Shown here: positions 1 to 64,000 of the stretch, piece by piece
Numbering within the stretch: the first letter of the stretch is position 1
Layout: every line of letters starts with the position of its first letter
Source of the DNA: Acidobacteriota bacterium
Lineage (GTDB): Bacteria; Acidobacteriota; UBA6911; RPQK01; JAJDTT01
NCBI GenBank assembly: GCA_965217775.1
Contig: CBDCJH010000002.1
Location: 5,984,001-6,048,000, forward strand
Direction of reading: 5' to 3'
DNA length: 64,000 nt
Notes under the pieces: model-generated
What the model was told of the DNA's origin: nothing
The model's database searches: none
The model's input: only the letters and a program-made list of their open reading frames with translations
Made by a program: the position numbers and the translations under genes

Positions 1-2
1 AC

Positions 3-1028
3 ACCGACCTGGGAGTCACGGGGGAGTATTTCGGGGGATTCGAGGCCGACTACGCCGTCGTCGCCGGGCTGGCCCACACCCTCATCGGCCGCAACGCCCT
101 GGAGCGGGATGCCATCTACGACGACCTGAAGCAGGCCACCCGGCAGCAGTCCCGAATGGGTATGGGGGTGGTGGACATCGCCCTCTGGGATCTGGCCGGC
201 AAGTACTATGACGCGCCCATCTATGAGCTTCTCGGCGGACCGGCCGGCAAGAAGCTCCCCTGCTACGCGAGCACCTACGTCGGCGATTACGAAGAGGGAG
301 GGCTCAACAGCCCCGAGGCGTACGCCGACTTCGCCGAGGAATGCCTGGAAATGGGCTATCCCGGCTTCAAGATCCACGGCTGGCAGGACGCCCCTCTCAA
401 GGACCAGATCGAATTGGTCCGGGCCGTGGGACGGAGAGTGGGAGGACGGATGGACTTGATGCTGGATCCCTTCTGCGCCATCCGAACCTTCGCCCATGCC
501 CTGAAGCTGGGCCGGGCCTGCGACGAGTTCGACTATTTCTGGTACGAGGACCCGTTCCGGGACGGCGGGGTCTCGGCTTTCGCCCACCGGAAACTGCGCC
601 AGCTCATCAAGACACCGCTCCTTCAGTTGGAGCATCTGAGGGGGCTGGAGTCGCATGTGGACTTCATCGTGGCCGACGGCACCGACTTCGTCCGTATCGA
701 TACCGACTACGACGGTGGCATCACCGGGGTGATGAAGATCGCCCACGCCGCCGAGGGCTTCGGCCTGGACGTGGAGCTGCATGGACCGGGCCCGGACCGG
801 CGGCACGTGATGGCCGCCATCCGCAACACCAACTACTACGAAATGGGCCTGCTCCATCCCCAACTGGGTCCCTTCCACATGGCGCCCTTCAAGTGCGGTT
901 ATCGGGACGCCATCGACGCCGTCGATGCGGACGGCTGCGTCGTCGCCCCCGACGGTCCGGGACTGGGCGTCGAGTATGACTGGGACTACATCGGCGACCA
1001 CTGCACGGACCGGGCGGAGTACAAATAG
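3..1028 (+). CDS. Mandelate racemase/muconate lactonizing (enolase superfamily) enzyme, 5'-partial
   Basis: Frame is open from position 3 (TDLGVTGEY...). Motifs VDIALWDLAGK, GFKIH, LMLD, WYEDP and the C-terminal PDGPGLGVE. Confidence 0.9.
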   Translation, partial: TDLGVTGEYFGGFEADYAVVAGLAHTLIGRNALERDAIYDDLKQATRQQSRMGMGVVDIALWDLAGKYYDAPIYELLGGPAGKKLPCYASTYVGDYEEGGLNSPEAYADFAEECLEMGYPGFKIHGWQDAPLKDQIELVRAVGRRVGGRMDLMLDPFCAIRTFAHALKLGRACDEFDYFWYEDPFRDGGVSAFAHRKLRQLIKTPLLQLEHLRGLESHVDFIVADGTDFVRIDTDYDGGITGVMKIAHAAEGFGLDVELHGPGPDRRHVMAAIRNTNYYEMGLLHPQLGPFHMAPFKCGYRDAIDAVDADGCVVAPDGPGLGVEYDWDYIGDHCTDRAEYK

Positions 1029-1069
1029 GGCGCGCTCGAGCCGTTTCGAGACCGGAGGATTGAACTGAG

Positions 1070-2461
1070 ATGGGCACGCAGGGTTGGCAGGATTATCTCA
1101 AGGACCATCAGGACCGGTGGATCGAGGAACTGAGCGATTTCCTGACCATCCCCAGCATCTCGGCGCTACCCGAGCACGCCGGTGACGTGCAGCAAGCGGC
1201 CCGTTGGGTCGGCGACCGGTTGCAGGGGGCGGGCATCGAGAACGTCGAGGTCCTCCCCACCGAAGGGCATCCCGTGGTCTACGGCGACTGGCTTCACGCC
1301 TCGGACCGCCCCACGCTCCTGGTCTATGGACATTTCGACGTGCAGCCGGTGGATCCGGTGGAACTCTGGAGCCACCCTCCCTTCGAGCCGGTGGTCCGGG
1401 ACGGCCGGATCTACGCTCGAGGCTCGTCCGACGACAAGGGGAACATGCTGGCTCCGATCCTGGCCGTTCAGGCCCTGCTGGAGACCACGGGGACCCTCCC
1501 CTTGAACCTGAAATTCCTGCTGGAGGGCCAGGAGGAGATCGGAAGCCCCCATCTTCCCCCCTTCATGAAGGCCGAGGCGGGACGGTTCGCGGCCGACATG
1601 GCGGTGAGCGCCGACGGCTCCCAGTGGAGCGAGGAGGAGCCGGCCACCTGGGTCTCGCTACGCGGTCTCTGCGGTTTGCAGATCAATGTCCATGGACCTT
1701 CCCGGGATCTGCATTCGGGACTCTTCGGAGGTGCCGTCCAGAACCCCGTGCACGCCCTGGTTCGGCTGCTGGACTCCATGCGCGCGGCCGACGGCCGAGT
1801 TCTGGTGCAGGGCTTCTACGACGACGTACGACAGCCCGACGACAGGTTGAGGAGCGAGCTGGCCCGGGTACCCTACCGGGAGGCGGAACTGCTGGCCTCC
1901 ATCGGAGTGAGTGAGACGTTCGGCGAGCCGGGTTACAGCACCTACGAGCGGGAGTGGATTCGGCCGACCCTGGAGATCAACGGCATCTGGGGAGGTTTCC
2001 AGGGAGACGGTATGAAGACGGTCCTGCCTCGCCAGGCTCACGCCAAGGTCACCTGCCGCCTGGTGGCCGATCAGGAGCCGGACCGGATCTTGGAGGCCGT
2101 CACCCGTCACGTCGAGCAGAACACGCCTCCCGGCGTCGAGGCGGAGGTCGTCGCCCTGGGATCGTCGTCCATGCCCTACTCCATCCCCATCGATCACCCG
2201 GGAAACCGGACGGCCGGCGAAGTGCTGGAGGAACTCTACGGCAAAAAGCCCTACGTGGTTGGGTCCGGCGGTAGTATCGCCACCTGCGGACTCATCCTGG
2301 ACCACCTGGGGATCCACACCGTGAATCTCTCCTTCGGCCTGGATGACGAATGCGCCCACAGTCCCGACGAGTTCTTCCGTCTCGCCAGTTTCGAGCGGGC
2401 CCAGATCGCCCACGGCAGGTTCATGGAGGTCCTGGCCACCGACTCCGGTCTCGGATCTTGA
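1070..2461 (+). CDS. M20-family dipeptidase/metallohydrolase
   Basis: YGHFDVQP, RGSSDDKG, EGQEEIGSP, DLHSG and AHSPDE motifs. Confidence 0.92.
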   Translation: MGTQGWQDYLKDHQDRWIEELSDFLTIPSISALPEHAGDVQQAARWVGDRLQGAGIENVEVLPTEGHPVVYGDWLHASDRPTLLVYGHFDVQPVDPVELWSHPPFEPVVRDGRIYARGSSDDKGNMLAPILAVQALLETTGTLPLNLKFLLEGQEEIGSPHLPPFMKAEAGRFAADMAVSADGSQWSEEEPATWVSLRGLCGLQINVHGPSRDLHSGLFGGAVQNPVHALVRLLDSMRAADGRVLVQGFYDDVRQPDDRLRSELARVPYREAELLASIGVSETFGEPGYSTYEREWIRPTLEINGIWGGFQGDGMKTVLPRQAHAKVTCRLVADQEPDRILEAVTRHVEQNTPPGVEAEVVALGSSSMPYSIPIDHPGNRTAGEVLEELYGKKPYVVGSGGSIATCGLILDHLGIHTVNLSFGLDDECAHSPDEFFRLASFERAQIAHGRFMEVLATDSGLGS

Positions 2462-2476
2462 TGAACTGGAGCAGCC

Positions 2477-2499
2477 GGGAAGGTTCTGCAACCTTTCCC
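2477..2499. terminator. Possible terminator hairpin between convergent genes
   Basis: GGGAAGGTT-CTGC-AACCTTTCCC inverted repeat just after the stop codon; no strong U-tract. Confidence 0.3.
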
Positions 2500-2789
2500 T
2501 CGATTTGAACAACTGATGATTCAACTCCCCATAACCAAGAAAGTAGGGGCGCCCTTTCGCCGTTTCCCAGGGTCGCTCTAAGATAAGTTTGAATTTGCAA
2601 GGTGAATTTGCAAGATCGACCTTGCTACAGGCGCATACGACTCCGGCCGGTATGGGGAGTAAGCGTTTGAATCGGGAAGAATGGTCGCCGTGAAGATCTT
2701 GCCGGTCCCGGTGCCGCGCCAGCCCGTCTCCGCAGGGCAGCAGAGTTCTGACCGCTCGCCCGGCGAGAAACCGCTCGATACGCGTTCGC

Positions 2790-4109
2790 TCAGGCGACGC
2801 CGCACCAGTCCATGGCCACCTGGGCATAAGCCTTGGTGGCGACCATCAACTCCGAGATGTCCAGGAACTCGTCCACGGCGTGGGCCTGGAGCAGGCTTCC
2901 GGGACCGTACACCAGGCTGGGAATCCCTTTGGCGCTCAGGAACGCCGCGTCGCACACGGCGTAGAATCCCTGCATGGCGGCGGGTCCCTCGAAGGGCGTG
3001 CCACGGGCGGCGGTCTCATGGGCCGCGGCCATGGCCTTGCAGATGGGATGCTCCCGGTCCACCGAGAAGGGTGGCCAATGCAGCTTCCACTCCACTTCCG
3101 GGGGATTCTCGCGGAGCCACTCGTCCAACTGGGCGGCGTGGTGGATCTGGTTCTCCACCTCCTGTTTGACCTCTTCCTCCGACTGCTCCGGGTGGTACCA
3201 GATGGCGTACTCGATGGTGCAGTACTCGGAAATGAAGAAGGGGACTCCCACGCCGTGGGGCGCTCCCATGACCACTCCGGGGTGGAGCGTGAAATGCCCG
3301 GGCTTGAACAGGTCGTGGACCTTGGTGAGCCCCCATTCGTCTTCCAGCTTTCGGAGGCACTCGAAGATGAACACGCCCTTGTCGATGGCGTTGACGGCCA
3401 CGCTGGCTCCGAAACCGCCGGCTCGGAAGGTCTCGGCCCGGGTGGACGCATGACTCGACTTGCCGCGGCAGGTGACCGCCATCCAGAGGAGGCCTGGACT
3501 GATGGGAACGATCGCCAGGGGCCGCACCGGCGCCGAGGCCTCGGAGACCACGGCCGCATCCGCCCGGTAGCCTCTTCGAACCGTGGCCGTGACGCCCGCC
3601 TCGTGGTCCATCACCTCTTCGCCCACCACGCTCTCCAGGAGCAGATCCCCCTTGAGCCGGATCCCCAGCCGCTGCAGCGCCTGGGCCGCCATGGCTTGGC
3701 TCACCACCGGACCCTTCATGTCGCAGGAACCCCGGCCGTAGATCTTTCCCCCGTCCACCTTGCCGCTGAAAGGGTCGGACCATCTCCAGTCTTCCGGCCG
3801 TCCGGTGGGCACGGTATCGATGTGGCCGTTGAAGATAAGGGACTGTCCCCCGCCGGCTCCCTTGAGGACGCCCACGGCGTTGGCTCGGCGGGCCTCTGCT
3901 TCCCAGACGTCGACTTCGCACCCGACGGTCCGGTAGAGCTCCGCCACGATCTGGTTGGCATTGGTCTCCCCTCCCAGGACCTCTTCCTTGACCACTCCCG
4001 GATACTTGGGATTGATGCTGGGAATCCGGACGACTTCGCTGATCTTCTCGACGATCTCGTCCTGCATTCCGTCGATGGTCTCGAATACCTTGGCCGTGAG
4101 TTCCGTCAT
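2790..4109 (-). CDS. ArgE/DapE-family M20 deacylase
   Basis: FNGHIDTVP, GRGSCDMKG, VVGEE, GKSSHA and AHAVDE motifs. Confidence 0.92.
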   Translation of the reverse strand: MTELTAKVFETIDGMQDEIVEKISEVVRIPSINPKYPGVVKEEVLGGETNANQIVAELYRTVGCEVDVWEAEARRANAVGVLKGAGGGQSLIFNGHIDTVPTGRPEDWRWSDPFSGKVDGGKIYGRGSCDMKGPVVSQAMAAQALQRLGIRLKGDLLLESVVGEEVMDHEAGVTATVRRGYRADAAVVSEASAPVRPLAIVPISPGLLWMAVTCRGKSSHASTRAETFRAGGFGASVAVNAIDKGVFIFECLRKLEDEWGLTKVHDLFKPGHFTLHPGVVMGAPHGVGVPFFISEYCTIEYAIWYHPEQSEEEVKQEVENQIHHAAQLDEWLRENPPEVEWKLHWPPFSVDREHPICKAMAAAHETAARGTPFEGPAAMQGFYAVCDAAFLSAKGIPSLVYGPGSLLQAHAVDEFLDISELMVATKAYAQVAMDWCGVA

Positions 4110-4254
4110 GATTGACTCCTTGATGGTCTAATCTGCCTGAAATTTGGCGGTTCGGATGCTATGGGCTGACCGCCGCCCGGTCAAGCCCTCGGGCGCCGAA
4201 CCCGAGCGCCGGGGGCGTTACGTCCGGCCGGACCGCCGGACCTGTGATCGAGCC

Positions 4255-6957
4255 CTACAGAGAAACCCCGAGGGGACCCCGGGTGATCTGGAAATCCACG
4301 TTTCCCTGGTCCTGAAGCACGGGAACGTATCTTCCCGAGGCCAAGTCCAGAACCAGAGCCGACAGCCTCTCCTCCCACGTCTCGGGAGGACCCGTGAGGA
4401 CGAGGTCCAGGTCCTGACCCCGGTCCCCGGCCATGCTCCCGGCAGCGGACACCTGCAGCGTCGGGACCATGACGTGCCCCGGCAGGGGTTCCTGGCCGAC
4501 CCATACCAGGAGGATCTCCGCTCCTGTCGCCCCCAAGCCGGTCAGGAGCTCGACCCCGTGGTCGGTAGCGGCTTCCATGATCTGCAGGCCCGTCCCCTGC
4601 GCCTTCTCTCCGAAGAGAAGTGTAGGCCCCGACAGGTCCGGCTCCAAGAGGATCTCCCGCCACGGCGGGCTCTCCATCAGGGCATCCCCTTGCGGGATCA
4701 CGACGGTGGCGCCCGCATGGACAAAACGCTGTACGAAAGCGCTCAGAGCCCGGCAGGCGGCCTCGGTCAGCCGGCCCGAAGTCAGGACTGCCATCCTCAA
4801 CGATTCCAGTCCCACGGCTTGCCGCCGGGGAGAGGATCGGCCCGAGAGTGCGTCCTGAAACCAGCTTTCCACCCTGTGTCCGACCTTCTCGATCCCTCCG
4901 TCCAACTGGATGCTGGCCTTGCCGTAGGCTTCGACGTCGCCTCCCATCCGGGTCAACTGCCCGGTCATGTAGTCGTTATGGGTCGCCTCGCAACCGTGCT
5001 CCAGGAAAAGGCCGGCCGCGACCGTGGGATGAGTCAGATGGCCCAGGAGGGTACGCGAGTAGAGTTGCCGCGTCTGACCTCCCGAGCAACCGCAGCCTTC
5101 GGTGTGAGGGAGCGCCACGAACCGGGAAACGGAGCGGTCCTTCCCTGCCTGCCGGCGGTTGAGCCGCAGGGCGAGGAGACGGGCAATCTGGCTGGAGCAG
5201 AGGCTGGTGGGCAGTATGAGTCCGACCTGACGGGTGACCCAGCCTTCGGGGGTCCGGATTCCGTCGAACTGGAGCCGGCGACCGGAAACGGGGGCTTTGA
5301 GCCGGATCGGGACCTCCACCTGCGGCCGGCGCACGTTCTGGAGACGGACCAGGTTGGAGTCGTCGGACTGTTGCCAGTTCCGCCAGAGTGAGACCTGGGA
5401 GTGACCCGCCTTCTCGCCGACACTCCGGAGACCCGAAGCCACCCGCAAGCTCAGGTCCAACAGTTCCCGGCCCAGCTCCGGGAGGGGCGTCCCCTCCAGA
5501 TAGGCGCCGGCGTTGAAGTCCATGTCCCGCGAGAGCAGACGGAATCGTCCGCTTGTGGTGACGATCTTGATGGTGGGAACGAAGGGGAAGTTGGTGACCG
5601 ACCCGTTACCGGTGGTGAAGAAGATGAGGTTGGTTCCCGAGGCCACCTGACCGGCGAGGCTTTCCAGGTCGTTGCCGGGGCTGTCCATGAAGTAATAACC
5701 CGGCTCCGTCATCCGCTGGGCATAGTCGATGACGTAATCGAGCCGCACGCCGGGGTGGCGCTTGGTGGCGGCTCCCAGGGACTTGATCCCGATGTTGTAG
5801 AGTCCCCGGAGGATGTTGCCGCCGGAGGGGTTGCCCTGGGCCGATTCGCCGTGCCACGCGGCCCGCTCCTGAAACTGGGCCACCTTGGATAGAAAAGTCC
5901 GTGCCGTCGCCAGGTCGCGGACATTCTGGAGCACGTAAGCCTCGGCCCCGATGAGCTCATCGGTTTCGGCCAGATTGGCCGATCCTCCCTGGCGCAGGAG
6001 CTCCCTGGCAACCCAGCCCGAGAGAGGATTCGCGGAAATGCCGGAGAAGGCGTCCGAACCGCCGCACTGGAGAGCCAGGCGCAGGCTCGTCATTGGCTGG
6101 GGCGAACGCCGGCAGGCATTGATTCGCGGAAGCCAGTCCCGCACGATTCGCTCGCTCCGGCTCAATTCGTTCCGGAAGCTGTCCTCCAGGGTAAGGAAAT
6201 GGTGCGGGACGTCCTCGAGGGGATAGCCTTTTCGCAGCAGGTGCCGTCGCAGGCGGCCGTTGGTCACGGCTTCGGTCCCGCGGTCCACGCAGAGCACGGC
6301 TCCCACGTTGGGATGGACCACGAACCCTGAGAGGGTGGAAAGAACCAGTTCCAGGTTGTTGGGGTCCTCATCCTGCCCCCCCTCGGTGTGGGCCACGGCC
6401 ACGACGCCGTCCACGTTCTCCAGTGGCTCGGCTTCACCCTTGAGCCGTTCGGCCAGGATCCGGGCGAAGCTGCCGGTGCGGGAGGAAGTTCCCAGGATCA
6501 CGATGTAGTTGCGGGTCCCCACCCCTCGGGCCGGAGACCTTTCGTAGCCCAGGAAGGTCCTGCCCGGAAGGTCGCGGGGCGCCTGGAGACCCGGCTGGAA
6601 TCCGTCCTCGTCCATGAGGTAGGGGTCGATCCGATCCTCGAAGTTGGGCGCCTCAGGCAGGGAGATCTCCAGGTTCCGGCCGGAGAGGGCCTCCACGGCC
6701 CTCCGATTGCAAACGTAATTTCCCGGCGCGATGTCCCGGCAGGCGAATCCGAAGGGAAATCCCCAGGACAGAAGCGCTTCCCCCTCGGCTATGGGGGCAA
6801 CGGCGAATCGATGCCCCTCCAGTACGGTGTGATCCAGAACCAGCTCGCCGCCCTGGTATTCGATCCGGGTCCCTGGAGCTAGGGTGCGGATGGCGATGGC
6901 GACGTTGTCGACGGGAGCGGGGAGCCTTCCAATTTCTTGGAACTGGTAGTGTGGCAT
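4255..6957 (-). CDS. UxaA/GarD-family (altronate/galactarate) dehydratase-like protein, 900 aa, with an internal duplication
   Basis: N-terminal SAF-like DNVAIA...GHRFA, then GVGTRNY, HTEGG, HPNVGAVL, QCGGSD, GNPSGGN, FMDSPGND. A second HTEGCG...HPTVAAGL...GCE module follows in the C-terminal half. Confidence 0.85.
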   Translation of the reverse strand: MPHYQFQEIGRLPAPVDNVAIAIRTLAPGTRIEYQGGELVLDHTVLEGHRFAVAPIAEGEALLSWGFPFGFACRDIAPGNYVCNRRAVEALSGRNLEISLPEAPNFEDRIDPYLMDEDGFQPGLQAPRDLPGRTFLGYERSPARGVGTRNYIVILGTSSRTGSFARILAERLKGEAEPLENVDGVVAVAHTEGGQDEDPNNLELVLSTLSGFVVHPNVGAVLCVDRGTEAVTNGRLRRHLLRKGYPLEDVPHHFLTLEDSFRNELSRSERIVRDWLPRINACRRSPQPMTSLRLALQCGGSDAFSGISANPLSGWVARELLRQGGSANLAETDELIGAEAYVLQNVRDLATARTFLSKVAQFQERAAWHGESAQGNPSGGNILRGLYNIGIKSLGAATKRHPGVRLDYVIDYAQRMTEPGYYFMDSPGNDLESLAGQVASGTNLIFFTTGNGSVTNFPFVPTIKIVTTSGRFRLLSRDMDFNAGAYLEGTPLPELGRELLDLSLRVASGLRSVGEKAGHSQVSLWRNWQQSDDSNLVRLQNVRRPQVEVPIRLKAPVSGRRLQFDGIRTPEGWVTRQVGLILPTSLCSSQIARLLALRLNRRQAGKDRSVSRFVALPHTEGCGCSGGQTRQLYSRTLLGHLTHPTVAAGLFLEHGCEATHNDYMTGQLTRMGGDVEAYGKASIQLDGGIEKVGHRVESWFQDALSGRSSPRRQAVGLESLRMAVLTSGRLTEAACRALSAFVQRFVHAGATVVIPQGDALMESPPWREILLEPDLSGPTLLFGEKAQGTGLQIMEAATDHGVELLTGLGATGAEILLVWVGQEPLPGHVMVPTLQVSAAGSMAGDRGQDLDLVLTGPPETWEERLSALVLDLASGRYVPVLQDQGNVDFQITRGPLGVSL

Positions 6958-7021
6958 GGTCTTCAGAGAGGGAACACGGTCCCTCCTCGTTCACCCCCGT
7001 CCGCGCTGCCGGAGCGCTCCC

Positions 7022-7588
7022 CTACTTGATGAGGGAGGCCACCTGTTTGAACTCGGCGGTGCCCGAGACTTCCAGGAGCTCGAACAGAGCCGACTCGACA
7101 CTGGTCAGGATCACCCCCGACCGGGCCATGCGATCCAGCGCCGTCCGGTAGTCCAGCTCCTTGCGGGAGGCGACGGCGTCCACGGCCAACTGGACCTGAA
7201 AATCCCGGGAGAGCAGATCCAGAGCCGTCTGCTGCACGCAGACATGCGCCTCCGTCCCCGAGACCAGGATCTGCCGGACTCCCTGACTCCGGATGTTGGA
7301 AACCAGGTCCGGGGCCCCGCAACAACTGAAGGTAGCCTTCACCACGGCGGAGTTCCCGCCGAGCGCCTCCAGGATCCCGGGTTCGGTGTGACCGAGACCC
7401 TTGGGGTACTGCTCGGTGACGAAGATGGGAAGGCCCAGGATCCGGAATCCGCGGACCAGCTTGACGATTTCGGCGACCATAGCCTGGCCGCTTCGGACCG
7501 CCTTCGTAAGCCTGGTCTGGACGTCCACCACCAGCAGGGCCGTGTGAGCCCGATTCAGGATTTGAGGGTGGCGCTTCATGGCATTCAC
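7022..7588 (-). CDS. Isochorismatase-family hydrolase
   Basis: VVDVQ, TEQYPKGLG, KATFSC and GTEAHVCVQQTALDL motifs. Confidence 0.92.
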   Translation of the reverse strand: MNAMKRHPQILNRAHTALLVVDVQTRLTKAVRSGQAMVAEIVKLVRGFRILGLPIFVTEQYPKGLGHTEPGILEALGGNSAVVKATFSCCGAPDLVSNIRSQGVRQILVSGTEAHVCVQQTALDLLSRDFQVQLAVDAVASRKELDYRTALDRMARSGVILTSVESALFELLEVSGTAEFKQVASLIK

Positions 7589-7607
7589 GGACGGCGACCG
7601 GAGCGCC

Positions 7608-8300
7608 TCAGTCGTCCCGGCCTCCCAGAAGGCCGGCTCGCAGCAGGAAATAGAGCAACGTCATCAAGGTGGAGACGGCGGCGGCCACATAGGTCAGGGC
7701 GGCCGCGTTGAGCACGCGGTCCACGCCGCGCCGTTCCTGGGCCGTGACGATACCCTGTTCCACGGCCAGCTTCTTGGCCCGTGCCGACGCATCGAACTCC
7801 ACGGGAAGGGTCACGACCTGGAAGGCCAGGACGGCCGAAAAGAGGATCGCTCCCACCAGGACCATGTCCTGGCTGGCCATGAAAAGGCCCACGAGCATGA
7901 CGATGTATCCCACCGAGGACCCGATGTTGGCCGTCGGAACCAGGATCGACCTGAGCCAGAGCGGTCCGTAGCCCTCGGCGTGCTGGATGGCATGTCCGGC
8001 TTCGTGGCAGGCCACACCGATGGCGGCCACCGAAGAGGAGCGGTAGACGTTCTCGGACAGCGCCAGGGTCTTGTTCGTCGGGTTGTAATGGTCCGACAGC
8101 ATTCCCGCCGTCTGCACGATCTTCACGTCGCTGATGCCGGCGTAATTCAAGAGCTGGCGGGCCGCCTGGGCTCCGGTGAGGCCCCGCATGGACAGGACTT
8201 TGGAGTATTTGTTGAAAGCCGATTTGGTCTTGAAGCTGGCCCACAGGGAAAGACCCAGGGCCGGCAGAATCATCATCAAATAAAGCGGATCGAAAAACAT
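7608..8300 (-). CDS. Membrane zinc metallopeptidase (YugP/Zn_peptidase_2-like)
   Basis: LSDHYNP, HEAGHAIQH (HExxH), TLPVEFDAS and AAALTYVAA. Start placed at MFFDPLY. Confidence 0.9.
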   Translation of the reverse strand: MFFDPLYLMMILPALGLSLWASFKTKSAFNKYSKVLSMRGLTGAQAARQLLNYAGISDVKIVQTAGMLSDHYNPTNKTLALSENVYRSSSVAAIGVACHEAGHAIQHAEGYGPLWLRSILVPTANIGSSVGYIVMLVGLFMASQDMVLVGAILFSAVLAFQVVTLPVEFDASARAKKLAVEQGIVTAQERRGVDRVLNAAALTYVAAAVSTLMTLLYFLLRAGLLGGRDD

Positions 8301-8514
8301 GGACTCACCTCCATCGGGATGGATTGCCGGCGCCGCCAGCATCCGCTCCCGATACTATCCCGTATTTCCTGCGTCCAGTCCACCCGGACCGCGCCGAGTG
8401 GAAATCGCCTCCAGTGAACCGGACTCGGTTGCACGAAGCCCAGCCGGCATATGCAATCCGGCCGGTAAGATATTATACGATAGAGATCGAGAAACGGTTT
8501 CGTCAGAGGAGCTT

Positions 8515-10944
8515 ATGGACGACCATTCCGAGTCCGAATTCAAGGCGGGAGAAGTCCGGCAATCACCCGGGGAGGGCGTTGGCCGGGAGACCGGAGACGG
8601 TGAGGGACTGGTCTTGGTCTCGGAGCTCCTGCCCGAAGAGATCCCCATATTTCCGTTGGCGGTCCGTCCGTTCTTTCCCGGTCTTCCGGTCCCCATGGAA
8701 TTGAGCGGCGACCAGTTACCGCTCGTGGAGCACGCCGTCGAGTCCTCGAACAAAACCATGGGGCTGGTCCTGGTTCGCAACCCGGAAGCCGGTAGCTCTC
8801 CCGAGAATCTCCACCGCATGGGGGTAGCAGCGAAGATCGTCCAGGCGAGTCAGGCCGAGGACCACAACGCGGCCCATCTGGTGATGAACTGCATCGAGCG
8901 GTTCGAGATCCGGGAAGTCCGTTCGATTTCAGCCGGGATAGTGGCCCGGGTGGAGTACCATCCGGCCCCGGAGCTGTCGGTCAACCCGGAGCTCAAGGCC
9001 TACTCCATGGCCATCGTCTCCACGCTCAAGGAACTGATCAAGCTGAATCCTCTCCAGTCGGAGGCGATCCGCATGTTCCTGAGCCGCTCCACTCTGGACG
9101 ACCCGGGCCGGCTGTCCGACTTCTCCGCCAGTCTGACCACGGCCAGCGGCCCGGAACTGCAGAGGATTCTGGAGACCCTGGACGTCCGCCGGCGCATCGA
9201 CCGGGTCCTGGTCCTGCTGCGGAAGGAATTGGACCTGACTCGCCTCCAGAACAAGATCACCAAGCAGATCGAGAAGAAAATCTCCAGTCAGCAGAGGGAG
9301 TTCTTCCTGCGGGAGGAGTTGAAGGCCATCAAGAAGGAGCTGGGTCTGGAGAAGGAAGGGAAGGACACGGAAATCGAGAAGTTCCAGCGCCGGTTGCGCC
9401 GGCTGCGGCTGAACGAGGAGGCGGAGAAGGCCATCGAGGATGAGATCCGGAAGCTGCAGTTGCTGGAGGCCGCTTCTCCCGAGTATGCGTTGACCCGCAA
9501 CTATCTGGACTGGCTCACCATCCTCCCCTGGAGCCGGTTCAGCAAGGACTCGTACAACCTGAAGCGGGCCAGACGGGTCCTGAACCGGGATCACTACGGA
9601 CTGGAGGACGTCAAGGAGAGAATCCTGGAGTTCGTGGCCGTGGGCCGGATGAAGGGGGACATCACCGGCTCCATCATCTGTCTGGTCGGTCCGCCCGGGG
9701 TGGGGAAGACTTCCATCGGAAGGAGCATCGCCGCGGCGCTGAACCGGAAGTTCTACCGTTTCTCCCTGGGCGGGATGAGGGACGAGGCTGAGATCAAGGG
9801 GCACCGCCGGACCTACATCGGAGCCCTTCCGGGAAAGTTCATCCAGGCCATGAAGACGGCGGGAACCTCCAATCCGGTGATCATGCTCGACGAGATCGAC
9901 AAGGTGGGCACCTCCTTCCATGGCGACCCGGCGTCCGCCCTGCTGGAGGTCCTGGACCCGGAGCAGAACGAGGCCTTTCGGGACCACTACCTGGACGTGC
10001 CCTTCGATCTTTCCCACGTCCTGTTCGTGACCACAGCCAACCAGATCGACACCATTCCCGGTCCGCTCCTGGATCGAATGGAAGTGATTCGCCTTTCGGG
10101 CTACATCCTGGAGGAGAAGCTGGAGATCGCGCGACGTTTTCTGATTCCCAAGAACCTTGAGCATCACGGTCTCAAGAAGGGGCAGCTCAGGATCCACAAG
10201 CTGGCCCTGGCCCGAATCATCGACCACTATGCCCGGGAAGCCGGAGTACGCGGCCTGGAGAACCAGATCAAGAAGATCATGCGCCGGGCGGCCGTGACCC
10301 TCTCCGAGAATGGCGACGGACCCATCGTGGTCCTGAAGAGGAACGTGGAAACTTACCTGGGACATCCCGTCTACGAGGGGGACGAGATCTTCGACGTGGC
10401 GCCGGGCGTCGTGACGGGATTGGCGTGGACGAACCGGGGCGGGGCGACGCTACAGGTGGAGGCCAGCGCCGTCACCGCCAAGAACAAGGGGTTCAAACAG
10501 ACGGGTCAACTGGGAAACGTGATGGTGGAGAGTTCGGAGCTGGCCTACTCCTACGTGAGGGCCCACATGGCGGCGTTCGGAGGCGAGACCGGGTACTTCG
10601 ACCGTCACTTCATCCACCTCCACGTCCCCGCGGGCGCCACTCCCAAGGACGGTCCCTCCGCCGGAATCACCATGGCCACGGCGTTGATCTCCATGGCCAC
10701 GGGCAGGATGGTCCGGAAGGGCTTGGCCATGACGGGCGAGTTGACCCTGACGGGACGCGTGCTGCCCATCGGCGGAGTCAAGGAAAAGGTCATCGCCGCG
10801 CGCCGGGCCGGGTGCAAGACCCTCATCTTTCCCGAAGAGAACGAGAAGGGCTTCCGGGACCTTCCCGACTACCTGAAGAAGGGTCTGGAAGTGCACTTCG
10901 CCCGGGACTACGAAGACGTGTTCCGGATCGCGTTTCAGAACTGA
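8515..10944 (+). CDS. lon: ATP-dependent Lon protease
   Basis: Walker A GPPGVGKTS, GHRRTYIGA, LDEIDK, catalytic KDGPSAG and GGVKEK. Start placed at ATG 8515. Confidence 0.97.
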   Translation: MDDHSESEFKAGEVRQSPGEGVGRETGDGEGLVLVSELLPEEIPIFPLAVRPFFPGLPVPMELSGDQLPLVEHAVESSNKTMGLVLVRNPEAGSSPENLHRMGVAAKIVQASQAEDHNAAHLVMNCIERFEIREVRSISAGIVARVEYHPAPELSVNPELKAYSMAIVSTLKELIKLNPLQSEAIRMFLSRSTLDDPGRLSDFSASLTTASGPELQRILETLDVRRRIDRVLVLLRKELDLTRLQNKITKQIEKKISSQQREFFLREELKAIKKELGLEKEGKDTEIEKFQRRLRRLRLNEEAEKAIEDEIRKLQLLEAASPEYALTRNYLDWLTILPWSRFSKDSYNLKRARRVLNRDHYGLEDVKERILEFVAVGRMKGDITGSIICLVGPPGVGKTSIGRSIAAALNRKFYRFSLGGMRDEAEIKGHRRTYIGALPGKFIQAMKTAGTSNPVIMLDEIDKVGTSFHGDPASALLEVLDPEQNEAFRDHYLDVPFDLSHVLFVTTANQIDTIPGPLLDRMEVIRLSGYILEEKLEIARRFLIPKNLEHHGLKKGQLRIHKLALARIIDHYAREAGVRGLENQIKKIMRRAAVTLSENGDGPIVVLKRNVETYLGHPVYEGDEIFDVAPGVVTGLAWTNRGGATLQVEASAVTAKNKGFKQTGQLGNVMVESSELAYSYVRAHMAAFGGETGYFDRHFIHLHVPAGATPKDGPSAGITMATALISMATGRMVRKGLAMTGELTLTGRVLPIGGVKEKVIAARRAGCKTLIFPEENEKGFRDLPDYLKKGLEVHFARDYEDVFRIAFQN

Positions 10945-11209
10945 CCTTGGCGTCAAGCCACACTGGGGACTGTGGCCGGGTCACTTCGTACTCGATGAGG
11001 TTCTCCCGATCCTCGGCCTGCCGCAAAGCCTCGCGTGTCTCGGCGTTCGGAAAATTCACCGCGAAAGGAAGGTCATGGTGCGAGGTGACATGCTTGTAAA
11101 ACAAGGCGATCGCATCGGTCGGCGACAGCCCGAGCGTGGAAAAGACTTCCTCAGCCTCCTGCTTCAAGTCAGGTTCGACAAGAACGCGAATCATGCCGGT
11201 CTTGGCCAT
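10823..11209 (-). CDS. RelB/DinJ-family antitoxin, orphan, with an aberrant C-terminus overlapping the end of lon
   Basis: MAKTGMIRVLVEPDLKQEAEEVFSTLGLSPTDAIALFY...LPFAVNFPNAET is a DinJ-like RHH pattern; no adjacent toxin ORF. Confidence 0.8.
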   Translation of the reverse strand: MAKTGMIRVLVEPDLKQEAEEVFSTLGLSPTDAIALFYKHVTSHHDLPFAVNFPNAETREALRQAEDRENLIEYEVTRPQSPVWLDAKVSSETRSGTRLRSPGRSALPDPSSGSREGPGSPSRSLRER

Positions 11210-11393
11210 GGAGTTTCTTCTTGTGTTCGAAAGCGTATCACAACCGGGGAGCAGGTCGGCGTTACTTTGACACGGGCTGTTAAGGATGAATGGAGAACGC
11301 CGGAACATACATCGGGTGGTTTCGACGTTCTTGCCGAGAGAGGTCTGTCAGCCAGTAGCGATGGTCGGGCCCGCGCGCGCCCCCGATCTCGTT

Positions 11394-12845
11394 CTAACGG
11401 AACCGGATCGAGTAAAGATCCGCGTCTTTCAACACGAACCGCAGTCTGACGGGCTTTCCGGCGATCCGTCTCAGGGGCTTGTCGGAAGTAGCGGCAGCCA
11501 GATCCCGTTCCCAGCGGACGACGTGCTCGATCTCGTCTCCCCAGATCAGGGGGGACTCCTCCAGGCCGAAGCTGGGGAGGACCTGGCCTTTGGCGTCCTG
11601 GATCTCCACGTGAATGCTTCCCGCCGCCGAGGTGGCGAAGTTCAGCACCAGGTTGGAGCCTTCGAAGACCAGAGGCTTGGTCACGAACTCACCGCCCCCA
11701 TGACCCGCGTGCATGGAGACGAAGCCGTCGGTGCGCAGCACCATCCGCTCCAGGTAGATGCTGGGGGCCTTGTAGTTGCGAAGCATGTAGAGGGAGAGTT
11801 CGTCGGGAGCGGTGGCCACCGTCCCTGCCGCCAGGAGATTGTTCCGGTTGAGCCAGTTCCTGGGGTCCCGGCCCGGACGGACGAATGCTTCCAGGAACCG
11901 GTGCCAGTGATAGCCGTCCCGGCTGGACATTAGCACCGCATCCGAAACACCCGACCGGGGAGAGTCGGGGTATTGATTGCGCCAGGGATGAAAACGCTTG
12001 GGAAAGCCCAGGAAGATATGGGGAGCCCGGATGTACGGGGCTGTGCCGTTGGTGTAGAGATGCTCCAGCGGCGCGTCCCCGAAATCGCCCCATTCTCCGG
12101 CGGTCCAGTTCAGAAAGTCGTCGGACTCGGCGATCTTGATGGTGCGGACGCCTTCGGTGAAGTCCCGGTAGATGGCCAGGTAGCGGCCCCGCACGTGATC
12201 CCAGACCGGGATGTTCAGGGAATCGAAGGCTCCATCGCTGATGACCGGCTCTTCCTGCATCTTCTCCCAGCGGAAACCGTCCGCCGATTTGAGGGCCAGC
12301 AGGGGTCCGCTGCACAGTGCCTTGAAGCGTTCCGATTCCGGCACTCCCGGTTTGGGGTCGAGCAAGGGAGCCAGGTTGTGAGTGCCCTTGCCGGTCCAGA
12401 CGATGTTGTTGTCCCGCGAACCGTTGAACTCGTAGATGCCGACGGAGGGGCGTTCCCAGCTAATTCCGTCGGAACTTACCAGGACACACGCGACCTCGGG
12501 ATGTTTCTGGATCACTTCCTCACGCGCCGCGAGCATCGAGGGAGGCGTCGCAGTGGGGTCGCTGCTGCCCCGGTAGTACATGAGATAGCGGTCGCCGTCC
12601 TGGAACACGGTGGTGTAGAAGCAGGTGTTCCCCTCCCACGGCTTGTTGAGCTCCAGAAATTTACCCGCCGAAACGGGAGCATGAAGGCGCTTCGTCACCC
12701 CTTGCGTCCGTTCGATCAGGAAGTCGTCGACGAACAGTTCCAGCCGGGAGCCCAACTGCAACGGTTCGTGGCCTTTCGCCTCCAGCGCCATCGATGCGGC
12801 GCCGATCAGGACCCACAGGGACAAGAGACTGAAGACTCGCGACAT
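11394..12845 (-). CDS. Secreted hypothetical protein, glycosidase-like beta-propeller
   Basis: Signal peptide, ELFVDD, repeated Asp-box-like SxDGxxW motifs and C-terminal RLRFVLKDADLYSIRF. Confidence 0.7.
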   Translation of the reverse strand: MSRVFSLLSLWVLIGAASMALEAKGHEPLQLGSRLELFVDDFLIERTQGVTKRLHAPVSAGKFLELNKPWEGNTCFYTTVFQDGDRYLMYYRGSSDPTATPPSMLAAREEVIQKHPEVACVLVSSDGISWERPSVGIYEFNGSRDNNIVWTGKGTHNLAPLLDPKPGVPESERFKALCSGPLLALKSADGFRWEKMQEEPVISDGAFDSLNIPVWDHVRGRYLAIYRDFTEGVRTIKIAESDDFLNWTAGEWGDFGDAPLEHLYTNGTAPYIRAPHIFLGFPKRFHPWRNQYPDSPRSGVSDAVLMSSRDGYHWHRFLEAFVRPGRDPRNWLNRNNLLAAGTVATAPDELSLYMLRNYKAPSIYLERMVLRTDGFVSMHAGHGGGEFVTKPLVFEGSNLVLNFATSAAGSIHVEIQDAKGQVLPSFGLEESPLIWGDEIEHVVRWERDLAAATSDKPLRRIAGKPVRLRFVLKDADLYSIRFR

Positions 12846-12927
12846 GGGGCACCTCCTTCGTTCTGCCGGAGCATAGCAAAGGGCACGTTGCCGGTAAATG
12901 ACGGGTTCGATCAGCGGCGACTCCGGT

Positions 12928-13755
12928 TCAGCTCCGGTTTGGAGAATGCTGGTCCCGGCGCGTGGGAATGGGATTGGACTTCAGCTCCAGGGTCAGATCC
13001 ACCAGGCCCTGCACGGCCGCCTCCAGGAACTTCTCTCCCTTCTCCCGCGTGGCCAGCGTGGCGTCTCCCATGACGCCGCTGGCGGTGAGGGCGCTCCAGT
13101 AGGGCATCAGATTGGCCGAGGCGCTTCCTGCGATGCCGCCCGACAGCAGGTCGAACCGAAAGCTGGACGACATGGGGGAGCGTTCGTCGACGGCCTTCTC
13201 CATCTGCACCAGCTCGGGCTTGAGCGCCAGATAGAGGGAGGTCTCGAACTCACAGGCGTGGGAGGTTCCGCCGAAGTCGGACTCCCTGATTTTCTTGCCT
13301 ACTTCCTTGACCTTGCCCAGCCCCCAGTGATTCACCGACGCGCACAGAATGCGTCCTTCGTATTCCAGAATGGAGAGCCGGGCCGCCAGGTCCAGAGGCG
13401 AGGTGTTGGAGCCGTGCCCGTTGACGATGAGGATCCGCCGGAATCCGTGGTGGGCCAGACTGCAGCAGACGTTCTTCACATAGCGGATGAAAACGTCCCA
13501 ATCGATAGTCAGGGTCCCGTGAAAATCCATGTGGTGGGGGCTGTAGCCGTGCGTCACGGCGGGCGCCAGCACTGCCTCCTCGGGAATCCGGGCGACGGCG
13601 CGTTCGCAGATCTCGGTACAGAGTCGAACGTCCACGTCCACCGGGAGGTGGGGGCCATGGTCCTCATACGTCGCCACTGGCAGGACCGCCACGCGGTCGC
13701 AACGGGCCGCTTCCTTGATCTCATACCAGATCATCTCGGCAAACCGGTATTTCAT
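12928..13755 (-). CDS. Creatininase-family amidohydrolase
   Basis: EDHGPHLPVDVD, GYSPHH, NGHGSN and HACEFETS. Start placed at MKYRF. Confidence 0.92.
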   Translation of the reverse strand: MKYRFAEMIWYEIKEAARCDRVAVLPVATYEDHGPHLPVDVDVRLCTEICERAVARIPEEAVLAPAVTHGYSPHHMDFHGTLTIDWDVFIRYVKNVCCSLAHHGFRRILIVNGHGSNTSPLDLAARLSILEYEGRILCASVNHWGLGKVKEVGKKIRESDFGGTSHACEFETSLYLALKPELVQMEKAVDERSPMSSSFRFDLLSGGIAGSASANLMPYWSALTASGVMGDATLATREKGEKFLEAAVQGLVDLTLELKSNPIPTRRDQHSPNRS

Positions 13756-13877
13756 CTCTTCCTCCTTCTGGTTCAGCTGTCCGATGCCGGATTCCACCAT
13801 CCGATAGGACCCGGTATCAAGAGTCGAATCATCAACATCGTAGTAGACTGGGTCCGAAAGCAGACTGGAGGACCCCG

Positions 13878-14927
13878 ATGACCATCTCAAGCGCCCGTCT
13901 TCCGTTTTTCTCGTTGTTCCCCCTGGCTCTGTTCGGATGCACCTCAGAGGAGCAGGCACCGCGCACCGAGCCTGGAGTCGTCGAGGCCAGCGCTCCCAAA
14001 CCGGCTGCGGCCGCTGATGTCAAACTTCTACCCAACAAGAGCCGGACGGGACCCATCGTCTATAACAAGGTCGGCATCGTCACGATGGACGCCAAGCCCT
14101 GGGAATTGGAGTACAACTACGGGCGTCTCGAGTCGTACGTCCGGGAGGCCGCCCGCAGGGGAGCTGAAGTGGTGGTGGCGCCCGAGGCCGTCCTGGACGG
14201 CTACGTCTGCTATGCCGCGCCCGGCGTCACCCGGGAGAGGATGATGGAGGTGGCGCAGAGCCTGCCCGACGGGCCGTACATTGTGCGGGCTCGGCGGCTC
14301 TCCCGGGAGTTGGGAATCTACCTGGTATTCGGGTTCCTCGAACGGTCGGGGAAGGATCTGTTCAACAGCCTGGTCATGACCGATCCTCAAGGGGAGATCC
14401 TCGCCAAATACAGCAAGGTCCACGTGGGAGGCGAGTCCTACATCACTCCCGGCCGCGAGCTGAAACCGTTCGATACGCCGCTGGGACGGATCGGTTTCCT
14501 CATCTGCATGGACCGGACCGTTCCCGAGAACATACGGACCTTGGGTGTGCAGGGCGTCGAAACGGTCTTCCTTCCCATGGACGGAGGGGGCGGACCCGAA
14601 AATACCAAGAGGATGGCTCGCTACGCCGCCGAGAACGGCTGCTGGATCATCATCGCCAACACCTGGAGCGCAGCCATCATCAGTCCGCGCGGAGACGTGC
14701 GCCTGGAGAAGTACGAGAACGAAACGGTGAGCATCGGCCGGGTGACCCCATGGGAGGTCCCGCGGGGACTGGACCGAAGCACCATGGTCAAACGCCGTCC
14801 CGATCTGTACGGTCCTCTCCTGAAGTCCTACGAACCGGTCCGCTGGTACGATGACGAGGGCTACCCCACGGCCTGGGCCGAGGCCCAGAGGGCCAAGCAC
14901 CGGCAGGACATCAGCACCTCCAAGTAG
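13878..14927 (+). CDS. Carbon-nitrogen hydrolase (nitrilase superfamily), probable lipoprotein
   Basis: Lipobox-like LFGC; catalytic triad motifs APE, YSKVH and LICMD. Confidence 0.88.
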   Translation: MTISSARLPFFSLFPLALFGCTSEEQAPRTEPGVVEASAPKPAAAADVKLLPNKSRTGPIVYNKVGIVTMDAKPWELEYNYGRLESYVREAARRGAEVVVAPEAVLDGYVCYAAPGVTRERMMEVAQSLPDGPYIVRARRLSRELGIYLVFGFLERSGKDLFNSLVMTDPQGEILAKYSKVHVGGESYITPGRELKPFDTPLGRIGFLICMDRTVPENIRTLGVQGVETVFLPMDGGGGPENTKRMARYAAENGCWIIIANTWSAAIISPRGDVRLEKYENETVSIGRVTPWEVPRGLDRSTMVKRRPDLYGPLLKSYEPVRWYDDEGYPTAWAEAQRAKHRQDISTSK

Positions 14928-14931
14928 GCCG

Positions 14932-16341
14932 GTGGCGACTCCGTCTGTGCGAGATCAAGGGGAATCCGGACCGGGCCTGCGCCGGGCCCTGGGGCCGGGC
15001 ATGGCTCTGGCCATCGTGGTGGGAAACGTCATCGGTTCGGGAATCTTCCTGAAGCCGGGGAGCATTGCCGCCGAAGCCGGGGACTTCCGCCTGATCCTGT
15101 CGGCCTGGCTGGTGGGCGGCGCCGTCTGTGTCCTGGGCGCACTCTGCTTCTCGGAGCTGGCCGCCATGCTGCCCCGCGCCGGGGGCCTCTACGCCTTTCT
15201 CAAGGAGGCCTACGGTAAACCCGCCGGCTTCCTCTTCAGTTGGAACGAGTTCCTCTTCAACCGGCCCGCCAGCATCGGAGCACTGTCGGTGGCTTTCGCT
15301 GGCGCTCTCGGCCTCTCGATGGGCCGGACCCTGACTCAACTGGAGACCATCGTCCTTGCCCTGGGCCTCATCCTGCTTCTGACCTGGGTCAACATCCGGG
15401 GCGTTCTCTGGGGGGGATGGGTGCAGGGCGGCACGACTTTGGTCAAGGCCTCCTTCCTGGGACTGGTGGCGCTGCTGCCGTTTCTCATGACCCCCATTAC
15501 CGAGACCGGGATCGACTGGGCCAATTACAGCTCCCGCGTGGAGCCCTCTGGAGAAATGGCTTCCGGCACCCGCTTCGGCCTGGTGCTGCTCTCGGTCATG
15601 TGGGCCTACAACGGCTGGCACGGAATCACGCCGGTGGCCGAGGAGGTGCGGAACCCGGAACGCAATCTCCCCAGGGCCATGTTCGGCGGCGTCGGTGTGC
15701 TGATCGTGCTCTATGTCTCCGCCAATATCGCCTATCACGGAGTACTCTCGATGGAAGAGATGGCTGCCGCGGGTCCCCACGCCGCCGAGACCATGGTGGC
15801 TGCCCTGCTGGGGCCGTTCGGCGCCGCGGCCATGGCGGCCGTCGTCATGTGCAGCACCTTCGGCGGGATCAACAGCAACCTTCTTCTCTCCACGCGGATC
15901 CCGTTCGCCCTGGGCCGGGACCGCCTCCTGGCACCCGTATTGGGAAAGGTCCACGCCGCCTACCGCACTCCCTTCGTCGCCATCATCGTGCAGGCCGTCA
16001 TGGCGGCTCTCCTGGTGGTCGTCTCCGGGCTGCTCATCGAATTTCTGGGCTGGTCGGGAGAAAAGACCATCTTCCAGATCCTCACCGACTTCATCATCTT
16101 CGCCAACAGCATCTTCTACGTCCTGGCCGCGGCCGCTCTGTTCATCCTCCGCCGCAAACGGCCCGGCTGGAAACGGCCCTATCGGACCTGGGGATACCCC
16201 GTGGTGCCGGTGCTCTATCTCGGCTTCTACTTCTGGTTCCTGACGCAGGTGTATCTGGGAAAGCCGTTCGAGGCCAGTGCGGGAGTCGTCCTCATCAGCA
16301 CCGGCATTCCGGTCTACTGGATCCTGCGCCGGGGCCACTGA
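14932..16341 (+). CDS. APC-family amino acid permease
   Basis: IGSGIF, ELAAMLPRAGG, AYNGW, EEVRNPERNLP and RPYRTWGYP; many hydrophobic segments. Start uncertain (GTG 14932 or ATG 15001). Confidence 0.92.
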   Translation: MATPSVRDQGESGPGLRRALGPGMALAIVVGNVIGSGIFLKPGSIAAEAGDFRLILSAWLVGGAVCVLGALCFSELAAMLPRAGGLYAFLKEAYGKPAGFLFSWNEFLFNRPASIGALSVAFAGALGLSMGRTLTQLETIVLALGLILLLTWVNIRGVLWGGWVQGGTTLVKASFLGLVALLPFLMTPITETGIDWANYSSRVEPSGEMASGTRFGLVLLSVMWAYNGWHGITPVAEEVRNPERNLPRAMFGGVGVLIVLYVSANIAYHGVLSMEEMAAAGPHAAETMVAALLGPFGAAAMAAVVMCSTFGGINSNLLLSTRIPFALGRDRLLAPVLGKVHAAYRTPFVAIIVQAVMAALLVVVSGLLIEFLGWSGEKTIFQILTDFIIFANSIFYVLAAAALFILRRKRPGWKRPYRTWGYPVVPVLYLGFYFWFLTQVYLGKPFEASAGVVLISTGIPVYWILRRGH

Positions 16342-16405
16342 AGCGGGAAAGGCGTGCAAGGAGCGGGGACCGGAGTCACCTCAATACAACTAACGATTTT
16401 CTTTT

Positions 16406-19400
16406 TTATGCCACCCTCGAAGATGCTATTAATCGGGCGCGAGCATGAAACCAGGAGTCTATCGGTAATATTCTCTCTATCTCATCAAGATGATCGAGGA
16501 ACATCCGCAAGCATTTTTTGGGGTGAGGAGGTAAATGGGTCGCGATAATGGCCAATCTCTCCTCAAGCCATTTGAACCACACATCATGCGTTTCATGCGC
16601 GGCAGCGGCTTGAAACATAATCTGGAGAATAATTTGGATAGCTTTTTCTTCGGGAATTCTCGGGACGATCCTGATAACTGCATCCGAGATCCCATCTGCC
16701 AACATAGTATCGCGGTTCGCGGCTGCGACGATGCTGGCCAAACCTAAAAGCTTCCACTTCTCATGCGGCTCGGAATCGGAGTTATTTTCCGCTATTTTTT
16801 TTACAGCTTGCAGTGCGTATTCTATTTCCGGTTCGCCCAAAGCAAAAGACTGAGAAGCTATACTGAGCAGCTGCAAAAGGAATAGTTCACTTCTAGCCGT
16901 CGATTTTTCTCCAAGTTTAACGATGATCTCCTGTGGAACCGGTTTCTTTGGTCGCCTATGACCTTCAAGGGGGCCGGGGAAGAATCCAAAGGCAAACGTT
17001 TGTCCATGATCCTCGTCCCGAACAAGTGCATGAGCTATATCTTCCGACCTCGGTACTTGGTGCCCCACGCGTTCGTGACGGGATTTGAGGATATAGAGGC
17101 GGCCGAGTATTTCATTTCGCAAAGCCTGTGTTGATGATATGCGGTGTGCAAAGAGCATCGGCTCCTTCCTAGCACTTACTAGGTTCGAATAGAAACCGGC
17201 CACTGCCATGTTGTCGCCAGCCCATTCCTGAAGCGCGTCGGCATCGATTGAAGGATTTAAACTTGTTAGGGCTCGGGCAATCAGCCCAGCCTGCATCCAT
17301 GCGCACATCCGTTTCCAATAGCCGGGGTAATTCGATCCGTTTTCCAGAAGATTGATCCGGTTGAGCACAAAGTCCGCGAGGATCGGAAGAAGCCTATATA
17401 AGTTAGGACCATCCTGTTGTCCAAGTTGTTTGTCCAAAAGCGTGGCAACAGCCTCGGCAGAGAAGTCTCGAAACCGATGGTCTCCTTGTCGATACAGCGC
17501 GATGTCGAGGGCACCCAACAACGAGAACGGGTTGCTTTCGACGTCACATGAAGACACTACATCCCAAACGAGATCATCGTTAATGGTGGTACACCATAGT
17601 CCCGGTGTCAGGTCGTCCCGTAATGCGCCTAGGCAACAGATATCGAGCCCTACTCGCACATCTCGGTTCAAAAGTGCCTTCCGGTAGGGAACGAGAACTT
17701 CGTGAAAATATGATTCAGGTTCCCGCAAACCAGGTGCCGGGCCAGCATATTGCTCAAAATAAGAAAACGATTGTGGAATGATGTCTGCAACATTGAAGCC
17801 TCCCCCACGATTGATTTTTTGGATAAAGGTGGCTTGAAGGGCCGCGGCCCCATTAGCAGACTCATTGAATATAGTGGAAAGCTCTTGGTCGTTTGCCTCA
17901 CGGGCTTCCATGTTTGTGAGCAACCCTTGGAGGTCCGGGGCAGTTGGTCCGAATTGTTCAATCAGACTCCGAAGCGCGGCAATCCGCGCTTTTCGATTGG
18001 GTGAAAGTAGCGCCAATTGGGGAAACTTTGCCCGGTGGGGAACGGACTCGGCGTCGGACCACTTAACGACTATGTTCTGGTCTCTCATATCTAGGCCGAC
18101 TAATAATTCCCTCCCAGCAACGCCTTGAACAGATCTCTCTTTACTAGTAGCCAAGACTTCCCTCGCTGCCGCAAACAGCTCGCTGTTTACCAATTGGATA
18201 TTTGATCCTATTTTAAAGATCTGTCTTGTCTCAAAACCACTTCGCTTCGCGAACTCCGCATCTTGGGCAATAACTACTCTGCGAGCGGCCTCTGGCAACC
18301 GGTCCAGAAAAAGATTTCCGTATCTTTCTTGATCGTTTTCAAGGCCTGAAATCGACTCGCGGGCGGAGGTAAGCGCCTTCTCGATGATGCTCTTATTGGC
18401 GGGTCGCAAGGCCTCAAGGACGGATTGGTCGATCCAGTGAGTGTAATGTACTCGGCGATCTTGCGGGAGGATAGCCGTTGGCAAAAGTAGATTCCCTAAA
18501 CGCAGAGGTATCAGTTCTCGGAGCCAAGCCGTATAGTCACCATGTTCGAAATGTTCATGACCCAAAATCGCTTTCATCATCAGATGGCACCAAACCCAGT
18601 CGGATAGCGCCATTGTTCGTTCGATAGTAAGGGATGAATCTTGCCACAAGTGCTCGATGGCGGTGCCAATAGCGCAGTGGATGTTAGCGGACAATGCCAT
18701 CATTTCTTTTGTGGCAGCCAAGCTGAGGGTGTCAATGTGAGTCACGGCCTGACGGAGAATTCTCAGTTCCGCGCTCTCTTTCAATTTGCCGTCGTCCACC
18801 GTCGCCGACTCCAACCAATGCATCAACTCGTCGGATTCAATCGGGACGAAGACAAAACCGCTCTGTCGGAGCTTGTGCCGCGCGATCCAGTGGTCGGCAA
18901 TACTAATGCATCCGCGAGAAACGAGGTAACGCAATATATCCAATACGCATACAATGGGGATTGATTGTCCAGTACGGTTGGTAATGACCGGGTGACTGTT
19001 GATGTAGCGATCATCGATAGAGAGCGCATCACAGGCAGCTTTGCCTGCCAGCACAGATGCCGTTGCTTGGAATCGAATCTCATGCTTCTGAACCCGCTTG
19101 TCCCGCTCGACGGCGCGTGGTAGGAAAGACGCCGTTCCGGAGCTCAGCGCATTTCGCAAGATATCGCTAATCCGTTCTATCTTTTTCACGGATTCACGGC
19201 CCACATCACCTGCGTCGATGAGCGTGTGTATTTCGTCTAGAATGTCTGGATGGATCCGCATGTCCAGCCCACTGGCAGCTAGTGGCTCCAATAAGCTGGC
19301 GCTTTGCAGGTAGGATAGAGCAAGTCCCTCTACGTAAATGGGACCGTTGAGGACCGAAGCTGGGAGATTCGCGTGCTGTGATTGACCCTTGCCGCGCAAG

Positions 19401-22400
19401 AATGAGCTTGCCTGTTGATAAATGTTTGCGTCGATTTGTCCTTCGTCGAGGCACAGTTTGCAGAGATCCATTGTTGAGAGGATCAAGTCGTCATGCTCGC
19501 TCATGTCCGCATGTTGTTCCATCAGCGATCCGACCTTACGGATCGGTAGAACACAAATGACCTTGCCGTTGTCATGTCGGGCCATATGAAAGAGCCCGGC
19601 TAGTTCGAGTCCTACTTCGTCGATGCTAGTCCTGGGAGGCGCACCCAAGTTAATGGCGGCTCGAAGCTGTTCCCGGCTTTGGAGTTCCCGCACATTCGTG
19701 GCTGCGGCTGTACGAAAAGGCTGGTGAAAACGAACTTCATCCCTTTCGCGAAATAGAAACTCCATGATGTTTGGAGCCAGCTCGGTGTGGTGAAATGCCG
19801 CAACGGTGGTTTCCAGTAGATCGAGGCGGTCAAGAATCAATATTGAGGTCAAGTCCAAACCAATCGTCCAGTCGTCCTGCAATTCAATCGGATTCTGTCC
19901 ACCGGCAATGACCGGGAGTATCACTCGGCAGCGACCGTCTAGTTCGATGGCATGCTGATTGGAGAAATGGAGCAGAAGGCGCACAAGCGACTCTTGGCAC
20001 CAAGTTGTGGTAAAGTAAACCCTCGGATTACCTCTCAGTTTCAAGAGGAGCCCGCCAGCCCAATTTGCCCATTCCTCGCCGCGTTTGCGGGCGAGCAACG
20101 CACCCATCACAATGTTTGTTGCAGTCTGGACTTTGAGATCATTGAGTCGTTTGTTAGCCCAGATCGCATTGATGAAATCTGCTGCGAGTCTGATATGTGA
20201 GACAGGCTCTGCGGTCTTGGTGCCGATATAGGCGCAAAGAGCCTGTAGGTGCACAAGCTCGTTGCTCGTATCCCGCTCGAATGCTGAGAGAAGCACCGGT
20301 GTACTAATCGAGACATAATCATCACGATAAGCGGCAAAATGCACAAGCGCTTCGCTATAGTCGCTCAGAGTCATGGTCTCTGCTTGCTGCGCGCTCAACA
20401 GCACCGCCTGGAGCCAAACTCCCTTGGTACCGAATGCCAAGCCAGCCCACTGGCGCATCGTCAGGTCTTCGCAGAGCAGCAATCGGTCTTGGCCTGCGAT
20501 TACTGCCGGGGCGATTGCATCACCGGACGGAAAGCCAAGTAGCGTCTCGCCTACTTCAGATAAATCGTCAGGAATTACGACGGGCTCGACTGTACAGGCT
20601 TCCTGGATGGCCGCGAGTCGTGACTCGATCAAGTCCAGGTGGCCAGCGCGTTCCTCCGGAGTCATGATCTGGCGGATATATTGGCCGTCCTGATAGGTGA
20701 GGCTCATCGTTTCCTCATTAGCTTCGCCAACAGGATCATCGAGCATTTGTTTGAGGCGGCCAAATTCGTTGGCCGGAATGACGAGAAGACCCAGTTGCTC
20801 CTTGAGAACAGGAAAAACTCCGAGTTCTGCGGCACGCCAAGCAGTAAACCCGTCTAGAACTGCTCCGGAACAACCATTGTCTTCGATTAGAGCAAGGGCG
20901 TCGGCGCGCTCATCCTCCGTTCCATAACAGACGCGCATGCCTTCTCCAATCGAGATGAGATACTGGACGAAAGCGATGCTGCCGCCCCGCCTATCTCCAA
21001 CAATGAAGGCGATAGGAATTTTGTCGATGAGATAAAGATTGGCTTGGGAGCGAGCCGCCTCGCTAAGGCGGCGCACCTGCTCCAGGACCGGCTCTATTTC
21101 GCCCTCGGCAATAGGCACGCTAGCAAAACCTCTGGCGTCCGGAAATCGCCGACCGAAATTCCTGCTAAGGTGATGGAAAGCTTGCAACCAACGGGGCTTT
21201 ACGACCGATACGGTCCAGGTTTCGGTCACGTCTAGGGCATCAACGTGTTCGAACGTATCGCCGATTGTTAGCCCAACGGCCTTAGCAACGAAAGTGTTGG
21301 AAGGATCTACCCTTTCACCCCAAGGCCGGTCGGCCGCATCGCCCACAAGCACCTCAAAATCCTCGCCTCGGCTTGATGTCAGACGAACCCAGACACCGGG
21401 TGTAACAATGCCATCGAAATTGTCCGGTCGATTCGGTGTAGGTTTGATGACGAGCCCCAAGAACTTTCTCACCACCTCAGCGCGGTCTAACCCGTCAATT
21501 AGGGCTTGGTACCCGAGTTCGAGCGCGCGTGCGCTCTCACCACAATCGAGAAGGACATGACAAAATTCGATGCGCGCAAGGGGCGAGCCCCGTAACGTGT
21601 CGACGCCGTCACGTTGCAGGAGCGATACAATGGAATCTCTATCTCCGACTCCGGAATAAGCGGCAATGAGGCCCATCAAATTTTCGATACAGGGCTGTTT
21701 CTCAAAGGCAGTGGCAAAGGGATCGACCGCCTCCTCTGGGACTCCGCGTTTGAGATGGAGAACGCCTTCAAAGCTTTGAAAAACAGGCAGACTTCGGATC
21801 TCAGGGGATAGGCTTTCGAAGAAACGCACCGCGCGGTCTCGTATCGGAAAGTCGTGAGCAAGCGCTTGGGCTAGCAAACGCAATGCAGCACTATCGTTGT
21901 CAAGTGGCATATGGCCAGTCAATATATCTGCTGCGATGCTGGGTTTACCGCTCTCCATGGCTTCTTGTGCGATCGAGAAGCGAGAAACAAACTCATCGTC
22001 TCCGCGTTCGAAGGCTGATTGTGCAGTTGTGAAATATGTCCTTGCGAGATCCGTAAATCCATGCTTGCGGGCACCTTGGGCGAGTAATATCAAGGCGCGT
22101 GTATCTTTTTTAAATGTGTCTTGCTCTGCTTCGAAGATTGAACAGCGCTGTTCCACAGGAGATTGTTCTACGTTTGCAAGCACCCGCGCCGCGCGGGCGA
22201 GACCCCGCACCTCTTCGGGAAAGGTCTCTTCATAGTTGTCGATGAGGTCGGAGACAGTGCCCCAGTCTTTAGTGGCCATGGCCACGTTGTAACGAATCAT
22301 CACGGTGTTGGGGCTGGGCTCAAGTTCAGATACCAGAGATAGTGCCCGGTCGATATCGCCCTGTTCGAGTAGTGCGGTTGCGAGGCATTCCTTTACTGTG

Positions 22401-23821
22401 ACGTTGCCGGGAAAGCGGTCGAGCGCTTCGTTCCCAATCGCAATGGCTTTCTCACGTTCCTGCAGCAGCCGGTAGGCGACCATAAGGTTTAGCGGAACAG
22501 ACAGCAGCTTGTCGCCGGCATGATGAGCGTGATCGCGGATCCGCGGCCAGCAGGTCTCATATATGCTGGTTGCTGTTTCGACATCGGTGCGCATATCTTT
22601 GCTGAGAGCCCGGTCGTCGAGAACACCGGCTCTGTCGAGGACCCGTTCGAGGAGTGCGCAGGCATAAACTTCATTAATCGCATCGTTATCTGGGTGCGCG
22701 TCATAAGCGGCGATGGCGGCATCCCACCAAGAGCCGTGGCCGGCCCGAGCCATGAGCCATCGCACGTGAGCTTCTGCGACCTCGGGCTCACCACGTACCG
22801 TTTCTGGCACATGAGCAAGCGGATCGGTTACGGTCTCGTCGGCCACCATGCCTTGGATGTAATATGCGGCAAGCTTGGCGTTGTCGGGGAATTCTGATAG
22901 TTGAGTTTCGGCGAATGTCTTAAGGGCGGTCCAGTCGGCCTGAAGAAACAGACCTAGCGCTTTGTGAGCGATCGCTTTAGAGTTGCTAGGGTCATAGTCG
23001 TAGGCGGCAATGAGGCCTTGCGCGGCGGTTTCTTCTTCTCCGAGGTTAAATTGGCAGGCGGCAATATTAGCCGCAACTCTGAATCGGATATGGTCGGTGG
23101 CGTCGTCATCAAGGTCCGCTTGGAGTTTTTGAAATAACTCTAGGGCTATTGCGGGGTTAGCAGAAATGAGAACAGCATAATCATTGACTTGGCGTTCGAG
23201 CGTGGTATGGGCTTTTGTGTCACTGATGGCTGGGCTGATTGCCGGCTTGATCTTCTCGGCTTGCAGCATCGATTTGAGTTGTGGACCAACTGAATTGGCA
23301 ACCTCACGAGCCAAGTCCTCCATCTTGTTCTCAAACCAGTTTGCGTATGGTGTGTGGGATGGGTCGAACGCTTCAAGCGCCCGGGGATGGCGGCGGATCT
23401 CAAATTCTAGGCTACCCCAACCGAGAACCCGGACTTTGAGATCCTTCTCTCGGTCCTTGCTGGCAGAGATGGACAGTTCAAGGGCCAATGTGTCGAGGTT
23501 GGCGTCATCGGGTGCGGTAGTAACGATGATGTATTCCGAGAGAAGCGGCCTGAATGCCAGTGCCTTTTCGACTTCACTTCTGACTTCAACTTCGGTAAGG
23601 TTTTTGCCGTAGCCCTTCAGCTTGCATTGCACACCAACGATCCGATTTGGGGTATTCTCACGGATACCGATGAGATCGACACCATATTGATTCTGGCCTC
23701 GACGGCCGTATAATTTGACCGTGTCGTCCTTGAGAATATAGCTCCATAGAATCCTGTTGCAGCGCTCGAATGTTTGTTCGTCACTGGGTTTGGGAATCTG
23801 CGTGGCCGTGAATTCAGACAT
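16406..23821 (-). CDS. 2471-aa candidate defence protein: restriction-endonuclease-like + TPR + GreA/B-C-like + multiple PIN-like domains
   Basis: Uninterrupted ORF of visibly lower GC than its flanks. N-terminal GRRGQNQYGVD...GVQCK; helical repeats; GreA-C-like IVTPGVWVRL...VAKAVGLTIGDTF; PIN-like AVLDG...LLCED, IGLDLTS and IYVEG...SIDDR. Confidence 0.75.
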   Translation of the reverse strand: MSEFTATQIPKPSDEQTFERCNRILWSYILKDDTVKLYGRRGQNQYGVDLIGIRENTPNRIVGVQCKLKGYGKNLTEVEVRSEVEKALAFRPLLSEYIIVTTAPDDANLDTLALELSISASKDREKDLKVRVLGWGSLEFEIRRHPRALEAFDPSHTPYANWFENKMEDLAREVANSVGPQLKSMLQAEKIKPAISPAISDTKAHTTLERQVNDYAVLISANPAIALELFQKLQADLDDDATDHIRFRVAANIAACQFNLGEEETAAQGLIAAYDYDPSNSKAIAHKALGLFLQADWTALKTFAETQLSEFPDNAKLAAYYIQGMVADETVTDPLAHVPETVRGEPEVAEAHVRWLMARAGHGSWWDAAIAAYDAHPDNDAINEVYACALLERVLDRAGVLDDRALSKDMRTDVETATSIYETCWPRIRDHAHHAGDKLLSVPLNLMVAYRLLQEREKAIAIGNEALDRFPGNVTVKECLATALLEQGDIDRALSLVSELEPSPNTVMIRYNVAMATKDWGTVSDLIDNYEETFPEEVRGLARAARVLANVEQSPVEQRCSIFEAEQDTFKKDTRALILLAQGARKHGFTDLARTYFTTAQSAFERGDDEFVSRFSIAQEAMESGKPSIAADILTGHMPLDNDSAALRLLAQALAHDFPIRDRAVRFFESLSPEIRSLPVFQSFEGVLHLKRGVPEEAVDPFATAFEKQPCIENLMGLIAAYSGVGDRDSIVSLLQRDGVDTLRGSPLARIEFCHVLLDCGESARALELGYQALIDGLDRAEVVRKFLGLVIKPTPNRPDNFDGIVTPGVWVRLTSSRGEDFEVLVGDAADRPWGERVDPSNTFVAKAVGLTIGDTFEHVDALDVTETWTVSVVKPRWLQAFHHLSRNFGRRFPDARGFASVPIAEGEIEPVLEQVRRLSEAARSQANLYLIDKIPIAFIVGDRRGGSIAFVQYLISIGEGMRVCYGTEDERADALALIEDNGCSGAVLDGFTAWRAAELGVFPVLKEQLGLLVIPANEFGRLKQMLDDPVGEANEETMSLTYQDGQYIRQIMTPEERAGHLDLIESRLAAIQEACTVEPVVIPDDLSEVGETLLGFPSGDAIAPAVIAGQDRLLLCEDLTMRQWAGLAFGTKGVWLQAVLLSAQQAETMTLSDYSEALVHFAAYRDDYVSISTPVLLSAFERDTSNELVHLQALCAYIGTKTAEPVSHIRLAADFINAIWANKRLNDLKVQTATNIVMGALLARKRGEEWANWAGGLLLKLRGNPRVYFTTTWCQESLVRLLLHFSNQHAIELDGRCRVILPVIAGGQNPIELQDDWTIGLDLTSILILDRLDLLETTVAAFHHTELAPNIMEFLFRERDEVRFHQPFRTAAATNVRELQSREQLRAAINLGAPPRTSIDEVGLELAGLFHMARHDNGKVICVLPIRKVGSLMEQHADMSEHDDLILSTMDLCKLCLDEGQIDANIYQQASSFLRGKGQSQHANLPASVLNGPIYVEGLALSYLQSASLLEPLAASGLDMRIHPDILDEIHTLIDAGDVGRESVKKIERISDILRNALSSGTASFLPRAVERDKRVQKHEIRFQATASVLAGKAACDALSIDDRYINSHPVITNRTGQSIPIVCVLDILRYLVSRGCISIADHWIARHKLRQSGFVFVPIESDELMHWLESATVDDGKLKESAELRILRQAVTHIDTLSLAATKEMMALSANIHCAIGTAIEHLWQDSSLTIERTMALSDWVWCHLMMKAILGHEHFEHGDYTAWLRELIPLRLGNLLLPTAILPQDRRVHYTHWIDQSVLEALRPANKSIIEKALTSARESISGLENDQERYGNLFLDRLPEAARRVVIAQDAEFAKRSGFETRQIFKIGSNIQLVNSELFAAAREVLATSKERSVQGVAGRELLVGLDMRDQNIVVKWSDAESVPHRAKFPQLALLSPNRKARIAALRSLIEQFGPTAPDLQGLLTNMEAREANDQELSTIFNESANGAAALQATFIQKINRGGGFNVADIIPQSFSYFEQYAGPAPGLREPESYFHEVLVPYRKALLNRDVRVGLDICCLGALRDDLTPGLWCTTINDDLVWDVVSSCDVESNPFSLLGALDIALYRQGDHRFRDFSAEAVATLLDKQLGQQDGPNLYRLLPILADFVLNRINLLENGSNYPGYWKRMCAWMQAGLIARALTSLNPSIDADALQEWAGDNMAVAGFYSNLVSARKEPMLFAHRISSTQALRNEILGRLYILKSRHERVGHQVPRSEDIAHALVRDEDHGQTFAFGFFPGPLEGHRRPKKPVPQEIIVKLGEKSTARSELFLLQLLSIASQSFALGEPEIEYALQAVKKIAENNSDSEPHEKWKLLGLASIVAAANRDTMLADGISDAVIRIVPRIPEEKAIQIILQIMFQAAAAHETHDVWFKWLEERLAIIATHLPPHPKKCLRMFLDHLDEIERILPIDSWFHARARLIASSRVA

Positions 23822-23946
23822 GGATTAGAACGAGCGCAAGCCTGACGAGGCAGTGTTTCAATTTCCTTTATAACGTAACGAAAATCAAGGAATACGCGCT
23901 GACTATCACATTGCCAACGACACTTCGTGTTGCTGCTGGTAGGGGG

Positions 23947-24762
23947 TCAAGATGCCACCCAGTGGCGAAAAAGGGGCTTCACGCTTGCCGGCAGGCTGTC
24001 GTAGACGTGCCGCGGCACGGGAACGACGACGTTGTCCATGATCCCGGTTTCGTCCACCATCCGGGTTCGCTCCACGGAGCCCGGCATCAGGATGTCCAGG
24101 TTCAACCACCAGGGCGCGTAACGCACGGCCATTCCCACCCGGGCCTGATCGCTCACGTTGTGGGAGATGGCGTGCCAGAGTCGGCTGTCGAAGAGCAGAA
24201 CACTGCCGGCATCGCCGGTGGCCCGGATCTCGCTGGGGAATGTATCCATGGGGTCGACCCCGATGTCCCCGGTGGGATTGTTAGGTTGCCGGTGACTTCC
24301 GGGCACGATGATGGTGGCGCCCGTCTCCTCGGTGAAGGGGGAGAGCATCCAGAGCGTGGTCAGGTGCTGGACCGCATCGGGATAGGGGGCGGGAATGTGT
24401 CCGGCGTTGTGTTGATTGAAGGGCCAGTCCGCGTGCAGCTTCCCCCGCTGGTTTCCCGGATAGCTGATGTGGGCCGTGGTGTAGGAGATCCGGTAGTGGG
24501 GTCCGAACAGGGTCCCGGCCACCCCCAGAATACGAGGGTCCGCCAAGTAGGGCGCGAAGGACTGGTCGAAGGCCAGGAGTCCCTTTCGGCTGCCCAGCCC
24601 CTGGATGGTCTCTCCGGTCCCGTGCCGGGCCACCGTCTCTTCCACGTGCTTGCAGATCGGGCCGACCCGATCCGCGGGGATGACCCCCTCCAGCACGTAC
24701 CACCCCTGCAGTTCCAGGTGCATGAGCGCCTTCCGGACGATGCTTTCCGTGTCTTGTTTCAT
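23947..24762 (-). CDS. Phytanoyl-CoA dioxygenase-family (PhyH) Fe(II)/2OG enzyme
   Basis: HAD...WH facial triad, VPGSHR and GSVLLFDSRLWH. Confidence 0.9.
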   Translation of the reverse strand: MKQDTESIVRKALMHLELQGWYVLEGVIPADRVGPICKHVEETVARHGTGETIQGLGSRKGLLAFDQSFAPYLADPRILGVAGTLFGPHYRISYTTAHISYPGNQRGKLHADWPFNQHNAGHIPAPYPDAVQHLTTLWMLSPFTEETGATIIVPGSHRQPNNPTGDIGVDPMDTFPSEIRATGDAGSVLLFDSRLWHAISHNVSDQARVGMAVRYAPWWLNLDILMPGSVERTRMVDETGIMDNVVVPVPRHVYDSLPASVKPLFRHWVAS

Positions 24763-25823
24763 GGCGATTGATCCTCATTGTCGTCCAGGCTCAAGCCCAG
24801 ATCATCGGCCACTGCGACCACTTCGCGCCAAGTACGCTCAGGAAGGGAGATGCCCTCCCGGCTCCGCCTGCGCCGCTCCCTGGCCTCCCGCTCGCCCGGG
24901 ATCAGGATCTCGTCGAATCCGGGCGCCCTGGGGGGCGCCTTGATCCGTTCCAGGAAACCCTGCATTTGGGCGTGAAATTTCTCCGGATGGGCGAAGCTGG
25001 CCACATTGATAACGTTGAGAAAGACGGCGTTTCCGCCCCGGATCCGGTCCCAATCGGTGCAGCCGGCGCCGCTCAGAGCTCCGGCCAGAGCCTCCACCGC
25101 GAGACCGAGCCCGAATCCCTTGTAGCCGACCGGCCCGCCCAGGGGAAGCAGGGAACCGGGAGGGTCTTCCAGAATCACGCCCGGATCGTTGGTGGGGCGC
25201 CCGCGGCTGTCGATCAACCACCCGTCGGGAACCGGCTCCCCCAGATTATGCGCCAGAGCCACCTTTCCGCCGGCGGCGACGGTGGTGGTCATGTCCAGGA
25301 TCAGCGGAGTCCCGCCCGTGGGCACGCCGACTCCCATGGGATTGGTCGAGAGGCGGGGATCGATCCCGCCGAAGGGAGCCGCCAGCCCGCGCTGACCGTG
25401 GGCGTTGACCATCATGATGGCCGCCATGCCCTCGCCGGTGACCATCCGCAGGTAGTCGCTGAGGCGTCCCAGATGGTTCGAATGGCGCACACTGACCACG
25501 CAGGTCCCGGCTTTCCGCGCCTTTCGGATACCCCGGAGCGTCGCCTCTCGGACCACCACGTGTCCGAAGCCCCAGTTCCCGTCCAGGACCAGTGTTGAGT
25601 CACTCTCCCGAATCACCTCCACCTTCGCCCCGGGGACGATCTCTCCGTTGGAAATCTTCTCCACGTAGCCCAACAGCGACAGAGTGCCATGAGAATCGTG
25701 GCCCGAAAGATGGGCGTCGATCCCCAGCGAGGCGACGGTCGAGGCCTCCGCCGGTGTCGCCCCGGCGGCCACCAGAATACGTTGCAGGATTCGGCTCAGA
25801 GCTTCCGGCCGAAATCTAGGCAT
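24759..25823 (-). CDS. Ldh_2-family (malate/L-lactate/ureidoglycolate-type) oxidoreductase
   Basis: GHDSHG, DGNWGFG, HSNHLG, STNP, LDMTTT, GYKGFGL and IPGERE. Confidence 0.92.
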   Translation of the reverse strand: MPRFRPEALSRILQRILVAAGATPAEASTVASLGIDAHLSGHDSHGTLSLLGYVEKISNGEIVPGAKVEVIRESDSTLVLDGNWGFGHVVVREATLRGIRKARKAGTCVVSVRHSNHLGRLSDYLRMVTGEGMAAIMMVNAHGQRGLAAPFGGIDPRLSTNPMGVGVPTGGTPLILDMTTTVAAGGKVALAHNLGEPVPDGWLIDSRGRPTNDPGVILEDPPGSLLPLGGPVGYKGFGLGLAVEALAGALSGAGCTDWDRIRGGNAVFLNVINVASFAHPEKFHAQMQGFLERIKAPPRAPGFDEILIPGEREARERRRRSREGISLPERTWREVVAVADDLGLSLDDNEDQSP

Positions 25824-25871
25824 CGATTGCCCTCCGACACATTCGATGGAGTCCCCGCGATGGACGCATCC

Positions 25872-26948
25872 CTATCCCGGGACCGAGTAATGGGCCAGAA
25901 CCTCCCGGTCCAACTCCAGGCCATGGCCCGGCCGGTCGGGCGCGATGGCGTAGCCGTCTTCGAAACGGATCGGCTCTTGGGCCAGGACGTTCCACATCAG
26001 GTCGGAAAACTCCATGTAGAGGCATTCGGGGAAGCTCACCGCCGCGTGGACTCCGGTCTCCAGAGGAGTGTTCCCCAGCGAGACGGGAATCCCGTAATCG
26101 CCCGCCAGCCGGGCGGCCGTGCGCGACTCGGAGATGGAAGTATGCACGTTGAGAACGTCTACGGCGGTCGCTTCCAACAGGCGCCGCTTCCCGGAAAAGC
26201 CCAAATATTCGCCGGTGTTGATCCGGGTGAATGGAATCTCGGCGCAGAGCATGCGGTAACCGTCCAGATCGTTGCGGTCGATGGGGTCCTCCATCCAGTA
26301 GATTTCGAACCCCTCGTCGCGGTAGCGGTGAAGTCTCAGCAGGGCCTCCTTGGGAGACCAGGCCTCGTTGGAATCGATCATGAGGTCGGGTTCGGGTCCC
26401 ATCTCCTGGCGGGCGATGGTCATCCGGGCCAGATCCCAGGCCACGTCGGGGTGGCCCACCTTAATCTTCATGGCCTTGAATCCCTGCTCCCGAAACCGGA
26501 TCAGCTTGGCCCGGAACTCGTCGTCCGTCAGATGGAAGTCGAGGGTGCTCCCGTAGGCCCGAACCCGGGACCGGGTCCCGCCCAGGAGCCGGTAGAGGGG
26601 GAGATCCAAATGCTTGGCCATCAGGTCCCAGAGCGCCGTCTCCACGACGAGACCGAAGGGAGAGGCGCCGACGTTTCCTCCCCTGGGCCGATCGATGCGG
26701 TTGGCCACGGTGAAGGGGTTCGAGCCCCGGAGGGCGGGCCAGGTCTGGAATTCGAATTGTTCCTTCAGTTCCTTCAGGGCCGCCGGAGGCATACCCTGCT
26801 GGATCTGGAACCCGACCCCCCTCAGGCCGGTGTCGGTCTCCAACTCCAGAATCGAGCCCCAGTGATCCACGAAGGAGACCTGAGAATCGCCGATGGGGTG
26901 GGGCAGTGGGAGATGAACTCTGTGGATGTCGTATTGTTTCAGGTTCAT
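25872..26948 (-). CDS. Mandelate racemase/muconate lactonizing (enolase superfamily) enzyme
   Basis: ALWDL, KIKVG, LMIDSN, WMEDP, TGE and PDRPGHG. Confidence 0.92.
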   Translation of the reverse strand: MNLKQYDIHRVHLPLPHPIGDSQVSFVDHWGSILELETDTGLRGVGFQIQQGMPPAALKELKEQFEFQTWPALRGSNPFTVANRIDRPRGGNVGASPFGLVVETALWDLMAKHLDLPLYRLLGGTRSRVRAYGSTLDFHLTDDEFRAKLIRFREQGFKAMKIKVGHPDVAWDLARMTIARQEMGPEPDLMIDSNEAWSPKEALLRLHRYRDEGFEIYWMEDPIDRNDLDGYRMLCAEIPFTRINTGEYLGFSGKRRLLEATAVDVLNVHTSISESRTAARLAGDYGIPVSLGNTPLETGVHAAVSFPECLYMEFSDLMWNVLAQEPIRFEDGYAIAPDRPGHGLELDREVLAHYSVPG

Positions 26949-28430
26949 TCAACTTCCTTGAAAGTAGGAGACGATGACACGGACGCCCAGTGAGAACATG
27001 ACGGTGCCGGCGACAGCGGTGGCCAGTCTCAGTTTCCAACTCATGCGCAGTGGGGGCGGCAGCCGGTACCGGTCGGCCCAGATCATGGCGAAGCACCAGA
27101 GTCCGCAGGCGGCGATTCCGCCGCTCACCACTCCGGTGAAGGTGATGCGGCCGAGCACGTCGCCGGCGATCTCCTTGGGGAGCCAGACCAGCAGCAATCC
27201 GCCCAGAAAGCAGTAGGAAATGGTCACCGTTCGCAGGGACTTGAAAAAAGGTCGGTCCACGAAACGGGGAAAGAGGCTGCGCACCCCCTCCGAGATGACG
27301 CGGGAGTAGACTTCGAAAGCCCCGTAGAGGGTCCCGATGAAGGCCAGGAAGACGCCCACCCGGTAGAGCCACTTGAGTTGGGGATGCAGAGCGGTCAGGA
27401 AGGACTCCTGGACGGTCAGGAACTCGCTGCCGTCGGGAATCGCCCGGTTCGGATTCAACACCATGGCTCCCAGTACGGCGAACAGCAGGGTCACCAGGAT
27501 GACGAAGGTGAAGGAGAGGGTGGTGTCCAGCAGCGGCGCCCGGGTCCAGACGCGGGCCCGCTCGACCACCTCCGAGGCGGAGTTCCGCGCGGCCTCGGCC
27601 AGTTCCCGGCGGCCGGCGACGCGAATCCCCGCCAAGCCCCATTTCTTCTCCCTCAGGAACCCGATGTAGCCCACGTAGTCCTGGGTGCCTCCTCCCACCG
27701 CTCCGATGTAGAGCAAGATCTCCAGCCAGGGGCTGCGCCCGGAAAAGGTCTCGGAATATTTCTCCAGGACCCAGGGCTGGTAGTCAGTGACCCGGGGCAG
27801 GAAAAGCCCCCGGAGCAGGTCGGGAATGTCGGGCCCCAGGACCACCACGGCCGAAGCGATGCACAGCACCATGATTCCCAGGATCACGGTGGAGAGACGC
27901 TCCACGATGTCGTACGTGGAGATCAGGGCCAGGACCAGGCAGACGGTCAGCACCACCGTCGCCCAGAAATTGAGCCAGAATTCCAGATGTTGCCAGGGAC
28001 CGACGTCGGCTCCCACCACGGCCCCGCCCAGAAGCCGGTGAATGAAGGTCGCCAAGATCTCGGACAACGCCGAAAATCCCACCAGCATAAGCATGATCGC
28101 CGGTACGACGATGAGCAGGGGAAACGCCATGCCCACCACCGGCATGGAGCACCAGGTCGTCATCGGATGCTCACCGGTCAGGACGATGTGCCGGGAGGCG
28201 GTGTAGACCTGGATCCCCTTGAAGATGCCGGCGTAGAGAAAACACCAGAGCATTCCGTAGCCGAAGATGGCGCCGCTCCGGGAGGCGAAGACCAGCTCGC
28301 CGCTGGCGATGGTCACCGAGGCGATGATGACGCCGGGCCCCACGAAGACCCAGAGCGAGGAGAGGGTGGGACGCTGCAGCAGCGGCGGCGGGGATGGATA
28401 GACGTGCGGGTCCGACTCGGGCCGTTTCAC
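26949..28430 (-). CDS. Nramp-like/APC-fold membrane transporter
   Basis: GPGVIIASVTIASGE...GAIFGYGMLW N-terminal signature; many transmembrane segments. Confidence 0.75.
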   Translation of the reverse strand: MKRPESDPHVYPSPPPLLQRPTLSSLWVFVGPGVIIASVTIASGELVFASRSGAIFGYGMLWCFLYAGIFKGIQVYTASRHIVLTGEHPMTTWCSMPVVGMAFPLLIVVPAIMLMLVGFSALSEILATFIHRLLGGAVVGADVGPWQHLEFWLNFWATVVLTVCLVLALISTYDIVERLSTVILGIMVLCIASAVVVLGPDIPDLLRGLFLPRVTDYQPWVLEKYSETFSGRSPWLEILLYIGAVGGGTQDYVGYIGFLREKKWGLAGIRVAGRRELAEAARNSASEVVERARVWTRAPLLDTTLSFTFVILVTLLFAVLGAMVLNPNRAIPDGSEFLTVQESFLTALHPQLKWLYRVGVFLAFIGTLYGAFEVYSRVISEGVRSLFPRFVDRPFFKSLRTVTISYCFLGGLLLVWLPKEIAGDVLGRITFTGVVSGGIAACGLWCFAMIWADRYRLPPPLRMSWKLRLATAVAGTVMFSLGVRVIVSYFQGS

Positions 28431-28431
28431 G

Positions 28432-29670
28432 TCAGCGCCGCTTCCTCAGGTCCAGGCATGCGATGTGGTGATGGTCACGGGCATAGATCCGTCCTCCCGC
28501 CAACGCCGGCGGGCTCCAGGCCCGGTGCTGGAGAATCTTCTTCATGCCCGTCTGCCGGTAACCCTCCGGTGTGGCTTGCACCATGGCGATGTGACCCTGT
28601 TCTCCCAGGACGATGAGGTGGCCCTGAGCCGCGATCAGGGAACCCTTGCCCACGCTCCGATGGGCCCAGAGGACCTCCCCGTCCGTCAGCCGCATGCACT
28701 TGAGGACCGAATTGTCGAACCCGTAGAGGTATTCTCCCACCAAGACGCACCCGTTGTAGTGGTTCTGCATGGTCTCCTGGGTCCAGACGAACTTGGACTG
28801 CACGGTGTCGCCCTTCGGGGTCAGACGCAGGAGGCCGCTTCCGGTTCCCCGTCCCGAGGAGATGAACAGGAACGGACTGGCGAAGATGGGGGTGGCGATG
28901 TTCATGTCCGAGGTGGTCCGCCACTCATGCTTCCAATGGAGCGTCCCGTCTCGCGGCGACAGGCCCATGATGGCGCGTCCCCCGAAGAAGACGACCTCCC
29001 GGATGCCGCCCACGGTGATGGCGATGGGGGAGGAGTAGCCGGCCACCTCGTCCAGCGCCTTCCAGATCACCTTCCCCGTCTCCTTGTCGAAGGCAACAAC
29101 GGAAGCTCCCGGGGCTCCCACGTTGACCAGGAGCATGTTCTCTTCCACCAGAGGAGAGGTGGAAACGCCCCAGGTCAGGTTCTCAGCATCCATCTCTTCC
29201 AGGATCTCTCGTTTCCAGATAACCCTTCCTGAGCGCTTGTCCAGACAGAGCAGCGTTCCCGTCGCTCCCAGGGCATAGACCCGCGGACCGTCGACGGTGG
29301 GCGTCGAGCGGGCACCGTTGCCCCCTTGGTATTCCTTGTACGAATCCGCCGACAGCACCTTCCAGAGTTCCAGTCCGGTGCCCGTATCCAGGCACACGAC
29401 CCACTCCTGATCGTTCCGGTCGATCATGGTGTAGAGGCGTCCCTGGGAGACGGAGATCGAAGAAAAACCCTCGCCTCCTTCCACCTTCCAGACCAGGGGC
29501 GGACCCGGCTGGGACCAGGCGGTGATGATCCCTTGTTCTCGGGAGATCCCGTCGCGGGCCGGGCCGCGCCATTGGGGCCAGTCGGCGGCGGCGAGCTCCG
29601 CTGCCGTCAGGAAAAGCGCAGGCGGCGCGAAGAAAATCAGTGCAAGGAGAGTTCTGTTCCAGGTCTTCAT
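28432..29670 (-). CDS. Secreted PQQ-binding-like beta-propeller repeat protein
   Basis: Signal peptide, then DWPQWRGP and repeated LD..TG..W, STP, YSSP and WSPP motifs. Start placed at MKTWN. Confidence 0.88.
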   Translation of the reverse strand: MKTWNRTLLALIFFAPPALFLTAAELAAADWPQWRGPARDGISREQGIITAWSQPGPPLVWKVEGGEGFSSISVSQGRLYTMIDRNDQEWVVCLDTGTGLELWKVLSADSYKEYQGGNGARSTPTVDGPRVYALGATGTLLCLDKRSGRVIWKREILEEMDAENLTWGVSTSPLVEENMLLVNVGAPGASVVAFDKETGKVIWKALDEVAGYSSPIAITVGGIREVVFFGGRAIMGLSPRDGTLHWKHEWRTTSDMNIATPIFASPFLFISSGRGTGSGLLRLTPKGDTVQSKFVWTQETMQNHYNGCVLVGEYLYGFDNSVLKCMRLTDGEVLWAHRSVGKGSLIAAQGHLIVLGEQGHIAMVQATPEGYRQTGMKKILQHRAWSPPALAGGRIYARDHHHIACLDLRKRR

Positions 29671-29711
29671 CAGGTGTCTCCGATCCGTATCTCCCACCAC
29701 CCGTCCGATTC

Positions 29712-30134
29712 TCATGACGTGTCGCCCGGATTCCGATGTTGGACACGGGACCGGCCCCGATGGACGGCCGGCGGTTCGCCCTCCAGGTAGGTGGTCCCCA
29801 GAAAGGGGTCCTTGACGGGAAAGAAGGCCATGATCCGGGCCACTCCGGGACCGACGTTGGTGAATCCGTGGGGGGTGCGGGCGGGGACGACGACCGTGTG
29901 GTCGGGACCGACCCGATGCGTTTCGGAGCCCAGGCGGAACTCCAAGGTCCCCTCCTGGACCACGATGAACTCCTCGGCCTCGTGAAAATGAAGCGGCGCC
30001 CCGGCCCCCGTTCCCACCAGGGCCCAGGAAACGCTGCTGGTGGTGGTTCCGTCCCCGTCGCGGGTGATGTCGTAGCTCCGGTAGTTGGGTCTCCAAGCCT
30101 TCTCGGGCAGGCTGCGGTGCTCTACTATGGGCAT
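29712..30134 (-). CDS. Cupin-domain protein
   Basis: PLHFH..EE and VPARTPHGFTN cupin motifs. Confidence 0.88.
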   Translation of the reverse strand: MPIVEHRSLPEKAWRPNYRSYDITRDGDGTTTSSVSWALVGTGAGAPLHFHEAEEFIVVQEGTLEFRLGSETHRVGPDHTVVVPARTPHGFTNVGPGVARIMAFFPVKDPFLGTTYLEGEPPAVHRGRSRVQHRNPGDTS

Positions 30135-30199
30135 GGGTCTCGGCTCCCTTTCGGCTCCTGGGATTGTAGCCGACCCGCCGCTGGAAGAGAATCCGCGAC

Positions 30200-31789
30200 A
30201 TGTCTAAAACCACTGCCGGGAACTTGGTCGACTGCCTGTTGAAATGCGGGGTACGCTACTTGTTCACCCTGTCCGGGAATCAGATCCTCTCCCTCTACGA
30301 CGCCACCATCGGCCGGGACCTGGAACTGATCCACACCCGCCACGAGGCGGCCGCGGTGCACATGGCCGATGCGTGGGGCCGGTTGCAGGAAACACCAGGG
30401 GTCGCCGTAGTGACGGCGGGACCCGGGCACTGTAACTCCGTCGGAGCCCTCTACGTGGCGCAACAGGCCGAGTCGCCTCTGGTCCTCATCAGCGGACACT
30501 CGCCCCTGAGCCAGTTGGGGAAGGGCGCCTTCCAGGAGATGGACCAGATCGCCATCGCCGACCCCGTGACCAAGGCATCCTGGCGGGTCGATTCCCCGGA
30601 ATGGGCGGGAGCCGCGCTGGAGCAGGCTCTTGCTCTGGCCGGCTCGGGGAGGCCGGGGCCGGTTCATCTCAGCGTCCCCAGCGATGTCCTGTCGTCGAAG
30701 GTCGTGTTCCCTGAAAACATCAGTCCTCAACCGGATCCGTGCGAGTCCATTAAAAAGGATGAAGCGGAGCATGTGCTTCGGCTTCTGGCCAGGGCCCGGA
30801 GGCCTCTCCTGTTGGCCGGCGCCGCCATGTCCCGGCCGCTGCGGTGGCGGGCGGTCATGAAACTCTCCGGTGCCTGTGGCGCGCCGGCCCTCAAGATGGA
30901 GAGTCCCCGGGGCGTCAACGACCCCAGACTCTATGGGGCATCCCGTCTGCTGGGCCGCGCCGACCTGGTGCTGCTCTTCGGGAAGGCTCTGGACTTCGCC
31001 CTCCGCTTCGGCGGGCCTCCCTTCGCGCCCGATTGCAGGTTCGTCGGCATCGGCTCGGAGGAAAGCCTCGCGGTGGCCCAATCCAGGATGACGCTGAGTC
31101 TGCGGGCCGACCCCGTCGCGTCAGCCTTGTCACTGGCGCGCCAGTTGCACACAAACGGCTCCGCCTTCGATTCCTGGCGCCACGCCGTCGAATCGGGCCG
31201 CTCGGAGAGGCCGGACCCGTGGAAACGGTGGCGATCATCCTCGAAGAGTCCCATGCATCCTCTCCGCCTCTGCGCAGGCCTCCGGCCGTTCCTGACCGAC
31301 GGCGCCGTGGTGGTGAGCGACGGAGGCGAGTTCGGTCAGTGGGCGCAAGCCGGACTCGACTCCCGGGTGGGCCTGATCAACGGTCCCTCGGGCGCCATCG
31401 GAAGCGCCATCCCCATGGCGCTGGCCTGCAAGCTGGCCCGGCCCGAGCAACCGGTCTTCGCCTTGCTGGGGGACGGGACCTTCGGATACCACGCCCTGGA
31501 ATTCGATACGGCCCTACGTTATGGGCTTCCCATTGTCGCCGTCGTGGGCAACGACGCGCGCTGGAACGCCGAATACCAACTCCAGTTGGACCATTACGGG
31601 CCCGAGCGAACCGTGGGCTGCGAGCTTCTTCCCACCCGTTATGACCAAGTGGTCGAGGCTCTGGGCGGCCACGGAGAGTGGGTGTCGGAGCCGGAACAGC
31701 TCGAACCGGCGCTGGAACGAGCCCTCGATTCGGGTCTCCCCGCCTGTGTGAACGTCGCCATCAAGGGCGTGAAAGCTCCTACGTTCTAA
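30200..31789 (+). CDS. Thiamine pyrophosphate-dependent enzyme (ALS/lyase-like)
   Basis: RHEAAAVHMAD, TAGPG, FQEMDQ, GPVHL and the TPP motif GDG...GNDARW. Confidence 0.92.
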   Translation: MSKTTAGNLVDCLLKCGVRYLFTLSGNQILSLYDATIGRDLELIHTRHEAAAVHMADAWGRLQETPGVAVVTAGPGHCNSVGALYVAQQAESPLVLISGHSPLSQLGKGAFQEMDQIAIADPVTKASWRVDSPEWAGAALEQALALAGSGRPGPVHLSVPSDVLSSKVVFPENISPQPDPCESIKKDEAEHVLRLLARARRPLLLAGAAMSRPLRWRAVMKLSGACGAPALKMESPRGVNDPRLYGASRLLGRADLVLLFGKALDFALRFGGPPFAPDCRFVGIGSEESLAVAQSRMTLSLRADPVASALSLARQLHTNGSAFDSWRHAVESGRSERPDPWKRWRSSSKSPMHPLRLCAGLRPFLTDGAVVVSDGGEFGQWAQAGLDSRVGLINGPSGAIGSAIPMALACKLARPEQPVFALLGDGTFGYHALEFDTALRYGLPIVAVVGNDARWNAEYQLQLDHYGPERTVGCELLPTRYDQVVEALGGHGEWVSEPEQLEPALERALDSGLPACVNVAIKGVKAPTF

Positions 31790-31854
31790 GTCGTTTTTCG
31801 AGCCTCCCCGGCATTCTTGACCCCCTCTTCGGGGCCGGGATAGACTGCGCCCTC

Positions 31855-32952
31855 ATGAATTCCGATTCCCTGCAGGAGCAGGCCCGGTCCCGGTGCGAAG
31901 AATTGGACGCGCACGTCCGGGCCATGGTCCAGTGGCATTTCGATCCCGAGACCGGATGTCCCTTCTGGCTCGACTGGGCCGGCAAGGCGGACTGGGATCC
32001 GCGCGAAGAGGTCAAGGGTTTGGACGACCTCTCCCGCTTCGGCCGGTTCGACGACAACTGGCTCCGGGGCGGACCGGTTCGGCGCTGGGTCCCCCGGGCC
32101 TATGCGCAGGATCCCATTTTCGTCTTCGAGACCGGAGGGACCACCGGCACCCCCAAGAGCCGGGTCAACGTGCGGGATTTCCGGGTGGACTACGAACTTT
32201 TTTCCGAGACTCTGCCGCCGGAGCGTTTCCCCCTGAATTCCAACTGGCTCATGTTGGGTCCGTCGGGACCGCGGCGTCTCCGCCTGGCCGTGGAGCATCT
32301 GGCCCACCATCGCGGCGGAATCTGCTTTTGCGTGGATCTGGACCCTCGCTGGGTCATCAAGCTCATCAAGAAGGGGTGGACGGACCACCTGAAGGCCTAC
32401 CAGGACCACGTGATCGATCAGGCTCTGACCCTGCTCTCCGCCGGCCACGAGATCCGTTGCCTGTTCACCACACCCAAGCTGCTCGAGGCGCTGTGCGACC
32501 GGCTGGAAGATCAGGGGACCAGCCTGCGCGAAGCCGGAATTACCGGTATTTTCTCCGGCGGGACCGAGTTCACGCCCCAGTGGTACCGATTCGCAGTCGA
32601 GGAACTCCTGGACGGCGTCTATATGACACCGACCTACGGGAACTCGCTCATGGGTCTGGCCGGCTCCAAGGCATTCGACCCGGCGGAGAACTACAAGATC
32701 ACCTACTATGCGCCCCAGCCCAGGGCGATTCTGAGGGTCGTGGACTTTGACGACCCGGAAAAAGTCGTCGGCTATGGCGAGACAGGCAGGGTCCTGTTGA
32801 CCACCCTGACCCCCGAGTTGTTCATTCCCCAGTTTCTGGAAAGGGACGAAGGGGAACGGGAGCCTCCCTGTGCGCAGTATCCCTGGGACGGCGTCAGCGG
32901 CGTTCGGCCCTTTCACCGCTTTGCCGCCACCACGACGGTTGGTGTTTATTAG
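31855..32952 (+). CDS. Short adenylate-forming-like protein resembling EhpF/GriC
   Basis: AMP-binding-like ETGGTTGTPK, GGTE, TYGN and ERDEG; about 365 aa, lacking a full ANL N-terminal domain. Confidence 0.7.
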   Translation: MNSDSLQEQARSRCEELDAHVRAMVQWHFDPETGCPFWLDWAGKADWDPREEVKGLDDLSRFGRFDDNWLRGGPVRRWVPRAYAQDPIFVFETGGTTGTPKSRVNVRDFRVDYELFSETLPPERFPLNSNWLMLGPSGPRRLRLAVEHLAHHRGGICFCVDLDPRWVIKLIKKGWTDHLKAYQDHVIDQALTLLSAGHEIRCLFTTPKLLEALCDRLEDQGTSLREAGITGIFSGGTEFTPQWYRFAVEELLDGVYMTPTYGNSLMGLAGSKAFDPAENYKITYYAPQPRAILRVVDFDDPEKVVGYGETGRVLLTTLTPELFIPQFLERDEGEREPPCAQYPWDGVSGVRPFHRFAATTTVGVY

Positions 32953-32996
32953 TTCCTTACTCCCGAGATCTTGTGCAAATGGACGAAGAATGTTTG

Positions 32997-33021
32997 GTAG
33001 GGGCGCCCCTTGTGGGCGCCC
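32997..33021 (+). repeat. GTAG-type REP-like palindrome
   Basis: GTAG-GGGCGCCC-CTTGT-GGGCGCCC; the first 12 bp recur at 2543-2554. Confidence 0.55.
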
Positions 33022-33202
33022 TCTTCTGTCCAAAGCGGAGCAAGATGGGGCCAGACAAAGAGTCGGCGGGTGGAAAGCCGTCGCTCCAGCAATGAGATTC
33101 TGGTTCCGGCTGTGCCGGGTCAGGGTCTTGGACTCTAGATCTCAGGCGCCAAATCAATTCGGACCGTAGTAGACTGACGAGTCATAATCCGGGAGGGGTT
33201 CG

Positions 33203-34627
33203 GTGATCCATTTTCCCATTCTTCGCTGGGGCAAGCCCTACAAGAGCCTGGAAGTGGACCAGGTTGTCCACTTCATCTCCGGGGAGCCAATGGCGGAAGT
33301 CAGCCAGGCCATCGGCGGGATGATCGCCCGCGACATGCGAAAAGGGCAGCGGGCCCGGGACGCCCTCCGGGAGATCCCGATTCGGGAGTTGATCGACCGG
33401 GTGTCTCAGGCGGCGGATCTGTTCATGTCCGCCGAGCTTCCGGCCGGGGATGGTAGCCAGACTCCCGACGAGTTCGTGCGGTACCAGTCGGCGACCACCG
33501 GCTTGCCCGAGCACATGTGCCGCCAGAACATGGAGAAGCTTCACTTCGTCCTGACCTCCATGGAGCAGATCCTGGACGCTCTGACGCGAGGCCTCGATCT
33601 ATCCATATTGACTGCCGGTTATGGAGAGGAAAACGGTGTCGTCCGGAGCTTTCAGGCCACGACCCCGGTGCTGGGCATGGTGCTCCCGTCCAACTCGCCC
33701 GGTGTGCACGGCCTTTGGCTCCCCGTCATTCCGCTTCAGGTCGGTCTGGTGCTCAAGCCCGGGCCCCAGGAGCCGTGGACCCCGTACCGGATGAGCGAAG
33801 CCTTCTTCCAGGCGGGCATCCCCCGAACCGCCATCTCCCTCTATCCGGGGTTGGGGGACGTGGGTGCGGCCGTCCTCCAGCACTGCACCCGGAACCTCAT
33901 TTTCGGCGGAACCCCGACCATCGAGCAGTACGGCAACAATCCACGGGTTCAAGTGCACGGACCCGGATTCAGCAAGATCCTGCTGGGAGACGACCAGGTC
34001 GACGACTGGGAAAGCCATCTGGATCTCATGGTGGACAGCGTCCTGATCAACAGCGGCCGAAGCTGCATCAGTTGCTCGGGTATCTGGGTCTCGCGCCACG
34101 GCCGGAAAATCGCTGACGCTCTGGCCCAACGTCTAGGACCCGTTGCGCCCAAGGACCCCGTGGACCCGGATGCCCAGTTGGCCGCCTTTACGGTTCAGGG
34201 CCAGGGAGAAGCCATCGACGGGGGCATCGAGCAGGGGCTTCGGGAGCCCGGGGTCGAGGACGTGACGGCCCGGTACCGCGACGGCGACCGCTTGATTTCC
34301 CGGGAGCGCTGCTCCTACCTGCGGCCTACGGTGATCCACTCCCCGTCTCCGGAAGCCACCCTGGCCAATACCGAGTACATGTTCCCCTTCGCCAGCGTGG
34401 TGGAATGCCCGCAGGAGGAGATGCTGGACCGCATCGGCGACAGCCTGGTGGTGACGGGCATCACGGAAGATTCCGCATTCCGCCAGAAGCTCATGGATTG
34501 TCCCCACATCGACCGCCTCAACCTGGGCCCCATCCCCACCATCCGCCTCAACTGGCTCCAACCTCACGAGGGGAACCTGGTGGACTTCCTCTACCGCGCT
34601 CGAGCCTTCCAGACCACGGCCGGCTGA
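33203..34627 (+). CDS. Aldehyde dehydrogenase-fold acyl reductase-like protein (GriD/LuxC-like)
   Basis: PSNSPG, LKPG, FGG, GPGFSK, catalytic NSGRSC and EYMFPF; GTG start. Confidence 0.8.
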   Translation: MIHFPILRWGKPYKSLEVDQVVHFISGEPMAEVSQAIGGMIARDMRKGQRARDALREIPIRELIDRVSQAADLFMSAELPAGDGSQTPDEFVRYQSATTGLPEHMCRQNMEKLHFVLTSMEQILDALTRGLDLSILTAGYGEENGVVRSFQATTPVLGMVLPSNSPGVHGLWLPVIPLQVGLVLKPGPQEPWTPYRMSEAFFQAGIPRTAISLYPGLGDVGAAVLQHCTRNLIFGGTPTIEQYGNNPRVQVHGPGFSKILLGDDQVDDWESHLDLMVDSVLINSGRSCISCSGIWVSRHGRKIADALAQRLGPVAPKDPVDPDAQLAAFTVQGQGEAIDGGIEQGLREPGVEDVTARYRDGDRLISRERCSYLRPTVIHSPSPEATLANTEYMFPFASVVECPQEEMLDRIGDSLVVTGITEDSAFRQKLMDCPHIDRLNLGPIPTIRLNWLQPHEGNLVDFLYRARAFQTTAG

Positions 34628-34667
34628 CGGTCTAGCACGACGGTCGACGTGACGTTTCCGGCCGGCA

Positions 34668-35560
34668 TCGTCCCCGCTCAGAACCAGCTTGTGCCCAAAG
34701 GCCGTTTCCCGGCTCCCCCTTTTTGATGATGTCTGTAACCTTCTCCCCCCCAAAGGACCCGACGCTCGGGCTGATCGATGACCCGCTTCGTCAGTCCCGG
34801 TAATGACGGCGTCTGCCGGCGATGACCACTCCGGGAAGGTCCGTGAAGTGATCCGCTTGCCGCAGGGCCATCTTGGCGTAGTGAGTGGTCTTGCAAGCGA
34901 CCTTCAGCAGATCCCCATTTGCTCGCAGACGACACTGCCCTCCATGGTTTTTGATCTGCAGACACGGGTGCTTGGCCCGGTGCTGGTGATCCCGAAAGAC
35001 GATCTTATGGTCTCGGGCCAGGCGGTGAAGCAGCGTGGTGAGGACTCGTTTCGAATCGGTAAGCAACTGGGAACCGAACGGATAACGGATCGGACTTTCG
35101 ACGGCCGTGGCATCGACCGTACATATTGCGTTCTCGCTCTAGTCCCTGATGATCCGCCCATCGTACTAGAAGCCGATTTATCTGCTGTCGGGTGCCGGCT
35201 TGGATGCGGCTGATGTTCTCCTGGAGGCAGGAGGCACTGGGGGTCCAGTGAAAAGGAGGCCTGACGAAGCGACAGTAGCACTGAGGGGGGTCAAGAGAAA
35301 CGCCAGCTGGGTGTAGGGTAATTGCTACCAGCGCTTGTGGACGGCGGCGCGCAGGACCTGCTCCGCGGAGAGACCGGGAACCACCTGACCAGAGCTGGCG
35401 TTGTCACACAGATCTTGTAAAAACAGCTCCAGGATCGAGGGTTTATCATCTATGATCTGGGAAACGGCTTCCAGTACCTGGGCGAGTCGGTGATCGGGCC
35501 ACAAGCCGGAAGCGGAAGCGAGTATTCTCGGTATCGACGCATTGTCCAAGCCCTCAGTTT
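34668..35560 (-). pseudogene. Decayed IS5/ISNCY-type transposase
   Basis: Pieces in different frames: PDHRLAQVLEAVSQIID...GLSAEQVLRAA(stop), LQENISRI, VDATAVESPIRYP, RVIDQPERRVL and RETAFGHKL. Boundaries approximate. Confidence 0.8.
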
Positions 35561-35631
35561 TGTGTAAGTCACTTTGGAGGGATTTTCCTACTCCAGCGGA
35601 AACGGCTCCCGTACCATGAACACCCGAAGAT

Positions 35632-36153
35632 TTGTGGGGCACTATTCCGGAACGGATTCTCATCACTCTGGACCGGTACTCCAACATACGTGTGACCGAT
35701 ACCTTCATCTGCAAGGCCAAGCTCCGCAACAAGCCCTGCAAGCTCTGCGGCAGCCGAAGCCTGTATTTCGAAATCTCTCCGCACGTCACCGAGGCTTGGC
35801 CCTTCAAGCACCGCTTCACCGGCAAGGAGAAGCGGTATTCCATGGGGAACTATCCCGAGGTTTCGCTGAATCTCGCATGTCGGCGGAGGGACGAGCCCCG
35901 CAAGTTTCTGGCCCGGTACATCGACCCGAGCGCCTATCGCAAGGTCCAGAAGCAGTCGAAGCGGCGGCGGGCCGTGAACAGCTTCGAGGCGGTCGGGGAA
36001 TGGCTCGCGGAGCACGCGCCCGACTCGTCCACGGATCACGATCAGCGGCTTTTGGGCCGGATGCCCTGGGCCTTGCCTCGCCGAGATCATCGAAGGCTTT
36101 GGAGGCCGACGGAACCAAGCGGACGTTTGCGCGCGGGGTGTCTAACGAAGTAG
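35632..36153 (+). pseudogene. P4-type tyrosine integrase N-terminal arm-binding domain remnant
   Basis: VTDTFICKAK...KPCKL...LYFEISP...RFTGKEKRYSMGNYPEVSL...IDPS...NSFEAV; no catalytic domain follows. Confidence 0.8.
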
Positions 36154-36247
36154 GGTCACGTAACCTCGTGCTTGATCCGCGTCCCGTCTCCGATTCTCTT
36201 TGTCAAGTCGCCTCGCACCGACCTGCTGCCGTCGTACCTGCGCGATC

Positions 36248-37357
36248 ATGAACCCACAAGGCGACCACGTAACGAACGGCGAAGGCCCCCCGAACCGGGG
36301 TGTGAAGGTGTTCGACTTCTTCTCCGGTTGCGGCGGTGCCAGCCAGGGATTCCAGGACGCTGGGATGGAGGTGGTGTTCGCACTCGACTGGAACGCAGAC
36401 GCTGGGCGCACCTTCAGGCAGAACTTTCCCTCAGCCACTTTTAAAGCCGGTGACATTCGGCAAATTGAGGAGAATGCCGTCCGCAAGCTCGTTGACCGAG
36501 AAAGGCCTCATCCCGTGCTGTTCTGTGGATGCGCCCCGTGCCAGCCGTTCTCCAGGCAGAACACCACTCGTCCTAGGCCCGACGAGGACGAACGGGTACC
36601 GTTGCTTCTTGAGTTCCTGCGCTTTATCCAGAAGTGCGAGCCCGACATCGTATTTGTGGAGAATGTCCCGGGAATCCAGGATGTTTGTCCCGACTCGGAG
36701 CCGCTCAGTGCGTTTCTTCAGGGCTTGGAGGACGCTGGATATTCGGAACCAGCGTACGCTTCGGTGCCCATGAAGCGGTACGGAGTGCCGCAGGGCAGAC
36801 GCAGATTCCTTTTGCTCGCTAGTCACCACGGGCCGGTCGGACTCCCTCCCGAAACCCACGGGCCGGGGACGGCCAACCGAAAGTTCGCCACCGTGCGCGA
36901 TTGGATAGGCCACCTTCCCGAGATACGCGCTGGCCAGACCCACCCCGAGATCTCCAACCACCGCGCGGCCGGGCTGTCCGTGCTCAACCTCAAGCGCATC
37001 CGCGCGACTTCTGAGGGCGGCGGCAACCGGGATTGGCCGGACGCCCTCCGGCTCGCCTGCCATCAGGAAGCGACGGGGTACAGCGATGTCTACGGCCGCA
37101 TGTTGTGGGACCAGCCCGCTTCCGGGCTGACCACCCGATGCATCAGCTACTCCAACGGTCGCTTCGGTCATCCTGAGCAGGATCGTGCGATCAGCGTCCG
37201 GGAAGCCGCTTGTCTGCAGACGTTCCCGATGGATTTCCTTTTTTCAGGTAGCCTGAGTTCGATGGCTCGGCAAATCGGTAATGCCGTACCTGTGAGGTTG
37301 ACGACCGTCGTTGGACGCCACGTCACAAGACACTTGGCCAAGGCGGGCTTGACCTGA
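36248..37357 (+). CDS. DNA (cytosine-5) methyltransferase
   Basis: Motif I FSGCGG, motif IV PCQPFS, ENV, QGRRR, motif IX RAISVREAACLQTFP and motif X QIGNAVP. Confidence 0.96.
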   Translation: MNPQGDHVTNGEGPPNRGVKVFDFFSGCGGASQGFQDAGMEVVFALDWNADAGRTFRQNFPSATFKAGDIRQIEENAVRKLVDRERPHPVLFCGCAPCQPFSRQNTTRPRPDEDERVPLLLEFLRFIQKCEPDIVFVENVPGIQDVCPDSEPLSAFLQGLEDAGYSEPAYASVPMKRYGVPQGRRRFLLLASHHGPVGLPPETHGPGTANRKFATVRDWIGHLPEIRAGQTHPEISNHRAAGLSVLNLKRIRATSEGGGNRDWPDALRLACHQEATGYSDVYGRMLWDQPASGLTTRCISYSNGRFGHPEQDRAISVREAACLQTFPMDFLFSGSLSSMARQIGNAVPVRLTTVVGRHVTRHLAKAGLT

Positions 37358-37362
37358 CGGCG

Positions 37363-40335
37363 ATGGAAGTAACCTTCAGGGCCCGGGCCAGGACGCTGGA
37401 TATGCTGGGGAGGCAGCAGATCGCCGGAATCCCCACCGCAATCAGCGAACTGTTCAAGAACGCCCACGACGCGTACGCCGAGCGGGTTGAGGTCGACTAC
37501 TACCGTCGTGGCGGGCTGATCGTGCTCCGGGACGACGGCTTCGGGATGAAGACCGAGGAATTCGTCGACCGATGGCTTACGATCGCCACGGAGACCAGTA
37601 TCCAGCGGAAGAGCACCGGACGCCGGCTCTCCGGATCGGGTGACCGTACGAGGCCAGTCTTGGGGGAGAAGGGAATCGGTCGTCTCGCCATTGCGACGAT
37701 CGCGCCCCAGGTGCTGGTGCTGACTCGCGCCCTTCGCGAGGGCGTCCTTTCCGACCTCACAGCCGCCTTCCTGAATTGGCGGGTCTTCGAGTGTCCCGGC
37801 CTGGACCTTCAGGATATCCGGATCCCGCTCCGCACCTTCCCCGGCGGTAGCTTGCCGGACGGCAGCGAGGTCGCAGACATGGTCAGCTTTTTTCGCAGTA
37901 GGAACGCTAGTCTCCGGGAGCATGTCGACGAGGACGAGTGGAGACGCATCGACGACGAACTAGCGCAGTTCGCAGTCGATCCCTTAGCGATGGCCGAATA
38001 CCTGGGTGAGCCGACGCTCCTCGAGCGAGGTTACGGCACCCACTTCTATCTTCTGCCCGCATCCCCAAACTTGGCTTATGACATTGCCGGGGATCCGGAT
38101 TCCGACGTGGCCGCACCACTTCAGAAGGCGCTGCTGGGGTTTATCACTCCATCATTTGCGGATGGTGGGAAGCTGCTCATCCACACCGCCTTTCGTGACC
38201 ACAGGACGGATGGAACCTGCGACAATCTCATCGGGGAAAACGAGTTCTTCACACGCTACGACTACGACAACGCCGATCACCAGATCTCGGGAAGATTCGA
38301 TAAATACGGGCAGTTCAAGGGCAGTGTATCCGTATATGGCGAAACCGTGCGCGACCATGTGATCAACTGGAGCGGCGGGAGAGGCCGCCCGACGACATGC
38401 GGCCCGTTTCACATCAGGTTCGCCGCAATCGAGGGTGTGGCCAGGCATTCGACCCTTCCGCCCGAGGAGCATGTCCGTATGCTTCGGAAGACGAGAAGAA
38501 TCGGCGGTCTTTACATCTATCGGGACGGGGTACGCATTCAGCCCTACGGCAACACGGATTACGACTGGCTGGATATCGAGCTGCGACGCACCAAGAGCGC
38601 CTCCTATTACTACTTCTCGTACCGGCAGATGTTTGGAATCGTCGAGGTCGACTCGACCCACAACGGACGCCTTCGCGAAAAGGCGGGCAGGGAGGGCTTT
38701 CGTGAGAACAAAGCCTATCGTGATCTCCGAGGGATCCTGAGAAATTTTCTTGTCCAGGTGGCTGCCGACTTCTTCCGCAAAGCAGGAGTGCACGGCGAGC
38801 GTTTTGCGAGCAAAAAGCGGGAACGCGACGAGGAAGAACGGCATCGACGTGCCAGAGCGAAGAAGGTAACGGCAAAACGCAGCAAGTTCAGGAAGGATCT
38901 GACCACTTTCTTCGACCGAATGGAGACGGAGAATCCACTTGAGAGGGTTATGACATTAGGCGTGGAGACCGAGGCGCGTGTCAGAGAGGCGGGCCGCGAT
39001 CCAGACCGTAAAAGTGCGGCCAGAAGGATCATCGATATCGAACGGGATGCAAGGAGAGATTTTAGGGAGTTGGAGGCCCGCTACCGCGTTTCCAAGCCGC
39101 GCATCGGCATTAGCCGGGCCTTGCAGAGGGAGTGGAGCGACTATCAGGAGGCTTTCGAAGATATTGTCGTCAGCATAGGGGACATCCGGGACACGATTGA
39201 GAGCGTTGTCACGAAGGAGGTGACCAAAGCGGGGGTTGACGTGAGTGCCAGAGAACGCATGGAATCGGCTCTTATCGAGACGGGCCAGCTGGCCAGAAGA
39301 GAGACGAAGGCTGGACGTGACGAAGTAGACGAGGCAGCCAAGAGAATCTGGGAAAAGACGCGCGGCGTCACAATCCAGTGTGTGCGAAATGTCGAGGCCA
39401 CGATTCGCGAGGCGATGGCTGATTTTGGTCGGCGTGATTTTGCGGGCCTGGACGACGAGCGCCTAATCGCGGAGCGTTCGGAGCTGGAGGCGCCGATCCG
39501 CAAAGCCTTGGAGAAGGTCACCCGCATCCTGGACTCCCTTCGCTCACAGTTGGCAGCCGTTGACGTGACAGGCGACTCCTCTATTGTCGAGGAACTTGCA
39601 GCGGTTGAACAGAGCAATATTGCACTGAAGGAACAGGCTGCCGCCGACCTCCAGCTCGCCCAACTCGGTATGGCGATCGAGATCATAAGCCATGAGTTCG
39701 GCGCCGCCATCAGGTCAATCCGGTCGGGGCTTCGAAGCCTGAAGGCGTGGGCCGATGTCAACAGCGAACTCATGTCACTATATCAGAGTATCCGCGGCAG
39801 CTTCGACCATCTCGATGGATACCTGACGCTCTTTACGCCGCTCCAGAGAAGACTCTACCGCAAGGCGGTAGACATTCGCGGTTGGGAGATCCACGAGTTT
39901 CTGACCAACCTGTTCGGTCAGCGGCTGGCCAGACACAATGTCGAACTGACCAGAACCGAGGCGTTCGCCAGGGCCACCATTCGGGGCTATCCGTCATCCT
40001 TCTACCCGGTGTTCGTCAATCTCGTGGACAATGCGATCTATTGGCTTTCCGGCCAGAATGAGGGCCTTGAACGACGAATCGAACTCGACGCGTCAGGGAT
40101 CGCGTTCCGCGTTTGGGACTCGGGTCCGGGGATCCACACCCGGGATCGCGACGACATCTTCGGCATCGGGTTCACCCGGAAGCCGGGCGGTCGCGGCATG
40201 GGGTTGCACATCGCGAGGGCAACTCTGCGCGAGGTTGGGTATGAATTGGTCCTTGAGGCGAGCGCACCGGGTCAGGGGACGACATTCCTGATCGCACCGG
40301 CCAAGGACGAGGACGAAGTAACCGATGCTGAGTAA
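37363..40335 (+). CDS. GHKL (HSP90/MORC-like) ATPase fused to a C-terminal histidine kinase module
   Basis: N-terminal ELFKNAHDA, DDGFGM and GEKGIGR; central coiled coil; H-box ISHEF, then NLVDNA, DSGPG and FTRKPGGRGMGL. Confidence 0.9.
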   Translation: MEVTFRARARTLDMLGRQQIAGIPTAISELFKNAHDAYAERVEVDYYRRGGLIVLRDDGFGMKTEEFVDRWLTIATETSIQRKSTGRRLSGSGDRTRPVLGEKGIGRLAIATIAPQVLVLTRALREGVLSDLTAAFLNWRVFECPGLDLQDIRIPLRTFPGGSLPDGSEVADMVSFFRSRNASLREHVDEDEWRRIDDELAQFAVDPLAMAEYLGEPTLLERGYGTHFYLLPASPNLAYDIAGDPDSDVAAPLQKALLGFITPSFADGGKLLIHTAFRDHRTDGTCDNLIGENEFFTRYDYDNADHQISGRFDKYGQFKGSVSVYGETVRDHVINWSGGRGRPTTCGPFHIRFAAIEGVARHSTLPPEEHVRMLRKTRRIGGLYIYRDGVRIQPYGNTDYDWLDIELRRTKSASYYYFSYRQMFGIVEVDSTHNGRLREKAGREGFRENKAYRDLRGILRNFLVQVAADFFRKAGVHGERFASKKRERDEEERHRRARAKKVTAKRSKFRKDLTTFFDRMETENPLERVMTLGVETEARVREAGRDPDRKSAARRIIDIERDARRDFRELEARYRVSKPRIGISRALQREWSDYQEAFEDIVVSIGDIRDTIESVVTKEVTKAGVDVSARERMESALIETGQLARRETKAGRDEVDEAAKRIWEKTRGVTIQCVRNVEATIREAMADFGRRDFAGLDDERLIAERSELEAPIRKALEKVTRILDSLRSQLAAVDVTGDSSIVEELAAVEQSNIALKEQAAADLQLAQLGMAIEIISHEFGAAIRSIRSGLRSLKAWADVNSELMSLYQSIRGSFDHLDGYLTLFTPLQRRLYRKAVDIRGWEIHEFLTNLFGQRLARHNVELTRTEAFARATIRGYPSSFYPVFVNLVDNAIYWLSGQNEGLERRIELDASGIAFRVWDSGPGIHTRDRDDIFGIGFTRKPGGRGMGLHIARATLREVGYELVLEASAPGQGTTFLIAPAKDEDEVTDAE

Positions 40336-41923
40336 CAGCTTTGCGGACCATTGTCGAGAGATCGCCCGGCGTTTCCTACTGACAGCGGTGGTCGTTGACG
40401 ACGAGCTCTCTTTTCACGCGGACCAGCCCGTCCAAGGCGATCTGAAAGTACCCGGGCAAGGCGTATCGGGGCGGCACGGGCCGACATCGGTCGATCCGCA
40501 GCGCCACCCGCCCCGGTCGCTCAAAGTTGACCCGATCACTTGGTCTTTTGCCAGCCAGGGCATGGTTTGTGGTGTGGTTTCACCCCAAGAAGGGCAAAAC
40601 GACCTTGACGCTCTCGCCAAGGCCGTTGCTCGTGCGGACATCGTCATTTTGGATTGGCGGCTGAGCCGAACGACCGGCGCCGATGCGTTGCCGTTGTTGA
40701 AGCGGATCCTGACGGAGGATCAGCCGCACCGACTTCGTCTGATCGCATTCTATACCGGAGAACGCGACCATGAGGCGATTCGCGACAAGATCGTAGACGG
40801 CCTGAACAACCTCCATGCATCTGATCAAGGGGGATCGATAGGAGACGCCCAACCTGGTCGGATAGACTACGGGGCCTGTCGTATCGTGGTATACGGAAAG
40901 CCCGGTTCTCTCGCCCCCAAGACGACGAGCGTCGTCAAGGAAGTAGCGTTGGCCGACCGGCTCATCGCCGAGTTCGCCGACATGGTGGAGGGGCTCTTGC
41001 CCAGCCTGGTTCTGACCGCACTGGCCGCAGTCCGAGATAACGCGCATCGTGTGCTAGAGCGCTTCGGGGGGGACCTGGACCCGGCCTTCTTGGCCCACCG
41101 CGCCTGTCTACCACAGCCTCAGGAGTCAGAGCAGCACATCGTCGAACAGATCGCCAGCGAGCTCCACGGAATCATGGACGATGTGATAGGTAGGGAGAGT
41201 CCGGCGGGAATCGAGGCGATCGAACGGTGGTTCGCCGACCGCGTCGGAAATGACAAGGTGTCATTCAGCGACAAACACGAAGCCGCAGTGCCCACAGTGC
41301 TGAAGATGCTGAGGGATGGACTAAAGGACCATCCTGGACCCCTAGGCCTCAAGAACTACCTCCATCTCTCGCATGGATTCTCGGGAGGCGCTGACAACAG
41401 CCGCGAACTGGACCGCCGCCTGGCGTCCACGAAGAGTTTTCGACAAGTGGTCGCCGACACTGAGCGGCAGCTGTCGATAGGGACGGTGGTTCGCCGAGTT
41501 GGGGACCTGAGCACGACGCTTTTATGCGTCACACCAAGATGCGATAGCGTCCGCTTGACCGGCAAGTCATCGTTCCTCTTCCTCCCGCTCTCGGATCCGA
41601 AGTCGAACACGCCGCAGGTCGTCGTGCCTACTGGCGACAACCAACATCAACGCATGACCATATCCATGAATCCATCGCAGTGGTGTATGGAGGACTTCAA
41701 TCCAGATCCTGACCGGCAGTGCGTGCTCGCACACCTCAGCGGGCCGGGTCAGGCGTTCAGTTTCAAGGATGTCTCTGGTAAAGAATACCGATGGGTGGGT
41801 GAACTGAAGGCGGAATTCGCCCAGTCCATAGCACAGGCGATTGCCGCAAGAATGTCGCGCCTACCGCTCAACAAGTCGGAATGGCACAGGCGATCTGAGC
41901 GAGTTGGCAAACGGAATGACTGA
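40325..41923 (+). CDS. Atypical response-regulator receiver-domain protein with a large uncharacterised C-terminus
   Basis: VVVDDE, DIVILDW and AFYTG receiver motifs; C-terminal LLCVTPRCDSVR; overlaps the upstream kinase gene. Confidence 0.82.
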   Translation: MLSNSFADHCREIARRFLLTAVVVDDELSFHADQPVQGDLKVPGQGVSGRHGPTSVDPQRHPPRSLKVDPITWSFASQGMVCGVVSPQEGQNDLDALAKAVARADIVILDWRLSRTTGADALPLLKRILTEDQPHRLRLIAFYTGERDHEAIRDKIVDGLNNLHASDQGGSIGDAQPGRIDYGACRIVVYGKPGSLAPKTTSVVKEVALADRLIAEFADMVEGLLPSLVLTALAAVRDNAHRVLERFGGDLDPAFLAHRACLPQPQESEQHIVEQIASELHGIMDDVIGRESPAGIEAIERWFADRVGNDKVSFSDKHEAAVPTVLKMLRDGLKDHPGPLGLKNYLHLSHGFSGGADNSRELDRRLASTKSFRQVVADTERQLSIGTVVRRVGDLSTTLLCVTPRCDSVRLTGKSSFLFLPLSDPKSNTPQVVVPTGDNQHQRMTISMNPSQWCMEDFNPDPDRQCVLAHLSGPGQAFSFKDVSGKEYRWVGELKAEFAQSIAQAIAARMSRLPLNKSEWHRRSERVGKRND

Positions 41924-42068
41924 CCTATCTTACAGAAACCCTCTTTAGCTCCAACCAGTCGCCGACGCCCCATCTCATTAACCGATTCCGGAACCCGCGA
42001 CCATCTTGTAAGCCAACGCCTTGACTTCCCGCCGCTCCCGTGCTGCAGACGATGTACCCGCATGCATA

Positions 42069-42512
42069 TCATACCCCTGATCGTTCGAGGGGCTCTTGTT
42101 CGTTCCGACGAAGGAACGACTCGATTCGATCAGCCAATGCCTCATGATCCTTCGTCTCACATTGCCAGATCACCATGACCCGCCAGCCAAGCTTGCGGAG
42201 TGCCGTTTCGTTGCGCCTATCGCGAACAACGTTGTCCTCGAACTTGTTCTTCCAGAACGACTCGCGCGTCTTGGGGATGGACGCATGCTTGCATCCGGGA
42301 TGCCTGTGCCAGAAGCACCCGTGAACCACGATGACGGCGCGGTGGCGCGGGAACACGATGTCGGGGCAACCGGGCAGATCTTGGCGGTGCAGGCGGAATC
42401 GGAACCCGAGCCCGTGAGCAATTCGACGAACGGTGAGTTCTGGCTTGGTGTCTCGACCCCGGATCCGTGACATGATCTCGCTTCGCTTCCTGGGCTCATA
42501 TATGTCGGTCAT
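42069..42512 (-). CDS. vsr: Very-short-patch repair endonuclease
   Basis: MTD...RSEIMSRIRGRDTKPE, LPGCPD, HGCFWH and LGWRVMVIWQC. Confidence 0.95.
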   Translation of the reverse strand: MTDIYEPRKRSEIMSRIRGRDTKPELTVRRIAHGLGFRFRLHRQDLPGCPDIVFPRHRAVIVVHGCFWHRHPGCKHASIPKTRESFWKNKFEDNVVRDRRNETALRKLGWRVMVIWQCETKDHEALADRIESFLRRNEQEPLERSGV

Positions 42513-42569
42513 TGGTCCGTTTCTCACGTCGGGCCTGTTGCGCAATTCCAATCATGCCCGTGAAAACGT

Positions 42570-42615
42570 GAATGGAAAAGTGACCCGGCGTGATCACGCA
42601 AAAGTGAACCGCCTC
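42570..42615. mobile_element. Probable solo IS21-like terminal remnant
   Basis: AAAAGTGACCC (42576) and AAAAGTGAACC (42600), spaced 24 bp apart, resemble IS21-family subterminal repeats; no istA/istB present. Confidence 0.4.
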
Positions 42616-42740
42616 AGGGCAAAAAAAGGTCCAATACTCCAGAGATTTTCTGTTCTCCCTTTCAATCTCCCGAGGACTCCGACCCGACCGGAGTCGTGAC
42701 CAGCGAGCCAGGGGTGCTCGGTAAACCCGGCGCCCTAGGC

Positions 42741-45205
42741 CTGCCCTATACCCACAAGTAATGCTGGACAAACAAGATTGCCTGTCGTAGTCTCCACGAC
42801 ATGGTAGTTCAGAACCAGATCAAGCGCACTTTGAGCCGAGAGTTGGATCGTTTACACGCCGTGATGAGGCGGGAGAAGTTCGCCCACCGGACGGCGCTGG
42901 CAGACCGGGTCTGCTCGGAGTTTGGATTTCACGATGCCCGAGGGCGGGCGCAACGCAGCGGCTGCCTGAAGGCGCTACGGGAGTTGGAGGCGCGCGGACG
43001 GATTCGTCTGCCGACGCCGCGACGGCGGGTGAAACATTGCGGGCCCCGAGGACTGGGCCGAGCGGTGCCGGAGGCGGTGGGAGTGCCCGCGACGGTGGAC
43101 GGCGTGCGGGAGCTGGAATTGATTCTGGTGGAGACGAGTCCGCTGCGAGCGCTCTGGAACGAGTTGATGGCGCGAGAGCATCCGCGGGGCGCGGGGCCGT
43201 TGGTGGGTGCTCAGTTACGCTATCTGGTGGGCTCGGCCCACGGTTGGCTGGGGGGCTTGGGCTTCGGGGCGGCGGCGTTGCGGTTGCGGGACCGGGACCG
43301 CTGGATCGGTTGGGATGAGGAACAACGCCGGGCGCACCTGCACCGGGTGGTGGGGTTGAGCCGGTTTCTGATCCGTCCGTCGGTGAGATGTCGTAATCTG
43401 GCCTCCCGGGTGCTGGGGGAGGCGTTGCGGCGGCTGGGTCCGGAGTTCCAAGCGCGCTACGGCTACCGGCCCTGGCTGGTGGAGACCTTCGTGGAGACGG
43501 ACCGCCACGATGGGGCCAGTTTGCGCGCCTCGAACTGGAGGGTTCTGGGGAAGACGCAAGGTCGAGGCCGGCAAGATCGGGCGCACCGGGCGGCGGAGAC
43601 GAGCAAGGCGATCTATGGGTATGAGTTGTGCCGGGATTGGCGGCGGCGGTTGGGGGTGGGACCGGCGCCGAGGCGGGGAGTGGAACCGATGTCGGAGGGC
43701 GAGGGACTGGAGGGAGAGGGCTGGGCTCAGCAGGAGTTGGGCGGGGCGCCGCTGGGAGACCGGCGCTTGAGTCGGCGATTGGTGGAGAGTGCGGAGCGTC
43801 AGGCGCAGGAGCCGGGGCGGGCGTTCACGGGAGTGGCGCGGGGCGATCCGGCGGCGGTCAAGGGATACTACCGGCTGATTGACCAGCCGGAAGCCTCGGC
43901 GGTGACGGTCGAGAACATCCTGGCCCCGCACCGGGAGCGGACGCGACAGCGGATGCAGGGGCAGCGGACGGTGCTGTGCATCCAGGACGGAAGCGATCTG
44001 AACTTCACGCGGCACGGCCAGTGTGAGGGACTGGGGGTGATCGGGCGCAACCAGACGGGAGCGACGGCGCGGGGACTGCATCTGCACGCGACGCTGGTGG
44101 TGAGTGAGACGGGGCTGCCGCTGGGGGTGTTGCGGGCAAAGATGGACGCGCCGAAGCCGGGACCGGCGGCCACGCAGAAAAAGAAGAAGACGTATCGCTG
44201 GATCGAGGGACTTCGGGACTGCGCCGAGGTGTCGCGGTCACTGGACGGAGTGCGGGTGGTCAGCGTGGTGGACCGGGCGGCGGATTTTTTCGCCCTGTTC
44301 GCCGAGCAACGAGCGACTCCGGAGGTGGAGTTGGTGGTGCGTGCGAAGCAGGATCGGGTGCTGAAGCGGAAGACCCGGGCGAAGACGGCCGGGAAAGGCG
44401 CGGATCCGGACCAGGAGCAGAAGCGGAAGCTGTTCGGGCGTCTGCGATCGGCGCCGGTGCGGGCCCAGATGCTGCTGGAGGTGAAGCGTCAGAGTGCGCG
44501 GATCAAGGCCAGCAAGCAGGCGGCCCGCCCGGCGCGGCCGGCGCGGGTGGCTCGTATGGAACTGCGCTACGAGACCCTGACGATTCCGGCGCCGCGCGGG
44601 AACCCGAGCGGCATCCCGTCGCTGAGACTGTCGGTGGTTCACGCGCGGGAGGTCGCGCCGCCGGCGAACGGGAAGCGCCTGGAATGGTTCCTGCTCACCA
44701 CTTTGCCCGTGACCGATGTCGAGACGGCGCAGCAACTGCTGAGATGGTACGCCCTGCGTTGGCGGGTGGAGGATTATTTCCGGGTGCTCAAGACCGGATG
44801 CCGGGTGCAACAGCTCCAGCACCAATCCGCCGAACGTCTGAAACGGGCCATCGCCATGCACGCCGTCATCGCTTGGCGGATCATGCTGATGACACTGCTG
44901 GGGCGAGAGGACCCGGACCTGCCGGCGCAGTTGCTGTTTTCCGATCTGGAAATCCGGGTCCTGGGGGCGTTTGCCGCGTCGCGAGGATTCCCAGCGCCGA
45001 AAGACTTGGGGGCGGCCGTGCTCGTGCTGGCCCGCCTGGGGGGATATCTGGCTCGTAAACACGACCCCCCACCCGGGCATCAACTGATGTGGCAAGGCTA
45101 CGTCACGCTCTACGGCATGTGTCTGGGCTTCGCTCTACGAGAAGACGGATGAATGAAATCAGACCCAGGCTGATGCGCCCGGCACGAGATGTGGGGAAAG
45201 GGCAG
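42741..45205 (+). mobile_element. IS4-family insertion sequence, apparently complete
   Basis: Terminal IRs CTGCCCTATACCCACA and (reverse complement) CTGCCCTTTCCCCACA; 8-bp direct repeat CCCTAGGC at 42733-42740 and 45206-45213. Confidence 0.9.
42801..45152 (+). CDS. IS4/Tn5-like DDE transposase with an N-terminal DUF4338 (DruA-like) domain
   Basis: N-terminal GAQLRYL, RDRWIGW, RFLIRP..NLAS, LVETFV and ASNW..LG.TQGRGR; then LGDRRLSRRL, CIQD, VDRAAD and the YREK motif YALRWRVEDYFRVLK. Confidence 0.9.
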   Translation: MVVQNQIKRTLSRELDRLHAVMRREKFAHRTALADRVCSEFGFHDARGRAQRSGCLKALRELEARGRIRLPTPRRRVKHCGPRGLGRAVPEAVGVPATVDGVRELELILVETSPLRALWNELMAREHPRGAGPLVGAQLRYLVGSAHGWLGGLGFGAAALRLRDRDRWIGWDEEQRRAHLHRVVGLSRFLIRPSVRCRNLASRVLGEALRRLGPEFQARYGYRPWLVETFVETDRHDGASLRASNWRVLGKTQGRGRQDRAHRAAETSKAIYGYELCRDWRRRLGVGPAPRRGVEPMSEGEGLEGEGWAQQELGGAPLGDRRLSRRLVESAERQAQEPGRAFTGVARGDPAAVKGYYRLIDQPEASAVTVENILAPHRERTRQRMQGQRTVLCIQDGSDLNFTRHGQCEGLGVIGRNQTGATARGLHLHATLVVSETGLPLGVLRAKMDAPKPGPAATQKKKKTYRWIEGLRDCAEVSRSLDGVRVVSVVDRAADFFALFAEQRATPEVELVVRAKQDRVLKRKTRAKTAGKGADPDQEQKRKLFGRLRSAPVRAQMLLEVKRQSARIKASKQAARPARPARVARMELRYETLTIPAPRGNPSGIPSLRLSVVHAREVAPPANGKRLEWFLLTTLPVTDVETAQQLLRWYALRWRVEDYFRVLKTGCRVQQLQHQSAERLKRAIAMHAVIAWRIMLMTLLGREDPDLPAQLLFSDLEIRVLGAFAASRGFPAPKDLGAAVLVLARLGGYLARKHDPPPGHQLMWQGYVTLYGMCLGFALREDG

Positions 45206-45248
45206 CCCTAGGCTCGCGCCGAGTCGTAGCGGCGGACATCGCTAGGAG

Positions 45249-45983
45249 TCAGGACGCTGGAGTAGGTTCGTCTGACGTTCGGGATGCCCACCACCGCGTC
45301 AACAGGAAGGGAGACAAGACGACGAAGAACATTCCCAGAGCGACCAAGCCGATGATGGGGATGTACCAGGGCCATCCGGCGAAGAAGAAGGGGGATTCGG
45401 TGCCGGCAGGGGGCCGGCAGAGAAACATGTAGTTGGATCCCAAGAGGGAGTTGAGAACGCCGAGCACGACGGCGAGGACGTTGAGGGCAACGAACGCTCG
45501 GAAGAGCCCGCCCAGGGTCGGCCTCATTTTCAGGGCCAGGGTGGCGTACAGGACTCCCGCCACGATGCCCGAGTGGGCGATGAAGTACTGGAAGAAACGG
45601 TAGTCCGGGAATCCCGCTTCCAGGTCCCCCGGGGTGATGACGGCATTCGTGGAACCGGCCAGGCCCCAGAAATAGACGATCTCGTAAATCCTTTGTCGGC
45701 GGAAGATCAGGGCCGCGGCCGTCAACAGGATCGTAAGTCCGCAGACGTGAAGAGGCAGATGGTCCTGAACGAAGCGGCTCCAGCCGACGGCATTGAGCCG
45801 GTAGCCCCAATGGATCGATTCGTTGATCAGCAGGGTGGCGGCCAACAGATAAGCGCCGGTGTCGGCCACCCTCTTCGAGTCCGTCCTTCGCGCCGCCTCC
45901 GCCAGCAGAATCGGGACGGCTAATGTCAGACCCATCACGATGAGGTGAGGCGTCCCAAAGATCTGAAATTCCGGTGGTGGCAT
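45249..45983 (-). CDS. YwaF/TIGR02206-like integral membrane protein
   Basis: LPLHVC, ITPGDL, YFIAH, NYMFL..PP and WPWY motifs. Confidence 0.85.
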   Translation of the reverse strand: MPPPEFQIFGTPHLIVMGLTLAVPILLAEAARRTDSKRVADTGAYLLAATLLINESIHWGYRLNAVGWSRFVQDHLPLHVCGLTILLTAAALIFRRQRIYEIVYFWGLAGSTNAVITPGDLEAGFPDYRFFQYFIAHSGIVAGVLYATLALKMRPTLGGLFRAFVALNVLAVVLGVLNSLLGSNYMFLCRPPAGTESPFFFAGWPWYIPIIGLVALGMFFVVLSPFLLTRWWASRTSDEPTPAS

Positions 45984-46019
45984 GTGCCTCCAGTAGCGGT
46001 CCTGTGGGCCGCGCCGAGA

Positions 46020-47126
46020 TCAGGGACGTTGACGCCCGCAGACCGGCGGCGCCACGTATTCCAGGCCCAACAGCCGGAAGTAGTTCTGACCCAGGGCAAT
46101 GTTCCGAAACGCCTCGTCGTTCAGGTAACGGTTGATCCGGCTGGTGATCTCCAACTCCGTCTTATAGACATCGAAGTCCTTGTCCGCTGACGCCAGGAAG
46201 TCAGTCCCGGGGAGCACCCGCTCCGAGTTTCGGTTGAAGAACGAGACATACGCCGCCTGCTTCTCGGGTTTGGAGAAATAGTGGTCGTCGACCACGCGCC
46301 AGGAGATGTCCACCATCAACTTCGGGTAGCGGTCCAACAGCGTCTCCATGATCCGGATGTGCTGTCCCGGGTCCATGTTCGCCAGTTCCTTGGACAACCC
46401 CATGTGCAACCAGACGATCTTGTTGTCGGGATAGCGGCGCAGCACCTCCTGGATCAACGGCAGGTATCGGGTCGGCTCCCGGTCGTTCCCCAGATCCGCG
46501 TGAATCGCCAGCGGGATGCCCCGTTTCCGCAGCACCGACATGAAGGCGGCCCACTCCGGGATCTTGGCCAGCGGAACCGGTTGATGTCCGTTATTGAACA
46601 GCGCCTGTTTCACCAGATTGACTTCTCCCATCCAGGTGAAGGCGCCGGGGTATTCCTGCTCCAGGATCTGCATGCCGGGAAGGATCGATTCGGGCCGGGA
46701 CAGGTCCGGAAAGGTCATGGCCAGCGTCATGTGCACGCCGTCCGGCGCCTGCCGGATGTAGTCGGCGGCATTGGCAAGGTCGTTCGTCAAAGAGGGCCGG
46801 ACCGGCGTGCCCGGACAATCCAGGTAGTAGGTGCATGAAGACCCCACGGGAACCCTCTGGCCGATGCCGCTTACGTTGACGAAGAGAACTCCCGTCCGTT
46901 GGAGGTAGGAGACCACATCACGGAACGGAATTTCCGGTCCACCGAAGGGACGGAAATGCAGGTGGGTATCCACGACAGAGGTCTGCGATTGCGTCGTGCG
47001 ATCGTAGCACGGGGCGTCGCCGGTCCGGAACATTTCCAGCGTCGGGCTGGGAGTCTCACCGGCGTATCCTGATACACCCGACGAGAGAACCAGGAAAAGG
47101 CATGTCGTCCGTGCCACGTCTTTCAT
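46020..47126 (-). CDS. Secreted amidohydrolase-superfamily protein
   Basis: Signal peptide; DTHLH, MGE, IHAD, WLHMG and GTDF metal motifs. Confidence 0.8.
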   Translation of the reverse strand: MKDVARTTCLFLVLSSGVSGYAGETPSPTLEMFRTGDAPCYDRTTQSQTSVVDTHLHFRPFGGPEIPFRDVVSYLQRTGVLFVNVSGIGQRVPVGSSCTYYLDCPGTPVRPSLTNDLANAADYIRQAPDGVHMTLAMTFPDLSRPESILPGMQILEQEYPGAFTWMGEVNLVKQALFNNGHQPVPLAKIPEWAAFMSVLRKRGIPLAIHADLGNDREPTRYLPLIQEVLRRYPDNKIVWLHMGLSKELANMDPGQHIRIMETLLDRYPKLMVDISWRVVDDHYFSKPEKQAAYVSFFNRNSERVLPGTDFLASADKDFDVYKTELEITSRINRYLNDEAFRNIALGQNYFRLLGLEYVAPPVCGRQRP

Positions 47127-47348
47127 TACGAGGTCTCGGGAGGCTGACTTCGGCGCCGATTTCAGCAGACTCGGCCAAGTTTGAGAACCCTTGGATCCGC
47201 TGCCGACTTTGGCCGCTCGGCCAAAGCCGAGATGCGACTATGGAAGGGGGCAAAATGAAAGTACTAGTTTCAGTTTGTCCATTTTTCGCACCCGTTGGAC
47301 ACCGTGATCCAGCATATGCCGGGACAACCGTCGAGCAGCCGTGCGCCG

Positions 47349-48486
47349 CTACAGCTTCTCCACCAGACGAGCCAGCAAGGCCGCGCGGGCGGGCAGGGCC
47401 TCCAATTCGATGTGCTCGTGCAGGGCGTGGGCCCCGTCTCCGTCCACGCCCAGGCCGTCCAGCGTGGGGACGCCCAGTGCAGCGCTGTAACTGCCGTCGC
47501 TTCCCCCTCCGGTCTCTCCCTCTTCCAGGTCGAGACCCAACTCCGCCCCGATCTCGCGCGCTCGGTCGAAGAGTTGCTGTCCGCCCTCGCCCTTGATCAT
47601 GGGAGGCCGGTTGATCCCTCCCGTAACCTCCAGCCGGATCTCCGGGTGCCTCGGCTTCAGGGCGTGCAGCGCATCCTCGACCCGGTGACCCTCCTCCACG
47701 GTCCGGAACCGAAAATCGATGGTGGCTTTGGCGAACTCGGGAATCACGTTGTCCCGGGTGCCGCCCTCCGCCATGGTCACATGGACCGAGGTCTCCAGAC
47801 GGCTGGAGGCGAGTCCGTGAATCGCCTCGATCTGGTGACCCAACTCCCGGACGGCGTTCACTCCCCGCTCCGGCTCCACTCCGGCGTGGGCGGCGCGGCC
47901 ATGGATCCTCAAAGCCGCCATCCCGCACCCCTTGCGAAAAGTCTTGAGGATCCCTCCGTGCAGGGGAGGCTCCGTCACCAGCACCAGATCGCTCTCGCGA
48001 CTGAATGCCTCGATGAGCTCCCGGCTGGCGTCGCTTCCCGTCTCTTCGTCTGTGGTGTAAAGGAATCTCACCTTTCGGTCGGGTCGAATCCACCCGCGAG
48101 AGATGAACTCCTGGATCTTCAGGGTGGCGGCCACTCCGGCCTTCATGTCGAAGATCCCGGGACCATGGATCCTCCCCTCTTCGATCCGGAAGGGCATCCG
48201 CTCCAGGCTCCCCTGAGGCCAGACCGTATCCACGTGGCAGAGCACCAGGATCCGGCCACCGCCGCCCTCTCCCCATTCGGTCCAGACGATATCGCCCACG
48301 TCTGCTCTGGGAATGATCCGCGGCTCCAGACCGCAGCCCCGAACCTGGCCGGCGAGGAAGGACACCAGCTCGTCCACCAGCCCCTTGTCGGTGGAGGGAC
48401 TCTCCAACTCCACCAGCTTCCGGAGCAGCTCCACCGTGGAGTCCCGTTCCTCTTCGAAGGCTCTCAGCAGCTCATTCCCCGTCATC
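47349..48486 (-). CDS. M20-family (glutamate carboxypeptidase-like) metallopeptidase
   Basis: HVDTVW, GIFDMKAG, DEETGS, GRAAHAG, GGGSDG and GAHA..E. Start approximate (MTGN near 48485, or 48518). Confidence 0.9.
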
Positions 48487-49332
48487 TTCCCTCCAGTCGT
48501 AGTGGATGTCTCCGACAAATTCGACCCGCCCCGTCAAACGAACCTCTTCTCCCGGTTGCCACGCTACCTCCTGCTCCCCGGTCTCGGTTCCGACGCGAGT
48601 CGGGGATCCGACTCTTTCGGTGTGGATGGCGGCGACCGCGGCTCCACTGCAACCGGTACCGGACGAATGAGTCGGTCCGACGCCTCTCTCCCAGATCCGC
48701 ACGTCGAGGCGCTGCGGCCCCGTCACCCGGACGAAGCTCACGTTGGTCCGCTCGGGAAAGGCGGGATGCACCTCGAGAGCCGACCCCAGGCGCCGGAATT
48801 CGGCGCCCCGCGGCAGAGTGGAGACGAAGACCACGCACTGGGGATTGCCCACCGACAGGGCCGTAACGGGCACCGGGGCGGATCCCACCTGCAGCGAGTG
48901 GTCCACGACCTGGGACAATTTCTCTTCCAGGCGGATCGGAATCTCCTCAGGAATGAAGGAAGGCCGCCCCAATGAGGAACGGTAGCGCCAAGAGGATTCG
49001 TCGTTGCCCAGGAGGCGATGCACCTTGACGCCGGAGAGGGTCTCGAGAATCAGGTCCGGATTCCGGGACCAGCCCCGGTGATGGACGAAGGCGCCGGCGC
49101 ACCGGCATCCATTCCCTGACATGGCGGCCTCGCTGCCGTCGGGGTTGAAGATGCGGATTCGGAAGCGGTCCTTTCCTAGCGGATCGACGAAGACGCACCC
49201 GTCGCCGCCGATCCCGAAGTGACGCCGGCAGATGTCCCGGGTCAACGTGTCCGCTCTCCGGCGGGTCAGATCGCTTTCCCGGATCACCAGGTAGTCGTTG
49301 CCGTAGGACTGGTACTTGGAGGCCGCGATCAT
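48472..49332 (-). CDS. dapF: Diaminopimelate epimerase-like protein with both catalytic Cys positions as Ser
   Basis: KYQSYGNDY, RHFGIGGDG, FNPDGSEA, VGNPQCV, FPERTNV and WERGVG; active-site motifs read MSGNG and SSGTG. Confidence 0.8.
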   Translation of the reverse strand: MIAASKYQSYGNDYLVIRESDLTRRRADTLTRDICRRHFGIGGDGCVFVDPLGKDRFRIRIFNPDGSEAAMSGNGCRCAGAFVHHRGWSRNPDLILETLSGVKVHRLLGNDESSWRYRSSLGRPSFIPEEIPIRLEEKLSQVVDHSLQVGSAPVPVTALSVGNPQCVVFVSTLPRGAEFRRLGSALEVHPAFPERTNVSFVRVTGPQRLDVRIWERGVGPTHSSGTGCSGAAVAAIHTERVGSPTRVGTETGEQEVAWQPGEEVRLTGRVEFVGDIHYDWREDDGE

Positions 49333-49348
49333 GGAGGCGTTCGCCGCC

Positions 49349-50716
49349 TCAGCTCGCGTGGATCCCACTGCTGAGTTCCTCCAACTTTCCCCGGACCAGA
49401 TTCTGGATCTCCTCCAGCCTTTCCGGGGAGTCCGCCTCGAAACGGAGCACCAGAACGGGTTGGGTATTGGAGGCGCGCACCAATCCCCAGCCGTCCGGAA
49501 ACACGATTCGCACGCCGTCCACGTCCACCGTCTCGTAGTTTCGGGAAAAGTAGGACTGGGCCCGACCGACGATTCGGAACTTGAGGTCCTCGGGGCAGTC
49601 CATCCGGATCTCGGGGGTGCTGAAAGTCGGAGGGACGTCTGCCAGCAACTGCGAAAGCCGACGCCCGCTCGTCGCGAGGATCTCCAACAGCCTGGCGCCC
49701 GCGTAGATGGCGTCATCGTAGCCGAAGTAGCGGTCGGCGAAGAACATGTGTCCGCTCATCTCCCCGCCCAGGACGGCCCCTACCTCCTTCATTTTGGCCT
49801 TGATGAGGGAGTGGCCGGCCTTCCACATGACGGCCCTTCCGCCGCGAGCCTCGATGTCCTGGTACAGGCTCTTGGAGCACTTCACCTCGGCCACGAAGGT
49901 GGTGCCGGGCCGCCGTTCCAGGATCTCCCGGGCGTAGATCATCATCAGTTGATCTCCCCAGAGAACCCCCCCCTCGTCGTCCACGACCCCGATCCGGTCC
50001 GTGTCGCCGTCGAATGCGATCCCCAGATCGGCCTCACTGGAGTGGACGGCCTGCATCAGATCCTGCAGGTTCTCCACGATGGTGGGGTCGGGGTGGTGGT
50101 TGGGGAATCGGCCGTCCGGTTCCGAGTAGAGCTCCCGGACCTCACAACCCAGATCGGAATAGATGGCGGGCGCCACGAGACCGGCGGTCCCGTTGCCCGA
50201 GTCGACGACGACCTTCAATCGTTTCCCCAAGGGTGGAATCCGCTCCTGGATGTGCCGACGGTAATCTTCCATCAGGGACGCCGTTTCCATACTGCCTTCG
50301 CCGCCAGCGAAGTCGGCCGCTTCGATGATCTTCCGGACCTTCCGGATCTCGTCGCCGTAGATGGTGGCGGTCCCCAGGGCGACCTTGAAGCCGTTGTACT
50401 CGGGTGGATTGTGACTTCCCGTGATCATCACTCCCGCCTCCGGCCCCAACCGGTGCAGGGAATAGTAGAGCAGGGGGGTGGGACAGACTCCGATGTCGAT
50501 GACGGTCAGGCCGGTTCGGGTCAATCCCCGGGCCAGAGCGTCCCGAAGCCGGGTGGAGCTCAGCCGGACATCTCTTCCCAACGTGACCCGGGCGGCGCCG
50601 TGCCGGACGAAGTAGGTGCCGAGACCTCGGCCCAGCATTTCCACCGAATCGTCGGCCAGATCGGTATCCGCGATTCCCCGAATGTCGTATTCTCGAAACA
50701 ACTCTGGATTCATCAA
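49349..50716 (-). CDS. Phosphomannomutase/phosphoglucomutase
   Basis: FREYDIRG, TGSHNP, FDGDTDR, GEMSGH and RASNT; TTG or ATG start. Confidence 0.95.
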   Translation of the reverse strand: MMNPELFREYDIRGIADTDLADDSVEMLGRGLGTYFVRHGAARVTLGRDVRLSSTRLRDALARGLTRTGLTVIDIGVCPTPLLYYSLHRLGPEAGVMITGSHNPPEYNGFKVALGTATIYGDEIRKVRKIIEAADFAGGEGSMETASLMEDYRRHIQERIPPLGKRLKVVVDSGNGTAGLVAPAIYSDLGCEVRELYSEPDGRFPNHHPDPTIVENLQDLMQAVHSSEADLGIAFDGDTDRIGVVDDEGGVLWGDQLMMIYAREILERRPGTTFVAEVKCSKSLYQDIEARGGRAVMWKAGHSLIKAKMKEVGAVLGGEMSGHMFFADRYFGYDDAIYAGARLLEILATSGRRLSQLLADVPPTFSTPEIRMDCPEDLKFRIVGRAQSYFSRNYETVDVDGVRIVFPDGWGLVRASNTQPVLVLRFEADSPERLEEIQNLVRGKLEELSSGIHAS

Positions 50717-50730
50717 GTCTCCAGTATCTG

Positions 50731-51810
50731 CTAACTTGTTTCCGGGGTTCCCGACAGCTCGGTCTTGAGCTCGTCGATGGCCGCCACGGGGCTGGGGTCC
50801 TCACCGTTGAGGAGCCCGAGGTACACGCTGGCGTAGTCACCCAACAGAAGCAGCATCAACAATCGCTCCAGCCAGCTTCCGCCTTCGGTCCAGTACTCCA
50901 GCGTGGTCCCGGAATGCCGGGAGAGGAACCTCCGGGTCCAATCCAATCGGAGTTGGATTCTGGGATGGTCCTCCGGATCCCTCAGAAAAACCGGAAGTAT
51001 ACGCTCCAACAGATCTGCGGGATGTTTCCATCCCACGACCTCATTGTGATTCATTTCAGGAAGGGCCCTCCAGCAGGAGAGCTGCTTTCCATTTTCCGCG
51101 AACTGGCCGCACCACCGGCGGGCCACCAGTTCCAACCGGTCCTGGCTCCCATAGACGAAGGGGATTCTGCCGTGGAGAACTCGGGCCGCCTGCTTGGCCG
51201 GGTTGGTGGAGGTCGCCTGCTCGGGACCGTAGGCCCGGATCCTGTCCCGGACCCAATCCGGAGATTGCGCCAGCTCCCGGTCGCGACTCGGAATCAGAGA
51301 CAGGCGGCTCAGGATCGCAAGACAGGGAAACGAAAGAAAGCCCAGAGCCGATCGGGGAGGCTGGCCGCCGGGAATCCGGGCCCACGGGTGTCCATGCTCC
51401 CGGGCCAGGCGAGCCAGGGTGCCGCCCGAAGAGATACAGACGATGGGGGCTCCCGCGGCATGAGCGGCCTGGAAGGCCGACACCGTCTCTTCCGTATTGC
51501 CGGAGTAGCTGCAAAGCAGCGAGAGCGTATCGGGGCCCACGAATCCCGGCGCATCGTAGTTGCGGTTCACCCATAGCGGAACCGTCAATTCCCGGCCCAG
51601 GTACGACTGCAGGAAGTCGCCGGAGGCCGCCGAACCTCCCATCCCGCTGACCGTCACCGCTCCAACGCCGGCGGGAAGGGCCGGCAAATCGACCTGGTTG
51701 CCGATCTCAAGAGCCTGCTCCACCTGGCGGTCGAACCGGCCCAGGTAGCCGAGCATGTCCTGAGCATCCCGGCGCCGGATCTCACGCGAGTCGTCTAGAA
51801 TCTGGTTCAT
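50731..51810 (-). CDS. Bifunctional phosphoglucose/phosphomannose isomerase
   Basis: GMGGS, SYSGNTEET, SSGG, QPPRSA, ENGK and PEMNHNE. Start placed at MNQIL. Confidence 0.92.
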   Translation of the reverse strand: MNQILDDSREIRRRDAQDMLGYLGRFDRQVEQALEIGNQVDLPALPAGVGAVTVSGMGGSAASGDFLQSYLGRELTVPLWVNRNYDAPGFVGPDTLSLLCSYSGNTEETVSAFQAAHAAGAPIVCISSGGTLARLAREHGHPWARIPGGQPPRSALGFLSFPCLAILSRLSLIPSRDRELAQSPDWVRDRIRAYGPEQATSTNPAKQAARVLHGRIPFVYGSQDRLELVARRWCGQFAENGKQLSCWRALPEMNHNEVVGWKHPADLLERILPVFLRDPEDHPRIQLRLDWTRRFLSRHSGTTLEYWTEGGSWLERLLMLLLLGDYASVYLGLLNGEDPSPVAAIDELKTELSGTPETS

Positions 51811-51853
51811 CCCGGCCGGTCTCCCTGCGAAAGAGCCCCCTGTCTCAGGGCTG

Positions 51854-54553
51854 TCAACTGCCCCCCTGATCCGTTCCGGGAAAGTACCGGTTGGCAAAGG
51901 ATCGGATGTGACTGGGTGTGACGTTCCGGATGACCGAAACGTACTCCCGCGGCGACCGGGAGTCGGTCTTGGAAAAGGCTTTCAAGGCGAGTTGAAGGAG
52001 CAGGTTCTGCCGATCCTGGCGGAGAGCGTGATGGTGAGTGATGGCGCCCACGATGGCGCTCAGGACGTCGTTCCTGGAGAACTGGACCTTGGGGAGGCTG
52101 GAGAGCAACGTCAACAACTCGCGGCGAGCCTCCCTCTCCCGCCCCTCGATGGACGACACCGAGGCGAAAAGGGCGCCCCGGCTCAGTGTCGACTGAAACT
52201 GGAGATCCGGGTCGGACAGTGCCGGGCTTCCCGCGGGCACCAGATCCCGGATCTGAGGACTCAGGAGAAGGTGTTTCCAGACGTCGGCGACGTAGGAGTC
52301 GCGGGTCCCAAAGGAGGGTCCGGGCAGTCCCACCATCACCACGCCCTCCCGCTCCACGACGGCCGGTTCGGGATCGGACGGACTCGGCTCCTCCTCGATC
52401 TCCTCTTCCTCATCCTTGCGCACCGCCCAGCGGCGCTGATAGCGGCTGTTGGCCAGTTGGGAGATGAAGTCATCCAGGAAGGAGGTCCCCTCGATATCTC
52501 CCAGGATGAAAATCCAGGGATGGACGCCCTGCATCCGAATCCGGAGCCATTCGTCGACTTTCTGCAGCTCCAACCGTGAGACCGACTCCCGCGTCCCCAG
52601 CCGGTCCAGGCCATACGGATGAGACCGGTAAAGGAGTGAGCGGGTCCTGCTAAGGGGCCGGGAACGCTCGTTATCCTGCCAGCTCCGGATATCGGCAAGC
52701 AGTTGTTGCCGTTCCAGGATCAGGGACTGCTTGTCCAGCGCCGACTCCCGGTACCAATCGATCAGAAATTCCAGAATTTCGGGAAGATGGCGGGAGAGTA
52801 CAGTGCAGCGAAGGCCGAAGAAATCCAGTTCGTTGACCACTTGGATGTCGGCGCCCATGAGCTCCAGGTCGTACCAGCGGAGCTCCCCCTTTTCTTCCAC
52901 GGTCTGGCGGAGTGTGCTGCGGACCATGAGCTCCGTGATCCCGGCGTTTCCAGCCGACTCCTGGATCCGGCCACCCGGAAAGAACACGCCCAGGTGAACC
53001 AGAGGCGCAGTATGCTCTTCCTGGAAGTAGACCGAAGGTCCTCTCAGGATCGACGTGGATTTGAACTCGGGCCGTGAAAACCGGGGCTGGAACCGAACCG
53101 GCGCGAAGTCATCGCCCCGCGCCGACTTCAGGGGAGAATCCTGCTGCCGGAGGGTTGCCGGCGGCACCAGCAGGTCCAACATCTCCTGGAAGGATGACGC
53201 CGAGAAGGTTCGTTTCTCCGCGGTCGCCGGGTAGTATTCCAAGACGGACAACCGGTCGAGCTTCAGGTACCTGGAAGCGGCTTCCCGCACCCGGGCCGGG
53301 GTCATGGACTGGACCCGGTCGACGGTTTCCGGTCCCTGCCAGAAGCGGCCGGCCGCCTCCATCCTGGCCTGACGGACCGCCCGCTGCCGAAGACTGTTCC
53401 GGTCCCGGTAGAGGTCCTTCACCAAGAGAGCCTTGGCCCGGTTGAGCAGGCCCGGCGTGATCCCCTGCTGCTTGATGTCCTCCACCACCGCCAGGGTTTC
53501 GACTTCCACCCGGTCGATCCGGCCGGGGGAAGCCGCCAGGGAGACCCAGAAGAGGCCCGTCCCGGAATCGGCCTCCACCCGGGACTGAGACCAAACGGCC
53601 GTTCCCGGTTGGACCAGCCTCTGGTGGAGCAAGGAGCTTTTCCCTTGACCGAGAAGGTATGCCAAGAGAAGCAGGGCCTCGTGATCGGGGTGGGCGAGAC
53701 CCGGAACACTGTAGCCTAGCAGTACGTGGGCCTGCTGCAGCTTGCCCGTCAGGTGATGGTAGGTCAGGCGCGTCACGGAGGGACGCCAGGGCTTGCTTTC
53801 AGGCTTCGTCGACCGCCGCCGGACCCGCTCCTTCCCCGCCGGACGGCTGCCATAGATGCGGGCCACGTGTTCCAGCACCTGGTTTCGCAGCACGGCGCCG
53901 GAGACGGACAGAATCAACCGGGACGGATGATAGCGCTCCCGGTGCAGCCGGACCAACGCCTGGTGGGGATCGTCCGCGCGGGTCGCCGGTCCCACCCCGG
54001 GCAGAAGTCCCTCCAGCAATCTGGCCCGGGACAACTCCCGCGGAGAGTGCCGGAGCATGCGGTCCTGATCCTGCACCGCCGCCACGGCCCGCTCCAACTC
54101 CTGGGCCGTTGGAGCCGGCGAGTCCAGCAGGTGGGCATGAGCCTTCAGCGCGTCTTCCAGATGGGCGGCGGGAGCCGTCGAGACAAAAGACGGTCCCGTG
54201 AGTCCCGCTTCAGGTCTCAGCTTCAAGGCCGCCTCGAAACTCAGGGTCTTGAGCTTTTCGTTGTTCAAGAGAAGCTCGGACAGCAACCTCTCCCGGCGCC
54301 GGTCGTCCGGAGCCCCGGCGGACCCGCGCAGATGCGTGACCACGGACGCCAGGGGAGCTGCGGGATGTTCTTCGATCAGGAGGGTCAGGCCGTTCCTGAA
54401 AACGACCCGAATCAGGTTCTGCCGGTCCTCCCGGTGAGTCAAGCTCCGCTCATACTCGGGCCGGGGGAGGTCCCGGCGTCCGGCCTGGCCTTCGGCCCCG
54501 GAAACGGGCAGGCTCAAGATCAGAAACGAGAGTCCGAAAACCAACGCTCTCAT
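51854..54553 (-). CDS. Secreted M16 (insulinase/PqqL-like) family protein lacking HxxEH
   Basis: Signal peptide MRALVF; NGLTLLIEE, YHPSRLILSVSG, LGQGKSSLLHQRL, GITELM and HPYG. No inverted zinc motif in either half. Confidence 0.75.
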   Translation of the reverse strand: MRALVFGLSFLILSLPVSGAEGQAGRRDLPRPEYERSLTHREDRQNLIRVVFRNGLTLLIEEHPAAPLASVVTHLRGSAGAPDDRRRERLLSELLLNNEKLKTLSFEAALKLRPEAGLTGPSFVSTAPAAHLEDALKAHAHLLDSPAPTAQELERAVAAVQDQDRMLRHSPRELSRARLLEGLLPGVGPATRADDPHQALVRLHRERYHPSRLILSVSGAVLRNQVLEHVARIYGSRPAGKERVRRRSTKPESKPWRPSVTRLTYHHLTGKLQQAHVLLGYSVPGLAHPDHEALLLLAYLLGQGKSSLLHQRLVQPGTAVWSQSRVEADSGTGLFWVSLAASPGRIDRVEVETLAVVEDIKQQGITPGLLNRAKALLVKDLYRDRNSLRQRAVRQARMEAAGRFWQGPETVDRVQSMTPARVREAASRYLKLDRLSVLEYYPATAEKRTFSASSFQEMLDLLVPPATLRQQDSPLKSARGDDFAPVRFQPRFSRPEFKSTSILRGPSVYFQEEHTAPLVHLGVFFPGGRIQESAGNAGITELMVRSTLRQTVEEKGELRWYDLELMGADIQVVNELDFFGLRCTVLSRHLPEILEFLIDWYRESALDKQSLILERQQLLADIRSWQDNERSRPLSRTRSLLYRSHPYGLDRLGTRESVSRLELQKVDEWLRIRMQGVHPWIFILGDIEGTSFLDDFISQLANSRYQRRWAVRKDEEEEIEEEPSPSDPEPAVVEREGVVMVGLPGPSFGTRDSYVADVWKHLLLSPQIRDLVPAGSPALSDPDLQFQSTLSRGALFASVSSIEGREREARRELLTLLSSLPKVQFSRNDVLSAIVGAITHHHALRQDRQNLLLQLALKAFSKTDSRSPREYVSVIRNVTPSHIRSFANRYFPGTDQGGS

Positions 54554-54628
54554 GTTGAAATCGTAGCAATCGGGGGTTCCGAACTCAATTTGGATTTGGA
54601 CGCGGGACTCGGGTATCGTAGATCTGTG

Positions 54629-55225
54629 ATGAAGGCGAAAACACTGGACCAAGGGGACCTGATAGAGGGCCTCAAGAGCCGGGACACCAAGGTCATCGAC
54701 ACCTTCGTGGATCAGTTTTCCCGCCCTCTCTTCGGGGTCATTCTCAACTACACCAAGAACCCGTCCGACGCCGAGGAGATCCTCCAGGACACGCTGCTCA
54801 GGGTCATCCGCAAGATCGACACCTTCCGGCAACAGAGCGATATCTGGCCCTGGATGAAGAGGATCGCCGTGAACAACAGCATCATGTGGCTCCGCAAGCG
54901 CAAGCGACAGCGGGAGATCCAATGGGACGACTGGATGCCCCGTTTCCGGGAGAACGGCGAACTGGCATACCCGATCTTCGGCTGGACCGGGGATCCGGAA
55001 GAGCTTTTCCTGAATCGGGAGCTGTCGGCGCAACTCTACCGGGCCATACAGTCCCTGCCCTTCGCATATCGGGCGCCGGTCGTGCTCCGGGATATCGACG
55101 GATATCCGATTCGGCAGATCGCTTCCCTGTTGGGGCTGAAGGAGGCCACCACCAAGACCAGGATTCATCGAGCTCGGCTCTTCTTGCGGGAGAAGTTGGC
55201 TCGCTACCATGACGGGAGGACATGA
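54629..55225 (+). CDS. ECF sigma-70 factor
   Basis: Region 2 DAEEILQDT...WMKRIAVN and region 4 LPFAYR...QIASLLGLKEATTKTRIHRAR. Confidence 0.93.
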   Translation: MKAKTLDQGDLIEGLKSRDTKVIDTFVDQFSRPLFGVILNYTKNPSDAEEILQDTLLRVIRKIDTFRQQSDIWPWMKRIAVNNSIMWLRKRKRQREIQWDDWMPRFRENGELAYPIFGWTGDPEELFLNRELSAQLYRAIQSLPFAYRAPVVLRDIDGYPIRQIASLLGLKEATTKTRIHRARLFLREKLARYHDGRT

Positions 55226-55536
55226 ATTTCAGAAATCGGCGCTCTGAACTGCTCACCTGCAAGGAGTGCATCCACCTGCTTCTGGACTACGCCGACGGCT
55301 CCATGGTCCCCGAGGTCCGGCGCAAACTGGATGAACACCTGTCCGCCTGTCCCCCCTGTCAGCACTATCTCCGCAGCTACACTTCCTGTACGGAAATGGT
55401 TCAACAGCTACGAGACCAGGAGGCGCAAATTCCCGCGGAACTCCAGCATCGCCTCAAGTCGTTTCTGAGGGAGCAGGTGAACCTGCCGTGGCCGCAGCCA
55501 CGCCGCCGGCGGGCGAAGTGGTCCAAGAGATTCTGA
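55222..55536 (+). CDS. Zinc-finger (zf-HC2/ZAS) anti-sigma factor
   Basis: CKEC...DYADG...HLSACPPC (HxxxCxxC); ATGA overlap with the sigma gene. Confidence 0.9.
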   Translation: MNFRNRRSELLTCKECIHLLLDYADGSMVPEVRRKLDEHLSACPPCQHYLRSYTSCTEMVQQLRDQEAQIPAELQHRLKSFLREQVNLPWPQPRRRRAKWSKRF

Positions 55537-55667
55537 TCCGGCAGTCCGTGGTGAAAGTCGCGCGAGCACCGAGACCGTTCCTGCGCCCGCCGGACAAGGC
55601 GCGATGAGGGAGTATCCATGTTGCAAATCTTCCGATTTTCCAGGGATTGTTTCCTCCCTGGTTAGAC

Positions 55668-56621
55668 TCATCCGACCGCCCTGACTGGCCGCGGTGTCCA
55701 CACCCGATCCTGGCTCAGCAGGACGTTGGCCAAAATCACCATCTTGCGCATGATCGCCGTGAGCGCCACCTTCGGCGCCTTGCCCCGCTCACGCAGCTGG
55801 CGATACTTCTGGATGTAGTCCGGATTGTGTCGAATGGCGGTGAGGGCGGCCATATACAGCATCCGCCGCACCCGATGCCGGCCCCCGCGGATGAAGCGAC
55901 GTCCCTTCCAGGTCCCCGACTCCCGAGCCACCGGCGCCAGACCGGCCAAGCTGGCCACCGCCTTGGAGTCGATCTGTCCCAGTTCCGGCATCAGAGAGAG
56001 CAGGCCCGCGACCGTGACCGGACCCATTCCCGGAATCGAAGTCAGCACTTCGGCTTTGCGCGCCAGCGCCGGATCGGCTTTCAGCAACTTGCGGAACTCG
56101 CCGTCCAGGGCCCGGATCTGGCGCTCAATCTGAGCCAGCCGCTGTCGCAAATGCCGCTTCACCATCGGGTGGCGCGCGTGGTGGCTCCGGTTGCGAGCCG
56201 CCGTCCGATCCTTCACCAGCCCGTCCCGCGCCGAGATCAGTTCCTCCAACTGGCGCTGCGTGGGCGAGGACACGTCCACACGCCGCAACGGGAGCGCCTC
56301 CCCCATCCGGGCCAGGATCCGGGCATCCACCGCATCGGTCTTGGCCTCCTGGCCCAGCGCCTGCGCGAACCGCCGCGCCCGCATCGCGTTGACCCGAGCC
56401 AGCGGCAACCGAGCGGCCAGAGCTTCCTCCATCGCCCGGTGCCAGGGGCCCGTGGACTCATACACCACGCACCGGACCTCCGGTCCGATCCAGCGGGCCA
56501 GGGCCTGGAACCCTGCCGTGTCGTTGGGGAACCGCTTCGACCGTCCCGAAGGCCACTCGTGCACGTCCAAATGCGCCTTCGAGATGTCCACACCCACCGT
56601 CTTTGAGGTATCTTGAGTCAT
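55668..56621 (-). CDS. IS110-family recombinase/transposase
   Basis: RuvC-like DEDD: GVDISK, YESTG, KTDAVDA; C-terminal SIPGMG, AGLAPVARESG and GGR..VRRMLYMAA. RBS GGAGG/AAGGA upstream. Confidence 0.96.
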   Translation of the reverse strand: MTQDTSKTVGVDISKAHLDVHEWPSGRSKRFPNDTAGFQALARWIGPEVRCVVYESTGPWHRAMEEALAARLPLARVNAMRARRFAQALGQEAKTDAVDARILARMGEALPLRRVDVSSPTQRQLEELISARDGLVKDRTAARNRSHHARHPMVKRHLRQRLAQIERQIRALDGEFRKLLKADPALARKAEVLTSIPGMGPVTVAGLLSLMPELGQIDSKAVASLAGLAPVARESGTWKGRRFIRGGRHRVRRMLYMAALTAIRHNPDYIQKYRQLRERGKAPKVALTAIMRKMVILANVLLSQDRVWTPRPVRAVG

Positions 56622-56631
56622 CTTTCCTTCC

Positions 56632-56800
56632 TCCTGTGCTTGTCGTGCGAGCCTTGACGCTCACGTATCCATTCAGGACGTTGGGAAAGACGGTGGCGGC
56701 CCCACTCCCTCCCGGCCCTTGACGGCCGGCATACATAACGGCCCGACCACCGCCGCCGAGGCGCCTCTGGCCAGAGGCGCCTCGGATGGATCCTCCCAAA
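56632..56800 (-). ncRNA. Putative IS110 bridge RNA
   Basis: A perfect 30-bp palindrome (56756-56785), then two internal loops each around a GTCAAG-capped hairpin; loop strands match the target and donor junctions. Transcript ends approximate. Confidence 0.78.
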
Positions 56801-57053
56801 AGATCCCAACCCGTATCGGAATAACCCACCAGAAATCATGCCGGCGCCACCGAGCCAAGCCTGGACGATGGCTGGGTCACGGCCCTGCGCCTGCTGTCGC
56901 CACTGGCGGCGTTGACGGGGGCAGGGGGGGCCGGCCCCCCCTGAGACCCCCCGGATGCAAAGAGACACATACCCACTTGAAATCCCTGAAACGAGAGCCC
57001 CGAGGCCCCCTCGTCACCCGGAACCCGCCTGTGGAAAATCAAAGATTTCCCAC

Positions 57054-57198
57054 AGGGTGCTCCCTTTTTGCTGACACCACAATCTGTACCCCCCCAAGAA
57101 GAAAGACAGACAAGAAATAACAGACAAGGGTGCTCCCTTTTTGCTGACACCACAATCTGTACCCCCCAAGAAGAAAGACAGACAAGAAATAACAGACA
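57054..57198. repeat. Tandem duplication (73 + 72 bp) at the IS110 left end
   Basis: AGGGTGCTCCCTTTTTGCTGACACCACAATCTGTAC(n)AAGAAGAAAGACAGACAAGAAATAACAGACA occurs twice, differing by one C in the homopolymer. Confidence 0.95.
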
Positions 57199-57303
57199 AG
57201 CATACCGGGAGTATGTGACCGAGTCGCAACGCAGTCCGCCGGGATGCAGGGACGGTCGAATGCCGTGACGACTTTTGCCACGGACTGCCGAGACGCGGCG
57301 GGA

Positions 57304-58293
57304 TCAGAGAGACAGGCTCTCCACCTCCCGGGCCAGCTTCGAGTCGACGTTGGCGCCGCTGGCAATGAGGCAGACGCTGTCCCAGGACCAGGGTTCGCCG
57401 GCTCTCGACTGCCGCCGGAGCTTCAGGGCCGCGGCCAGGGCGGCGGCGCCGGCGCCCTCGGGCAAGGTCCCCGTGACCTCCTGGAAGAGGCGCATGGCTC
57501 GCTTCAACTCGGTTTCGGAGACCAGAACCATCCGGTCCACCACCTCCAGCATCAGCTCCACGGCTTCGGGGATGGCGACTCTGACCGCCATGCCGCCGGC
57601 GAAGGTTTCGGCTGTGGCGGTGTCCGTCGGCCTGCCGTTGGCGAAGGACAAGGCCATGCAGGGAGCTTCTTCCGACTGGATCCCGATGATCTGAACCGCC
57701 GGGTTCGCCGCCTTCAGACTGCTGGCGAGCCCTCCGATCAGCGCGCCGTTTCCGACCGGTACGAAGACCGCCTCCAAGCCGGGCTGCTGGGTGGCCAGCT
57801 CCAGCCCTATGGTCGAAGTTCCCTCGACGATCCGGGCCGACTTCCCATCCTCGATGAAACGATGACCCGGTTCAAAATCTCGTGCCAGCAACAATTCCTT
57901 GCCTTCGTCCAGGTCCCGTCCCAGCAGCTCCAGATCGGCGCCGAACTCCCGGATCAGCGCCAACTTGCTCTCATCCGCCCCCACCGGCGCCACCACGGTC
58001 AGCGCCATCCCGTACTGCCGGCAGGCGTAGGCCATGGCCGCACCATGGTTCCCGGTCGAAACCGTATAGAGCCGGGAGATTTCGGGATCGGAAACCAGAT
58101 CGGCCACCAGGTTCAAGGCGCCGCGGATCTTGAAGGATCGGACCGGACTCTCGTACTCATGCTTGACGTAGACTTTGGTCCCCAGGAGCCGGGACAGGTC
58201 ATCCTCCAGGGTCAAACGAGTCGGCGGCACCCACCGGCGGACCTCTTCCAATGCGGCCAGCGATCGCTCCGGCGACGGTCTCAGCCCGGCCAT
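57304..58293 (-). CDS. PLP-dependent threonine/serine dehydratase-family protein
   Basis: SFKIRGA, STGNHG, VPVGNG and SGANVD. Start placed at MAGLR. Confidence 0.9.
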   Translation of the reverse strand: MAGLRPSPERSLAALEEVRRWVPPTRLTLEDDLSRLLGTKVYVKHEYESPVRSFKIRGALNLVADLVSDPEISRLYTVSTGNHGAAMAYACRQYGMALTVVAPVGADESKLALIREFGADLELLGRDLDEGKELLLARDFEPGHRFIEDGKSARIVEGTSTIGLELATQQPGLEAVFVPVGNGALIGGLASSLKAANPAVQIIGIQSEEAPCMALSFANGRPTDTATAETFAGGMAVRVAIPEAVELMLEVVDRMVLVSETELKRAMRLFQEVTGTLPEGAGAAALAAALKLRRQSRAGEPWSWDSVCLIASGANVDSKLAREVESLSL

Positions 58294-58546
58294 TTCAGCA
58301 CCACCCCCGCCTTGGGCGTTCACGTTGGTCTCGACCGCGGTTCGCGGATCTGACCAAATCGGTCAACACCATCGAATCGAGGAGAAAAATCCGGCTCCAA
58401 TCCATAGTCCCCTCCGGTTGTGAAAAGATCGAAGTCATCACGATGCGCCGCCAGGAAGAAAACCACATGTCTCGTCCCAGTTCCAGGCCGTGGCATTGGA
58501 CAACCTTCGAAGCCGATGGTCACAATGGTAGGGAGGAGTCACCAGA

Positions 58547-59227
58547 ATGTTCCTGAAAGTGAGGAGGTGGACGATGAGACATCTTTTCGGGATCGGCTTG
58601 ACCGGGATTTTTCTTTCGGCGCTCCTGTTCGGTCCTGGCGCTTGGGCACAGTTGGCGAGCGATGACTCGGTCACGGGAGGCGCGGATTCGGCCACGGCGA
58701 CGCTGGCCGGTGGATGTTTCTGGTGCGTCGAAGCGGACCTCGAGAAGGTCGAAGGCGTCAAGGAGGTGATCTCGGGCTACGCCGGCGGGGCTGAGGTGAA
58801 TCCGACCTACAAGCAGGTCTCCGCCGGCAGGACCGGCCACGTCGAGGCGGTGCAGGCCATCTACGATCCCGCCCGCGTGACGTTCAGTCAATTGCTGGAG
58901 GTGTTCTGGAAACACGTCGATCCCACCGACGCCGGCGGCCAGTTCGTGGACCGGGGACCCCACTACCGGACGCTCGTCTTCTACGAGGACCAGATGCAGC
59001 GGAAGCTGGCCGAGGAATCGAAGCAGCGGCTGGAGGAATCCGGCGTGTTCGATCGGCCCATCGTGACCGAGATCAGAGAGCTCAACCGGTTCTACCGGGC
59101 CGAGGAGTATCACCAGGACTACTACAAGAAGAACGCCTTTCGGTACCGCTACTATCGTTGGAACTCGGGGCGGGATCAGTTCCTGGAACGGGTCTGGAAG
59201 GGACGACAGGTAAAACTGTCCGAGTAA
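58547..59227 (+). CDS. msrA: Peptide-methionine (S)-S-oxide reductase, exported
   Basis: AGGCFW, SGYAGG, TGHVEAV, GQFVDRG and AEEYHQDYY; N-terminal signal peptide. Start may be 58574. Confidence 0.95.
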   Translation: MFLKVRRWTMRHLFGIGLTGIFLSALLFGPGAWAQLASDDSVTGGADSATATLAGGCFWCVEADLEKVEGVKEVISGYAGGAEVNPTYKQVSAGRTGHVEAVQAIYDPARVTFSQLLEVFWKHVDPTDAGGQFVDRGPHYRTLVFYEDQMQRKLAEESKQRLEESGVFDRPIVTEIRELNRFYRAEEYHQDYYKKNAFRYRYYRWNSGRDQFLERVWKGRQVKLSE

Positions 59228-59252
59228 GCGGGCGATCCGCGTTCCCGCTGAG

Positions 59253-60434
59253 ATGCGGTTCATCGGCGACATTCCGGTGTGGGGCGATCCCCAGAAAAAC
59301 GCCGTTCTTCAGATGAAGAATTGCGCCGGGGAGGCGGAGAGTTGCGCGCTGATGGCGGACCACCATCTGGGTTATGCGGTCCCTATCGGCGGAGTCATCG
59401 CCTACGAGGGCCGCGTCAGCCCTTCAGGCGTCGGGTTCGACATCGCCTGCGGCAACAAGGCGGTCCGTCTCGATTGCGATCACCGGGACATCCGGCAGAA
59501 CATCCCGTCCATCATGGATGAGATCTGGAAGTCCCTCTCCTTCGGTGTGGGCCGGGTCAACCGGAAGCCCGTCGGCCACGACCTCTTCGACGACGATCCG
59601 GCCTGGAAGATTCCGGTGGCGGAGCGTCTGAAACCGGTCGCCAGAAAACAACTGGGCACTATCGGCAGCGGCAACCACTATGTCGACCTCTTCTCCGACG
59701 AGCAGGAGCGGATCTGGGTCGGAGTGCACTTCGGGTCGCGCGGTTTGGGCCACAAGCTGGCCAGTCACTTCATCAAGGCCGGGGGAGGCAAGAACGGGAT
59801 GCACGTGGATCCGGTGCTCCTGGACGTGGAGACCGAACTGGGGGCCGAATACGTGGCGTGCATGGAGTTGGCGGGCCGCTATGCCTACGCGGGCCGGGAT
59901 TGGGTCTGCGAAACGGTCGCTTCCATTTTGGGAGCGGAGATCCTGGAAGAAGTCCACAATCACCACAATTTCGCCTGGGAAGAAGAGCATGACGGCCGCC
60001 GCTTGTGGGTGGTGCGAAAGGGCGCCACTCCCGCCTTTCCCGGACAAAAGGGATTCGTCGGGGGTTCCATGGGCGATCGCTCCGTGATCCTGGAAGGAGT
60101 CGACTCCGGAGAGAGCGAGCAGGCCCTCTACTCCACCGTCCACGGCGCCGGCCGGGTCATGTCCCGGACCCGTGCCGCCGGCAAGACCCGATTCAAGAAG
60201 GGGAAGCGGGTCCGCATCTCGGCGGGGGAAATCAGCCGGGACATGATGTTGGCCTGGATCCGCGGCATGGGAGTGGAGCTCCGCGGGGCCGGCACCGACG
60301 AATCGCCCCATTGCTACAAACGGCTGCCCGAGGTCCTGAACGCGCACCGGGGCACCATCAAGATCCTGCACACCCTCGACCCCATCGGCGTGGCCATGGC
60401 CGCCTCGGGCGAGTTTGATCCCTATCGGGATTGA
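59253..60434 (+). CDS. rtcB: RtcB-family RNA ligase
   Basis: ADHHLGY..PIGG, VGFDIACG, GTIGSGNHY, HFGSRG, HNHHN, RKGAT, HGAGR and ESP..YK. Confidence 0.93.
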   Translation: MRFIGDIPVWGDPQKNAVLQMKNCAGEAESCALMADHHLGYAVPIGGVIAYEGRVSPSGVGFDIACGNKAVRLDCDHRDIRQNIPSIMDEIWKSLSFGVGRVNRKPVGHDLFDDDPAWKIPVAERLKPVARKQLGTIGSGNHYVDLFSDEQERIWVGVHFGSRGLGHKLASHFIKAGGGKNGMHVDPVLLDVETELGAEYVACMELAGRYAYAGRDWVCETVASILGAEILEEVHNHHNFAWEEEHDGRRLWVVRKGATPAFPGQKGFVGGSMGDRSVILEGVDSGESEQALYSTVHGAGRVMSRTRAAGKTRFKKGKRVRISAGEISRDMMLAWIRGMGVELRGAGTDESPHCYKRLPEVLNAHRGTIKILHTLDPIGVAMAASGEFDPYRD

Positions 60435-60593
60435 AGCGGCGGCTTCATCCGGGACACCGTCTGCCGAACGTTCCGGTGGAACTCTCCCACCTTGCATTCT
60501 TCAGGCTGGGCCGCCATCGCCTACGCCCCATCCCGATCCGGCGAGTTTCGGGACCGGTGCCGGACGACGTGTTACATTGAGGCCTGAGCTACA

Positions 60594-60745
60594 GTGAGTT
60601 CACGAACGTCATGTGGCGGGTGGCGGATCTGGTGCGGGACACCTTCAAGCGCGGCAAGTACCTGGACGTCATCCTGGGGCTCACGGTTGTGCTCCGTCGG
60701 CTCGAATGCGTGCTGCTGGCTCGCACCAAGCCGAAGGTTTCATCC
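60594..60745 (+). pseudogene. Frameshifted remnant of a type I HsdM N-terminus
   Basis: NVMWRVADLVRDTFKRGKYLDVILGLTV, then after a frameshift LRRLECVL..RTKPKV. Confidence 0.7.
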
Positions 60746-60785
60746 CCTACGCCCCTGATCTCCATGCCCACTTACTGATCCAGCC

Positions 60786-63236
60786 ATGCCTCTCCGCAAA
60801 TCCCACCTCTACTCCTCGCTCTGGCAGAGTTGCGACGAGCTGCGCGGCGGCATGGACGCGTCCCAGTACAAGGACTACATCCTCACCCTGCTCTTCATGA
60901 AGTACGTCTCGGACAAGTACTCAGGCGACGACGACTTCGCCGACATCACGGTGCCGCCGGGGGGAAGCTTCACCGACATGCTCGCTCTCAAGGGAACCAA
61001 GGAGATCGGCGACGGAATCAACAAGGTTATCGGCAAGCTCGCCGACGCCAACGACTACCTGCTCAAGGGCGTGATCGACCAGGCCGACTTCAACGACGAG
61101 AGCAAGCTCGGCAAGGGCAAGGAGATGCAGGACCGCCTCAGGAAGCTCGTCGGGATTTTCGAGGGACTCGATTTTCGCGCCAACCGCGCCCATGGCGACG
61201 ACCTCCTGGGCGACGCGTACGAGTACCTCATGCGGCACTTCGCGACCCAGTCGGGGAAGAGCAAGGGACAGTTCTACACTCCGGCGGAAGTCTCCCGCAT
61301 CATGGCCCAGGTGATCGGGATCGGGCCGGACGCCAGGCGGGACCAGACGGTGTACGATCCGACCTGCGGTTCCGGGTCGCTCCTCATCAAGGCCGCCGAC
61401 GCGGCGCCGAGCGGGCTGACCATTTACGGCCAGGAGAAGGACGTCGCCACGTGGACGATGGCGCGCATGAACCTGATCCTTCACGGACGCGAGGCAGCCG
61501 AGATCGAGCGCGACAACACGCTCACAAACCCGCTGTTCACGGACGGGCCGGGGTGCCTCAAGCGGTTCGACTTCGCCGTCGCCAATCCTCCGTTCTCCGA
61601 CAAGGCCTGGACCAACGGCCTCAACCCGGCCAACGACGAATACCGCCGCTTCGAGTACGGCGAACCTCCGGTCAAGAACGGAGACTACGCCTACTTGCTG
61701 CACCTCGTCGCGTCCCTCAACAGCACCGGGAAGGGTGCAATCATCATGCCGCACGGCGTCCTCTTCCGCGGCAACCGCGAGGCCGGCATCCGCCGCAACC
61801 TCGTCATGCGCGGCTTGATCAAGGGAGTCATCGGGCTCCCGGCCAACCTCTTCTACGGCACCGGGATCCCGGCGTGCATCGTGGTGATCGACAAGGAGAA
61901 CGCGCTCGGCCGCGTAGGCATCTTCATGATCGACGCCAGCAAGGGCTTCCGGAAGGACGGCGCCAAGAATCGGCTGCGGGAACGCGACTTTCACCTGATT
62001 GTGGGCGTGTTCAACGAGCAGAAGGAGACCCTCGGATACGCGCGCATGGTGCCGCTCGCCGAGATCGCCAGCGATACCAACGACTACAACCTCAACATCC
62101 CGCGATACATCGACTCGAGTGAGGGAGAGGATCTGCACGACCTGGTCGCCCATCTGCGGGGTGGCATCCCGGACCGGGACATTAACGCGCTCGGTGACTA
62201 CTGGGAGGTGTTTCCGGGGTTGCGGTCGCGGCTATTCTCGCCGAATGGGCGGGAGGGATACAGTGACGTGCGGGTTGAGGCGGGCGAGGTGAGGTCGGTT
62301 GTTCTCGAGAATGAGGAGTTCAAAGCGTACAGGGATCGGATCCGCCGGGTGTTGGGGGACTGGCGGCAGGAGCATGCGCCACGCCTTCGGGGATTGGCGG
62401 TAGGCGGCTTGCCCAAGGCACTGATCCGGGATCTGGCGGAGGACCTGCTGCGGCGTTTCGCCGGGCTCCCGCTCCTCGACCGCTACGATGTCTACCAGTG
62501 TCTGATGGACTACTGGGACGAGGTCATGCAGGACGATGTGTACCTGGTGGTTTCGGAGGGCTGGGCGGAGGCAGCGCGGCCCCGGGTGCTGGTTCCAGTG
62601 CGGGGCATGAGGACTGCGGAGTCGGCCGATCTGACCGTGAAGCGCAAGAAGTACAAGATGGACCTGCTCCCTCCTGGCCTTGTCGTCGCAAGGTATTTCG
62701 CGACCGAGCAGGCAGGGGTTGACCGTCTGCGGGCCGAGGAGGAGGCAGTTGCTCGGGAATTGGAAGAGTTCGTCGAAGAGTATTCCGGGGAAGACGGGCT
62801 GCTTGAGGGCGCGACGACCGATGCAGGGAGGGTCACGCAGGCCGCGGTCAGGAAGCGACTGAAGGTGGTCCGCAACGACCCCGAGGGACGTGACGAGCGT
62901 GACGCGCTGGAAGTCTGCCTCGATCTCATGAAGTCGCGCGCGGCGGCGAAGAGGAAGACGAAAGCGGCACAGACGGAGTTGGACGCGAAAGTGCTCGCTC
63001 GGTACGCGACGCTGACCGTGGCGGAGATTGCCGAGATCGTGGTGGACGACAAGTGGGTGACAAGCGTCAAGGCCAGTATCGGGCAGCAGGTGGAGCGATT
63101 GGCGGGTGGGCTGGTGGACCGGGTCAGGGTGCTGACGGGAAGGTATGCGGACGCGTTGCCGGAGCTCGAGCGTCACGTAGAGGACTACAGCGCCAGAGTC
63201 GAGGGCCACTTGAGGCGGATGGGGCTGCCGGGGTGA
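60786..63236 (+). CDS. hsdM: Type I restriction-modification methyltransferase subunit
   Basis: LWQSCDELRGGMD, GDAYEYL, GQFYTP, DPTCGSG and ANPPF. Confidence 0.95.
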   Translation: MPLRKSHLYSSLWQSCDELRGGMDASQYKDYILTLLFMKYVSDKYSGDDDFADITVPPGGSFTDMLALKGTKEIGDGINKVIGKLADANDYLLKGVIDQADFNDESKLGKGKEMQDRLRKLVGIFEGLDFRANRAHGDDLLGDAYEYLMRHFATQSGKSKGQFYTPAEVSRIMAQVIGIGPDARRDQTVYDPTCGSGSLLIKAADAAPSGLTIYGQEKDVATWTMARMNLILHGREAAEIERDNTLTNPLFTDGPGCLKRFDFAVANPPFSDKAWTNGLNPANDEYRRFEYGEPPVKNGDYAYLLHLVASLNSTGKGAIIMPHGVLFRGNREAGIRRNLVMRGLIKGVIGLPANLFYGTGIPACIVVIDKENALGRVGIFMIDASKGFRKDGAKNRLRERDFHLIVGVFNEQKETLGYARMVPLAEIASDTNDYNLNIPRYIDSSEGEDLHDLVAHLRGGIPDRDINALGDYWEVFPGLRSRLFSPNGREGYSDVRVEAGEVRSVVLENEEFKAYRDRIRRVLGDWRQEHAPRLRGLAVGGLPKALIRDLAEDLLRRFAGLPLLDRYDVYQCLMDYWDEVMQDDVYLVVSEGWAEAARPRVLVPVRGMRTAESADLTVKRKKYKMDLLPPGLVVARYFATEQAGVDRLRAEEEAVARELEEFVEEYSGEDGLLEGATTDAGRVTQAAVRKRLKVVRNDPEGRDERDALEVCLDLMKSRAAAKRKTKAAQTELDAKVLARYATLTVAEIAEIVVDDKWVTSVKASIGQQVERLAGGLVDRVRVLTGRYADALPELERHVEDYSARVEGHLRRMGLPG

Positions 63237-64000
63237 GCCAGCGATTTGATTTCGAACGCCTCGTCGAGCTGTGCCGGCATACCCACGTAGAGACTCGGCG
63301 CTCCGCCGCCCGCGCCGTCGACCGCTCGCTGGTCGTGCGGAACTGGCTGTTCGGATGGTACATCGTGGAGTACGGGCAGAGGGGTGCTGACCGGGCGGAG
63401 TATGGCGCGCAGACGCTGAAGAAGCTGTCGGCAGCTCTGAAAGCGAGGATCGGGCGGGGTTTTTCCTTGCGATCCCTTGAGCAGTTTCGACGCTTCTACC
63501 TGCAATCCGAAGAAACCCTGCCACAAGTCGGAAAAGCGCAAACACTGTCTGCGATTTCCGCCGCTGCCCAGAATCCGCAAACACCGTCTGCGAAATCCAC
63601 GGTATCAGGAGAGGGCCTGTCCCAAGTGCTGCGGTCTGCTTCCACCACGCTGCTTCAGCATCTCACCCTCGGCTGGTCTCACTACGTCACGCTTCTGTCC
63701 GTGACCGACCGCGAAGCCCGCCGTTTCTACGAGATCGAGGCCGCGGACAACGGCTGGAGCGTCCGCGAACTCAAGCGGCAACTCGGCAGCTCCCTGTACG
63801 AGCGGCTCGCGCTCAGCCGCGACAAGCATGAGGTCCGCCGCCTCGCCCGCGAGGGACAGGTGGTCGAGAAGGCGTCGGACCTGATCAAGGACCCAGTGGT
63901 GCTGGAGTTCCTCGACCTGGAGGAGAATCCGGCCTACTCCGAAAGCGATCTGGAAACCGCGATCATCCCGGGACTATACGGACAACAGCAGCGTTCAGGT
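63233..64000 (+). CDS. DUF1016/YhcG-family protein, 3'-partial
   Basis: GTGA overlap with hsdM. Translates MSQRFDF...NWLFGWYIVE...RAEYG...GRGFS...LGWSHY...RRFYEIEA...WSVRELKRQ...LYER...IKDPVVLEFL. Absent from the ORF track because no stop codon lies in the window. Confidence 0.88.
   Translation, partial: MSQRFDFERLVELCRHTHVETRRSAARAVDRSLVVRNWLFGWYIVEYGQRGADRAEYGAQTLKKLSAALKARIGRGFSLRSLEQFRRFYLQSEETLPQVGKAQTLSAISAAAQNPQTPSAKSTVSGEGLSQVLRSASTTLLQHLTLGWSHYVTLLSVTDREARRFYEIEAADNGWSVRELKRQLGSSLYERLALSRDKHEVRRLAREGQVVEKASDLIKDPVVLEFLDLEENPAYSESDLETAIIPGLYGQQQRSG

What the first reader, a model, noticed from the sequence alone, without database searches (positions are those of the whole stretch)
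16406..23821. Giant single-gene candidate defence system: nuclease-TPR-GreA/B-C-PIN with further PIN modules
A 7.4-kb lower-GC gene sits alone between catabolic genes with no integrase nearby. Readable modules: PD-(D/E)xK-type N-terminus (GVD...QCK), about 600 aa of TPR-like solenoid, a GreA/B C-terminal-like domain (about 21190-21410), a PIN-like domain (about 20460-20870), two more PIN-like segments (about 19000-19870) and a long helical tail. I recall TPR-GreAB-C-PIN proteins being predicted computationally as conflict systems; this needs verification. GreA/B-C normally docks on RNA polymerase. Inference: the protein senses hijacked or stalled RNAP and responds with DNase and RNase activity. 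No NTPase motif was seen, unlike STAND/Avs systems.
Basis: partly seen in the sequence, partly recalled or inferred. Interest (0 to 1): 0.78.

Follow-up and report, generated by a model that had tools for sequence, protein, structure and literature searches.

The report
Two RNA-polymerase-watching defence proteins fused
This 2,471-residue gene joins a complete member of a published family of one-gene bacterial anti-virus proteins to most of a second, related giant protein, giving one chain with four nuclease-type domains, and this fused form is rare.

Summary
The ORF 16406-23821 (-), 2471 aa, is real. It has low GC and fills a 7.6-kb insert at a variable chromosomal site.

- a Mrr-type PD-(D/E)xK nuclease (hhalign 96.2%, E 2e-9);
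- TPR repeats;
- a GreA/B-C fold (Foldseek top hits GreA, Gfh1 and GreB);
- a PF20698 PIN domain (E 7e-18);
- two further PIN-like domains.

Residues 1-1277 are a complete REase-TPR-GreA/B-C-PIN ("TGP") protein, a family published by Kaur et al. in 2021. One member of that family, Agp, has been shown to defend against phage.

Residues 1276-2471 are 64% identical to the C-terminal part of about 2060-aa "HTH-double-PIN" proteins (Pfam PF24407). In homologues, the "helical tail" of this part carries a domain that Pfam calls Permuted_GreAB-C (19 of 40 homologues). The window's own copy does not reach that model.

The fused form was found only here, in one same-genus genome and in two metagenomic clusters. 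In the congener the gene follows a type I R-M operon, and the window keeps a 45-nt relic of its hsdR.

The function, RNA-polymerase-directed abortive defence, is inferred and not shown. The scan has met TGP proteins before on other DNA. My verdict is a new variant of a known kind, of moderate interest.

The parts
16406..23821 (-). Whole gene, 2471 aa plus stop
   Evidence: ORF list and translation. An ungapped 2471-aa orthologue, 85% identical, is present in G005.
16333..23945 (.). Low-GC insert at a variable site between the amino-acid permease and PhyH genes
   Evidence: BLAST against same-genus genomes. In G004 the two flanking genes are about 40 bp apart. Other genomes hold inserts of other sizes. 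GC profile.
23899..23943 (-). About 45-nt relic of the 3' end of a type I restriction hsdR gene, inside the 122-nt upstream spacer
   Evidence: It aligns to the end of the G005 hsdR ORF, including the stop position. BLAST homology to G005 runs to window 23942 = L012 9920, and hsdR ends at L012 9956.
23312..23821 (-). aa 1-170: Mrr-type PD-(D/E)xK nuclease head (E19, D49, Q65-x-K67)
   Evidence: D49, Q65 and K67 in 37 of 37 relatives and E19 in 35 of 37. hhalign against Mrr_cat domains of 11 genomes: prob 96.2, E 2.2e-9. Mrr_cat hits in 4 of 37 relatives and Mrr_cat_2 in 2 of 37. Weak PADLOC LmuA hit at aa 16-118, E 1.3e-3.
21452..23224 (-). aa ~200-790: TPR-type alpha-solenoid
   Evidence: Own sequence has weak TPR_19 and ARM_TT21 hits at aa 438-505. 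Relatives: TPR_14 in 28 of 37 and TPR_19 in 27 of 37. The profile hits consensus TPR structures in PDB, E down to 4e-44.
21176..21406 (-). aa ~806-882: GreA/B C-terminal-like domain
   Evidence: AF2 model of aa 790-1290, pLDDT 93.7. Foldseek top hits are GreA/GreB 2pn0, Gfh1-RNAP 3aoi, Rnk 3bmb and GreB 2p4v. PF01272 hits 7 of 37 relatives, best E 1e-8. The window's own sequence has no PF01272 hit at E <= 1.
20867..21175 (-). aa ~883-985: helical linker, homologous to the 'HTH upstream of double PIN' region of the second family
   Evidence: Profile-profile alignment of A4 against A2. Helices in the model.
20444..20860 (-). aa 988-1126: PIN domain of the TGP type (D990, E1118, D1119)
   Evidence: PF20698, E 7.2e-18. 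D990 in 37 of 37 and D1119 in 36 of 37 relatives. Foldseek PIN hits 1v8o (prob 0.99, TMt 0.64), 1y82, 2mdt and 3ix7.
19997..20443 (-). aa 1127-1275: helical end of the TGP part, reaching the position where stand-alone TGP proteins end
   Evidence: Alignment with ~1300-aa relatives and with P0006.
19994..19996 (-). Fusion point, codon 1276
   Evidence: Homology to P0006 ends at aa 1277. Homology to P0012 begins at aa 1276, which is P0012 aa 877, inside its PF24407 HTH at 845-910. Contigs 19797-20085 of runs X2 and X4 bridge it with no differences.
19475..19882 (-). aa ~1314-1449: first PIN-like domain of the second part (D1323, E1359, E1402)
   Evidence: It aligns to the TGP PIN in the A4-versus-A2 comparison (prob 96.6, E 5.5e-10 over 385 columns). 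Alone, E is 4e-5 to 6e-5. Residues are conserved in 59-63 of 64 relatives. The model shows alternating strands and helices.
18779..19354 (-). aa ~1490-1681: second PIN-like domain (E1498, E1530, D1603, D1604, D1628)
   Evidence: PF20698 hits this region in homologues: P0015 at 27.1 bits against a cut-off of 27.8, P0012 at E 1.5e-4, and 8 of 40 members of A5. The acidic residues are conserved. Direct hhalign to the TGP PIN is weak, E ~0.01.
18239..18772 (-). aa ~1684-1861: helical region
   Evidence: AF2 model.
18023..18220 (-). aa ~1868-1933: small beta-rich domain, the place where homologues match Pfam 'Permuted_GreAB-C'
   Evidence: Model strand order is strand-strand-helix-strand-strand-strand-strand. 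PF24388 hits P0318 aa 6-46, which corresponds to window aa ~1874-1914 (27.1 bits, cut-off 27), and 19 of 40 members of A5. The window's own copy has no hit at E <= 0.1. There is no hhalign signal to the canonical GreA/B-C domain, single or in tandem.
16409..18022 (-). aa 1934-2471: conserved alpha-solenoid tail
   Evidence: All helices in the model. Foldseek gives only generic solenoids (CRM1, importins, TM 0.15-0.2). Many polar residues are conserved. The same module occurs as ~633-aa proteins and behind an SF1 helicase.

Best explanation
The gene encodes a single-chain, NTPase-free anti-phage (abortive-infection type) protein. It arose by an in-frame fusion of two related RNA-polymerase-directed defence modules.

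Part A, aa 1-1275, is a complete member of the published REase-TPR-GreA/B-C-PIN ('TGP') family. By that family's model, which is inference, the TPR array senses an infection cue. The GreA/B-C domain then docks on the beta' rim helices at the secondary channel of RNA polymerase, and the PIN domain cuts the transcript. The Mrr-type DNase head is released as a last resort.

Part B, aa 1276-2471, is the C-terminal 1196 aa of a 'double-PIN' giant. It comprises half of that family's HTH, two PIN-like domains, a helical spacer, a small beta domain that Pfam classes in homologues as a circularly permuted GreA/B-C, and a long alpha-solenoid. In this gene, a whole TGP protein stands in place of that family's own ~870-aa N-terminal/TPR region.

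I read the fusion as functional. Part A supplies sensing and a first RNAP hold. Part B adds a second putative RNAP-binding unit and two more RNase-type domains.

What is shown: the domain identities, the fusion, its conservation, and the mobile, defence-linked setting. What is inferred: RNAP binding, nuclease activity, the trigger and the phenotype.
For: Architecture:
- PF20698 PIN, E 7e-18.
- GreA/Gfh1/GreB are the top structural matches of a pLDDT 93.7 model.
- Mrr_cat profile match 96.2%, E 2e-9, with E/D/QxK aligned.
- Catalytic-type residues are conserved in all four nuclease-type domains.

Fusion:
- aa 1-1277 are 73% identical to P0006 aa 775-2049. aa 1276-2459 are 64% identical to P0012 aa 877-2060.
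- Part A alone is a large ~1300-aa family, with 542 clusters at E <= 1e-30.
- Part B occurs in ~2060-aa proteins (26 of 42 species loci) and alone as ~1270-aa proteins.
- The two families share a TPR-end/HTH/PIN core (hhalign 96.6%, E 5.5e-10).

The fusion is kept:
- Intact fused forms are seen in G005 (85% identical) and in clusters P0002 (85%) and P0004 (72%).
- dN/dS against G005 is 0.39 overall and 0.23-0.72 in each of 12 segments, with no gaps.
- Short-read contigs of two runs bridge the junction.

Setting:
- The insert has low GC.
- The site is empty or filled differently in 4 same-genus genomes.
- In G005 the gene follows hsdM-hsdS-(AlbA_2/HATPase_c_4 gene)-hsdR plus an IS630-type transposase. 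The window keeps an hsdR relic.
- Type I R-M lies next to relatives in G023 and G028.
- All 3 annotated plasmid loci examined hold defence, toxin-antitoxin or integrase genes, among them Shedu and an ATP-dependent endonuclease with a UvrD helicase.
- Relatives of part A are on 59 plasmids, 33 of them conjugative or mobilizable.

Literature:
- The TGP model is from PMC8195603 (passages).
- Agp defends against T5 and needs its GreA/B-C domain (10.1101/2024.11.07.622273, passages).
Against: - No phenotype, binding or cleavage was measured for this protein or for any REase-headed or double-PIN relative.
- The window's own sequence does not reach Pfam GreA_GreB, PF24407 or PF24388. The Foldseek E-values for GreA are only 4e-3 to 0.13.
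- The 'permuted GreAB-C' label rests on Pfam's model hitting homologues near its cut-off. I found no similarity to the canonical domain, even against a tandem copy.
- The second PIN of part B matches the TGP PIN only weakly (E ~0.01). In the window its first acidic residue is E where 54 of 64 relatives have D.
- In a systematic look, type I R-M parts lay within the fetched flanks of only 5 of 42 part-B loci. Other defence genes were not screened there.
- PADLOC holds no model for either part beyond a weak LmuA hit.
- In the window itself no other defence gene is adjacent.
Confidence: 0.6

Rival explanations
1. The fusion is an evolutionary accident in which only one half works. For example, a recombination joined a TGP gene to the remains of a neighbouring double-PIN gene, and the other half is a passenger on its way to decay.
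For: - The fusion cuts the second family's HTH in the middle, with homology starting at P0012 aa 877 of the 845-910 HTH.
- The fused form is rare. It is 1 of the 150 best part-A representatives and 1 of 42 part-B species loci.
- dS differs several-fold along the gene (0.05-0.08 in aa 886-1275 against 0.25-0.33 in part B), a sign of mosaic recombination.
- A related part-B gene in G026 is broken by stops.
Against: - Four clusters, 72-85% identical to the window or the window itself, keep the whole 2467-2479-aa frame open.
- Every segment of both halves has dN/dS below 1, between 0.23 and 0.72.
- The conserved acidic residues of all nuclease-type domains are present in the window's copy.
Confidence: 0.15
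2. It is a defence or conflict protein, but the GreA/B-C-like domains do not dock on host RNA polymerase. They would serve as FKBP-like protein-binding or oligomerisation modules, or recognise a phage protein. The TPR and solenoid would then work as a pattern-recognition receptor that switches on the nucleases.
For: - The GreA/B-C domain is very divergent, with no PF01272 hit for the window's copy and 10-20% identity to solved GreA/Gfh1 in Foldseek.
- Long TPR and solenoid arrays are typical ligand sensors.
- In Bab/Agp the read-out is amyloid signalling to a membrane effector, not shown transcript cleavage.
Against: - The best structural matches are all RNAP secondary-channel factors: GreA, GreB, Gfh1 and Rnk.
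- In Agp, mutations copied from GreA variants that weaken RNAP binding abolish defence.
- Two independent GreA/B-C-type modules in one chain are hard to explain unless they share a target.
Confidence: 0.15
3. It is not an immune protein. It would be a housekeeping or stress factor that clears stalled transcription complexes, or a selfish addiction-type toxin of a mobile island.
For: - GreA-family factors and PIN nucleases have housekeeping roles (established knowledge).
- The window's copy sits among metabolic genes, downstream of PhyH on the same strand.
Against: - The distribution is patchy. Only 2 of 9 same-genus genomes (G000-G008) hold the full form, and only 8 of 61 relatives have any match.
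- The gene lies in a low-GC insert at a variable site.
- It is linked to R-M, transposase, toxin-antitoxin and known defence genes and is carried on plasmids.
- dN/dS is fairly high at 0.39.
Confidence: 0.07

Closest known systems
TPR-GreA/B-C-PIN ('TGP') conflict systems with a REase head (Kaur, Iyer, Burroughs and Aravind, eLife 2021, PMC8195603; Pfam PF20698)
   Same: aa 1-1275 have the same domains in the same order (REase, TPR, GreA/B-C, PIN). The gene stands alone and has no NTPase. Alignment with ~1300-aa family members runs end to end at up to 57% identity.
   Different: The protein is nearly twice as long. 1196 further residues from another family follow the point where TGP proteins normally end. 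I found no such C-terminal extension in the passages of the paper that I read. Its supplementary architecture tables could not be seen and may list one.
Agp of the Bab/Agp system of E. coli ECOR25 (bioRxiv 10.1101/2024.11.07.622273)
   Same: It has the same TPR-GreA/B-C-PIN core. It is the only family member I found with a shown anti-phage phenotype (T5, abortive infection) that depends on the GreA/B-C domain (passages).
   Different: Agp is 1094 aa. It has an N-terminal amyloid motif instead of a nuclease and works with a separate membrane-targeting partner, Bab. The window's gene has a fused Mrr-type nuclease, no partner gene, and the extra part B. I did not compare it with Agp's sequence.
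About 2060-aa 'HTH upstream of double PIN' giants (Pfam PF24407, with PF24388 Permuted_GreAB-C in the tail), for example P0012
   Same: aa 1276-2471 are 34-73% identical to the C-terminal ~1190 aa of these proteins. The shared region covers two PIN-like domains, the beta domain and the solenoid.
   Different: The window's protein lacks their conserved ~870-aa N-terminal/TPR region and the first half of the HTH. A complete TGP protein takes that place. I found no paper on this family. What I know of it comes from Pfam names and my own comparisons.
Mrr-type restriction endonuclease catalytic domain (Pfam PF04471)
   Same: The E...D...QxK core aligns over 91 columns at prob 96.2.
   Different: It is used here as the N-terminal effector of a multidomain protein, not as a modification-dependent restriction enzyme with its own DNA-binding domain.

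Membership tests
TGP (TPR-GreA/B-C-PIN) conflict systems | C-terminal PIN domain of the PF20698 type | tested here: met
   PF20698 at aa 988-1126, 65.6 bits against a cut-off of 27.8. D990 is invariant. PIN folds appear in Foldseek.
TGP (TPR-GreA/B-C-PIN) conflict systems | GreA/B C-terminal-type domain between the TPR array and the PIN | tested here: met
   At fold level, GreA/GreB, Gfh1, Rnk and GreB are the top PDB matches (prob 1.00, rmsd 2.1-3.4 over 76-81 columns for most). At family level, PF01272 hits 7 of 37 relatives. The window's own sequence gives no PF01272 hit at E <= 1.
TGP (TPR-GreA/B-C-PIN) conflict systems | TPR array upstream of the GreA/B-C domain | tested here: met
   (weak).
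TGP (TPR-GreA/B-C-PIN) conflict systems | Variable N-terminal effector, REase being one of the listed kinds | tested here: met
   Mrr_cat profile match. REase is listed in PMC8195603.
TGP (TPR-GreA/B-C-PIN) conflict systems | Binding to RNA polymerase and protection against phage | not testable with these tools
   Needs pull-down or structure work and a phage challenge.
PF24407/PF24388 'double PIN' giants | HTH_upst_double_PIN domain (PF24407) | tested here: not met
   The window's protein gives no hit at E <= 1. Homology to P0012 begins at its aa 877, inside the HTH at 845-910, so only the second half is kept.
PF24407/PF24388 'double PIN' giants | Two consecutive PIN-like domains | tested here: met
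   The window is 64% identical to P0012 through both domains. The first PIN aligns to the TGP PIN. The second is hit by PF20698 in homologues. The acidic residues are kept. Direct profile support for the second PIN is weak.
PF24407/PF24388 'double PIN' giants | Permuted GreAB-C domain (PF24388) in the tail | tested here: inconclusive
   19 of 40 homologues hit the model at E <= 0.1, the best at 27.1 bits against a cut-off of 27. The window's copy does not hit. A beta-rich domain is present at the matching place. There is no signal against the canonical domain. The fold could not be searched on its own.
PF24407/PF24388 'double PIN' giants | The family's own ~870-aa N-terminal/TPR region | tested here: not met
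   It is replaced by a TGP protein. I therefore file the gene as a TGP member carrying part of this family, not as a member of it.
STAND / Avs-type NTPase sensors | P-loop NTPase domain | tested here: not met
   No Walker A pattern. No NTPase family hit in Pfam, NCBIfam or PADLOC.
Lamassu (LmuA) | Full LmuA match with an SMC-type partner | tested here: not met
   There is only a 16.8-bit hit to the nuclease part of the LmuA model, at aa 16-118. No adjacent partner gene is present.

The most novel reading that the evidence does not exclude
The fusion is a 'Rosetta stone'. It would show that the canonical and the permuted GreA/B-C modules act on the same target. On this reading the protein is a two-headed trap that holds RNA polymerase, or two polymerases on invading DNA, at two points. 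It would bring three RNase-type domains and a DNase onto one transcription complex. By extension, the ~633-aa 'permuted GreAB-C plus solenoid' unit, also found alone and behind an SF1 helicase, would be a general and so far undescribed RNA-polymerase-docking adaptor of bacterial immunity.
Probability: 0.2. Interest if true: 0.7.

Novelty: new variant of a known kind. Interest (0 to 1): 0.42.

Why it matters
TGP proteins are a widespread, mostly untested class of one-gene immune proteins thought to watch RNA polymerase rather than phage DNA. This gene physically joins a TGP protein to a second giant family that has Pfam models but no paper I could find. That argues the two families work on the same target and can work together.

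The gene also offers a natural construct for experiments. The halves can be separated, and each of four nuclease-type sites and two putative polymerase-docking domains can be mutated. Such tests would show whether these systems really sense hijacked transcription.

If the tail's beta domain is a true permuted GreA/B-C, the ~633-aa module that carries it would be a new polymerase-binding adaptor.

Tried and rejected
- **Complex prediction.** I ran the aa 800-895 domain with the rim-helix fragment of the genome's own RpoC (L062:1366-2046). The result was no verdict, score 0.00 in two runs. This is no evidence either way.
- **Sequencing runs.** There were 15 holders and no RNA holder listed. Expression is therefore untested.
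- **Foldseek of the 1200-aa part-B model.** It gave only generic alpha-solenoids (CRM1, importins, TM 0.15-0.2).
- **ESM Atlas on the tail.** The best score was 0.80, which gives no lead.
- **PDB sequence searches with the nuclease head.** Neither the single sequence nor a 17-row profile gave a meaningful hit, with E >= 0.27.
- **hhalign of the tail's beta domain against the canonical GreA/B-C domain.** E was 0.03-0.17 against the single copy and the tandem copy, and 0.25-0.63 for controls.
- **hhalign of the second part-B PIN against the TGP PIN.** E was ~0.01, prob 3-4%.
- **First A3-versus-A2 profile comparison.** I discarded it because A3 contained a full-length fused protein. It was repeated cleanly.
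- **Promoter and terminator scan.** No minus-strand promoter-like site was found upstream. Counts were at or below shuffle expectation.
- **Repeat search.** No direct repeats flank the insert.
- **Type I R-M as a general neighbour.** I rejected this idea because only 5 of 42 part-B loci have it.
- **tblastn of part A against the 42 part-B loci.** Only the G005 locus matched, so I found no two-gene TGP + double-PIN arrangement.
- **Phage records.** There was one marginal hit to the nuclease head only.
- **Papers that yielded nothing on this architecture.** PMC13092281, PMC10853773 and 10.64898/2026.10.19.760177, passages only.
- **Earlier-findings look-up by sequence.** It returned an unrelated phage-fibre note.
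Full report
**Observation**

The window holds one uninterrupted ORF at 16406-23821 on the minus strand (ATG start, 2471 aa). Its GC is 0.50-0.56, against 0.61-0.67 in the flanks.

The neighbouring ORFs are metabolic or transport genes: CN_hydrolase, amino-acid permease, PhyH, Ldh_2, an enolase-superfamily enzyme and an Nramp-like transporter. Two further ORFs gave no Pfam hit. The window has no tRNA. The protein has no Walker A motif and no long hydrophobic run. The genome holds a single PF20698 copy.

**Part A, aa 1-1275**

Pfam places PF20698, 'PIN domain associated with the TPR-GreAB-C-PIN system', at aa 988-1126 (E 7.2e-18).

A full HMMER scan with aa 1-1200 against 1.84 billion representatives gave these counts:
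- 3540 relatives at E <= 1e-3 and 542 at E <= 1e-30.
- Of the best 150, all but one are at most 1369 aa, and most are 1270-1340 aa.
- Most of them align from residue 1.

I scanned 37 of these relatives in Pfam:
- 37 carry PF20698.
- 28 carry TPR_14.
- 7 carry GreA_GreB C-terminal (best E 1e-8).
- 4 carry Mrr_cat and 2 carry Mrr_cat_2.

An AlphaFold2 model of aa 790-1290, built on 92 sequences, has mean pLDDT 93.7. Its best PDB matches are:
- GreA/GreB 2pn0 (E 3.9e-3, prob 1.00, 81 columns, rmsd 2.9).
- Gfh1 in RNA polymerase complexes (3aoi), Rnk (3bmb) and GreB (2p4v).
- PIN proteins 1v8o (prob 0.99, TMt 0.64), 1y82, 2mdt and 3ix7.

No match reached E <= 0.001, as expected for small domains inside a 501-residue query.

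For the nuclease head, sequence searches of PDB found nothing. I then compared a profile of the head with Mrr_cat domains taken from 11 related genomes. The result was prob 96.2%, E 2.2e-9 over 91 columns, with E19, D49 and Q65-x-K67 on the Mrr motif. Six control profiles gave E 0.1-0.57. D49, Q65 and K67 are invariant in 37 of 37 relatives, and D990 of the PIN is too.

**What is published**

Kaur et al. 2021 (PMC8195603; passages read) describe this constant TPR-GreA/B-C-PIN core.
- They list 13 alternative N-terminal effectors, REase among them.
- They note that the genes mostly stand alone.
- They propose that GreA/B-C docks on the beta' coiled coil, that the PIN cleaves the extruded transcript, and that the N-terminal effector is a fail-safe.

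A 2024 preprint (10.1101/2024.11.07.622273; passages) shows that the TGP protein Agp, with its partner Bab, protects E. coli from T5.
- Two GreA/B-C mutations abolish protection.
- A PIN mutation also does, but it lowers the protein level.

The inference itself remains untested for REase-headed members.

**Part B, aa 1276-2471**

The word-index search with the whole protein returned 101 proteins, the query's own entry included.
- Only P0002, P0003 and P0004 (85, 85 and 72% identical, 2467-2479 aa) cover the full length.
- About 90 proteins of about 2060 aa align only to the C-terminal 48% of the query. They carry Pfam PF24407, 'HTH_upstream_double_PIN'.

Pairwise comparisons fix the junction:
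- aa 1-1277 are 73% identical to aa 775-2049 of P0006, a TGP protein with an extra N-terminal TPR block.
- aa 1276-2459 are 64% identical to aa 877-2060 of P0012.
- This starts inside P0012's HTH (845-910), so the window keeps only half of that HTH.

A model of aa 1272-2471 (67 sequences, pLDDT 87.1, pTM 0.79) shows, in order:
- two alpha/beta domains, at aa ~1314-1449 and ~1490-1681;
- a helical stretch;
- a small beta-rich domain at aa 1868-1933;
- about 540 residues of helices.

Foldseek on the whole model found only generic solenoids.

I aligned double-PIN giants alone (53 sequences) and compared them with the TGP family. The match was 96.6%, E 5.5e-10 over 385 columns. The end of the TPR array, the linker/HTH and the first PIN align, and the canonical GreA/B-C domain is a gap in the giants. 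The two families are therefore distant relatives.

For the second PIN, the evidence is mixed:
- PF20698 hits it in homologues: P0015 at 27.1 bits against a cut-off of 27.8, P0012 at E 1.5e-4, and 8 of 40 members of alignment A5.
- Its direct profile match to the TGP PIN is weak, E ~0.01.

Conserved acidic residues fit PIN sites:
- D1323, E1359 and E1402 in the first PIN.
- D/E1498, E1530, D1603, D1604 and D1628 in the second.
- The window has E at 1498 where 54 of 64 relatives have D.

**The tail**

A search among shorter proteins found three further forms:
- Part B standing alone, at ~1244-1292 aa with PF24407.
- A family of ~633-aa proteins that match aa ~1840-2468.
- A protein in which aa 1935-2431 follow an SF1 helicase.

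One ~600-aa relative, P0318, hits Pfam PF24388 'Permuted_GreAB-C' at its aa 6-46. This corresponds to window aa ~1874-1914, the beta-rich domain.

Of 40 relatives scanned, 19 hit this model at E <= 0.1 (best 3.2e-6). The window's own tail does not. I could not confirm the label independently. Profile comparison with the canonical domain, single or as a tandem copy, gave E 0.03-0.17, against 0.25-0.63 for controls.

I found no paper on 'double PIN' or 'permuted GreA' proteins.

**Is the fusion real and kept?**

- The same-genus genome G005 has an ungapped 2471-aa orthologue at the same site.
- dN/dS between the two is 0.39 overall and 0.23-0.72 in each of 12 segments, the junction included.
- Contigs of two sequencing runs span the junction (19797-20085, no differences).
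- Across one genome per species of the genome collection, 42 loci encode part-B relatives. Of these, 26 hold ORFs of 1999-2136 aa, one (G005) holds 2471 aa, and the rest are cut or split.
- Part A matched none of the other 41 loci.

The fused form is thus rare but maintained.

**Setting**

The insert spans about 16333-23945. Same-genus genomes differ at this site:

| Genome | What lies between the permease and PhyH genes |
|---|---|
| G004 | ~40 bp |
| G001 | 550 bp |
| G006 | 1.2 kb |
| G002 | a different 3.6 kb |
| G003 | not examined |
| G005 | ~11.7 kb, then the giant gene |

The G005 stretch holds small ORFs, an IS630-type transposase and hsdM-hsdS-(AlbA_2/HATPase_c_4 gene)-hsdR, which sit directly upstream of the giant gene.

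Window 23899-23943 aligns to the last ~45 nt of that hsdR, including the stop position. The window's lineage therefore most likely lost the R-M operon by deletion.

Other loci give a mixed picture:
- Type I R-M also flanks the part-B giant in G023 and a stand-alone TGP in G028, the latter with an integrase.
- Among all 42 part-B loci, only 5 have type I R-M parts in the fetched flanks.
- Part-A relatives lie on 59 plasmids, of which 25 are conjugative and 8 mobilizable. They are annotated 'hypothetical' or 'TPR protein'.
- In all 3 plasmid loci I opened, the neighbours include defence, toxin-antitoxin or integrase genes. The three were picked by hand from the top hits.
- Loose contig ends at 16332 in two runs suggest that strains with a different content at this site coexist.

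**Verdict**

The gene is best described as a REase-headed TGP defence protein fused to the double-PIN/solenoid part of a related giant family. This gives one chain with a DNase-type domain, three PIN-type domains, one GreA/B-C domain and possibly a second, permuted one.

Defence through RNA polymerase surveillance is the most likely function (about 0.6). It rests on family membership, genomic context and one tested relative, not on any measurement here.

The scan has already met TGP proteins on other DNA (14 notes) and the double-PIN giants twice. What is new here is the fusion, and the link from the 'helical arm' to Pfam's permuted GreAB-C model.

Noticed in passing
L022-L049 (part-B loci), about 50-1500 nt downstream of the giant gene, opposite strand; e.g. 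L046:13656-14138 and L049:14003-15019: Two small ORF families (medians 153 and 203 aa) recur just downstream of the ~2060-aa double-PIN genes, in 12 and 14 of 42 loci. Neither has a Pfam hit. Neither is present in the window.
   Followed up: partly
window 19997-21163 (aa 886-1275) versus the rest of the gene: Synonymous divergence from the G005 orthologue is 0.05-0.08 here, but 0.12-0.22 in the upstream part and 0.25-0.33 in part B. This suggests a recent recombination or gene-conversion tract inside the gene.
   Followed up: no
window 16332: Contigs of runs X1 and X3 leave the window's sequence exactly at the insert boundary and continue with other letters. Strains with different content at this site seem to coexist in those samples.
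   Followed up: no
G026:C41:268926-272511 (L005, L010): A 74-77% identical part-B-type gene in a same-order genome is interrupted by one TAA and one TGA. It looks like a decaying copy.
   Followed up: no
P0341; P0307-P0339: The solenoid tail (window aa 1935-2431) also occurs behind an SF1 helicase (AAA_30, UvrD_C_2). With the beta domain, it forms a separate family of ~633-aa proteins.
   Followed up: partly
L076:8101-8991 and L077:7660-8991 (plasmid loci): In two plasmids a helix-turn-helix gene and a small hypothetical gene lie directly upstream of the stand-alone TGP gene, on the same strand. This may be a regulator pair. It is absent from the window.
   Followed up: no
L016:741-4321 (G002) and L019:729-1953 (G006): Other same-genus genomes hold unrelated inserts of 3.6 kb and 1.2 kb at the same site. 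The ORFs I scanned there gave no Pfam hit.
   Followed up: partly

What the first reader, a model, noticed from the sequence alone, without database searches (positions are those of the whole stretch)
55606..57207. IS110 bridge RNA with all four guides readable and matching its own ends and target
Seen on the minus strand. Target loop: ATGTATGC (56736-56729), hairpin CGGCC-GTCAAG-GGCCG, GAGGGAG (56711-56705). Donor loop: ATGGATAC (56672-56665), hairpin GTGAGC-GTCAAG-GCTCGC, ACGACAAG (56646-56639). The right junction ATGGATA-CT-CCCTC matches the left-donor guide 8/8 and is complementary to the right-target guide 7/7. The left junction CGGTATG-CT-TGTCT matches the left-target guide over GTATGC and the right-donor guide over CTTGTC. 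This parallels the established IS621 bridge-RNA model with a CT core. Inference: this is a natural, compact (317-aa) RNA-guided recombinase with target CGGTATG-CT-CCCTC and donor ATGGATA-CT-TGTCT. The mechanism is known, but this ortholog and its specificity may not be.
Basis: partly seen in the sequence, partly recalled or inferred. Interest (0 to 1): 0.82.

Follow-up and report, generated by a model that had tools for sequence, protein, structure and literature searches.

The report
IS110 insertion sequence with bridge RNA
This is an intact jumping gene of the IS110 family that carries its own guide RNA, whose loops spell out both the element's ends and the repeat it inserts into; it is a clear natural example of a mechanism already known.

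Summary
On the window's minus strand lies an IS110-group insertion sequence. Its net insertion is 1,588 bp here and 1,516 bp in its canonical form. It encodes a 317-aa DEDD/Ser recombinase and, directly upstream, a ~160-nt RNA with a 5' hairpin and two internal loops.

The four guides match the element's junctions. They also match 83 unoccupied CGGTATG-CT-CCCTC sites in the same genome.

I add several points:
- Handshake guides are readable.
- RNA structure covaries: 25 of 34 pairs carry compensatory changes.
- All four guides covary with flanks or ends in relatives.
- The five IS621 catalytic residues are conserved.
- The target is the apex of a 158-bp MITE-like palindrome with about 210 copies.
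- The window copy and one other carry a 72-bp tandem duplication of the left end, bounded by CT.
- A co-resident IS110 lineage shares the donor but has different target loops.

Activity, the circle junction and the RNA ends are not shown. Verdict: a new member of a known kind, of moderate interest.

The parts
55613..57200 (-). Whole IS110-group element, this copy. Net insertion is 1,588 bp. The boundary is ambiguous by the 2-bp CT core, which is present at both junctions (57200-57199 and 55612-55611).
   Evidence: Four copies share the same junctions. Empty-site contigs join 55610 to 57199, skipping 1,588. The element measures 1,590 bp counting both cores. The canonical form is 1,518 bp counting both cores.
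57129..57200 (-). Left-end tandem unit 1 (72 nt, G-run of 6). It starts with the core CT followed by the right-donor half TGTCTG.
   Evidence: Present in copies A (window) and B, absent in copies C and D.
57056..57128 (-). Left-end tandem unit 2 (73 nt, G-run of 7). It also starts CT-TGTCTG and is followed by CT-GTGGG.
   Evidence: It equals the single left end of copies C and D.
56792..57055 (-). Extra left-end DNA between the terminal units and the bridge RNA. Its function is unknown. Close relatives have only 35-38 nt here.
   Evidence: About 100 nt of it resembles an inverted pair elsewhere in the genome. No Rfam hit reached gathering score.
56631..56791 (-). Bridge RNA as delimited by the covariance model. 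True 5' and 3' ends are not determined.
   Evidence: Model R1 hit at G000:C2:6040631-6040791(-), 145 bits. MFE fold z = -4.66. 95.9% identity to the ortholog, against 89.3% for the CDS. RNA-library contigs span 56637/8-56792 (weak).
56756..56785 (-). 5' stem-loop, a perfect 13-bp hairpin.
   Evidence: All 12 modelled pairs of this helix show compensatory changes.
56689..56754 (-). Target-binding loop with its closing stem. It contains LTG 56736-56729, an inner hairpin 56728-56713, RTG 56711-56705 and handshake guide UG 56704-56703.
56632..56678 (-). Donor-binding loop with its closing stem TCCTG/CAGGA. It contains LDG 56672-56665, an inner hairpin 56664-56647, RDG 56646-56639 and handshake guide CA 56638-56637. 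The 3' stem strand overlaps the Shine-Dalgarno-like AGGAGG.
55668..56621 (-). Recombinase gene, 317 aa: RuvC-like DEDD domain, coiled coil and Tnp domain. Catalytic residues are D12, E55, D96, D99 and S235 (with G236).
   Evidence: Pfam PF01548 at 1.5e-19 and PF02371 at 8.1e-21. Alignment to IS621 8wt6 at E 8e-28, with residue roles.
55613..55667 (-). Short right end. It finishes in TTGCAACATGGATA, the left-donor half, before the core.
57201..57287 (-). Left arm of the interrupted 158-bp MITE-like repeat. It ends in the left-target half CGGTATG.
   Evidence: Contig loose ends lie at 57287.
55542..55610 (-). Right arm of the interrupted repeat. It starts with the right-target half CCCTC.
   Evidence: Contig loose ends lie at 55541/55542.

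Best explanation
This is a recently active insertion sequence of the IS110 family (IS110 group: long left end, short right end).

It encodes a 317-aa recombinase with a RuvC-like DEDD domain and a serine-bearing Tnp domain. Immediately upstream of the gene it encodes a bridge RNA of about 160 nt.

Inferred mechanism, by homology with IS621:
1. The element excises as a circle whose joined ends read ATGGATA-CT-TGTCTG (the donor).
2. The RNA's second internal loop pairs with this donor. LDG ATGGATAC pairs with the bottom strand. RDG GACAAG pairs with the top strand.
3. The first internal loop pairs with the target CGGTATG-CT-CCCTC through LTG GUAUGC and RTG GAGGGAG.
4. A recombinase tetramer cleaves next to the shared CT core through a phosphoserine intermediate and exchanges strands.
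5. Strand exchange is helped by handshake bases. UG after the RTG pairs with donor positions 7-6. CA after the RDG pairs with target positions 7-6.
6. Insertion yields the two hybrid junctions seen in the window, with no target duplication beyond the core.

The natural target is the apex of a 158-bp palindromic MITE-like repeat. That repeat supplies 83 further perfect sites in this genome.

Shown here: family membership, element boundaries, empty and filled sites, RNA fold with covariation, and guide-to-flank covariation.

Inferred: transcription and ends of the RNA, the circle intermediate, and catalysis.
For: Protein:
- Pfam DEDD_Tnp_IS110 and Transposase_20 both match.
- Full-length similarity to ISCro4 (6.2e-28) and IS621 (8e-28) structures.
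- D12, E55, D96, D99 and S235-G236 align with IS621 D11, E60, D102, D105 and S241-G242.

Boundaries:
- 4 of 4 copies share LT-CT-RD and LD-CT-RT junctions and lie in different genomic contexts.
- The ORF is intact and 100% identical in 4 of 4 copies.
- There are 83 exact empty 14-mers, 4 left junctions and 4 right junctions.
- Empty-site contigs occur in DNA and RNA runs.

RNA:
- The fold shows a 5' hairpin and two internal loops, z = -4.66 with 0 of 200 shuffles as stable.
- On 19 relatives, 95.4% of cells are paired against 78.2% shuffled and 30-46% for slid partners. 25 of 34 pairs carry compensatory changes.
- The bridge region is the best conserved part against the 88% ortholog: 95.9% against 89.3% for the CDS.

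Guides:
- Polarity matches the published model.
- In 15 distinct loop/target pairs, the cognate mean matched run is 13 against 8.55 non-cognate, with 0 of 10,000 permutations as high.
- In distant relatives LDG, RDG and RTG change together with the ends and flanks.
- Chance test: 14 and 0 of 20,000 shuffles.
Against: - No circle-junction sequence is present in the assembly (0 matches). No such joint appeared in the laid contigs. Contigs cannot show rare forms.
- No sigma-70-like promoter was found in the linear element. None scored 8 of 12 or better across the RE-LE junction joined in silico.
- The bridge RNA lies 409 nt (337 nt in canonical copies) from the left end. Close relatives have 35-38 nt. 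How it is transcribed is therefore open.
- LTG and RDG pair contiguously over only 6 bases, and LTG and LDG cover only the first core base. The published description of IS621 has both core bases in every pairing.
- Rfam has no matching family, so homology to the IS621 RNA itself was not tested by a curated model.
- The covariation alignment was fitted to my model and the sequences are related. Both inflate the covariation counts.
Confidence: 0.9

Rival explanations
1. The loop-to-end matches reflect DNA-level subterminal repeats that the transposase protein binds directly. The predicted RNA would then be irrelevant.
For: The left end does contain extra direct copies of CTTGTCT at offsets 0, 14, 72 and 86. 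Transcription of the RNA is not proven.
Against: The matched strings sit on the two sides of internal loops of a helix-rich fold whose stems covary. A DNA-binding-site model does not predict this. RTG and RDG are reverse complements of the flanks while LTG and LDG are direct copies, exactly the published RNA polarity. The target halves are not part of the element, yet they are mirrored in the loop and covary with it in relatives.
Confidence: 0.03
2. The element is a non-mobile relic. The four copies arose by duplication of the surrounding repeat or segment rather than by RNA-guided insertion.
For: No circle junction was detected. The copy number is only 4.
Against: Sequence outside the 158-bp repeat differs in all four loci. 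Copies are 99.7-100% identical with intact ORFs. An 88% ortholog occupies other subfamilies of the same repeat in another species of the genus, with right flanks CCCTCAGAG and CCCTCCGAAG. The duplicated-left-end variant is itself present at two unrelated loci.
Confidence: 0.05
3. The mobile unit is the 158-bp repeat together with the IS (a composite), not the IS alone.
For: All copies are embedded in the repeat. The repeat has its own termini and 4-bp flanking duplications.
Against: About 210 repeats lack the IS. The IS interrupts them at one fixed position, bounded by the CT that the guides specify. The right arms flanking orthologous copies belong to different repeat subfamilies.
Confidence: 0.02

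Closest known systems
IS621 of Escherichia coli (bridge recombinase and 177-nt bridge RNA; PDB 8wt6)
   Same: - Same two protein domains and the same five catalytic residues.
- RNA upstream of the gene in a long left end.
- A 5' stem-loop, then a target loop, then a donor loop.
- Left guides copy the top strand and right guides are its reverse complement.
- CT core.
- Handshake bases after the right guides.
   Different: - Protein similarity is distant: E 8e-28 over residues 9-301.
- Target and donor sequences are its own.
- LTG and LDG cover only the first core base.
- The left end is 507 nt canonically (579 nt here), with about 340-410 nt of extra DNA ahead of the RNA.
- No junction promoter is recognisable.
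ISCro4 (PDB 9t56)
   Same: Best-scoring solved relative, at 6.2e-28 over residues 8-301. Same family.
   Different: Equally distant. I did not examine its RNA.
ISPpu10 of Pseudomonas putida (preprint 10.64898/2026.03.19.712850, abstract read)
   Same: An IS110 element whose insertions all fall in copies of one conserved intergenic repeat that has a stem-loop next to the target. Here the left-target half GTATG is the 3' arm of the apical hairpin of the repeat.
   Different: Whether the hairpin contributes to recognition here is untested. The repeat here is a 158-bp MITE-like element with 4-bp flanking duplications.
Co-resident IS110 lineage in the same genome ('IS-B', 4 copies; loci L005-L008, L056)
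   Same: - 57% identical recombinase.
- Identical donor halves ATGGATA-CT-TGTCTG and identical LDG.
- RDG with the same GACAAG.
- Same RNA architecture.
   Different: - Different target loops: ACCGCCGC or GTCGCCGC, with matching flanks.
- Short left end of 182 nt and long right end of 309-422 nt.
- Different target repeat.
88% ortholog in a MAG titled 'uncultured Acidobacteriota bacterium' (G055; L021, L022)
   Same: Same length (1,518 bp counting both cores), same ends and same target repeat family. The bridge region is 95.9% identical.
   Different: LTG first base is G instead of A, and there are four other substitutions in loops. No left-end duplication.

Membership tests
IS110-family bridge recombinase system | N-terminal RuvC-like DEDD domain with the four acidic residues | tested here: met
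   PF01548 at 1.5e-19. D12, E55, D96 and D99 align with IS621 D11, E60, D102 and D105.
IS110-family bridge recombinase system | C-terminal Tnp domain with the catalytic serine followed by glycine | tested here: met
   PF02371 at 8.1e-21. S235-G236 align with IS621 S241-G242.
IS110-family bridge recombinase system | Non-coding RNA in the non-coding end with a 5' stem-loop and two internal loops | tested here: met
   MFE fold and consensus fold. Covariation: 25 of 34 pairs compensatory, 95.4% paired.
IS110-family bridge recombinase system | First loop: the 5' side copies left target plus core, and the 3' side is the reverse complement of core plus right target | tested here: met
   GTATGC and GAGGGAG against CGGTATG-CT-CCCTC. 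83 empty sites. Covaries in relatives.
IS110-family bridge recombinase system | Second loop: the guides match the element's own right and left ends (the donor) | tested here: met
   ATGGATAC and GACAAG against ATGGATA-CT-TGTCTG. LDG and RDG change together with the ends in L059, L060, L062, L065, L066 and L037.
IS110-family bridge recombinase system | Handshake bases after RTG and RDG that pair with position 7 of the non-cognate DNA | tested here: met
   U after the RTG pairs with donor A7. C after the RDG pairs with target G7, and the next A pairs with T6 (rule). The rule holds at position 7 in L037, L060, L062 and L065 but not in L059.
IS110-family bridge recombinase system | Insertion without target duplication, with a shared core dinucleotide at both junctions | tested here: met
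   Filled against empty sites differ by the element plus one CT.
IS110-family bridge recombinase system | Circular RE-LE intermediate with a junction promoter | tested here: inconclusive
   Junction 14-mer: 0 in the assembly. No such joint in the contigs. No promoter scoring 8 of 12 or better across the in-silico junction. Raw reads were not available.
IS110-family bridge recombinase system | The RNA is expressed | tested here: inconclusive
   Contigs of two RNA libraries from one study span 56637/8-56792 at depth 25-31, against 3-13 for CDS contigs. Contigs cannot show ends or level, and DNA carry-over is not excluded.
IS110-family bridge recombinase system | RNA-dependent, reprogrammable recombination | not testable with these tools
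   Needs a plasmid or in-vitro assay.
IS110 group (as opposed to IS1111 group) | Long left end carrying the RNA, and a short right end | tested here: met
   Left end 507 nt (579 nt here) and right end 57 nt. Definition from Durrant 2024, Extended Data Fig. 10 legend.
Curated RNA family in Rfam | Match to a covariance model at gathering score | tested here: not met
   Three sub-threshold hits only, to unrelated families. This shows no curated family was matched. It does not show that the RNA is not a bridge RNA.

The most novel reading that the evidence does not exclude
The element's own recombinase and bridge RNA may have remodelled left ends in this genome by 'half-match' exchanges at CT cores.

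1. The 72-bp left-end duplication in two copies has the form [CT-unit][CT-unit]CT. Its internal boundary keeps a perfect right-donor half and nothing else.
2. A stub of the co-resident lineage ends exactly at the DNA that encodes its left-target guide (GTCGCCG-CT). It is joined to a normal right-target context. This looks as if the guide gene itself had served as a pseudo-target.

If this is right, guide-encoding DNA is a substrate. Natural bridge RNAs would then be under selection against self-targeting. In the element of this finding, the LTG-encoding DNA reads GTATG-CC, one base short of a full core.
Probability: 0.3. Interest if true: 0.55.

Novelty: new member of a known kind. Interest (0 to 1): 0.38.

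Why it matters
The mechanism is established, and thousands of orthologues were catalogued in 2024 (2,201 donor and 5,511 target pairs). One more orthologue is therefore not surprising.

Its value is as an unusually self-documenting natural case. One complete genome holds 4 filled and 83 empty sites, readable handshake bases, and a sister lineage with the same donor loop but different target loops.

There are also variants that bear on current questions, namely half-match recombination, left-end expansion, and structure next to the target. The specificity (target CGGTATG-CT-CCCTC, donor ATGGATA-CT-TGTCTG) is ready to test. The orthologue comes from a GC-rich Acidobacteriota lineage that is poorly represented among characterised systems.

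Tried and rejected
Rfam scan of 55300-57500 at E up to 1. It returned only three sub-threshold hits to unrelated families, so no curated bridge-RNA family was matched.

Promoter scan of the linear element: 0 sites. My own scan across the RE-LE junction joined in silico found nothing at 8 of 12 or better. By eye, TTGCAA-N17-TATTTC is 7 of 12, which I do not count as evidence.

Circle junction. The 14-mer has 0 matches in the assembly, and no back-joint was listed in the contigs. Contigs drop rare forms, so this says nothing either way.

RNA cover. In X11 and X12 nothing was laid on 56842-57146. In X10 a contig runs 56453-56939. The break at 56926-56939 coincides with a G/C homopolymer hairpin where DNA contigs also break. 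I draw no transcription start from it.

The DNA contig that skips 57089 to 57162 (72 nt) in X1 may be the single-left-end form or a collapsed repeat. It is not used as evidence.

Reciprocal deletion product of the proposed unequal exchange (LT-CT-GTGGGAAA): 0 in the genome.

Search for more guide-gene stubs by pattern in 9 genomes of the genus. This found only the one in the own genome. The other match, in G053, lies in unrelated coding-like sequence.

Wider sampling gave few close relatives:
- Genome contigs: 8 loci.
- Metagenome contigs: 6 loci.
- Class level: 10 of 137 genomes at E up to 1e-40.
- Phylum sample: 8 of 401 genomes at E up to 1e-60.

The covariation set is therefore small (19 rows) and related.

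I dropped L048 from the guide table because the 5' half of its target loop is replaced by about 1.2 kb of other DNA.

The region around C2:2787497-2789638 that resembles part of the extra left end holds a 361-aa ORF with only a NucS_C match. I could not explain the likeness.

Literature:
- A search for IS110 + Acidobacteriota + sponge found 0 papers.
- I did not see the supplementary lists of Durrant 2024, because supplements are closed. Those lists may already include this orthologue.
Full report
**Observation.**
- Target loop: ATGTATGC 56736-56729; hairpin CGGCC-GTCAAG-GGCCG 56728-56713; GAGGGAG 56711-56705.
- Donor loop: ATGGATAC 56672-56665; hairpin GTGAGC-GTCAAG-GCTCGC 56664-56647; ACGACAAG 56646-56639.
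- Junctions: CGGTATG-CT-TGTCT at 57207-57194 and ATGGATA-CT-CCCTC at 55619-55606.
- ORF: 55668-56621(-), encoding 317 aa.

In 20,000 shuffles of the 579-nt left end, an ordered target-guide pair of this quality arose 14 times. A donor-guide pair never arose. The pattern is not chance.

**Protein.** The ORF matches both Pfam domains of IS110 transposases, PF01548 at 1.5e-19 and PF02371 at 8.1e-21.
- It aligns over nearly its whole length with the solved ISCro4 and IS621 recombinases, at 6.2e-28 and 8e-28.
- Counting along the IS621 alignment, D12, E55, D96, D99 and S235-G236 stand opposite the residues that Hiraizumi et al. give as the DEDD motif, the catalytic serine and its glycine: D11, E60, D102, D105, S241, G242 (passages read).
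- IS621 is 326 aa, so 317 aa is ordinary rather than especially compact.
- More than 4,000 database proteins match. The nearest are 88% and 84% identical, then 72% or less.

**Boundaries, copies and empty sites.** The window is part of a 6.43-Mb genome in two contigs.
- The genome holds four full copies, 99.7-100% identical, each with an intact and identical ORF.
- All four have the same left junction (CGGTATG-CT-TGTCTG) and right junction (ATGGATA-CT-CCCTCATCGC). Sequence further out differs.
- The predicted empty site CGGTATGCTCCCTC occurs 83 times as an exact 14-mer, against 0.08 expected from composition. Each hybrid junction occurs 4 times.
- Contigs of public runs join 55610 to 57199, skipping 1,588 bases.
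- The canonical element is 1,518 bp counting both CT cores. The window copy is 1,590 bp.

**The target is a repeat.** The flanks belong to a 158-bp element.
- There are about 210 unoccupied copies. Of these, 198 have both termini, and 150 of those 198 are flanked by identical 4-nt words, with TTAA and CTAG the commonest. The repeat is therefore MITE-like.
- As a single strand it folds into one long imperfect hairpin (z = -4.66). The left-target half GTATG forms the 3' arm of the apical stem, and the CT core sits at its base.
- Subfamilies differ at the site: 89 read CT-CCCTC, 87 read CA-CCCGA and 20 read CT-CCCGA. All 4 insertions are in the first kind.
- In another species of the genus, whose record is titled 'uncultured Acidobacteriota bacterium', an 88% ortholog sits in the same repeat family. 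Its right flanks are CCCTCAGAG and CCCTCCGAAG. This fits an RTG that reads only CT plus CCCTC.

**RNA.** The 209 nt upstream of the start codon fold into hairpins, a perfect 13-bp 5' stem-loop, and two stem-closed internal loops, each with an inner hairpin. The MFE is -105 kcal/mol, z = -4.66.
- Eleven related sequences give the same consensus.
- I built a covariance model from them. It finds the RNA directly upstream of the recombinase gene in more distant relatives: L059, L060, L062, L058, L065, L066 and L037.
- In the own genome it finds 10 places: four of this element, four of a second lineage, one of a third, and one orphan.
- On 19 sequences, 95.4% of cells pair. Shuffled partners give 78.2% and slid partners 30-46%. 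Of 34 pairs, 25 carry compensatory changes.
- That alignment was fitted to the model and the sequences are kin, so the figures are generous. The slid controls still make the structure credible.
- Against the 88% ortholog, the bridge region is the most conserved part of the element: 95.9%, against 89.3% for the CDS and 79-91% for the rest of the left end.

**Guides.** Durrant et al. state the following (passages read). [quoted passage not shown] The core is included in the pairing. The RDG pairs discontiguously.

Here:
- LTG GTATGC equals left target plus the first core base.
- RTG GAGGGAG is the reverse complement of CT-CCCTC.
- LDG ATGGATAC equals left donor plus the first core base.
- RDG GACAAG is the reverse complement of CT-TGTC. 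With one bulged C, the match can be extended by two more bases (my reading).

The two bases after each right guide behave as the handshake guides of Hiraizumi et al.. U-G after the RTG faces donor positions 7-6 (A, T). C-A after the RDG is fully complementary to target positions 7-6 (G, T).

**Guide covariation.**
- A second IS110 lineage in the same genome and genus (57% identical protein) has the same donor halves and the same donor loop. Its target loops differ, and their left guides (ACCGCCGC, GTCGCCGC, ACCGACGC, GACGCCGC, CACGCCGC) reproduce their own left flanks.
- Over 15 distinct loop/target pairs, the cognate summed run is 13 on average against 8.55 for non-cognate pairings. None of 10,000 permutations reached the observed sum. 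The pairs are related, so this is descriptive.
- In more distant relatives the donor guides change with the ends. ACGGATAC goes with ACGGATA|CT, ACGGATGC with ACGGATG|CT, ACAGTCGC with ACAGTCG|CT, and ATACAAG with CT|TGTAT.
- RTGs match their right flanks in 7 or 8 of 8 positions in L059, L062, L065 and L037.
- Less good cases exist. The GTCGCCGC class has an RTG that matches only CT-CC of its flanks, and L060's RTG does not match in the model's register.

**What is not shown.**
- No circle junction was seen in the assembly or the contigs.
- No sigma-70-like promoter was found in the linear form or across the joined ends.
- In close relatives the RNA model starts 35-38 nt after the left end. 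Here it starts 409 nt after it, or 337 nt in canonical copies. The route of transcription is therefore open.
- Four metatranscriptome runs labelled 'sponge metagenome', all from one study, hold 45-66% of the element's words.
- In two of them a contig spans 56637/8-56792, almost exactly the model's span of 56631-56791. Its depth is 25-31, against 3-13 for CDS contigs. Contigs cannot establish ends, strand or level, so this is at most a weak hint of expression.

**Left-end duplication.** Copies A (the window) and B carry two tandem units of 72 and 73 nt. Copies C and D carry one.
- The arrangement is [CT-unit][CT-unit]CT. The base before each unit differs (G or C), and the base after the trailing CT differs (T or G). 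The homology therefore begins and ends at CT.
- The internal boundary keeps a perfect right-donor half (CT-TGTCTG). Its left side (GAGCACC) matches no guide.
- The variant occupies two unrelated loci, so it has transposed using the outer end.
[quoted passage not shown] Another proposes half-match recombination (abstract read).
- An unequal exchange at CT cores would explain the structure. Replication slippage on 2-bp homology cannot be excluded. The reciprocal deletion product is absent.

**Comparison and verdict.** The system works like IS621 and passes every membership feature that sequence can test. Activity, the circle and RNA expression are untested or inconclusive.

It is a new member of a known kind. 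Its own features are:
- guides that stop at the first core base;
- a long, partly foreign-looking left end;
- a MITE apex as target;
- a sister lineage with the same donor loop.

I found no paper on IS110 in sponge-associated Acidobacteriota (0 papers). I could not see the orthologue tables in the supplements of Durrant 2024.

Noticed in passing
G000:C2:5910820-5910946 (minus strand), outside the window; locus L070: An orphan left-end stub of the co-resident IS110 lineage. It starts at a normal left junction (GCCGCCG-CT-TGTCTG). It ends exactly at the DNA encoding its left-target guide (GTGTCGCCG-CT). It then continues into a normal right-target context (CCCGTTCGGCGGC). It looks like a deletion between the guide-encoded target mimic and the right junction.
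   Followed up: partly
window 55542-55610 and 57201-57287; genome-wide: A 158-bp palindromic MITE-like repeat with about 210 unoccupied copies. Of 198 copies with both termini, 150 are flanked by identical 4-nt words (TTAA, CTAG and others). There are at least three subfamilies at the centre.
   Followed up: partly
window about 56950-57055 (minus strand) versus G000:C2:2787497-2787600(-) and 2789581-2789638(+); locus L068: About 100 nt of the extra left-end DNA is 79-80% like two inverted segments that flank a 361-aa ORF. That ORF has only a NucS_C match (PF01939, 3.4e-8). The meaning of the likeness is unexplained.
   Followed up: partly
L031:2906-3068(-), L034:2911-3022(-), L048:3682-3801(-): Relatives with long left ends (757-1,375 nt) contain a second, degenerate match to the bridge-RNA model upstream of the functional one (45-65 bits). 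This suggests nested or tandem partial modules. In L048 the 5' half of the target loop is replaced by about 1.2 kb of other DNA.
   Followed up: no
G000:C2:4367319-4368367 (minus strand); locus L011: A third IS110 paralog: 48% identical protein, a 389-aa open frame, and its own bridge-RNA model hit of 60 bits. It lies about 150 bp from an unoccupied copy of the 158-bp repeat.
   Followed up: no
window 56630-56636 (minus strand): The 3' strand of the donor-loop closing stem (CAGGA) overlaps the Shine-Dalgarno-like AGGAGG of the recombinase gene. The motif CACAGGAG is invariant in 10 of 11 aligned relatives, with one C-to-T change. Folding of the RNA could mask the ribosome-binding site in read-through transcripts. 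This is inference only.
   Followed up: no
window 51854-55536 and 57304-58323: By ORF listing only, the neighbours are a 1,118-aa ORF on the minus strand, a 104-aa ORF with a CxxC...CxxC motif ending at 55536, and a 339-aa ORF ending at 57304. The repeat with the IS fills the intergenic gap between the last two. These ORFs were not scanned against families.
   Followed up: no
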